From: Capsulimonadales bacterium
GTDB lineage: Bacteria > Armatimonadota > Armatimonadia > Armatimonadales > Armatimonadaceae
Assembly: GCA_033762295.1 (NCBI GenBank)
Contig: JANRLW010000041.1
Span: forward strand, 1 to 32,960
DNA length: 32,960 nucleotides
Direction: 5' to 3'
Shown: positions 1 to 32,960 of the stretch, piece after piece
Numbering within the stretch: position 1 is the first letter of the stretch
Layout: every line of letters starts with the position of its first letter
Translations under genes and position numbers: made by a program
Notes under the pieces: generated by a model
Told to the model about the DNA's origin: nothing
What the model saw: only the letters and a program-made list of their open reading frames with translations
Database searches by the model: none

Positions 1-2
1 AA

Positions 3-1610
3 CTCCGCCGCGCAGGTGTCGACCATTTTATAGGCCGGCACGATGCCCCGGTCTTTCCGCAACGCCCGGACGTTCATTTCGGTGCGTCCGGTCAACTCAC
101 CGATGGTCCGGTCGGTATATCCCATGCGCTTCGCTTCCGCCAGCAGAGCGACGCCTTCCGCGGTCTCCAGCAGGGGCGCGGCTTCCCGCAACCGGGTCTC
201 CATCTCGACCAGCGTTCTTATCTTCACGAGGAACCACGGATCGATGTACGACAGTTGCCGGATCTCCTCGACCAGCATGCCACGCCGGAACCCTTCGGCG
301 ATGGCGAAGAGCCGTTCGTCGGTCGGAACGCGGAGCAGTTGTTCGATCTGCATATCGGTCCAGAGAGAGGCGCCCTTGTACCGAAGCGACTGTGCGCCGA
401 TCTCCAGAGAACGGACCGCTTTCATCAGCGCGGATTCGAACCGACGGTCCAGCGCCATGACCTCGCCGGTCGCCTTCATCTGAGTCGTGATGCGGCGGTC
501 GGCGGACGTAAACTTATCGAACGGCCAGCGGGGGATTTTCACGACGCAGTAATCGAGCGCCGGCTCGAAGCAGGCGAGCGTCTTGCCCGTCACCTTGTTT
601 TCGATCTCGTCCAGCTGCAGGCCGACGGCGATCTTGGCGGCAACCCGGGCGATCGGATACCCGGTGGCCTTCGATGCGAGCGCGGAGGATCGCGAAACGC
701 GCGGGTTGACCTCGATGATGTAGTAGTCGAAGGATTTCGGGTCGAGCGCCAGCTGGACATTACATCCGCCTTCGATCCCCAGGGCGCGGATGATCTTGAG
801 CGAAGCCGTTCGGAGCATCTGATACTCTTTGTCCGAAAGCGTTTGCGAGGGGGCGACGACCATGGAATCGCCGGTATGGACGCCCATCGGGTCCAGATTC
901 TCCATGTTGCAGATGGTGATGCAGGTGTCATTGGCATCGCGCATCACCTCATACTCGACTTCCTTCCACCCGACCAGGCACCGTTCCACCATCACCTGAT
1001 GCACGGGCGACAGGCGCATTCCCCGTCCGCCGATCTCGATCAGTTCGTCCGGAGTGGCGGCGATACCGCCGCCGGTGCCGCCCAGGGTGTAGGCGGGACG
1101 GACGATCAGCGGCCAGGGCAACCCGTCGCGCTTCGAAAGATCGTCCAGCGCCGTCTCGGTATCGATGATCCACGATTCGGGAACCGGCTCGCCGATCTCC
1201 CGCATCAGGTTGCGAAACAGTTCGCGGTCCTCGGCTTTGGCAATGGTCGCCAGTGGGGTTCCCAGGAGGCGAACGTCGTATTTGTCGAGGATACCGGCAT
1301 TGGCGAGAGCGGTCGCCAGGTTCAGCCCGGTCTGTCCGCCGAGAGTCGGAACCAGTCCGTCGGGTCGTTCGCGGGCGATCACTTTTTCCAGGAACGGAAC
1401 AGTGAGCGGCTCGATATAGACGCGGTCGGCCATCTCGACATCGGTCATGATGGTCGCCGGATTGGAGTTAACGAGGACGACGGAGCAGCCCTCCTCACGC
1501 AGGGCGCGGCAGGCCTGGGCTCCCGCGTAGTCGAACTCGGCGGCCTGTCCGATCACGATCGGCCCGCTGCCGATCACCATTACTTTTCTGATGTCAGGAT
1601 TCTTTGGCAT
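3..1610 (-). CDS. carB: Carbamoyl-phosphate synthase large subunit, 5' part (runs off the window start)
   Basis: Manual minus-strand translation from ATG 1610: [57 protein letters not shown]..., ending ...[12 protein letters not shown] at the window edge. These are hallmark CarB motifs. Absent from the ORF track because there is no stop inside the window. Confidence 0.97.
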
Positions 1611-1807
1611 TTCCGGTGACTTTCGACGGAACCCCTGTTCCGAAGACCAACTGACAGTGTATACGGTAATCTTCGGAGATGCACGAAACCCTGACACGTT
1701 TTTGCGCATCGCAGGCGTTCGGGCAGTGACGTAATCCACATACCGTGCAACCTTGATCCGACCGAGTACAATGTTGACGCATAACATTTGTCGGGAGGCA
1801 GGGAGTC

Positions 1808-2596
1808 ATGAGTCGATTTGATCTGAGCATTTACAATGAGGCGACGGGTTTCGTGATGACTTCGCCGGACGCGCACGGACTACTGACGGATTTGGATGCA
1901 ACATCCCCGGAATGGCGGGAAGGGGTGCGGTCCGGCCGCTTCCTGCCGGTTCAACTGGTGCAGGACGATGCGTTCGATATTCGGGTCGTGGTGGATGAAC
2001 CGCTTACCCCGGAGGAGGACGCCCTCTGGGTCGATCGCTGGGCCGCGCGCCTGATCATTTCCGGAGGAACCCTGGTGGTGACCGGTGGCTGCGAGTATCT
2101 CGAAGGGGAGGATTCGGAGGACTATCTCGATAGCTGCCCGGTCCCTTCCGGGGAATACCTCGCCGAATTCCACACCTACATACCGAGTATCAACGGATGG
2201 CACTGTCTTTCCGCCGCGCCGGGCGGGGACGAACCCCTCGGCGCGTACTTTCGCCGTACCCGCCCGGACGAGGAGTTCCCCCTCTGGCTCCGGGCGGAGT
2301 GCATCGACGATCCGGAGCAGGACCCCGGACATGAGGACGAATGGGAGGATAGTGACGAGGAGTTCGACGAAGACGACGGACCCGCCTACATGGGATTCGT
2401 GCTGCGTCTGACGCCGATCGAACGCCTCTCGCCGGAGGAGATTCCCGAAGAACCGCCGATCCATCCGGACCTTGCGGAACCCGCCTGGATTCCGATCGCG
2501 GTCGACCCGCGCAAGCCCGAGCGGTTCCCGATCGGCCTGGTCGTTCCCGACGAGGACGAGGAGGACGAGGAGGACGGCGAGGAAGGCGACGAGTGA
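1808..2596 (+). CDS. Hypothetical, very acidic protein
   Basis: 262-aa ORF with an SD-like GGGAG before the ATG, GC-rich coding-type codons and D/E-rich tracts; no family recognised. Confidence 0.75.
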   Translation: MSRFDLSIYNEATGFVMTSPDAHGLLTDLDATSPEWREGVRSGRFLPVQLVQDDAFDIRVVVDEPLTPEEDALWVDRWAARLIISGGTLVVTGGCEYLEGEDSEDYLDSCPVPSGEYLAEFHTYIPSINGWHCLSAAPGGDEPLGAYFRRTRPDEEFPLWLRAECIDDPEQDPGHEDEWEDSDEEFDEDDGPAYMGFVLRLTPIERLSPEEIPEEPPIHPDLAEPAWIPIAVDPRKPERFPIGLVVPDEDEEDEEDGEEGDE

Positions 2597-2624
2597 GCCT
2601 TACCGTATCGTCGGGCATGGCAGG

Positions 2625-2630
2625 TATACT
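2625..2630 (+). promoter_or_regulatory. Putative sigma70 -10 box (TATACT) 6 nt before the deoB GTG; leaderless-type start
   Basis: TATACT-gatccc-GTG with no SD sequence. Confidence 0.55.
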
Positions 2631-2636
2631 GATCCC

Positions 2637-3848
2637 GTGTTATCCGTTCCGCGACGACGTTTCCTTTTGATCGTTCTCGACGGCTGTGGTGTCGGGGAAC
2701 TACCCGATGCGGCGGCGTTCGGTCCCGGCGACCCCGGCTCGAACACGCTCGGGAACCTGTCACGCGCCGTCGGCGGCCTGTCGTTGCCGCATCTGGGGCG
2801 ACTCGGTTTCGGCGGCATCACACCGATGGTCGGGGTGCCGCCGGTCGCGGACGCCTCGGCCTGTTGGGGACGACTGGCCGAGGTCAGCCGGGGCAAGGAT
2901 ACCGTGACCGGGCACTGGGAGATGATGGGGGTGCGGACGGACGTGGCGTTCCCGACCTATCCGAACGGATTTCCGGCGGACGTGTTGACCGCTTTCGAGG
3001 CGATCATCGGCACAAAAACGCTCGGAAATCGTCCGGCGTCCGGCACGGAAATTCTCCGGGAACTCGGCGAGGAGCACTGCCGAACCGGCTTTCCGATCGT
3101 CTACACATCCGCCGATTCGGTCTTTCAGGTCGCCGCCCATGAGACCCCGGCCATTTTCGGTCTCGATCGCCTGTATGACGCCTGCGCGGCGATGCGCGAA
3201 CGGCTGGTCGCACCGCACCATGTCGGCCGCGTAATCGCCCGGCCGTTCGTCGGAACCGCATCGGAGAACTTCCGCCGCACCGAGAACCGGCGGGATTATC
3301 CGTTGCCGCCGCCCCGGGAGACCGTTCCCGACCGACTCCGCGCCGCCGGGAAACGGGTCCATGCGATCGGCGTCGTCTCCGAGGTTTTCGGCGGGCGCGG
3401 GATCACGAGTTCCGAGCGAACGCGCAGCAACCCGGAGCATCAGGCGGCGATCGGGAACGCCTTGCGCTCCCCCGACTGGGATTTCCTCTTCGCCAACCTC
3501 GAGGATTTTGACATGCTGTACGGACATCGGAACGATCCGGCGGGGTTCGCCCGCCTCCTGTCCGAGTTCGATACGTTTGTGGGAGAAACGCTGTTGCCGT
3601 CGCTGGCACCGGGCGATCTGGTCGGTATCACCGCCGACCATGGCAACGATCCGACGACCCCGTCGACCGACCATTCCCGGGAATATGCGCCTCTGTTGCT
3701 GTTCGGTCCCGCCCTGACGACATTCGGTCCGCTCGGCGACCGCGCCACCTTCGCCGACTGGGGAGCGACCGTCTGCGACTATCTGGGCGTCGATCCGCCC
3801 GGCGAAGGAACGTCCTTCCTGCCCGCGTCTCTAAAAAGGGCTGCCTGA
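2637..3848 (+). CDS. deoB: Phosphopentomutase
   Basis: LIVLDGCGVGELPDA, GKDTVTGHWEMMG, IVYTSADSVFQVAAHE, RVIARPF, DMLYGHRND, TADHGNDPT..TDHSREY. Start placed at in-frame GTG 2637, where homology begins. Confidence 0.95.
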   Translation: MLSVPRRRFLLIVLDGCGVGELPDAAAFGPGDPGSNTLGNLSRAVGGLSLPHLGRLGFGGITPMVGVPPVADASACWGRLAEVSRGKDTVTGHWEMMGVRTDVAFPTYPNGFPADVLTAFEAIIGTKTLGNRPASGTEILRELGEEHCRTGFPIVYTSADSVFQVAAHETPAIFGLDRLYDACAAMRERLVAPHHVGRVIARPFVGTASENFRRTENRRDYPLPPPRETVPDRLRAAGKRVHAIGVVSEVFGGRGITSSERTRSNPEHQAAIGNALRSPDWDFLFANLEDFDMLYGHRNDPAGFARLLSEFDTFVGETLLPSLAPGDLVGITADHGNDPTTPSTDHSREYAPLLLFGPALTTFGPLGDRATFADWGATVCDYLGVDPPGEGTSFLPASLKRAA

Positions 3849-3852
3849 TACC

Positions 3853-4941
3853 ATGCCTCCCGTCAAAAAAAGCCAACCGCCGACCTCGAAAAAGCCGTCT
3901 CCGAAGCGTTCGTCCGGAAGGAAAAAGGCGTCCCGTTCCGTCGTTCCCTACCTGATGGCGCCTCTGATCTTTGTTGCGGCGACCGCCGCCATTCTGTTCG
4001 GTGCCAATTGCCGGCAGAACCAGGGGACCATCGGCACGGCGGAACGCCCGATCGGCGCCGTCGTCACCCCACGGGCGAACGCGACCGGTGTCGCCCGAAC
4101 GGAAGCACCCCCACCCGGTCCGGGGAACCGTCCGCCCGGTCCCCGCCCGAAACGTACCGATTCCGCTCCGCCGCCCGCGCCGCAGAATCCGGGGCAGGAG
4201 CAGATGCTGCTCGGCAACCCCGATCAGGCGACCGTCGCGGTTGCGAACCGCGAGCATTTCCTGATGGCGCGACCGGAGTTCGCCCTGTCCTACAACGACA
4301 CGCTGCGCTTCCCGAACTGGGTGGCCTGGCATCTGTCGCGAAGCGATATCGGGGATACCGAACGCGGACAGTTCGTTCCCGATCCCGACCTGCCCGGCGA
4401 TTTCACACGGATCTTTACCTCGGATTACACTCGCTCCGGGTATGATCGCGGGCATAATTGTCCGTCCAAGGACCGTAGCGCCAGCCGCGCCATCAATGAT
4501 GTCGCCTTCTACATGACCAATATCACCCCGCAACGGCACGAGATGAACGCCGGCCCCTGGGAAAAACTGGAATCCTATTGCCGGGAACTCGCCGAAAGCG
4601 GCAACGAACTGTATATCGTCTGCGGTCACGGGTTCAAGGGCGACCGCCGTCGAACGTTCGGCCCGAAACGGATCGCCATTCCCGATTTCGGCTGGAAGAT
4701 CGCGGTCGTGCTGCCGGAACGAGACGGCGATGACCGCGAGCGCATCGAACGGAATACCCGCGTGATCGCGATTATGGTGCCCAATGTCAAGGGGATCTCC
4801 AAACAGAAGTGGGCGAAGTACATCGTCACGGTCGGGGAGATCGAACAGGCGACCGGACTGCGATTTTTCGATGCCCTGCCTCCGGACGTGGCGGACGCGT
4901 TGAAGACGAAGCGGGACGGCGGCGAGGAGGACGGAAGGTAA
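3853..4941 (+). CDS. nucA: DNA/RNA non-specific endonuclease (NucA/EndoG beta-beta-alpha-metal family) with N-terminal membrane anchor and Pro-rich linker
   Basis: LLGNP, ALSYN...PNWVAWHL, SGYDRGHNCPSKDR (DRGH active site), FYMTNITPQ...NAGPWEKLESYCR, IEQATGLRFF. Basic N-terminus followed by a hydrophobic helix. Confidence 0.92.
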   Translation: MPPVKKSQPPTSKKPSPKRSSGRKKASRSVVPYLMAPLIFVAATAAILFGANCRQNQGTIGTAERPIGAVVTPRANATGVARTEAPPPGPGNRPPGPRPKRTDSAPPPAPQNPGQEQMLLGNPDQATVAVANREHFLMARPEFALSYNDTLRFPNWVAWHLSRSDIGDTERGQFVPDPDLPGDFTRIFTSDYTRSGYDRGHNCPSKDRSASRAINDVAFYMTNITPQRHEMNAGPWEKLESYCRELAESGNELYIVCGHGFKGDRRRTFGPKRIAIPDFGWKIAVVLPERDGDDRERIERNTRVIAIMVPNVKGISKQKWAKYIVTVGEIEQATGLRFFDALPPDVADALKTKRDGGEEDGR

Positions 4942-4946
4942 GGCCG

Positions 4947-5357
4947 ATGAGCGAGGATTTACTCGGTCGCCTGAAGGCGGCGACGAAGGGGTTGCGGTAC
5001 GTATCCGAGTCCGACCGACCGGTGAAACCGTTCGTGTGGAAGGAAGCGGAGGCCGCCGGGATGACCGACCCGGAAACGGTCCTGCGCACGGTTCGGAAGA
5101 TACAGGCGGACACTCCGATCCGGTCGAAGACCGTCGAGGAGTTTTTCGCCCCGATGCTTTACGAGTACGAAGGACAGCCCGACGAGGAAAAGGAAGGGGT
5201 CCGGCGGTTCCGCGAGCTTCGGGACCTCCTGAAGGCGTCGCTGACCGATCCGAGGGCGTTCCGTGTCGGCGACGAACCGGACATTCCCGCGTACGTTCTC
5301 GGCAAAACCCCCGCCGGTGACTGGGCGGGCGTCGAAACCGTCCTGGTCGAAACCTGA
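4947..5357 (+). CDS. nuiA: Nuclease A inhibitor family protein (NuiA-like)
   Basis: GLRYVSESDRPVKPFVW, TVEEFF, AFRVG...AYVLGKT..G.WAGVETVLVET C-terminus, all typical of NuiA. Starts 5 nt after the nuclease stop. Confidence 0.88.
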   Translation: MSEDLLGRLKAATKGLRYVSESDRPVKPFVWKEAEAAGMTDPETVLRTVRKIQADTPIRSKTVEEFFAPMLYEYEGQPDEEKEGVRRFRELRDLLKASLTDPRAFRVGDEPDIPAYVLGKTPAGDWAGVETVLVET

Positions 5358-5394
5358 CGAACGACACCCGACCAACCGAAGCCGTCTTCGAAAT

Positions 5395-6354
5395 TTACGG
5401 TTTTTTGGGGCGAACGCGTGCCTGGTGGGCGGAGTCGGCGATCCGCTTCGGCACGAAGCCGTGGCCGCCCGGGATCGGCAGGCCCGCCGCCATCGCCACT
5501 GCCGGTTCCACGCCCAGGTCTTCCGGCGTTTCATAGAAGTCGACAATGCCGCTGGTGATCTCGTAGAACGCGCCGACGATCGCCAGTTCCTTCTTTGCGA
5601 TCGCCTGCTTCAGCATCGGGTCGAGCGAAAGGGAGTAGACCTGCAGGCGAACATTGGCGATGACCGCTTCCCGCTCCTTAGCCTTGCGGTCCCGGATCGA
5701 GGGAACGTGATTGACTGCCGGGACAATCAGATTCAGCAGGGATTGGACCGGTTTCGGTTCGTGGTGGCGGTCGGCTTCGGGCAGCATCGCGGCCTTGACC
5801 GCGCCGCACCCTTCATGGCCCATGACGACGATCAGCTTGGATTTGAGGTGCTCGACCGCGTACTGGATCGACGCCAGCGTGGCGGGCTCCGAAACGTTTC
5901 CGGCGACGCGGACGGCGAACAGGTCGCCGAGGGTCTGATCGTAGACGATCTCGGTCGGAACCCGGCTATCGGAGCAACTGAGGATGACCGCGAACGGCGA
6001 CTGCCCCAGAACCTGGGCGCGGCGTTCCTGGGCGGACAGATTGGATGGCCGGGACACGCCGGAGAAGAAACGGGCGTTGCCGACCTTGAGCCGTCGGAGC
6101 GCCGATTCCGGAGTCTTCACGGTGGAGGCGCGGGCCTGCGCCACCTCTTCCATCGTGGCTCCCCGTCGCAGAATATCCGCGATCTTCTCCTCCTGCGGGG
6201 TGACCTCCTGTTCGGCGGTCGAGGGCGGCGGCGGGAGAAGGTGCGCCTCAACTTCGCCCGGCGACTGCGCCCGGACCGAAGCGACAAAGAGAGACAGAGC
6301 GGCGGCGAGGACCATGCATGTCCGGGAGAAAAGGCGATAACCGGGGTGTGACAT
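5395..6354 (-). CDS. Beta-class carbonic anhydrase with predicted Sec signal peptide
   Basis: ALRRLKVGNARF, GQSPFAVILSCSDSRVP, GDLFAVRVAGN, VMGHEGCGAV (Zn ligands Cys, His, Cys). ATG 6354 has SD GGAAAGGA. The hydrophobic N-terminus ends in VRA-Q. Confidence 0.93.
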   Translation of the reverse strand: MSHPGYRLFSRTCMVLAAALSLFVASVRAQSPGEVEAHLLPPPPSTAEQEVTPQEEKIADILRRGATMEEVAQARASTVKTPESALRRLKVGNARFFSGVSRPSNLSAQERRAQVLGQSPFAVILSCSDSRVPTEIVYDQTLGDLFAVRVAGNVSEPATLASIQYAVEHLKSKLIVVMGHEGCGAVKAAMLPEADRHHEPKPVQSLLNLIVPAVNHVPSIRDRKAKEREAVIANVRLQVYSLSLDPMLKQAIAKKELAIVGAFYEITSGIVDFYETPEDLGVEPAVAMAAGLPIPGGHGFVPKRIADSAHQARVRPKKP

Positions 6355-6569
6355 CAACGGGTTCCTTTCCGAAGGGCGGAATTGCCCTCTATGTTCGGCA
6401 TTTCTCGTCGGTTTCCCCCGTGTCGTGAAAAAACCGGCGAAATACCTGAAAACAAAGGCGTCAGGGAGGGAAAAACGTCGACCGAAGCGGAAGAAAACAT
6501 AGAATCCGAAGGCGGCCAACGAGGCGTGAATGTGGTGCGCCGTCCGCCCCGGAAGCAGGATGAACTGAG

Positions 6570-7814
6570 ATGCCTAAAGACCTGAAAATTACCGATTTAC
6601 GTGTCGCGGTCGTGCGCGGCGCTCCCATGACCTGCCCGTTGATCCGTATCGATACCAACCAGGACGGTCTGTACGGACTGGGTGAGGTCCGGGACGGAGC
6701 GAGCAAGACCTATGCCCTGATGCTGAAAAGCCGTCTGGTGGGTGAGGACCCTCGAAACGTCGACAAACTATTCCGGAAGATCAAGCAGTTCGGCTTCCAT
6801 GCCCGCCAGGGCGGCGGCGTCTGCGGTGTCGAAATGGCCCTCTGGGATATCGTCGGCAAGTACTATGGTGTCCCGGTCTGGCAGCTTCTCGGCGGCAAGT
6901 TCCGGGATAAGGTGCGTGTTTACTGCGACACCGACCTGTCGGGTGATCCGGCGACGACGGCCGCGCGGCTGAAGGAGCGGATCGAGCAGGGATACACCTT
7001 CCTGAAGATGGATTTCATGCGTGCGAGCCTCCGAAGCGATGAGATGGAGATGCTGTACGGAAAGCTGTCCCTCCCGCCGCATATGACCGTTCGCGGGGTA
7101 CTGGCGACCCAGCATATGTTTACCGGAATGGAGATGAGCGAAGCGGCGATCCGGCAGACGGCGGAGTATGTCGGCGAGGTCCGCCGCCTGATCGGCTGGG
7201 ACGTTCCGCTGGCGGTCGATCACCTCGGGCATTTCGGCGTCAACTCCTTTATCCGGCTCGGCAAGGCGCTGGAACCCTATAATCTGGCCTGGATGGAGGA
7301 CCTGATTCCCTGGCAGTATACCGATCTCTGGAAACGCATCACCGACGCAGTCCACCTGCCGACCTGCACCGGCGAGGATATCTACCTCAAGGAAGGGTTT
7401 CTGGAACTCTGCCGGAACCACGCCATCGACGTCATTCATCCCGACCTGGCGACCTCCGGCGGTATTCTGGAGACGAAAAAGATCGGGGATATCGCGCAGG
7501 ACTACGGCATTCCGATGGCGATGCATTTCGCGGGGACGCCCGTTTCGTGCATGGCTAACGTCCACTGCGCCGCCGCGACCGAGAACTTCCTGGTGCTGGA
7601 AAATCACTCCTGTGACATTCCCTGGTGGGATGATCTGGTGGAGGGGGTCGAAAAACCGATCGTCAACCACGGTTACATCACCGTACCGGACGCTCCCGGT
7701 CTGGGAGTGACTCTACGGGACGAGGTGGTAAAGCAGCACCTGGGCGAGCCGGGCTATTTCGAAGCGACCCTGGAATGGGACGGCGAGCATTCCGCCGACC
7801 GTTTATGGAGTTAA
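6570..7814 (+). CDS. Mandelate racemase/muconate-lactonizing (enolase superfamily) enzyme, probable sugar-acid dehydratase
   Basis: GVEMALWDIVGKYYGVPVWQLLGGKFRDKVRVY; metal-ligand motifs LAVD, WMED, TGED; PDAPGLGV. Confidence 0.9.
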   Translation: MPKDLKITDLRVAVVRGAPMTCPLIRIDTNQDGLYGLGEVRDGASKTYALMLKSRLVGEDPRNVDKLFRKIKQFGFHARQGGGVCGVEMALWDIVGKYYGVPVWQLLGGKFRDKVRVYCDTDLSGDPATTAARLKERIEQGYTFLKMDFMRASLRSDEMEMLYGKLSLPPHMTVRGVLATQHMFTGMEMSEAAIRQTAEYVGEVRRLIGWDVPLAVDHLGHFGVNSFIRLGKALEPYNLAWMEDLIPWQYTDLWKRITDAVHLPTCTGEDIYLKEGFLELCRNHAIDVIHPDLATSGGILETKKIGDIAQDYGIPMAMHFAGTPVSCMANVHCAAATENFLVLENHSCDIPWWDDLVEGVEKPIVNHGYITVPDAPGLGVTLRDEVVKQHLGEPGYFEATLEWDGEHSADRLWS

Positions 7815-7833
7815 CGATCAGGAGGTTTGTACG

Positions 7834-8613
7834 ATGTCGACACCCGAAGCATTGAAGCCGATAACGGATACGAAAGAGATACGCCATCTGGAAATCACCG
7901 ACCTGGAACGGATCGAGCGGTTCCGCCGCGCCGGGTACGGTGGTTCCGTCTCCGATTCGCTGAACGCGCTGGGCGTTCGCAATACCGTCTTTTCCGACCG
8001 GTTCAAGCCGCTGCGACAGGGCATGCAACTGGTAGGACGCGCCCTGCCGATCAAGCTGCACTCGCTGGTCGAGCCGCGGACGCCGGAGCACCAGAAGGAA
8101 CTGGAAGCGGAGTGGGAGGCGAAAGGCGGACACCCGCAGAAGCGGATGATGCGGGCGGTCGAGACGGCGGAGGACGGCACGATCCTCTGCTTCGACTGCG
8201 GCGGAGACATGCAGCCCGCGCATTTCGGCGAGATGAGCTGTCAGCTTGCCTATGCCCACGGTTGCCGGGGGATGCTGCTGGCCGGAAACTGCCGCGACAC
8301 GCAGTATGTTCTGAAGATGCCCGACTTCCCGATGTACTCGTTCGGCACCCGGCCCAACGCCTTCGGCGGCTGGATCATTACCGAGGTGAACAACCCGATC
8401 TACCTTCCGGGCCATATAACGCACTACGTTCGTGTCAATCCGGGCGATTTCATCTTCGGGGACAATGACGGCGTCCAACTGATCCCGAAGGATCTGGTCG
8501 ACGAGGTTTTGCTTCGGGTCGAAGCGATCTTCGAGCATGAGAACAAGGAGCGGGAACTGATCGCCGGCGGGATGCCGATCGACGAGGTCTATCGTCAATT
8601 CGGCGTCCTGTAA
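7834..8613 (+). CDS. RraA family / HMG-aldolase-like protein
   Basis: VSDSL, LVGRA, AHFGEM, LAGNCRDT, VNPGDFIFGDNDGVQLIP, closing with the typical E..E...R..I..G tail. Confidence 0.88.
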   Translation: MSTPEALKPITDTKEIRHLEITDLERIERFRRAGYGGSVSDSLNALGVRNTVFSDRFKPLRQGMQLVGRALPIKLHSLVEPRTPEHQKELEAEWEAKGGHPQKRMMRAVETAEDGTILCFDCGGDMQPAHFGEMSCQLAYAHGCRGMLLAGNCRDTQYVLKMPDFPMYSFGTRPNAFGGWIITEVNNPIYLPGHITHYVRVNPGDFIFGDNDGVQLIPKDLVDEVLLRVEAIFEHENKERELIAGGMPIDEVYRQFGVL

Positions 8614-8619
8614 TCCGCT

Positions 8620-10104
8620 TCAGGGAAGAAGGTAGCCCGCCGCGACACGGTCGAACTCCGCGACCGTGTCGCGTTGCCATGTTTCGTCCTTACCGAGTTC
8701 GGCGGCCATGATCCGGGCGACAGCGGGGGCGATCTCCCGGCTGGCGCGCGCGTCGAGAAGGAGAGCGCGGGTACGTCGGGAGAGCGTATCCTCGACGGTC
8801 TGCGCCATCTCGTCGCGAACGGCGTTTCGAATGTCGGCGTCGGTATAGGGCAGGTTCGGACTGAGCGGCGTCCCCGGGGCATCGGTGGGGCCGGCGACAA
8901 TCGGCAGATCCTCGGTAACGCAGGGGCGACGGTCGAACCCGGCGACCGTCTCCGCCTGATCGACCACATCCTGCGCCATCTTCCGGTAGGTGGTCCACTT
9001 CCCGCCGGTAATGGTGATCAGCCCCGAATCGGAGATCAGGATGGTATGGTCGCGCGAGAGGGCGGCGCTGTTTTTGCCGTCGCCGGACTTGACCAGCGGA
9101 CGAAGTCCGGCAAAGACGCTGAGAACATCGCTCCTCTGCGGTGCCTGCTGCAGGTATTTTGCGGAGGTCGTCAGTATGAAAGCGATCTCCTCCTCCATCG
9201 GGCGCGGTTCAAGGACCGGCGACTCGACTCCGATATCGGTCGTACCGACGACAACCCGGTCGTGCCAGGGAACGGCGAAGAGGACGCGTCCATCGGACGT
9301 GTGCGGAACCATGATCGCGGAGTCACCGGGAAGGAAGGATTTGGGCAGGACCAGATGCGCCCCCTGGCTCGGCGCGACGATGTTTTTTGCGGTCGGATCG
9401 TCCATCCGGCGCACGGCGTCACAGAAAACGCCGGTGGCATTGATGACCGCCTTCGCTCCGATCGAAAACTCCTCGCCCGTCAGCGTATCCTTCAGCAGGA
9501 CGCCGGAAACCAACCCCTGCTCCTTGCGCAGTCCGACGGCGGCCATATGGTTGATCGCCGTCCCGCCGCGATCGAAGATCGTATGCGCGAGGTCGATCGC
9601 GAGACGGGCATCGTCGAACTGGCCGTCATAGTAGATGACGCCGCCGAGGAGACCCTGCGTTTCGATGGTCGGAATATGCGAAATTGTCTCCTCGCGCGAC
9701 AGAAGCCGGGAGGGGTGCAGGCCGAGCTTTCCGGCCATCCGGTCGTAGATTTTCAGCCCGATTCCGTAAAACGGACCTTCCCACCAGCTATAGGCGGGGA
9801 CGATGAAGGCCATCGGGTGAACCAGATGGGGAGCGTTGCGGGCGAGCAGGCCGCGTTCGTGCAGGGCTTCGAGAACGAGCGAGATGTTCCCCTGTTTGAG
9901 GTAGCGGACGCCGCCGTGGACGAGTTTCGTGCTGCGGGAGGAGGTGCCTTTGGCAAAGTCGTGCTGTTCGGCGAGCAGAACGCGATAGCCCCGCGCGGCC
10001 GCATCGACCGCCGCCCCGAGACCGGTCGCGCCGCCCCCGATGATGACAAAATCCCACGGCGAAGTCTCGGCTCGTAACCGCGCCACCGCGTCCTGACGGT
10101 TCAT
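8620..10104 (-). CDS. glpD: FAD-dependent glycerol-3-phosphate dehydrogenase
   Basis: IIGGGATGLG, DFAKGTSSRSTKLVHGGVRYL, DGQFDDARL, FAGLRPL, ITGGKWTTYRKMA. Confidence 0.93.
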   Translation of the reverse strand: MNRQDAVARLRAETSPWDFVIIGGGATGLGAAVDAAARGYRVLLAEQHDFAKGTSSRSTKLVHGGVRYLKQGNISLVLEALHERGLLARNAPHLVHPMAFIVPAYSWWEGPFYGIGLKIYDRMAGKLGLHPSRLLSREETISHIPTIETQGLLGGVIYYDGQFDDARLAIDLAHTIFDRGGTAINHMAAVGLRKEQGLVSGVLLKDTLTGEEFSIGAKAVINATGVFCDAVRRMDDPTAKNIVAPSQGAHLVLPKSFLPGDSAIMVPHTSDGRVLFAVPWHDRVVVGTTDIGVESPVLEPRPMEEEIAFILTTSAKYLQQAPQRSDVLSVFAGLRPLVKSGDGKNSAALSRDHTILISDSGLITITGGKWTTYRKMAQDVVDQAETVAGFDRRPCVTEDLPIVAGPTDAPGTPLSPNLPYTDADIRNAVRDEMAQTVEDTLSRRTRALLLDARASREIAPAVARIMAAELGKDETWQRDTVAEFDRVAAGYLLP

Positions 10105-10976
10105 GGCAATAGCTCGGACCAGCTTTCGACGGCCATCAAGCGATGGACCAGAGCCTCCAGCGATTCCGGCGAATCGATACGTTCGATGCTCTCCCGGATA
10201 GTCGCCGGAACCGGTCCCAGACGCTGACTGCCGAACAACAGGAGAAGACGACGCGCCTCTTCGAGACGCCCTTCCCGGCGTCCCTCCAGACGTCCCTCCA
10301 GACGTCCTTCTTCGAGAATCGCCTGATATGTCACGGATTCCTTCATGCGTCGTACCCCCTGCAGAAGTTGAGCGTTCGTCAAACTATTATAGCGTAGACC
10401 CATTAATATGTAAGTCGCCGTCCACAGATCATTCGCCCGGGCATCCTCTTCGATTTCACGATCTACCCGGGTTTCCATCCGGCGGATAATGTCCGGCAGG
10501 TCGGTCTCCCGGACGGCGGCGATGGGAGCGAAGGGAAGGAGACTGACACCTGAGGTGAGGAAACGCTCAGCCGGTATCTGCCAGACCCGAACGGCGCCGT
10601 AGCGGAAGCGATGATACGCCTTCCCGTCCGGACCCCTCCGGCGCAGGATACCGGTAATGTGCGCATGGTCCGAACCGGGATGAAGCAGAAATACGGTGGA
10701 AACAACCGGCAGGCCGTATTTTCCTTCCGCATGGACGTTATACTGCAACAAACGAAACGGTACGTTCCGTGTGTGACGCCCGCTTTCGAATTCGTTGTGA
10801 ACGATGTAGGGAAGGGGGCCATCCACTCGGAGGATGCGATCGGCGGCGGTCGTGATCGTGGAGAGATCGGCGTCGAGAAGGGTAATAGCTCCCTGTGGAA
10901 GATTCAGGAAATCGACCCAGTCCTCGGGATGCAGTTCCATCAGACGCTTGGTCGTGGCGTCATACGGTTTGGACAT
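10101..10976 (-). CDS. Rpn/PD-(D/E)XK transposase-like (DUF4351-type) protein
   Basis: KPYDATTKRL, DADLSTITTAADRILRV...HNEFES, MKESVTYQAILEEGRLEGRLEGRREGRLEE, ...VESWSELL. Overlaps the glpD start (ATGA). Confidence 0.75.
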   Translation of the reverse strand: MSKPYDATTKRLMELHPEDWVDFLNLPQGAITLLDADLSTITTAADRILRVDGPLPYIVHNEFESGRHTRNVPFRLLQYNVHAEGKYGLPVVSTVFLLHPGSDHAHITGILRRRGPDGKAYHRFRYGAVRVWQIPAERFLTSGVSLLPFAPIAAVRETDLPDIIRRMETRVDREIEEDARANDLWTATYILMGLRYNSLTNAQLLQGVRRMKESVTYQAILEEGRLEGRLEGRREGRLEEARRLLLLFGSQRLGPVPATIRESIERIDSPESLEALVHRLMAVESWSELLP

Positions 10977-11083
10977 ACAGCGATCCTATCGCATAAGCTT
11001 GCCTCTTTGTCCGCCGATTTCAAATTTCGGGAGCGAATCAGGAATATCGAACACGGATGGTGTATAGGCCGTTGGGGGTTCGT

Positions 11084-12574
11084 ATGGAAGAGTTTGATCC
11101 GATGACTTTGACACGACGGCATTTTCTAACCGGGGCGACGCTTGGGATCGGGGCGATGGGGTTGGCGCACCTGCTCGGCGGCGAGGCCCGGGCAGCCGCG
11201 CCGGAGGCGAAGGCGATCGGGGGACTGCCGGGGCTTCCGCATTTCGCGCCGAAGGTGAAACGGGTCATCTATCTCTTCCAGAGCGGGGGACCGGCACATC
11301 AGGATCTCTTCGACGATAAGCCCCTGCTGCGAGAGAAGAACGGTGAGGCGCTTCCCGATCACGTTCGTGGAACGCAACGACTGACCGGAATGAGCGCAAA
11401 TCAGGCGATCCTGCCGATGGCCGGATCAATATTCTCCTTTGCACGCTACGGCAAGAGCGGCGCGACGATCAGTGAGGTTCTGCCGTACACGGCGAAAATC
11501 GCGGACGATCTCTGTTTCATCAAGTCGATGTGGACCGAGGCGATCAACCACGATCCCGCCATCACCTTTTTCCAGACGGGGTCACAGATCGCCGGCAGAC
11601 CGTCCCTCGGCTCCTGGGTGACCTACGGGCTGGGAACGACCAGCGAAAACCTTCCGGCGTTCGTCGTGCTGGTGACGGCGGGACAGGGGGATCAGCCGCT
11701 GTACTCTCGCCTCTGGGGCAGCGGGTTTCTCGACTCCCGCTACCAGGGGGTGCAGTTCCGCGCCGGCAAGGAGCCGGTTCTCTATCTGTCCAATCCGGAA
11801 GGGGTCTCGCCCCATAGCCGACGCAACCTGCTGGATGCGCTGAAGTCGCTGAATACGGAGCAGTTCAAGCGGGAAGCCGATCCGGAGATCGAATCGCGGG
11901 TCGCCCAGTACGAGATGGCGTTCCGGATGCAGACGAGCGTCCCGGAGGTGACCGACCTGTCGAAGGAGCCGGAGAGCGTTTTCGAACTGTACGGACCGGA
12001 CTCACGGAAGCCGGGAACGTTCGCCGCCAACTGTCTGCTGGCGCGTCGTCTGGCGGAGCGCGGCGTACGGTTCATCCAGTTGTACCACCAGGGATGGGAT
12101 CATCACGGGGATCTGCCGAACGGCATCCGGGCGCAGGCGCGGATGACCGACCAGCCGAGCGCGGCCCTGATCACGGATTTGAAACAGCGCGGCCTGCTGG
12201 ACGAAACCCTTGTCATCTGGGGCGGGGAGTTCGGGCGAACCTCCTACTCGCAGGGCGGGCTGACGAAGAACAACTACGGGCGGGATCATCATCCCCGCTG
12301 TTTCACGGTCTACCTGGCCGGGGGCGGCGTGCGCCACGGGTTTACCTACGGGCGCACCGATGATTACGGTTACAATATCGCCGATGCGCGGGGCAATCCG
12401 ATCACCCCGAGCAAGGACGAGTTTACGCCGGGCGCGGTCCACGTCCATGATCTGCAGGCGACGATTCTGCACCTGCTGGGCGTCGACCATGCACGTCTGA
12501 CGTTTCGTTATCAGGGGCGCGATTTCCGTCTGACCGATGTCCACGGGCATCCGGTCCGCGAACTCCTTGCCTGA
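11084..12574 (+). CDS. DUF1501 family (sulfatase-like) Tat-exported protein
   Basis: Tat motif TRRHFL, PHFAPKVKRVIYLFQSGGP.H.DLFD.KP, NCLLARRLAERGVRFIQL, GWDHH, WGGEFGRT, GRDHH, VHVHDLQATILHLLG. Start uncertain (11084 or 11102). Confidence 0.9.
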   Translation: MEEFDPMTLTRRHFLTGATLGIGAMGLAHLLGGEARAAAPEAKAIGGLPGLPHFAPKVKRVIYLFQSGGPAHQDLFDDKPLLREKNGEALPDHVRGTQRLTGMSANQAILPMAGSIFSFARYGKSGATISEVLPYTAKIADDLCFIKSMWTEAINHDPAITFFQTGSQIAGRPSLGSWVTYGLGTTSENLPAFVVLVTAGQGDQPLYSRLWGSGFLDSRYQGVQFRAGKEPVLYLSNPEGVSPHSRRNLLDALKSLNTEQFKREADPEIESRVAQYEMAFRMQTSVPEVTDLSKEPESVFELYGPDSRKPGTFAANCLLARRLAERGVRFIQLYHQGWDHHGDLPNGIRAQARMTDQPSAALITDLKQRGLLDETLVIWGGEFGRTSYSQGGLTKNNYGRDHHPRCFTVYLAGGGVRHGFTYGRTDDYGYNIADARGNPITPSKDEFTPGAVHVHDLQATILHLLGVDHARLTFRYQGRDFRLTDVHGHPVRELLA

Positions 12575-12707
12575 CCGGTCGGAGGAACCGGGTTCGGGCG
12601 ACGCGTTAACGAGACGGGGTCACCGCACGAACCATTATACGAAGGGCAAAAACATTCCGTAATTCATTTCGGGAGGAGAACGCGTTTTTCGGAGCGACGG
12701 TGATGAG

Positions 12708-12737
12708 TTGCCGCCTCAGGCGAAAGAATGATATGAT
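12708..12737 (+). promoter_or_regulatory. Putative sigma70 promoter of the tRNA gene
   Basis: TTGCCG-N18-TATGAT with an extended TGn motif, 17 nt upstream of the tRNA. Confidence 0.55.
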
Positions 12738-12754
12738 AACCGCGCGTTGTTTCT

Positions 12755-12828
<74 letters not shown>

Positions 12829-12938
12829 CTCCTCCTCTCAACACTTTCGCCCGTCCGTCAAACTCCGTCACCGCAAACCTCCGGAACGGCTTGCCCGCCC
12901 GGAATCCCAAAGACCGTCGTTTCACTTTCTGCGGTGGC

Positions 12939-12963
12939 GTTTGCATGAAAGTTTTCTGCAAAC
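12939..12963. promoter_or_regulatory. Inverted repeat, candidate operator upstream of the LacI gene
   Basis: GTTTGCA-tgaaagttttc-TGCAAAC, directly abutting the -35 box. Confidence 0.45.
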
Positions 12964-12964
12964 C

Positions 12965-12993
12965 TTGCCGGGAGGGGCTTTTTTTGTTATACT
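12965..12993 (+). promoter_or_regulatory. Sigma70 promoter of the LacI gene (leaderless)
   Basis: TTGCCG-N17-TGtTATACT arrangement (TG lies in the spacer), 7 nt before GTG 13001; no SD. Confidence 0.7.
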
Positions 12994-13000
12994 TTTTTCC

Positions 13001-14080
13001 GTGGCCGGAATCCGCGAAGTAGCGAAAAAGGCAGGGGTTTCTCCTGCAACCGTTTCCCGAACGTTCACGTCGCCCAGTTTGATCAATGAGCAGACGCAGA
13101 AGCGGGTACTGGAAGCGGCGCGTCTTCTCAATTATCGTCCCCCGCATCTGCGAACCGTCAAGAACCCGCGCAGTACCGCCGAAGCGAGCAGTGCGACCGG
13201 CAGTACGACCGGCAGTGCGACCATCGGTTTTCAGTTCTTCGCACGGGCCGCCGAGGACAATCTGACGTCCAACCGCTTCTATGCCCCCGTGCTCGCCGGC
13301 GCGCTGGCGGAAGCGGATGCCCAGGGATTGCATCTGCTCGTCCATACGACCGATCGGCACAGTCTCGGGGTCGAAATGCCACGGATGATCCGCGAAAAGG
13401 CGATTCGGGGACTCCTTCTGGTAGGGACGACCGATTCGGCCATTGTCGATCGGCTCGCCGAGAATATTCCCCATATGGTGCTCGTCGATCACTGCGATCC
13501 GCGCGGGCGTTTCGATTCGGTGGTGTCGGACGGGCTGGAAGGGGGGCGGCGGGCTACCGAATACCTGTTACGTCTCGGGCATCGCCGGATCGCGTTCTCC
13601 GCTCCCGACCGGAACGTTTATTCCTTCGAGGAACGCCTGTACGGTTATCTGGCCGCCCATTTCGAAGCCGGCATCGCCGTGGACCCCGCTCTCGTGCTAC
13701 AGGGAAGCTCCGGGGAGGGCACGGAGGAAGCCGCTCTCACCCCGTTGCTGACCGGAGAAAATCACCCGACAGCGATCTTTTGCGCCAATGACGAACATGC
13801 GCTGGTGGCATTACGCGTCTGTCGCCAAAGGGGATTGAAGGTGCCTGCGGATATAAGCCTGGTTGGCTTTGATGACACACCGTTCAGCCGCAGCACCGAA
13901 CCGGCGCTCACCACCGTGCGGGTCGATACGGAACGGATGGGACGAATTGCCGTGCAACGGCTTCTGGCCCGCCTGCAAGCGCCGCCGGACGGAGAGCCGC
14001 CGGTGGTGCAGAGCCGGCTGCCGGTGTCTCTGACGGAACGTGAGTCCTGCCGTCCCCCGGCGACGACCCCCAAACCGTAG
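13001..14080 (+). CDS. LacI-family transcriptional regulator
   Basis: IREVAKKAGVSPATVSR HTH, LGHRRIAF, PTAIFCANDEHA, VPADISLVGFDD, PALTTVRVD. Confidence 0.95.
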   Translation: MAGIREVAKKAGVSPATVSRTFTSPSLINEQTQKRVLEAARLLNYRPPHLRTVKNPRSTAEASSATGSTTGSATIGFQFFARAAEDNLTSNRFYAPVLAGALAEADAQGLHLLVHTTDRHSLGVEMPRMIREKAIRGLLLVGTTDSAIVDRLAENIPHMVLVDHCDPRGRFDSVVSDGLEGGRRATEYLLRLGHRRIAFSAPDRNVYSFEERLYGYLAAHFEAGIAVDPALVLQGSSGEGTEEAALTPLLTGENHPTAIFCANDEHALVALRVCRQRGLKVPADISLVGFDDTPFSRSTEPALTTVRVDTERMGRIAVQRLLARLQAPPDGEPPVVQSRLPVSLTERESCRPPATTPKP

Positions 14081-14150
14081 TAACCCATCGTTCCCCTTTC
14101 CGCCGTGGGAGAGGTACAATCCGAATGAATCTTTCCGGGAGGGAAATGTC

Positions 14151-14390
14151 ATGGTCAATGATGGACGGGGCAACAGTTTCGCTCTGGAGGAAATGAACGA
14201 CAAACTCCGTGGGACGGCGGAGCACCCGCCTTTTCCCGAACGGACCGGAATTACCACCGGTCGCCCCGGGGAATCGGATCAGGTCACGATCAACGGAATG
14301 ATCCTGTTTCTGGGTGTGGTCGGACTGGGCGGACTGGCTGCGGTTCTGGGCAGTATCTTTGTGTTCGCCGCTTTCTATGCCACCCGGTAA
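14151..14390 (+). CDS. Small single-pass membrane protein, hypothetical
   Basis: SD GGGAGGG and an upstream TACAAT; 79 aa with a hydrophobic C-terminal segment (MILFLGVVGLGGLAAVLGSIFVFAAFY). Confidence 0.6.
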   Translation: MVNDGRGNSFALEEMNDKLRGTAEHPPFPERTGITTGRPGESDQVTINGMILFLGVVGLGGLAAVLGSIFVFAAFYATR

Positions 14391-14452
14391 GGCGGCGAGA
14401 GTCGCCCGGAGCGGCGAACACGGATCGAAGAACAGGACGGAAAACGAGGACC

Positions 14453-15478
14453 ATGACGGACGGACCTATCTACCGGGTAGCGATCATCGGGTGCGGAAAG
14501 CGGGCGCGGGAGCATGTGACCGGTCTCCGCGCGGACTCGCGGGCGAAAGTCGTCGCCCTGGCGGACGTTTCGCAGGACGCCATGGAGGCGTTCAATGCCG
14601 ATTACGGCTTCGAGGCCGCCGTCTATCCGGACTACCGGACCCTGCTCGAAAAGGAAAAGCCGGACGTGGTCATCGCAACCCTCTGGCCGCCCCTGCATCT
14701 CCCCGTTTTTCGTGATGCCGCCCGGAACGGCGTTCGCGCCGTTCTGTCCGAGAAGCCGATCGCGCCGACCTGGGGCGAGTGCCTGGAAATGGGCCGGATC
14801 GCCGAGGAAACCGGCTGTCTTCTGACCTTCTGTCATCAGCGACGGTTCGCCCACGGTAACCGACAGGTGCGCGAGTGGCTGGCGGAAGGGGCGTTCGGAA
14901 CGCTGGAACGGATGGATCTGTACTCCCCGCCCCACCTGCTCGATTGCGGAACGCATACCGTCGATCAGGCGCTCAGCTTCAATCAGGAAGTGCCGGGGAG
15001 ATGGGTGATCGGAGCCGTCGATACGAGCGAAACGCTGAACTGGTTCGGAGTGCCCGCCGAGATCATGGCGACCGGTACCATCGTCTTTGAGAACGGCGTT
15101 CGCGCCTCTCTGCAGGTCGGCGGGAAGGATGCCGATATGTGGGGCGGCGTTCGCCTGCATGGCACCGAAGGCTTTCTGGAGGTGTTCTGGGACGGTAACT
15201 TCGGTCGGGGACGCCGGTACGCCGATCCGACCTGGACACCGCCGAAACGGGAGCCGTCGCTGAGCGAGCATATGATCGGCGTCATCCGGAATGCGCTCGA
15301 CTGCCTGGAGAGCGGCGAGGAACCCGAACTGTCGCATCGAAAAGCGCTGCGCGCCAACGAGATTCTGTTCGGACTTTACGAATCGGTGCGTCGTCGCGCC
15401 CGCGTTCACCTACCGCTCACCGGCTTCGAGGACAATCCGCTGCACACTCTCCTCGCCGAAACGAAACCTGCCGCCTGA
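14453..15478 (+). CDS. Gfo/Idh/MocA family oxidoreductase
   Basis: YRVAIIGCG, EKPDVVIAT...H, LSEKPIA, HQRRF, LLDCGTHTVD. Confidence 0.92.
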   Translation: MTDGPIYRVAIIGCGKRAREHVTGLRADSRAKVVALADVSQDAMEAFNADYGFEAAVYPDYRTLLEKEKPDVVIATLWPPLHLPVFRDAARNGVRAVLSEKPIAPTWGECLEMGRIAEETGCLLTFCHQRRFAHGNRQVREWLAEGAFGTLERMDLYSPPHLLDCGTHTVDQALSFNQEVPGRWVIGAVDTSETLNWFGVPAEIMATGTIVFENGVRASLQVGGKDADMWGGVRLHGTEGFLEVFWDGNFGRGRRYADPTWTPPKREPSLSEHMIGVIRNALDCLESGEEPELSHRKALRANEILFGLYESVRRRARVHLPLTGFEDNPLHTLLAETKPAA

Positions 15479-15484
15479 CGAGTG

Positions 15485-16387
15485 TCACCCGCCGTTCCGA
15501 TCGTCGGGGACCGGGACGACCGATCGGGGGGACGGCTTGCCGGCGTCGCGCATTCTCCTGCGGTGAAGATGGAAGAACGGCAACAGGACCCCGGTCGCCA
15601 GGATCGCCCAGGGGGTCAGCGCGACGAGGGTCAGAACCAGCCCCTTCGCAAAGTCCGACAGCGCCGCCAGCGAAGCGACCAGAGTCCGCCACACCTGAAC
15701 CCCGAAGGGACGAGCGCTGTCGGGACCGAGCGAGGGCAGTTCCTCGAGCGTGATCGTGACCGTCGTCAGGTCGGCCCGGTTGGACAGGAAGCGGAGGCGA
15801 CCTTCGATCCGTTCGATCTCCTCGCGAACGCGGTTCAACTCCTTCTCGACGGCCAGGATGTCCTGCAGTTTGCCGGTTGTGGTGCGCAGAAGCTGCAAAA
15901 GCCGCTCCTCCTCCGCCCGTTTGTTTTTCAGGCGCGCCGCCACATCGTAAAACTCCTCCGAGACATCTTCCGACGTCAGCTTCGTATTGCTGATCTCGCC
16001 GACCGATCCCAGAGCGGTCATAAAGGCGGAAAACCGGTCCGTCGGTATCCGCACCTTCCAGGTGCCGGATTTCGGCGCGCCCGCCGTCCCGGAAATCTCC
16101 TGTTCGGCCACGTACCCCCGGTGAGCGGCGACGGCTTCGTTCAGCTTTCGAACCGACTCGTCGAATTTCGCCGTGGTCATCCTCAGAAGGGCAGTGTAGA
16201 TGATCTTGCGGGGGAGCGATGCCGGACGTTCCGTCGCCGGTCCGGGGGACGCGGCCACCATTGCCGTTCGCGGACCGCTTTCGGCGGAATCCGGACCGGC
16301 GAGATCGGTCTCCGCCGGTCCGCATCCGGCAACCGTCAGTAGGAGCAGAAACAGAAATGCCCCGAGGGCGCGAAGACGTTCCGGCAT
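15485..16387 (-). CDS. DUF4349 domain lipoprotein
   Basis: SD GAGGAGG; lipobox LTVAGC; RKIIYTA, VRIP..RF, SEDVSEEFYD, DILAVEKELNRVREEIERIEGRLRFL; C-terminal TM helix. Confidence 0.88.
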   Translation of the reverse strand: MPERLRALGAFLFLLLLTVAGCGPAETDLAGPDSAESGPRTAMVAASPGPATERPASLPRKIIYTALLRMTTAKFDESVRKLNEAVAAHRGYVAEQEISGTAGAPKSGTWKVRIPTDRFSAFMTALGSVGEISNTKLTSEDVSEEFYDVAARLKNKRAEEERLLQLLRTTTGKLQDILAVEKELNRVREEIERIEGRLRFLSNRADLTTVTITLEELPSLGPDSARPFGVQVWRTLVASLAALSDFAKGLVLTLVALTPWAILATGVLLPFFHLHRRRMRDAGKPSPRSVVPVPDDRNGG

Positions 16388-16682
16388 CGAAAACCTCCTC
16401 TTTCGCGGGAGATCGACCGTTCGCCCCCCTTCCCTCATGGTTACGGAAAGGAACGCCGCGCGGTTACCCGGAATTTCGGGTTTTTAGCCTGCCTATCCTT
16501 CGATGGTCCGTAAGATAGATAGCCTTTTGATGATAATTTACATTTTTAATGTATTTTTTGCGTGAACGTACCCATTGAAAGGATTTTCGGGTATATGGGT
16601 AAGGACTTCCCTGATCGGTATAGGTCGCCTGCCCGGAGGATTTCGCCCCGGTTGAGCGGCATTCGATGAGGGATCGAACGAC

Positions 16683-17978
16683 ATGATCAACGCCTCAGGA
16701 CATAGCGCATCGCCCGGTCCACCCGATGGCCCGGAAACGCAGGACCGGGAGCAATGGACCGTCTGGATCATGCCGGTCCTGACACTGGTCATGGCCTACG
16801 GCCTGCTTTTTCTGACCTTTGCCGAAAAACTGGACCATGCGGAGGTCATGAAGCGGTGCGTTCTCAGCAACGATCAGTACGCCCGCATCTGGAGCGTCGG
16901 TAACGTCGAGATCGGACTGGCCTACCTCGGCGTCTTCGGTACGATGCTCTTCTACTTCCTGAAGATCTACCGCAACAGCGCCCTGCATTTACGGGATTTA
17001 ACCTTCGCTCTTTCCTACCTGCTCGGCAGCTTTATCCTCGACTATATCTGCGTGAAGACGTTCGAACCGTTCCCGGCGATGCTGATCGGGGACGGACTGG
17101 TGATGACGTTCACCCTGATCGTCTCCCGTCAGGTCTGGTTCCAGCGTCTGCTCGGGGTCTTCGTTCCGATGATCTTTCTGACGTGCGGCATCGGGCATTT
17201 GCTGGAAGGGCTGTCCTACTGGAAACTCACCTACGAGTGGAACGTTCCCTGGACGATGGTAACGGCGGATATCGGGTTCGCCGTTCTGGTGAACTCGTCC
17301 CGCTACCCGGCATTCATCCGGGGGGAAGACATCCTGAGCGAACTCAAGCAGGAGCGGGATCGAGCCGATCGCCTGACGCTGGAAGTGGAGGCGCGTCAGA
17401 AAGCGGAGGCGGAGAATCTCCGCCTGATGGAGGAGATCCGACAGACCACGGAGCGGCAGCGACGCTTCCTGCGGGATGTCCTGGCCAGCGTGACCGAGGG
17501 GCGTTTGCGTTATTGCGAGGTGTCGGAGGATCTGCCACCCCGACCGGACGGACCGTTCTATCGAACACCGCTCGACTCGGCGGAACGCCTGCGCGAATTG
17601 CGACGCGAAATCATCGAACTGATGCGCGTCAACGGTTTTTCCGAGGAGCGCATCGAGGAGGCGCAGATGGCGGCGCAGGAGGGTGCCATGAACGCCCTGG
17701 TACACGGTCAGGACGGACAGGCGGCGGTCTATCTGGTGGAGAACGAGGCCGGGCCGCACGTTCAGGTCTGGGTGGAGGACCGCGGACGAGGAATCGATAT
17801 GGAGAACCTTCCGCGTGCGACGCTGGAACCCGGGTTCAGTTCGGCGGGAACGCTCGGGCAGGGCTTCAAACTGATGCTTCGTACCGCCGACACGGTCTGG
17901 ATTCGCACCAACCGCAACGGGACGACGGTCGTCATCGAAAAAGGCCGGGAACCGCGTCCGAACCCGCTGCTCTCCTGA
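16683..17978 (+). CDS. Membrane sensor (ethylene-receptor-like domain) fused to an RsbT/RsbW-like HATPase_c kinase
   Basis: About 6 hydrophobic helices with IGLAY and FLTCGIGH motifs; a coiled coil; EGAMNALVHG (N box), VEDRGRGI (G1), GFSSAGTLGQGF (G2). No HisKA H-box seen. Confidence 0.8.
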   Translation: MINASGHSASPGPPDGPETQDREQWTVWIMPVLTLVMAYGLLFLTFAEKLDHAEVMKRCVLSNDQYARIWSVGNVEIGLAYLGVFGTMLFYFLKIYRNSALHLRDLTFALSYLLGSFILDYICVKTFEPFPAMLIGDGLVMTFTLIVSRQVWFQRLLGVFVPMIFLTCGIGHLLEGLSYWKLTYEWNVPWTMVTADIGFAVLVNSSRYPAFIRGEDILSELKQERDRADRLTLEVEARQKAEAENLRLMEEIRQTTERQRRFLRDVLASVTEGRLRYCEVSEDLPPRPDGPFYRTPLDSAERLRELRREIIELMRVNGFSEERIEEAQMAAQEGAMNALVHGQDGQAAVYLVENEAGPHVQVWVEDRGRGIDMENLPRATLEPGFSSAGTLGQGFKLMLRTADTVWIRTNRNGTTVVIEKGREPRPNPLLS

Positions 17979-18008
17979 TCGGACCGGCGACCGCTACCTG
18001 CACTATCC

Positions 18009-18728
18009 CTACGGCTTGCTGTCCTCGATCCCCATCTCGGAGAGGATCGTGTGCATGGTCGCGACCACCGCCGGAGCCGTGGCATTTCGGGGGCGCGGCA
18101 GGTCCACGATCGCTTCACGGCTGATGCGTGTCGGGCGGGCCGTCAGCACGACGATCCGGTCGGCGAGCTGCGCCGCCTCCTCGATGTCGTGGGTCACCAG
18201 CACCACCGTTCGAGGCCGTTCGGCCAGCATGCGCGACAACTCCTGGCGAAGTTTCAGCCGGGTCAGATAATCCAGGGACGAAAAAGGCTCGTCCATCAGC
18301 AGAATATCGGTTCTCCCGACGAGGGCGCGGGCCAGTTCGGTGCGCTGCTTCATGCCGCCGGACAGTTCGTGGGGGTAGTGTCCGCCGAAGTTTTCCAGCC
18401 CGATCAGGGCAAGAATCTCCGTGATCGCCCGTTCGCGCTCCTCCGGCGTCGACAGATGCTGCAGACCGAGCAGAATGTTCTCCCGAACGGTCCGCCAGGG
18501 GAACAGCCCATCCTGCTGATAGACGGTGCGCGTGTTTCCATCCACCGCCACGCTTCCGGAGGTCGGCGCGAGGTTCCCGGCGATCAGGTTCAGAAGGGTG
18601 GTCTTGCCGCAGCCGGACGGACCGACGATCGCCACGAACTCGCCCGGATGGACCTGCAGGCTGAAGCGATCCAGCACCGTCACCGAGCCGAACGCGCAGG
18701 TGACGTTCTCAAAACGGACCGAACTCAA
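18009..18728 (-). CDS. NitT/TauT-family ABC transporter ATP-binding protein
   Basis: GPSGCGKTT, LFPWRTV, YPHELSGGMKQR, LLMDEPFSSLD, VTHDIEEA. Confidence 0.95.
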   Translation of the reverse strand: MSSVRFENVTCAFGSVTVLDRFSLQVHPGEFVAIVGPSGCGKTTLLNLIAGNLAPTSGSVAVDGNTRTVYQQDGLFPWRTVRENILLGLQHLSTPEERERAITEILALIGLENFGGHYPHELSGGMKQRTELARALVGRTDILLMDEPFSSLDYLTRLKLRQELSRMLAERPRTVVLVTHDIEEAAQLADRIVVLTARPTRISREAIVDLPRPRNATAPAVVATMHTILSEMGIEDSKP

Positions 18729-19498
18729 CGTTCGTACCCCCAGCGCACCGAAGGCAGCCGGGTCAGGCCGGAGAGAAGACGGTCCAGCACGATCCCGATC
18801 AAACCGATGACGATCATCGCCGACACCAGTCGGTCCATCCGCAGGCCGTTCCGCGCGTCCCAGACGAGAAAGCCCAGGCCCTCCCGCCCGGCGATCATTT
18901 CGGCGGCGACCAGAACCAGCCAGGAAAGGCCCACCGTGACTCGCAGCGACGTGATGACCTGTGGAAGAATCGCCGGAAGAATGACCTCGGTCAGAAGTCG
19001 CGAACCGGTGATCCCGTAATCGCGCGCGACCCGGAAGTGGACGCGCGGGATGTTGGCAACCGCCGCCGCCGTGGAAACGGTCAGCGGAAAGGTGGCCGCC
19101 AGGAAGATCAGGAAGACGGTGGAAACATCGCCGATGCCGAACCAGAGGATGGCGAACGGTATCCAGGCGATCGGCGAGAGGTTGCGGAAGAAGTTCACGG
19201 CAGGCAACAGGGCAAGCCGGGCGTTCCGTGAAAGCCCGATTCCCAGGCCAAGCGGGATGCCGACCACCATCGAGAGGAGGAAGCCGCAGGCGACGCGCCA
19301 GAGGGAGGCGACGATATCGCGCGGCAGCGAGCCGTCCTTCATATCACCCAGAAACGCCCGGACGACCGACTGCGGGGACGGGAAGGCCGACTCCGGCGCG
19401 AGGCGCAGCGCCGTAAACCCGAACCAGAACGCCATCAGGACGACGAAGGTGACGGCGGGCAACAGAAAAGCGTTAAAGGAATTAGGGCGGTCCGACAT
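18725..19498 (-). CDS. NitT/TauT-family ABC transporter permease (SsuC/TauC-like)
   Basis: FPSP..V, SLWRV, SPIAWIPFAILWFGIG, VILPAILP, SWLVLVAAEMIAG..GLG. Start placed at ATG 19498. Confidence 0.93.
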   Translation of the reverse strand: MSDRPNSFNAFLLPAVTFVVLMAFWFGFTALRLAPESAFPSPQSVVRAFLGDMKDGSLPRDIVASLWRVACGFLLSMVVGIPLGLGIGLSRNARLALLPAVNFFRNLSPIAWIPFAILWFGIGDVSTVFLIFLAATFPLTVSTAAAVANIPRVHFRVARDYGITGSRLLTEVILPAILPQVITSLRVTVGLSWLVLVAAEMIAGREGLGFLVWDARNGLRMDRLVSAMIVIGLIGIVLDRLLSGLTRLPSVRWGYER

Positions 19499-19696
19499 AG
19501 GACGTTGACATTTCCGGACGCGGGAGCCAAAAGAGGAGACCGGCGGGTGTCCCGTCGAACTCTGTTTTGAATCCGCGCCGTTTGCACTATAGCACGGCAA
19601 TCCGCCTGCGCCCATCGCCGACCGACCTCCGAACCGTCACGGACGGTCGACCGCAGGGTTTCCCGGCAACGCCGCCGCGACCATCCGGTAACCATT

Positions 19697-22600
19697 ATGA
19701 AAAGCATGAACTTACCCGATCGATATCCCGCTCGTCTCTCTTCGACAATGGGGTTTTTGGCCCTCCTGCCGTTGCTCGCCGGCTGTCCCGGCGGCAACGG
19801 GAGCGGTAACGGCGGGACCACGATATCCGCCGGTTCGCCGAAATATGCCGAACTGGCCGGGGCGTTTTCCCGCGCCGTCGTCGCCCTGGAAGTCGACGGC
19901 CAGCAGGCGGCGGACTGGGTGCCGCAGGTAACGACGATCGCACCCGACGAGCCCGCCGGTTGGGCCAATCTCGGCCTGTTCCAGCTGCGAAAGGGGCGAC
20001 CGGAGGAGGCGATCGTCAGCCTCAACAAGGCGCAGCAACTGGCCCCGCAAAACAGTGTCATCCTGGCCAACCTCGGACTGGCCGAGACGCGCCGGGGGAA
20101 TTTCGTCGAAGCGATCGCCGCCCTGCGCAAAGCGATCGCCATCGACCCGAACGACGTCCGCGCGATGTATGCTCTTTACAAGGCGATCGAACAGCAGGGC
20201 GGGGCGGACGCCGGGACCGAAGGCGACAAACTGCTGGCCGCGATCCTGGAGAAACAACCCGGGAACCTGGCCGCGATTCTGGAGCGGACGCGATTGGCCG
20301 CGCGCCGGGGCGATCAGGCGACCGCGCGCGCCGGGGTCGCCGCGCTGACCGAACGAAGCGCCGCCTGGCCCGCCCCTTACCGGAATCAACTGACCGCCCT
20401 GGGGAAGGCGGTGGAAGCCAACATTCGCGCCGCCGCGCCCGAAGCGATTCGGATGGGCAATTTCCTCAAGCAGACGGTGGAGTATCGGATCGGACTCCAG
20501 GCGATCGAGGGCAGCGCGACCGAAGTCGGTCAACTGGTCCGTCAGTTGATCAAGTATCCCCCGGTCGTCAGTACGCCGGCCGAGCCGGATACCGGCCTGA
20601 CGTACACGGTCGAACCGGCGGACGCGGAAGGGAAGGGCGGGTTCGTTCGCGCCGTTTTCCCGACCGGGGAGGGGACGCCGATCGTCCGCGCCGCCGCTTC
20701 GGCGTTCACGACGATCGACTTCGATTACGACTTCCAAACCGATCTCGTCTCCGTCGGAACGAACGGTCTGTCCCTGCTCCGTGGGCAGGACGGCAAGTTC
20801 GTCGATGTCACCGCGAAGATGAAACTGCCGCCGACCGTCACCAAAAAGGCCTACTCCGGAGCCTGGGTCGCCGATATCGATCTCGACGGCGATCCGGATA
20901 TCGTTCCCGGCGCGAAAGACGGAGCCGTGATCCTGCGGAACAACGGTGACGGGACCTTCAAAACCCTCCGTCCGTTCCCGGACCTGACCGGAATCACCGG
21001 ATTTGCCTGGGGCGATCTCGACAACGATGGCGATCCGGACGCGGTGGTAATCGACGGAGCCGGACGGATGCGGGTCTACTCCAACGAGCGCAACGGCCTT
21101 TTCGTCGCCCGCCCGTTGCCGGGCGGACTGGAGAACGTGGCCACGGTGACGATCGCCGATACGGATCGGGATGGCCGGTTCGATATCGTCGCGCGCAAAT
21201 CCGATGGCCGTGTTGTGGCGATCCGGGAGGAGGCCGAAGGGAAGGCGTTCGCCGTGACGGATCTCGTCCGAACGACCGCAGCGGCGGACGGCTCCGTTCT
21301 GGTGGCCGATGCGGATAACAACGGCGGTAACGACCTGATCCTGTCCGATGGCAAGGGGACGGAGGTATTCCTGTCCGACGCCCGGGGCGCGTTCCCGGCG
21401 ACGGCGACGGCGACGGTCGCTCTGGCGACGCGTGACGTGGCCGATCTCAACGGCGACGGTCGGCTCGACCTGATCGGCACGGCGAACGGACAGCCGACCC
21501 GGGCGGTGAGCAAGGGCACGAAGGAGTATGGTTATTTGGTGGTCCGGCCACGCGCCGCCGAGAAAGGAAAGGCGACCGGTGACCGACGGATCAACTCCTT
21601 CGGAATCGGCGGAGAGATCGCCGTCCGCTCCGGACTGGTGACGCAGAAGCAGAGAATCGAGGCCCCGGTCGTGCATTTCGGTCTTGGCGAGGGAAAACAG
21701 GCGCAGTATGTCCGGATCGTCTGGCCCAATGGCTACGTACAGGGAGAATTCGATACCGACGCCAGAACGCGGAAGCCGATCGATGCCGGAATGACTCTGG
21801 TGGCCGAACAGCGCCTGGTCACCTCCTGTCCTTTCCTGTTCGCCTGGGATGGCGAACGGATGTCCTTCGTCACCGACTGTATCTGGCGGTCGCCGCTCGG
21901 CCTGAAGATCAATGCGCAGGGGACCTCCGATGTCGCCATGACCGAGGACTGGGTCAAAATCCGGGGCGACCAGTTGAAACCGCGCAACGATGAAGAGGGG
22001 CGTCCGTACTACGATCTGCGAATCACCGCCGACCTCTGGGAAACGCACTTCTTCGACCACCTCGCGCTGATGACCGTGGACCATCCGAAGGGAACCGATA
22101 TCTGGGTGGACGAGCGATTCGCGATTCCACCGCCGCCGCTGTCGGTCATCGTCACGCGACCGCCGACCCCGGTGAAGGCCACGGCCGATACCGGCGAGGA
22201 TATGACCGGGACGATCCGGGCGCGAGACGGGGTTCATGCCGACTATTTCGGACGGGGCAAGTACCAGGGAGTCACACGGGATCATGCCCTGACACTGGAC
22301 CTCGGCAAAGCGGCGACCGTCGGGACCGGACCGCTCTATCTGATCGCCAACGGATGGATTCATCCGACCAACAGCTCGATCAATGTCGCGCTCTCCCAGG
22401 GCGGCGACACGCCGCCGACCGGTCTGTCGCTGGAGGTGCCGGACGGAAAAGGCGGCTGGAAGACGGCGAAGGCCGGCCTGGGTTTCCCGACCGGCAAGGT
22501 CAAGACGGTCGTTCTGCGGGTGGATGATATCCTGAAGGGCGGAACCCGGCTGCGCCTGCGGACCAATCTGGAGATTTTCTGGGACAGCATCGGTGTGGCG

Positions 22601-23128
22601 CGCGGCGTCCCGAATGCACCGGTCGGGAAGATGAAACAGGTGGCCGGAACCGCCGAACTGGGGTACCGGGGTTTCACGACCATCACCGCCGTCGATAAAT
22701 CCTCCCCCGAACTGCCCGTGGGCTACGAACCGGTCGTCAGTCGACGGCAGCGGTGGCGCAGTCTCGAAGGGTTCCACACCCGGTTCGGGGATGTCCGTGA
22801 ACTGCTGACCCGGATCGACGACCGGTACATCATCATGGGACCGGGGGACGAGATCCGGATGCGCTTCGCCGTTCCCCCGCCGCCTAAACCGGGGTACGTC
22901 CGGGACTTCATCCTGATCGGTGACGGATGGGTCAAGGATGGCGACCTGAACACGACGTTCTCCAAAACCGTCCTGCCCTTACCGACGCATGCCGATCCGA
23001 AATACGATCGCCGTCCGACAACGCTGGAAGAGGACCCGGTCTATCGGAAGCGCCGGAGCGACTGGGAGACGTTTCACACACGGTTTGTGTCGACCGAGGA
23101 ATTTCGGGACACACTGTGGGAGAAATAG
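19697..23128 (+). CDS. Large lipoprotein with TPR repeats, FG-GAP/VCBS repeats and an ASPIC/UnbV (CRTAC1-like) domain
   Basis: Lipobox LLAGC; TPR helices (WANLGL, LANLGL, AIAALRKAIAIDP); repeated DxDxDGxxD motifs; NSFGIGG..HFGLG..IVWPNG; C-terminal extension beginning SCPFLFAWDG. Confidence 0.88.
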   Translation: MKSMNLPDRYPARLSSTMGFLALLPLLAGCPGGNGSGNGGTTISAGSPKYAELAGAFSRAVVALEVDGQQAADWVPQVTTIAPDEPAGWANLGLFQLRKGRPEEAIVSLNKAQQLAPQNSVILANLGLAETRRGNFVEAIAALRKAIAIDPNDVRAMYALYKAIEQQGGADAGTEGDKLLAAILEKQPGNLAAILERTRLAARRGDQATARAGVAALTERSAAWPAPYRNQLTALGKAVEANIRAAAPEAIRMGNFLKQTVEYRIGLQAIEGSATEVGQLVRQLIKYPPVVSTPAEPDTGLTYTVEPADAEGKGGFVRAVFPTGEGTPIVRAAASAFTTIDFDYDFQTDLVSVGTNGLSLLRGQDGKFVDVTAKMKLPPTVTKKAYSGAWVADIDLDGDPDIVPGAKDGAVILRNNGDGTFKTLRPFPDLTGITGFAWGDLDNDGDPDAVVIDGAGRMRVYSNERNGLFVARPLPGGLENVATVTIADTDRDGRFDIVARKSDGRVVAIREEAEGKAFAVTDLVRTTAAADGSVLVADADNNGGNDLILSDGKGTEVFLSDARGAFPATATATVALATRDVADLNGDGRLDLIGTANGQPTRAVSKGTKEYGYLVVRPRAAEKGKATGDRRINSFGIGGEIAVRSGLVTQKQRIEAPVVHFGLGEGKQAQYVRIVWPNGYVQGEFDTDARTRKPIDAGMTLVAEQRLVTSCPFLFAWDGERMSFVTDCIWRSPLGLKINAQGTSDVAMTEDWVKIRGDQLKPRNDEEGRPYYDLRITADLWETHFFDHLALMTVDHPKGTDIWVDERFAIPPPPLSVIVTRPPTPVKATADTGEDMTGTIRARDGVHADYFGRGKYQGVTRDHALTLDLGKAATVGTGPLYLIANGWIHPTNSSINVALSQGGDTPPTGLSLEVPDGKGGWKTAKAGLGFPTGKVKTVVLRVDDILKGGTRLRLRTNLEIFWDSIGVARGVPNAPVGKMKQVAGTAELGYRGFTTITAVDKSSPELPVGYEPVVSRRQRWRSLEGFHTRFGDVRELLTRIDDRYIIMGPGDEIRMRFAVPPPPKPGYVRDFILIGDGWVKDGDLNTTFSKTVLPLPTHADPKYDRRPTTLEEDPVYRKRRSDWETFHTRFVSTEEFRDTLWEK

Positions 23129-23156
23129 GGTCGGAAACCGGGGTCGGAAACAGGGT
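23128..23156. repeat. Short tandem duplication GGGTCGGAAAC in the intergenic gap
   Basis: gggtcggaaac-cg-gggtcggaaac-agggt between the lipoprotein stop and the upp RBS. Confidence 0.5.
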
Positions 23157-23168
23157 TCAGGAGAGGAT

Positions 23169-23792
23169 ATGCACGAAAATCTAATTGTCATCGATCACCC
23201 GCTCGCCCGTCACCTGGTGACGCATCTGCGCGACGAAACGACGAAACCGGCGCTGTTCCGGACGGTGAGCAACCATCTGACGGTTCTGCTGGCTCTGGAA
23301 GCGACCCGCGACCTGCCGACCCGACTGCAGGAGATTCGGACCCCGCTCGAGGGGATGGTCGGAGAGGTGCTGGCCGGCGGCCTGGTCGTGGTACCGATCC
23401 TTCGGGCCGGCCTCGGCATGCTCGGCCCGATCGTCGAACTGTTTCCGGAGGTCGCCGTCGGCTACATCGGCCTGGCCCGCGACCACACGACGGCGGTCGC
23501 GTCGTCCTATTACTGCAAACTGCCGCCGATGAACGAACGAACCGTGCTGGTGACGGACCCGATGCTGGCGACCGGCGGTTCGGCGAGTCAGGCGATCACG
23601 GCGATCAAAAAGGCCGGAGCGACCCGTATCCGCCTCGTCTGCGTCGTGGCCGCGCCCGAGGGCGTCGCACGAGTGCACGCCGACCATCCCGACGTCCCGA
23701 TCTACCTGGCCGCCCTGGACCGGGAACTCAACCCGGCACGGTATATCCTCCCCGGTCTGGGCGACTACGGCGACCGCCTCTACGGCACGTGA
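23169..23792 (+). CDS. upp: Uracil phosphoribosyltransferase
   Basis: HPL, LRD..T, VPILRAGLGM, DPMLATGGSA, YILPGLGDYGDRLYGT; SD GGAGAGG. Confidence 0.97.
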   Translation: MHENLIVIDHPLARHLVTHLRDETTKPALFRTVSNHLTVLLALEATRDLPTRLQEIRTPLEGMVGEVLAGGLVVVPILRAGLGMLGPIVELFPEVAVGYIGLARDHTTAVASSYYCKLPPMNERTVLVTDPMLATGGSASQAITAIKKAGATRIRLVCVVAAPEGVARVHADHPDVPIYLAALDRELNPARYILPGLGDYGDRLYGT

Positions 23793-23820
23793 TCGGGACG
23801 TCCTCGAAACAGCAACGCGA

Positions 23821-24636
23821 TCAGGCCGTTTTGGTGACTGTCAGCGGACTCAGCAGGCTTTCGTACACCGGAAGGGTCGGAGCGAGCCAGACCATGCCCG
23901 TGCCACGGAAGGTCTGCAGAAGACCCTCACCGCTGGTGACCGCGCCCAGAACGGAGTTGGACGCCTTCTCCACCGTGAACCGCACGTCGCCGGTTCGCAG
24001 AAGCGCGAAGGAACCGTCCACCTGCAGCGTTTCGTTGTTGAGCGGGACCGCGACAATCTCCTGCGGCGCGACCGGAATCGTGAAGGCGACCACGCCTGAA
24101 CCGCTGACTTTTGTCTGGTAACGTCCCTCGCCGCCCGCCATCCGCGCCGAGAAACTCTCGACTTTGTGCGCCTCCACCTTGACCGAGTCCTCGCAACAGG
24201 AGAACAGCCCCTGATCGGCGTACAGCGTCTGGTCCTTCAGTTCCATCAGCCAGGTGAATCGGAAACTCGGTTCCAGATACAGTTCGCCGACGCCCCGATA
24301 GAGAGGCTTGAACAGGGTCTCCCCGGTGCGTGCCGCCGCCAGCGCCCCTTTGAGCAGTCCGCCGACGCCCGCGCCGGTGCCGGTATCGCTCACCATCTCG
24401 ATGTTGCCTTTCGCGAACTGCAGCGCGCCGGGTTCCGTTCGTACGGCATCGTTGTTCAGGCGGATACGCACCTGGCGGAGCCGTGTCCCGGATCGATTCA
24501 ACGAATAGAACTGCTCGGCGCTGGCGGGGGAGCCGTTCCCGGACAGATCACCATATTCCAGAAGCTCGAAAACCGTCCCACCCCGCGTCACGCTCTCTTT
24601 TACGCTGAACGGTAATTTATCCGGAGAAATATCCAT
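23821..24636 (-). CDS. AIM24 family protein
   Basis: EPGAL...G, TGETLFKPLYRGVGELYLEP, GGEG..Q....G.G, LQVDGSFALLR, SGEGLLQTFRGTGMVWLAP. Confidence 0.88.
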   Translation of the reverse strand: MDISPDKLPFSVKESVTRGGTVFELLEYGDLSGNGSPASAEQFYSLNRSGTRLRQVRIRLNNDAVRTEPGALQFAKGNIEMVSDTGTGAGVGGLLKGALAAARTGETLFKPLYRGVGELYLEPSFRFTWLMELKDQTLYADQGLFSCCEDSVKVEAHKVESFSARMAGGEGRYQTKVSGSGVVAFTIPVAPQEIVAVPLNNETLQVDGSFALLRTGDVRFTVEKASNSVLGAVTSGEGLLQTFRGTGMVWLAPTLPVYESLLSPLTVTKTA

Positions 24637-24676
24637 TATCGTTGCCTTTCCTGCCCAATATACGGGCGTTCGGTCG

Positions 24677-27610
24677 TTATTCCCTGCCGATCACTTCCCG
24701 CAGACGTTGCAGGAAGCGATACAGGTCCAGGGGTTTGGGAAGAAAATCGGCTGCGCCGGACGCCCGGAGGCGTTCCGCCAGACGGGCGGAATTATCCGCG
24801 CTGAGAATGATGACGGGAATTCGCGCCGTCCCGGCGTCGTTTTTCAACCGGCGCAAGACCTCCTCGCCCGGAATGTCCGGCAGATGCAGGTCAAGAAGGA
24901 TGAGCGACGGGTGATGCTCACGGGCAAGCGCGACCGTCACCGCTCCCTGCTCGGCGGTGATCAGACGGTAGCCTCCCTCGCCGTCCAGAATTTCGCGGAT
25001 CAGACTGAGGTTGGCGGGATTGTCCTCGATACAGAGAACGGTATGTTCCGTCTCATTCTCCGGGGCGGAGACCTCTCCGGGCGTCACCGGGGCGGGCGCG
25101 GAGGGCGGATCGGTCAGAGGAAGGTCCACGCAGAACGTGCTGCCGATTCCCGGCCGGCTGTGTACGCTGATCTTGCCGTTCATCGCCTCCGTCAGGCTTT
25201 TCGACAGGGCGAGTCCCAGGCCCGTTCCTTCGATTTCACCGCTGTCGACCCCGAGACGCTCAAACGGCTGAAAAAGCCGGGGGAGATTCTCTTCGGCGAT
25301 GCCGACGCCCGTATCACGGACACGAATACGCACGTACGTCTCGTCCCAGCGTTCACACGTCACCGAGATATGTCCGTCCGAACGGTTATACTTTACGGCG
25401 TTTGCCAGCAGATTCAGGATCACCTGGATCAGGCGCTGCTGATCCGCCAGGACGTACAGCGCTTCGCACTCGCCAAAATCCGTCGAGAGGTGGAGCCCCT
25501 TTTCCGAACAGAGGGGAGAGATCAGATCGACTGCCATTGTCACCGCAGTGCCGACCCGAACCGGTTCGAGCGAGAGCGCGAGCCGCCCGGATTCCACGCG
25601 GGCGATATCGAGAACTTCGTTGATCAACTGAAGCAGATGACGACCGGCCTGCAGGATGCGACCGATGCGTTCGGACAGCTTCCGGTCCGTCGTCTGCATC
25701 TCCATAACCTGCGCGAAGCCCAGGATGCTGTTCAACGGGGTACGCAGTTCGTGGCTCATTCGGGAGAGGAATTCACTTTTCGCCTGATTCGCGGTCTCCG
25801 CCTCCGCCCGCGCCCTTTCGGCGTCCGCGATGGCGGCGGCCAGTTCGGCGGTGCGATCGGCGACTCGCTGCTCCAATCCGGAGTTCAGGGCGACGATTTG
25901 CGCCTCATTCCGCTTCCGTTCGGAGATGTCCTCGACGACGGAGATAAAGTAGTCCGGCTGTCCGTTCGTAGCGCGCGCCAGGGAGACGGTCAACTGCACC
26001 CAGACGATCGCGCCATCCCGGCACAGGTAGCGTTTCTCCATCGAGTAGGTGGCGATCTCCCCGGACAGCAGACGACGGGTGAAGGACACATCCTTATCGA
26101 GGTCGTCCGGATGGGTGATCTCCTGGAAGGCGCGGGCGAGCAGGACGTCACGGGAATAGCCGACGATATCGCAAAGCCGTTGATTGACCCGCAGAAAGCG
26201 ACCGTCCGGGGCCACATGCGCGATCCCGACGGCGGCCTGTTCGAACGTTCTTCGAAACCGCTCCTCGCTTTCCCGTCGGGCGGAATCGATACGCCGTCGT
26301 TCGAATGCGTTGGCTAGCAGATGGCTGAGCGTCGAAAGGAAGTCCAGCTCCTCCGGAAGAAATCGGGTTCGTTGACGGCTGCCGACGGCAAAGGTGCCGA
26401 ACACGGTGCCATTACCGGAGATCAGAGGATAGCAGGCATAGGATCGGACCCCGAGAAAGCGGACGTAACGGCCCGCGTCGTCGGTTTCGATCCGGCCCGC
26501 GTCGGCGTGGATGGCGATTCCCTGCTCCGCCGATTGACGACAGAGGGATTCGCTCGCGGCCGTCTCCGGAAACTCCGGAAAGCGGGCTTCCGGAATGCCG
26601 ATCGCCGCGACCGTCCGCAGACTCCGGGTTTCCGGCGCAAAGGTCGAATGGAGGCAAAGGTCGATGTTCAGAGGAAGACCGATGCGGACGAAGATCAATC
26701 GAACGATTTCCGAATCACTTTCCTGGCTTTCCGACAACAACTTCGAACAGTCGAGCAACAGGGTTTGACGCTCGGCATGGCGGCGAAGCGCCTCCTCCGT
26801 TTGTTTCAGAACCGTGATATCCGTGGCCGTTCCGGCGATCAGGTGAGGACGTCCCTCGGAATCGCGGGAGAAGATCACGTCATCGCTTCGAAACCAGCGG
26901 TAGGAATCGTCCGAATGGCGCATCCGGTATTCGATCGAACGGATTTCGCCGTTCTCTGCTTCGGAAAACCCGCTCAGGTGATCCCGGACGCGCGGGAGAT
27001 CCTCCGGATGCATCAAAACCTCGAGCAGGCGATCGCCGATCCGTTGCGATTCCGCCGGGGAGATGCCAAGGATGTCATGAATCCGCCCGTTGGTGTAGAC
27101 GTTTCGATGTTCTTTGAGATCGAAGATGTACAGGACATTGGGCGATGCTTCGGCGATGCCATGAATCCACTGCCGGCGGGCCTGGAACGCCGTGTCCTCC
27201 GGACGCTGCCCTGTCCATCCGAAGGCCGAAATCCCTTCTTTCACCGCTGCCATCAGCCGTTCGGGCGTCGTACCCGGCAGCACCTGATAGTCCCAGGCGC
27301 CTTGTTTGATCGCTTCTACGGCCGTGACCGGGTCGTTATGGACGGTCAGCAGAAGGACGGGACAGGGGAGAACGACGCTGCTCTCTCGAAGTTTCCTGAG
27401 CAGGTCCAGCCCGGTGCCGTCGCGCAGGAGGTAGTCCGTGATCAGGCAGTCCGGCATCCGTGCGCGGCAGATTCGCAGGGCGTCCTCCGACCCGGAGGCG
27501 ACAACGAACCGGCCCTCCTCCGCGTAGGCTTCGGCAAACCGTTCAAAAAAACGATTCGCGTTAGCCTCGGAGCCGTGGACGATCAGGATGGTTCCGGACG
27601 GTGACATCAT
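24677..27610 (-). CDS. Hybrid sensor histidine kinase (REC-PAS-GAF-PAS-HisKA-HATPase-REC)
   Basis: KSEFLSRMSHELRTPLN H-box, NLLANAVKYN, DTGVGI, GTGLGL; PAS motifs (HPED, HPDD); C-terminal receiver IEDN/LLDLHLPD/LPKP. Confidence 0.95.
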   Translation of the reverse strand: MMSPSGTILIVHGSEANANRFFERFAEAYAEEGRFVVASGSEDALRICRARMPDCLITDYLLRDGTGLDLLRKLRESSVVLPCPVLLLTVHNDPVTAVEAIKQGAWDYQVLPGTTPERLMAAVKEGISAFGWTGQRPEDTAFQARRQWIHGIAEASPNVLYIFDLKEHRNVYTNGRIHDILGISPAESQRIGDRLLEVLMHPEDLPRVRDHLSGFSEAENGEIRSIEYRMRHSDDSYRWFRSDDVIFSRDSEGRPHLIAGTATDITVLKQTEEALRRHAERQTLLLDCSKLLSESQESDSEIVRLIFVRIGLPLNIDLCLHSTFAPETRSLRTVAAIGIPEARFPEFPETAASESLCRQSAEQGIAIHADAGRIETDDAGRYVRFLGVRSYACYPLISGNGTVFGTFAVGSRQRTRFLPEELDFLSTLSHLLANAFERRRIDSARRESEERFRRTFEQAAVGIAHVAPDGRFLRVNQRLCDIVGYSRDVLLARAFQEITHPDDLDKDVSFTRRLLSGEIATYSMEKRYLCRDGAIVWVQLTVSLARATNGQPDYFISVVEDISERKRNEAQIVALNSGLEQRVADRTAELAAAIADAERARAEAETANQAKSEFLSRMSHELRTPLNSILGFAQVMEMQTTDRKLSERIGRILQAGRHLLQLINEVLDIARVESGRLALSLEPVRVGTAVTMAVDLISPLCSEKGLHLSTDFGECEALYVLADQQRLIQVILNLLANAVKYNRSDGHISVTCERWDETYVRIRVRDTGVGIAEENLPRLFQPFERLGVDSGEIEGTGLGLALSKSLTEAMNGKISVHSRPGIGSTFCVDLPLTDPPSAPAPVTPGEVSAPENETEHTVLCIEDNPANLSLIREILDGEGGYRLITAEQGAVTVALAREHHPSLILLDLHLPDIPGEEVLRRLKNDAGTARIPVIILSADNSARLAERLRASGAADFLPKPLDLYRFLQRLREVIGRE

Positions 27611-27829
27611 GCTTTTATGGACGACACGGGAGAATGCCAGGGGGTCTCAAAAGAAATCCCTAAAAATTATCCGTTCGAAGAACGGTCCGGATTCCTGACA
27701 GGTGTGCGTGAATTCCTGTCGATAAATTCAACTTCGGCAGGCATTTCTCCTATTCCTTTAAGGAGTCAAGCTCGTTCGGATGCGCCGGTGAATCGACCCG
27801 CTGTATAATCGCCTCGGGATGGTGACGCA

Positions 27830-28504
27830 ATGGTTTTGATTTGCGCGGCGACCGCCGGGGAACTGACCGCCTGCCCGGATCACTTTCTGCCCGACGCCGA
27901 ACGGCGGGTCACGGGAGTCGGAATTCCGGCAACGTTCGAGGCGTTTTTCCATGATCTCACGGGAACGGGAGGAAGCGGTCGCCTGACCGGGATCGTCAAT
28001 ATCGGCATTGCCGGCGCCTATCCGGAAACCGAATTGCGGATCGGCGATATCGTCGTCGCCGACGGCGACACGTACGGGGATATCGGTATGGAACTGCCGG
28101 ACGAAGCGGGGGGTGTCGGAGGGTTCCTGCCGGTGGCGGACACACCGTTCGGCAGGGAGTTTTATTCCCATCCGTTGCCGTGCCGGGTTCCGGACGCACT
28201 GGCGGCACGGGTCGGACCGGGAGGGGCGGGAAGGGGATTCGCCGTACGTACGGGGCGTGGCTGCACGGTCAACGCCTGTACGGGAACGGAGACCGTCGGT
28301 CGTCGGCGGGCGGCGCAGACGGGGGCGATCTTCGAGACGATGGAAGGAGCGGCGGTCTGCCAGATCGGGCGGGCAGGGAACGCGCCGGTCTGCCAGATTC
28401 GCGCGATCAGCAATATCGCCGCGCGACGCGAAATGCGTCCGGAAAATATCCGGCTCGCCCTTGCGAACCTGCATGTCTTTCTGAGCGGTATAGAAGAGTT
28501 ATGA
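27830..28504 (+). CDS. mqnB: Futalosine hydrolase
   Basis: VTGVG, NIGIAGAY, TVNACTGT, ETMEGAAV, IRAISN (PNP/MTAN fold); overlaps mqnD; TATAAT about 20 nt upstream. Confidence 0.85.
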   Translation: MVLICAATAGELTACPDHFLPDAERRVTGVGIPATFEAFFHDLTGTGGSGRLTGIVNIGIAGAYPETELRIGDIVVADGDTYGDIGMELPDEAGGVGGFLPVADTPFGREFYSHPLPCRVPDALAARVGPGGAGRGFAVRTGRGCTVNACTGTETVGRRRAAQTGAIFETMEGAAVCQIGRAGNAPVCQIRAISNIAARREMRPENIRLALANLHVFLSGIEEL

Positions 28505-29343
28505 GCGCACTGACGATCGGTATTTCTCCGTGTCCGAACGATGTGTACATTTTCTCGGGGCTGATTCTGGGCCACGTCGAATGGGACGGCCCGACGCTTC
28601 GATTCGATTTTGAGGACGTTGAAACCTGTAATCAACGAGTTTTGCGCGGAGAGTTCGACATCGCCAAGATCAGCTATGGCGCTCTGGCCCGCGTGACCGA
28701 TCGATATGTGCCGCTGGACTGCGGTGGTGCTCTCGGGCGCGGCGTCGGTCCGTTGCTGCTCCGGAACGGGGAGGCGCGATTCGATCCGGAGGAGGAGGTG
28801 CTGGTGCCCGGTGAAATGACCACCGCCAACTTCCTTCTGGATTTTTTTGCCGGTCGCGTGTTAAAAAAGCGATATACGACATTCGATGAAGTCTACCGGG
28901 AACTGTGCAACCGGCCCGGGACGCAGGGTGTCGTTATCCATGAGAAACGATTTACGTTTGAGCGTGACGGATTGACGCGGCTACAGGACCTGGGAGAGCA
29001 CTGGGAACAAGAGACCGGGGCCCCGATCCCGCTGGGGGTAATCGTCCTCCGACGCGAGCTTATCCGGGTGCGGGCCGCCCTGGAAACAGCCATACGGAAC
29101 AGCCTCTCCTGGGCCGATAGTCATACAAAGGCAGCGCTCGAACTCTGCCGCGAGCATGCACAGGAGATGAGCGACGAAGTGATGCTCGCTCACATCCGCC
29201 TTTATGTCAATGAGTTCTCCCGCGATTCCGGCGTCGAAGGGCGACGGGCCGTCGCGGCGTTTCTGGAGCAGCAGGCGGAACAAGCACGGCGTTTGAACGC
29301 GGAGGCGACACGCCAGGGGCGAGGAATACGGAGCACGGAGTGA
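28501..29343 (+). CDS. mqnD: 1,4-dihydroxy-6-naphthoate synthase
   Basis: SPCPNDVYIF, DVETCN, GGALGRGVGPLL, PGEMTTA, VIHEKRFT, DLGEHWEQETGAPIPLG, HIRLYVNEFS. Confidence 0.95.
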   Translation: MSALTIGISPCPNDVYIFSGLILGHVEWDGPTLRFDFEDVETCNQRVLRGEFDIAKISYGALARVTDRYVPLDCGGALGRGVGPLLLRNGEARFDPEEEVLVPGEMTTANFLLDFFAGRVLKKRYTTFDEVYRELCNRPGTQGVVIHEKRFTFERDGLTRLQDLGEHWEQETGAPIPLGVIVLRRELIRVRAALETAIRNSLSWADSHTKAALELCREHAQEMSDEVMLAHIRLYVNEFSRDSGVEGRRAVAAFLEQQAEQARRLNAEATRQGRGIRSTE

Positions 29344-30326
29344 TGTCAGGGTCGTGGAAAACCATTAAGCGCAGACTGCGTCAGATGCTGGGGACTCAGA
29401 AGGGTAACGGCCTTCACCATGAGGATCCGGAAATGCTGTTGCAGCGGGTGCAGGCGGAGATGCGAGCGACACACGCCCGCAACCGCGAACGCGCCGTGCA
29501 GGCGATCACCATGAAGAATAACCTGGAACTCATGGTGCGCGACACTCAGAAGACGATCGAGGGCCTGCGCGCCCGCGCCAACGCCGCCGAACTGCGCGGC
29601 GAGGCCCATCTGGCCGAAAAGATCCGGGAGGAAGTCACCGCCTACGAGTGTACGCTGGTCCGGACGCGCGCCGAGTACGAACAGGCGGTCGAGATGGCCG
29701 AACAGGTCAAGGCGGCCATCCGGCGCGAGGAGGAGCATCTGCGGCGAAAGACGGCCGAAGCCCTAGCGCTGCAGGCGCAGTGGCGTACCCTGGAAGTGGA
29801 ACGGTCCCTTGCGCAACTGATGACCGAAATCAGCGTCGGGCAGGATCTGCGAGGGACGGCGCTCCATCGCCAGGAGATTTCCGAACGGCATCGACGCAAT
29901 CGCGCGGCGATGGTACAGGCCATCGTCGCCAAAAACAATCTCCTCCGGATGGTCAATGAGAGCGAACAGCGGGTCGCCGGCCTCCGGGAAAAGGCCGAGG
30001 TCGCACGCGAGCGGGGGCAGGAGGAACTCGAACGATTTCTCCTGCGCGAGATGGAAATGTACGAGGCCAATCTTGCGGGCGCACAGACCGCGCTGCATCG
30101 AGCCGAGGCGGTCGCCGAACGCGCCAAAGCCCTGGTACATCAGGAAGAGGTCTGGATGCGTGAGAACGCGATTCCGTTTCCGACGCCGACGCTGGAAGTG
30201 GCCGAGGACGGAGACGGCGCGGAGGACGCCCGGCAGGAGCGACAGGATCGCCGCCTGCGCTGGTGGCTCGCGGTCGCGATCCTGCTGTTTTTCCTCCTGC
30301 TGGCGCTCAGCCTGGTCCTTACCTGA
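29343..30326 (+). CDS. PspA/IM30-like coiled-coil protein with internal duplication and C-terminal TM anchor
   Basis: Amphipathic N-terminal helix, EDPEMLLQ motif, A..A..RG...LA pattern, two aligned repeats, hydrophobic tail (WWLAVAILLFFLLLALSLVLT). Alternative GTG start at 29340. Confidence 0.75.
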   Translation: MSGSWKTIKRRLRQMLGTQKGNGLHHEDPEMLLQRVQAEMRATHARNRERAVQAITMKNNLELMVRDTQKTIEGLRARANAAELRGEAHLAEKIREEVTAYECTLVRTRAEYEQAVEMAEQVKAAIRREEEHLRRKTAEALALQAQWRTLEVERSLAQLMTEISVGQDLRGTALHRQEISERHRRNRAAMVQAIVAKNNLLRMVNESEQRVAGLREKAEVARERGQEELERFLLREMEMYEANLAGAQTALHRAEAVAERAKALVHQEEVWMRENAIPFPTPTLEVAEDGDGAEDARQERQDRRLRWWLAVAILLFFLLLALSLVLT

Positions 30327-30339
30327 CAGACTCCGTGGA

Positions 30340-30364
30340 ATTCCCGCAGGATTTCTGCGGGAAT
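30340..30364 (+). terminator. Stem-loop downstream of the mqnB-mqnD-PspA-like operon
   Basis: ATTCCCGCAG-gattt-CTGCGGGAAT, a perfect 10-bp stem with only a weak U tract. Confidence 0.5.
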
Positions 30365-30412
30365 GCCTGTTTGCCCCTGTTAAAATGTCCGGGAATCCAG
30401 TAATATAGCGGT

Positions 30413-31042
30413 GTGCCTCCAGCGGAAACAATTGGGGTATTTCGCCGATACAGGCAGACACCTGTAAAGGCTTCGGCGCGGCCGGACACCGCCCGGAACC
30501 CCGTGCCGAAGACGGCCCCCGTCCTCCCTGCTCCGCCGATCCCGCGCGGCGGCCCGACCGCTCGTCCGACGTCCGGTCCGCGCCTGACCCGCCCCGCGAA
30601 ACCGACCCCCGTCGCTCGACCGCTGACCGGTCCGCGTCTTCCGGCCCGACCGAACCCCGCCCGGAAAGGGACGCGTCAGGAAGAGGAAGAGGCCAATCGC
30701 CTGACCGTCGAAGGGGATTACCTCCGACGACTGCGAACGCATTATCAGACGCTCACCAGCGAGGTACGGAACACCGAGCAGCAGTACCGCAACACCAGCC
30801 GGAGCCTGAGCGAGGAGAAAGCCGACCAGCTGCGTAATGTCATGGACCCCGGTCTGTCGGAAGTCCATAAGACGTTGCTCCGGATCGAGGAAAAGCTGCG
30901 CCAGCGGGAGGGCGCGCAGTGGGAGGCGGAACTGGCGTTGACCACCCGAATCGCCCGTAGCCGCGCTTTCCGCCGCACTCTGCTCATCGAACTGGCGATT
31001 CTGGCCGTAATCGCCGCCGCTCTCTGGTTCCTCTTTCGTTAA
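30413..31042 (+). CDS. Hypothetical protein: Pro/Arg-rich N-terminus, coiled coil, C-terminal TM
   Basis: 209-aa ORF; TAATAT 6 nt before the GTG; hydrophobic tail LLIELAILAVIAAALWFLFR. Confidence 0.7.
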   Translation: MPPAETIGVFRRYRQTPVKASARPDTARNPVPKTAPVLPAPPIPRGGPTARPTSGPRLTRPAKPTPVARPLTGPRLPARPNPARKGTRQEEEEANRLTVEGDYLRRLRTHYQTLTSEVRNTEQQYRNTSRSLSEEKADQLRNVMDPGLSEVHKTLLRIEEKLRQREGAQWEAELALTTRIARSRAFRRTLLIELAILAVIAAALWFLFR

Positions 31043-31048
31043 ACCCGA

Positions 31049-31882
31049 TCACCCGACCGCGACTCCGATCTCCGCTCCGACACGACGAAAGCCTTCAAGC
31101 ATTTCCGACGTGGCGGGAACGACGATATGCCCGTGCGTCAGATCCCCGATCGCCGGGCAGCGTTCCGCGCCCCATCGCCGGCGATACAACGCCACATAGG
31201 CGCAGGTCAGGGCGTCGAGCGTATCCTCGTGACGTTTCAGCGCGTCCTCGCCCCGTTCGGAAAGATCGTTTCGAAAGAAGGCGGCGGAATCGTCCGGGAG
31301 TTCCAGCGGCGGGTCTGCCGAGGACAGTCCCCGGAGCAGTTCCGTATACCGCCGGAACTCCTCCAGGCGGGTTGACCGGGTCCGTCCGCGTTTCGGCTTG
31401 TACTTGAGCGTTTTCGACAGGCCGAACAGGGCGATGTGCGCCGGGTGGGGAAAGACCTCGAAGACCGCGCGCGTCGGGCCGGAAGCAGGCCCGACGAAGG
31501 GCGTATGCTCGATGCCGAACGTGGCCAGCCGGGTGACCAGGCGTTCGCCACGAACCGTTCCGCTCCGGGCGAGAAGATGCCGGTTCGACGGGTGCGGACC
31601 CGCTTCCTGTCGGCGCAGGCAGCGGGAGAGAACCGTTTCGCAGGGGCGGCGACCGGTGTCGTTCGGTACCCGGGTCGGTGCGTCGAGCCCGATCAACAGA
31701 CCGTCCTCGCAATCCCACATACGAACGAACTCCACAATGGAATCGTCCCCGGTCAACGCTTCCGCTGCGCCCAGGAAACGCGCCCCGGCACGAGGGTCCT
31801 CCGCGATCCCCTCCAGCACGACGGCGGCGGAGGTACGGCGTTCGCCCCACGCCAGATCGATTCCGAGGTATCGGTATCCCAT
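31049..31882 (-). CDS. DUF429 family protein (predicted RNase H-like nuclease)
   Basis: YLGIDLAWG, IGLDAP, GRRPCE, FEVFPHPA, LKYK, EDTLDALTCAYVA, GDLTHGHIVVP. Confidence 0.88.
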   Translation of the reverse strand: MGYRYLGIDLAWGERRTSAAVVLEGIAEDPRAGARFLGAAEALTGDDSIVEFVRMWDCEDGLLIGLDAPTRVPNDTGRRPCETVLSRCLRRQEAGPHPSNRHLLARSGTVRGERLVTRLATFGIEHTPFVGPASGPTRAVFEVFPHPAHIALFGLSKTLKYKPKRGRTRSTRLEEFRRYTELLRGLSSADPPLELPDDSAAFFRNDLSERGEDALKRHEDTLDALTCAYVALYRRRWGAERCPAIGDLTHGHIVVPATSEMLEGFRRVGAEIGVAVG

Positions 31883-32092
31883 ACTCTTTTTCTATCGCGT
31901 TCGGAGATTGTTCGGACACCTGCACTTTTCGATGATCCGAACGGCTTTTTTCGTTTCCGCCAACTTCCTGCCGTAAACCCATCGATTAATTTCTCGCCTG
32001 GTTAAAGATTTATTGTCGGGGAACGACCCCTCCTTCGTCCGGAGGACCACGCTCGGTTCCCGCCACTGAGAAACCAAAGAAAGGTGTTTCGT

Positions 32093-32960
32093 ATGTCATT
32101 GCAATTAATGCAAACTATGAATCGTTTTCGCTTCGCCGCTCTGCTTGGCGCCGGAGTACTGGCGGCTGCTCCGGCTCTCGCCGACGGGAAACCCGCCGCG
32201 ATGCTCGACCCCAATCTTCAGGTGACGACGTTCCTCAATTCGGGATTGACCCAACCGATCGCGATCGTCTTTATCGGGCCGAACGATTGTCTGGTCCTGG
32301 AAAAAGCCAGCGGTCAGATCAAGCGGGTCATCAACGGTGTGCTTCAGCCGACCCCGGTTCTGGACCTGGCGGTCAACTCCAACTCCGAACGCGGTCTGCT
32401 CAGCATCGCTCTGCATCCGAATTTTCCGGCGACGCCCGACGTTTTCATTCGCTGGACCGAGAGCAGCACCGGCGCCGATTCGACGGCGGTCGGCTCCGTC
32501 CCGTTCCTCGGAAACCGTGTCGATCGCTTCACCTGGGACGGCACCTCGCTGACCTTCGCCGCAAATGTCGTCCGTCTCCGATCGCGCCAGACCGACAATA
32601 CGACGGTCCCCGGCCAGGAGACGGTCGGCACGAACGCCAATGAGAACGGCAACCATAACGGCGGCGTTCTGCGCTTCGGTCCGGACGGAAAACTGTACGT
32701 ATTCATGGGCGACCTGGGGCGTCGCGGCTGGATGCAGAACCTGGCCAACGGACCGTTCCTGAAGGCGCCGTTCGTCGATGACACTTTCGGCGGACCCCAG
32801 CCGGACGACGCCCATCTCGCCGGGGTGATCCTGCGCCTGAACACGGATGGAACCGCGCCGAATGACAATCCGTTCTTCGCGGCGGGCGCGAGTATCGGCG
32901 GAGAAGTCGGGGCCAATCTTCAAAAGGTTTTCTCTTACGGTCACCGCAACGGCTTCGGCA
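32093..32960 (+). CDS. PQQ-dependent sugar dehydrogenase (glucose/sorbosone family), 5' part
   Basis: Manual translation: signal peptide ending AAAPALA-D, GLTQPIAIVF, ERGLLSIALHPNF, NHNGGVLRFGPDGKLY, ILRLN.DG..P.DNPF, YGHRN. SD AAAGGTG before ATG 32093 (alternatives 32108, 32117). Runs off the window end. Confidence 0.92.
   Translation, partial: MSLQLMQTMNRFRFAALLGAGVLAAAPALADGKPAAMLDPNLQVTTFLNSGLTQPIAIVFIGPNDCLVLEKASGQIKRVINGVLQPTPVLDLAVNSNSERGLLSIALHPNFPATPDVFIRWTESSTGADSTAVGSVPFLGNRVDRFTWDGTSLTFAANVVRLRSRQTDNTTVPGQETVGTNANENGNHNGGVLRFGPDGKLYVFMGDLGRRGWMQNLANGPFLKAPFVDDTFGGPQPDDAHLAGVILRLNTDGTAPNDNPFFAAGASIGGEVGANLQKVFSYGHRNGFG

Follow-up and report, generated by a model that had tools for sequence, protein, structure and literature searches.

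The gene at positions 16683..17978 (+) of the window, the whole 32,960-nucleotide stretch analyzed here, is an open reading frame encoding 431 amino acids (P0001). Its product joins a membrane sensor to a HATPase_c_2 domain of the SpoIIAB/RsbW/RsbT kind. Judged by profile alignment, the membrane half is most likely a distant relative of the ethylene-binding domain, ETR1_N; it is not a canonical ethylene-binding domain. Taking both halves together, we consider it moderately probable that the protein is a dimeric intramembrane sensor of a metal, a gas or redox state that feeds a partner-switching circuit.

The gene appears monocistronic, with a divergent upstream neighbor and a convergent downstream one, and a scan for promoters and terminators around it found no consensus beyond chance. 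All motifs quoted by the initial annotation are present in the translation: GNVEIGLAY (73-81), LFYF (89-92), FLTCGIGH (165-172), W180...Y184 and TMVTA (191-195) in the sensor, and DRGRGI (366-371) and GFSSAGTLGQG (384-394) in the output domain, with the C168 codon starting at 17184 as it had stated. In its pattern H....C.L...W the residues exist and the dots are schematic, H52 to C59 spanning seven residues and L61 to W70 nine.

Table 1. Features of the sensor gene, in coordinates of the window
Feature	Residues	Position	Strand	Basis
Whole gene, membrane sensor plus HATPase_c_2 kinase	431 aa	16683..17978	+	ORF
Extra N-terminal transmembrane helix, without ETR1_N counterpart	22-46	16746..16820	+	AF2 model; hhalign
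Short helix, then Cys59	52-58	16836..16859	+	AF2 model, hhalign, residue counts
Equivalent of ETR1 helix I	64-95	16872..16967	+	hhalign, residue counts
Two inserted transmembrane helices, without ETR1_N counterpart	100-126 and 129-147	16980..17123	+	AF2 model; hhalign
Equivalent of ETR1 helix II, with C168, H172 and E175	157-177	17151..17213	+	Pfam, hhalign
Equivalent of ETR1 helix III	184-205	17232..17297	+	AF2 model, hhalign, residue counts
Long signaling helix, presumably coiled coil, without His	221-270	17343..17492	+	AF2 model pLDDT 94.4; sequence
HATPase_c_2 domain with N, G1 and G2 boxes	300-419	17580..17939	+	Pfam, invariant columns, Foldseek

Helices and conserved residues of the membrane module

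Ethylene-binding domains comprise three transmembrane helices (PMC7700396, PMC6944256), whereas the AF2 model of this membrane module (pLDDT 87.3) shows six long helices, one added N-terminally and two inserted between the equivalents of ETR1 helices I and II (Table 1). The additional helices stand apart in profile alignments: residues 20-50 alone match ETR1_N with 0.5% probability, and hhalign handles the inserted pair as an insertion (5.5% when run alone). In this inserted pair H102 and D105 are invariant, and C123 and D137 nearly so. Within the three shared helices, N74, Y81 and F85 align with Asp25, Tyr32 and Pro36 of helix I, C168 and H172 with the Cu-ligand positions Cys65 and His69, and T191 with Lys91 of helix III, where T194 and A195 match the conserved Thr-Ala pair and D196 is invariant. 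Cys59 aligns with a pre-helix-I Cys found in 22 of 25 true ETR1_N domains.

The Cys/His pair highlighted by the initial annotation proved to be strongly conserved, C168 and H172 each being kept in 81 of 82 family members, as are C59, Y81 and E175; position 76 is Glu in 81/82. In the true ETR1_N domains the Cys65 and His69 positions are kept in 25/25. The sole deviant, P0124, has lost or changed C59, Y81, C168, H172 and E175 together with E76 and N187, and this joint loss suggests that they form a single site. The polar residues of the canonical domain are missing. Position 74, equivalent to Asp25, is Asn in 50, His in 31 and Thr in one of the 82 members and never Asp, whereas all 25 true ETR1_N domains have Asp; position 191, equivalent to Lys91, is Thr in 73, Ser in five, Ala in three and Cys in one, and never the Lys (21) or Arg (4) of the 25 true domains. 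Phe stands where Pro36 and Ile62 would be, and all or nearly all members have lost these two residues. Reports on ethylene receptors identify Cys65 and His69 of helix II as the copper ligands, Asp25 of helix I as highly conserved with natural Asn variants, and Lys91 of helix III as a polar bridge to Asp25, with ETR1 K91M/A retaining about 1% of binding (PMC10266040); ETR1 D25N lowers ethylene affinity about 100-fold (PMC11971883) and is still functional (PMC10266040).

Dimer modeling, proposed in the initial annotation, predicted a homodimer with the Cys inside its interface. The predicted pair scored 0.73 against 0.00 for the best control, a mark reached by 20 of 30 solved homo-pairs and one of 23 single chains; at least 81% of contacts agree among three runs, with pLDDT at least 72. 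In this predicted dimer N74 contacts T191 of the other copy, the positions of the co-evolving Asp25-Lys91 pair in ETR1.

Because the module has six helices and lacks the Asp25 and Lys91 equivalents, its relationship to ETR1_N does not imply ethylene as ligand. A genuine ethylene receptor, whose Cu(I) Cys/His site would bind ethylene as in ETR1, SynEtr1 and AzoEtr1 and whose output alone would differ, would agree with the homology to ETR1_N and with the conserved Cys, His and Tyr positions, and the prevalent Asn at the Asp25 position has parallels in the natural Asn variants and the functional D25N receptor (PMC10266040). Moreover, genomes of the same taxonomic family place a canonical ethylene-binding domain on the same output, and none of the 14 examined showed both types. 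We nonetheless regard this explanation as rather unlikely. Wang et al. in 2006 are said to have listed seven ethylene-binding residues, of which three, Tyr, Cys and His, are identical in the query; the replacements at Asp25, Pro36 and Ile62 extend to all or nearly all members and that at Lys91 to all, many members have His in place of Asp25, and the inserted helices, with their invariant His and Asp and near-invariant Cys, suggest that the site has been remodeled.

Output domain and possible partner-switching context

Residues 300-419 match HATPase_c_2 (PF13581) at 51.6 bits against a cut-off of 27.4, over profile positions 5-126 of 127. The N (E333, N337, H341), G1 (D366, G368, G370) and G2 (G392, G394) boxes of the ATP site are invariant in 74 relatives and align with those of SpoIIAB. 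Foldseek searches with the AF2 model (pLDDT 94.4) returned SpoIIAB as the best match (1thn, 1tid, 1til, 1th8, 1l0o; TM 0.74-0.77), with an E-value of 6.5e-7 and rmsd 2.3 Å at TM 0.77, alongside RsbW (6m36, 6m37; TM 0.77-0.85), and both fit better than histidine-kinase CA domains. A PDB sequence search with the query found SpoIIAB and CheA alone, both for the ATPase part. The domain is far under the equivalog cut-offs of NCBIfam SpoIIAB (TIGR01925, 36.8 bits against 135) and RsbW (NF003144, 18.4 against 145). SpoIIAB, RsbW and RsbT share with the query the HATPase_c_2 family and the N/G1/G2 boxes and are its best structural matches; however, they are small soluble proteins of about 130-160 residues encoded beside STAS and sigma partners, whereas the query domain, which bears a long helix and an additional N-terminal strand, is the output of a 431-residue membrane receptor whose gene adjoins no partner.

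The initial annotation had seen no STAS or PP2C gene next to this one, and none adjoins it in the window. Across 27 orthologous loci, a sensor PP2C gene directly adjoins on the same strand in four, and a STAS gene adjoins in seven. The latter was considered as a general partner and rejected. Its product is without the canonical phospho-Ser, the gene is convergent, comes after flhA-flhF and is confined to a single subclade of close relatives, and no orthologue of it, nor flhA or flhF, could be detected in the window's genome. Likewise, no STAS or PP2C gene was found near three canonical EBD-kinase genes. Elsewhere in the window's genome, the output module has a single paralogue, whose gene lies immediately after one for PAS-GAF-SpoIIE. 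This genome also encodes five small STAS proteins that carry the canonical motif, D-S-(S/T/A)-(G/A); no kinase adjoins four of these. It further encodes two HsbR-like REC-PAS-SpoIIE-HATPase_c_2 proteins, one with an adjoining STAS gene. We infer a partner-switching role for the putative kinase.

It is unlikely that the main role of the HATPase_c_2 domain is that of an anti-sigma factor tethered to the membrane, which would sequester a sigma factor directly and release it on signal, not via a STAS protein. Its best structural matches do include the SpoIIAB-sigma F complex (1l0o) and UsfX, and its best NCBIfam matches are the anti-sigma families RsbA and SpoIIAB, but no sigma-factor gene adjoins it in the window or recurs among the neighbors of the 27 orthologous loci. 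The recurring neighbors are the PP2C phosphatases, enzymes that act on phospho-STAS proteins. The invariance of the ATP-binding boxes, too, would fit a kinase.

Ancestry of the two halves and distribution of their combinations

The likeness of the membrane region to ETR1-type domains, first noticed in the translation, is borne out by profile comparison. Pfam ETR1_N (PF25487) matches residues 147-202 on profile positions 30-84 of 97 at 18.4 bits (E 0.0027), and the genome scan scored the query at 21.8 bits; both scores miss the gathering cut-off of 27 bits. A weak match (E<=1) recurs in 35 of 35 family members, the best with E 1.2e-4. When the family profile was aligned with the 25 true ETR1_N domains of the phylum, hhalign gave 87.8% probability (E 3.4e-6, 96 columns), within a range of 85-88% across comparisons with ETR1_N, against 0.2-0.3% for reversed controls. 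The N- and C-terminal halves, run separately, aligned colinearly at 62.5% and 83.6% (E 8e-6). Comparison of 13 aligned positions with the true domains found seven conserved in both sets, namely the pre-helix-I Cys, the Tyr, the Cys and His of the Cys-x3-His motif, the acidic residue at His+3, and the Thr and Ala, a colinear series shared with ETR1 (Arabidopsis), SynEtr1 (Synechocystis) and AzoEtr1 (Azospirillum). In the ESM Atlas, 17 of the 30 nearest clusters are ETR1_N, with scores of 0.90-0.92. These neighboring clusters are virus-rich.

We find it improbable that the module is unrelated to ethylene-binding domains, with a convergent CGxxH and TA, and senses, for example, lipid state or envelope stress. 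Such a reading could draw on the sub-threshold Pfam score, on the differing helix number, and on the 10 of 14 control genomes in which the ETR1_N model finds sub-threshold matches at E<=1, but no control genome yields a match at E<=0.01. It could also draw on the structural searches: Foldseek of the membrane fold against BFVD gave no match at E<=0.001, and VIA-align against 48,161 PDB representatives gave generic helical bundles (best Z 7.1, below the tool's noise level for helical proteins). No solved ETR1 transmembrane structure came up in the PDB searches. The contrast with reversed profiles, the halves aligning independently and in the correct order, the seven shared positions and the ESM Atlas neighbors all speak for homology, as does the contact predicted between N74 and T191, which corresponds to the coupling of Asp25 with Lys91.

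The output half, which the initial annotation had taken to be of RsbT/RsbW type without HisKA, is recognizable as such. An ordinary sensor histidine kinase with an overlooked DHp domain and H-box is scarcely credible. HATPase_c does score just above its cut-off (28.1 against 26.4 bits), and the ATPase domain does follow a long helix, but this 50-residue helix, residues 221-270, has no His, so there is no H-box. Among the 74 relatives a single His is invariant, H341 in the N box, the query has no Pfam match to HisKA, the model shows a single helix and not a helical hairpin, rmsd values are 1.9-4.2 Å for SpoIIAB/RsbW and mostly 9-16 Å for the listed histidine-kinase chains, and those relatives that are true histidine kinases show a recognizable HisKA.

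The six-helix module was found only in Armatimonadota, where it is also fused to PAS+SpoIIE, to HisKA+HATPase_c (with or without REC) and to HisKA_2. One cultured relative, Capsulimonas corticalis, carries P0027. In parallel, the true ETR1_N domains of the phylum carry HisKA and HisKA_2 outputs, and canonical ETR1_N (80-87 bits) sits on the same output module as the query in four genomes of the same taxonomic family. Among 14 genomes of this family (G000 included), none showed both the canonical and the six-helix type. The architecture had been put forward as undescribed, and indeed we found no paper describing the wiring of such a sensor to HATPase_c_2; however, the combination of an ETR1_N-like sensor with HATPase_c_2 is already present in public databases under automatic names, also with a fully canonical ETR1_N, and ETR1_N and HATPase_c_2 occur together in 50 of the 79 clusters returned.

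Armatimonadota proteins that combine canonical ETR1_N with HATPase_c_2 (L025-L028; P0266-P0314, P0320) are uncharacterized; their source records call them 'anti-sigma regulatory factor (Ser/Thr protein kinase)' or 'ATP-binding protein'. They belong to the same phylum as the query, four of them to the same taxonomic family, and share its output module and linker motif (…LRD[IV]L…T.G.L.L…) at 37-40% identity. They differ in having a three-helix ETR1_N above the cut-off and in being about 100 residues shorter; L025-L028 keep Asp25, Tyr, Pro, Cys, His and Arg91 in 4/4 and Ile35 in 3/4. Shared whole-protein ancestry of the two types was tested by output-module similarity and gave no signal, because the module is about equally similar to proteins with unrelated sensors (42-51% identity), to family members (34-66%) and to the canonical EBD-kinases (37-40%).

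Proposed signaling model and relation to known systems

Sensory domains that feed a kinase or a PP2C phosphatase acting on STAS proteins are familiar from HsbR/HsbA of Pseudomonas aeruginosa and from RsbP and RsbU of Bacillus. The inputs of HsbR/HsbA, RsbP and RsbU are REC, PAS or hydrolase domains, whereas that of the query is an intramembrane ETR1_N-like module; RsbP/RsbQ has been described (PMC3183031). Like ETR1-type domains, this module is N-terminal in signaling proteins, is swapped among outputs, and is predicted to dimerize with a Cys in the interface. Characterized ethylene receptors signal through histidine kinases (PMC11819568), whereas the query carries HATPase_c_2.

The analysis supports the domain identities, the homology, the residue conservation and the gene contexts directly; from these we infer metal binding, a ligand, kinase activity and a STAS target, which could be assembled as follows. 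The protein would be a dimeric inner-membrane receptor whose six-helix sensor is a lineage-specific offshoot of ETR1_N within Armatimonadota. This sensor keeps the intramembrane Cys and His whose counterparts hold Cu(I) in ethylene receptors, as well as the Tyr of helix I, the acidic side chain at His+3 and the Thr-Ala of helix III; the polar Asp25-Lys91 switch has been lost, and two helices with the invariant His and Asp and the near-invariant Cys have been added. A membrane-soluble or redox-active stimulus, for which a small gas or alkene, copper status and redox state are candidates, may act at this metal-type site and shift the dimer interface between helix III and helix I. The shift would be passed down the helix of about 50 residues to the SpoIIAB/RsbW-type ATPase domain, which may then bind, or phosphorylate on Ser, a STAS-domain protein whose gene lies elsewhere in the genome, in opposition to sensor PP2C phosphatases. 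The route would thus be a partner-switching input and not a two-component one.

More tentatively, the six-helix module could be an ETR1_N-derived intramembrane receptor of a new, copper- or metal-dependent class, retuned to another small ligand or to redox state, in which the Asp-Lys switch was traded for a site with the invariant His and Asp and near-invariant Cys of the added helices; together with the canonical ETR1_N + HATPase_c_2 proteins, it would possibly provide the first link of ethylene-receptor-type sensing to sigma/STAS partner-switching.

Ethylene receptors characterized so far, from plants and bacteria alike, all use histidine-kinase-type domains for signaling. These data show an ETR1_N-like intramembrane sensor wired to SpoIIAB/RsbW-type kinases, to PP2C phosphatases and to ordinary histidine kinases, and such wiring would mean that ethylene-receptor-type sensing can feed partner-switching circuits. 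Moreover, the family constitutes a natural experiment on the binding site, in which, within one bacterial lineage, the same output carries either a canonical three-helix domain that has the Asp/Lys(Arg) pair or a six-helix derivative that keeps Cys/His but not the pair. These two domains would offer a tractable means of studying the determinants of ligand specificity and the path by which the signal exits the membrane.

A six-helix membrane sensor related to the ethylene-binding domain

The query gene is solitary in the window: its upstream neighbor is a DUF4349 gene on the opposite strand, an ABC-transporter ATPase gene followed by that of its permease lies convergently on its 3′ side, and a LacI regulator, a GFO/IDH/MocA oxidoreductase and a 1143-aa TPR/FG-GAP protein are encoded farther away. 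Consensus scans for a promoter and terminator around the gene gave nothing above chance. The open frame and all motifs quoted in the initial annotation are present, the C168 codon beginning at 17184 as claimed, although the dot-spacing of its first motif pattern proved schematic while the residues were correct; inspection of the window likewise found no adjacent STAS or PP2C gene. The 1143-aa protein (19697-23128, + strand), which has both TPR and FG-GAP repeats and matches ASPIC/UnbV weakly, is unrelated to the sensor-kinase finding.

Residues 147-202 match the Pfam model of the ethylene-binding domain (ETR1_N, PF25487) below threshold (18.4 bits vs 27), and an equally weak match recurs in 35/35 aligned family members. 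Scanning 301 genomes of the phylum with this model gave an above-cut-off match in 27, and 25 true domains from the scan formed a reference profile for comparison with the family by hhalign. The profiles aligned with 85.1% probability for 35 family sequences (E 6.1e-6) and 87.8% for 82 (E 3.4e-6, 96 columns), against 0.2-0.3% in controls with either profile reversed. Aligned by themselves, residues 45-100 fall on template positions 9-56 (62.5%, E 7e-5) and residues 150-215 on positions 69-107 (83.6%, E 8e-6); each half thus finds its proper, colinear counterpart. Residues 96-152 (5.5%) and 20-50 (0.5%), tested alone, found no match in the profile. Independently of hhalign, 17 of the 30 ESM Atlas neighbors nearest residues 25-220 are ETR1_N clusters (scores 0.90-0.92; 192-199 shared features). 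The AlphaFold2 model of residues 1-225 contains six long helices (pLDDT 87.3, pTM 0.81); structure searches with it returned no solved ETR1 membrane domain among their matches.

Coordinates of the query, its predicted helices, and related genes and architectures (G, genome, G000 being the window's; C, contig; L, extracted locus; P, protein; residues numbered as in the query)
Feature	Position or members	Strand	Remarks
Sensor-kinase gene (query)	16683-17978	+	open frame, 431 residues
Added helix	residues 22-46		AlphaFold2 model
ETR1 helix I equivalent	residues 64-95		AlphaFold2 model
Two helices inserted between I and II	residues 100-126 and 129-147		AlphaFold2 model
ETR1 helix II equivalent	residues 157-177		AlphaFold2 model
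ETR1 helix III equivalent	residues 184-205		AlphaFold2 model
HsbR-like gene	in G000 C12, L067:3989-8454		downstream of sensor histidine kinase; extra REC gene, adjacent STAS gene
HsbR-like gene	in G000 C132, L071:3971-8958		downstream of sensor histidine kinase
flhA-flhF loci	L038, L041, L044, L047-L052, L059, L062, L063	minus (L041)	e.g. L041:7154-11096
Module + PAS+SpoIIE	P0112, P0115		
Module + PAS+HisKA_2	P0114		
Module + HisKA+HATPase_c	P0116; L060		L060: REC gene next
Module + PAS+HisKA+HATPase_c+REC	P0118, P0120, L058, L061		

The literature describes an ethylene-binding domain of three helices with copper ligands Cys65/His69, a highly conserved Asp25 with natural Asn variants, and a Lys91 that bridges to Asp25 (PMC10266040, PMC7700396, PMC6944256). 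Compared with this canonical domain, the query sensor has six helices rather than three and lacks the Asp/Lys pair, but retains the Cys/His site; it is a six-helix derivative. Since the pair is absent, ethylene itself is unlikely to be bound with receptor-like affinity.

Residue counts in 25 true ETR1_N domains and 82 family members
Canonical position	True domains	Query position	Family
Pre-helix Cys	22/25	C59	81/82
Asp25	25/25	74	Asp 0/82 (Asn 50, His 31, Thr 1)
Tyr32	25/25	Y81	81/82
Pro36	19/25	F85	Phe 82/82
Ile62	25/25	F165	Phe 81/82
Cys65	25/25	C168	81/82
His69	25/25	H172	81/82
Acidic at His+3	24/25	E175	81/82
Lys/Arg91	25/25	191	basic 0/82 (Thr 73, Ser 5, Ala 3, Cys 1)
Thr94	25/25	T194	81/82
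Ala95	25/25	A195	80/82

Beyond these, five positions (H102, D105, R155, D196, N204) are invariant in the family and three (E76, C123, D137) nearly so. In its single deviant, P0124 (411 aa, 36% identity), C59, E76, Y81, C168, H172, E175 and N187 have changed together, which suggests that these residues form one functional site; H102, D105, R155, W180, D196 and N204 are kept. P0124 is a natural 'site-dead' variant that splits the conserved residues into two sets. The membrane module is better conserved (50-74% identity in every member except P0124) than the output (34-66%).

Homodimer prediction for residues 20-218 scored 0.73 in model confidence vs 0.00 for the best control, a mark reached by 20/30 proteins solved as homo-pairs and 1/23 solved as single chains; contact agreement between runs was at least 81% and pLDDT at least 72. 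The predicted interface, which contains C168 and E175, is formed by residues 54-88 of one protomer packing on 178-208 of its partner. Across it N74 touches T191, the positions that hhalign equates with the co-evolving Asp25-Lys91 pair of ETR1, a modeled contact that would lend independent support to the hhalign register.

An anti-sigma-type output

Residues 300-419 are a HATPase_c_2 domain (PF13581; 51.6 bits vs a cut-off of 27.4), and NCBIfam scores the protein highest against two anti-sigma families, RsbA and SpoIIAB, in both cases far under the cut-off. In the AlphaFold2 model of residues 220-431, built from 74 relatives (pLDDT 94.4), a single 50-residue helix (221-270) runs into an alpha/beta domain. 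Foldseek ranks SpoIIAB (E 6.5e-7, TM 0.74-0.77, rmsd 2.3-4.2 Å) and RsbW (TM 0.77-0.85) first, with histidine-kinase CA domains lower (rmsd mostly 9-16 Å). None of the 74 relatives deviates in the invariant residues of the N, G1 or G2 box. A cryptic histidine kinase is ruled out: Pfam finds no HisKA in the query, the long helix has no His, and the sole invariant His among the relatives is H341, in the N box. Together, the ETR1_N profile match, HATPase_c_2 domain and SpoIIAB/RsbW fold support the original reading of an ethylene-receptor-like sensor on an RsbT/RsbW-type output.

The output module, including its conserved linker (…F.RDVL.SVTEGRL.LC…DLP…), is widespread. At E<=1e-10, 1305 representatives match the query, and among the 150 matches listed all except about a dozen cover only residues ~233-428. 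Fusions in the 74 aligned relatives are to PAS (34), GAF (14), REC (5), DUF4118 (2), CHASE (1) and CHASE3 (1).

Candidate partner-switching components

The window's genome, 94.5% complete, encodes six small STAS proteins, five with the D-S-(S/T/A)-(G/A) motif canonical for SpoIIAA/RsbV; four of these five have no kinase next door. It also carries five strong SpoIIE/PP2C genes, one stand-alone RsbW-like gene and two REC-PAS-SpoIIE-HATPase_c_2 genes of the kind seen in HsbR/HsbA. The output module's only paralogue there, a PASx3-kinase (41% identity), has a start abutting the stop of a PAS-GAF-SpoIIE gene. A sensor PP2C gene is directly adjacent on the same strand in 4/27 orthologous loci (L037, L039, L046, L057), and kinase/PP2C pairing is a signature of partner-switching. 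In 7/27 loci, from one closely related subclade, a small STAS gene with ID(H/R)xGL in place of the usual DSSG lies just 3′ of the sensor gene, convergent and after flhA-flhF.

The sensor gene is convergent with a flagellar flhA (FHIPEP)-flhF operon in 12/27 loci, and in 7 of these 12 that STAS gene is the last of the operon; tblastn detected no orthologue of flhA, flhF or the ID(H/R)xGL STAS gene in the window's genome. One canonical STAS gene of that genome lies in an exosortase/EpsH - DUF3485 - Wzy-type polysaccharide locus (contig C50, L068:3996-5539, +), its stop overlapping the start of a type I phosphodiesterase/nucleotide pyrophosphatase-family gene. This locus could be a partner-switching output tied to exopolysaccharide.

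Distribution and exchange of sensors

When 1.84 billion proteins were searched exhaustively, the membrane module occurred in only about a dozen 50%-identity clusters among the 150 matches listed. A pattern scan of 185,579 species (one genome each) found it at 27 loci, all labeled Armatimonadota, in Capsulimonadaceae, Armatimonadales, Armatimonadaceae and Chthonomonadales. It is single-copy in the genome of the window. Shuffling of sensor domains among outputs is normal in bacteria, and other family members carry different outputs (see table), of which HisKA and HisKA_2 are also carried by the phylum's true ETR1_N domains.

Two side observations concern further relatives. A hybrid histidine kinase with the C-x3-H helix II motif (L029:1237-3243, +; genome G261, contig C2) matches ETR1_N at borderline (22.7 bits by hmmscan, 27.8 in the genome scan), and by its sequence appears to be another divergent ethylene-binding-domain-like lineage of the phylum. 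The ESM Atlas clusters nearest the membrane module comprise small ETR1_N-type proteins (126-145 aa); few members have a taxon, and those are mostly viruses (Uroviricota), hinting at phage-encoded stand-alone ethylene-binding-domain-like proteins. A fold search of BFVD with the membrane module did not recover them.

The two characterized bacterial ethylene receptors are histidine-kinase based (PMC11819568). In the text of open-access literature our search found no paper describing an ethylene receptor or binding domain wired to an anti-sigma, partner-switching or HATPase output. The canonical ETR1_N + HATPase_c_2 architecture is already present in databases: PF25487 and PF13581 occur together in 50/79 clusters from a search with one canonical ETR1_N kinase; their sources call them 'anti-sigma regulatory factor (Ser/Thr protein kinase)' or 'ATP-binding protein'. 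Within the window's taxonomic family, four genomes place a canonical ETR1_N (80-87 bits) on the same HATPase_c_2 output and linker. Among the 14 genomes of this family (f1, G000 included), the six-helix type occurs in two (G000, G040) and the canonical type in four (G139, G226, G256, G277), and none (0/14, a small sample of related genomes) has both. This mutual absence fits a functional replacement of one kinase type by the other.
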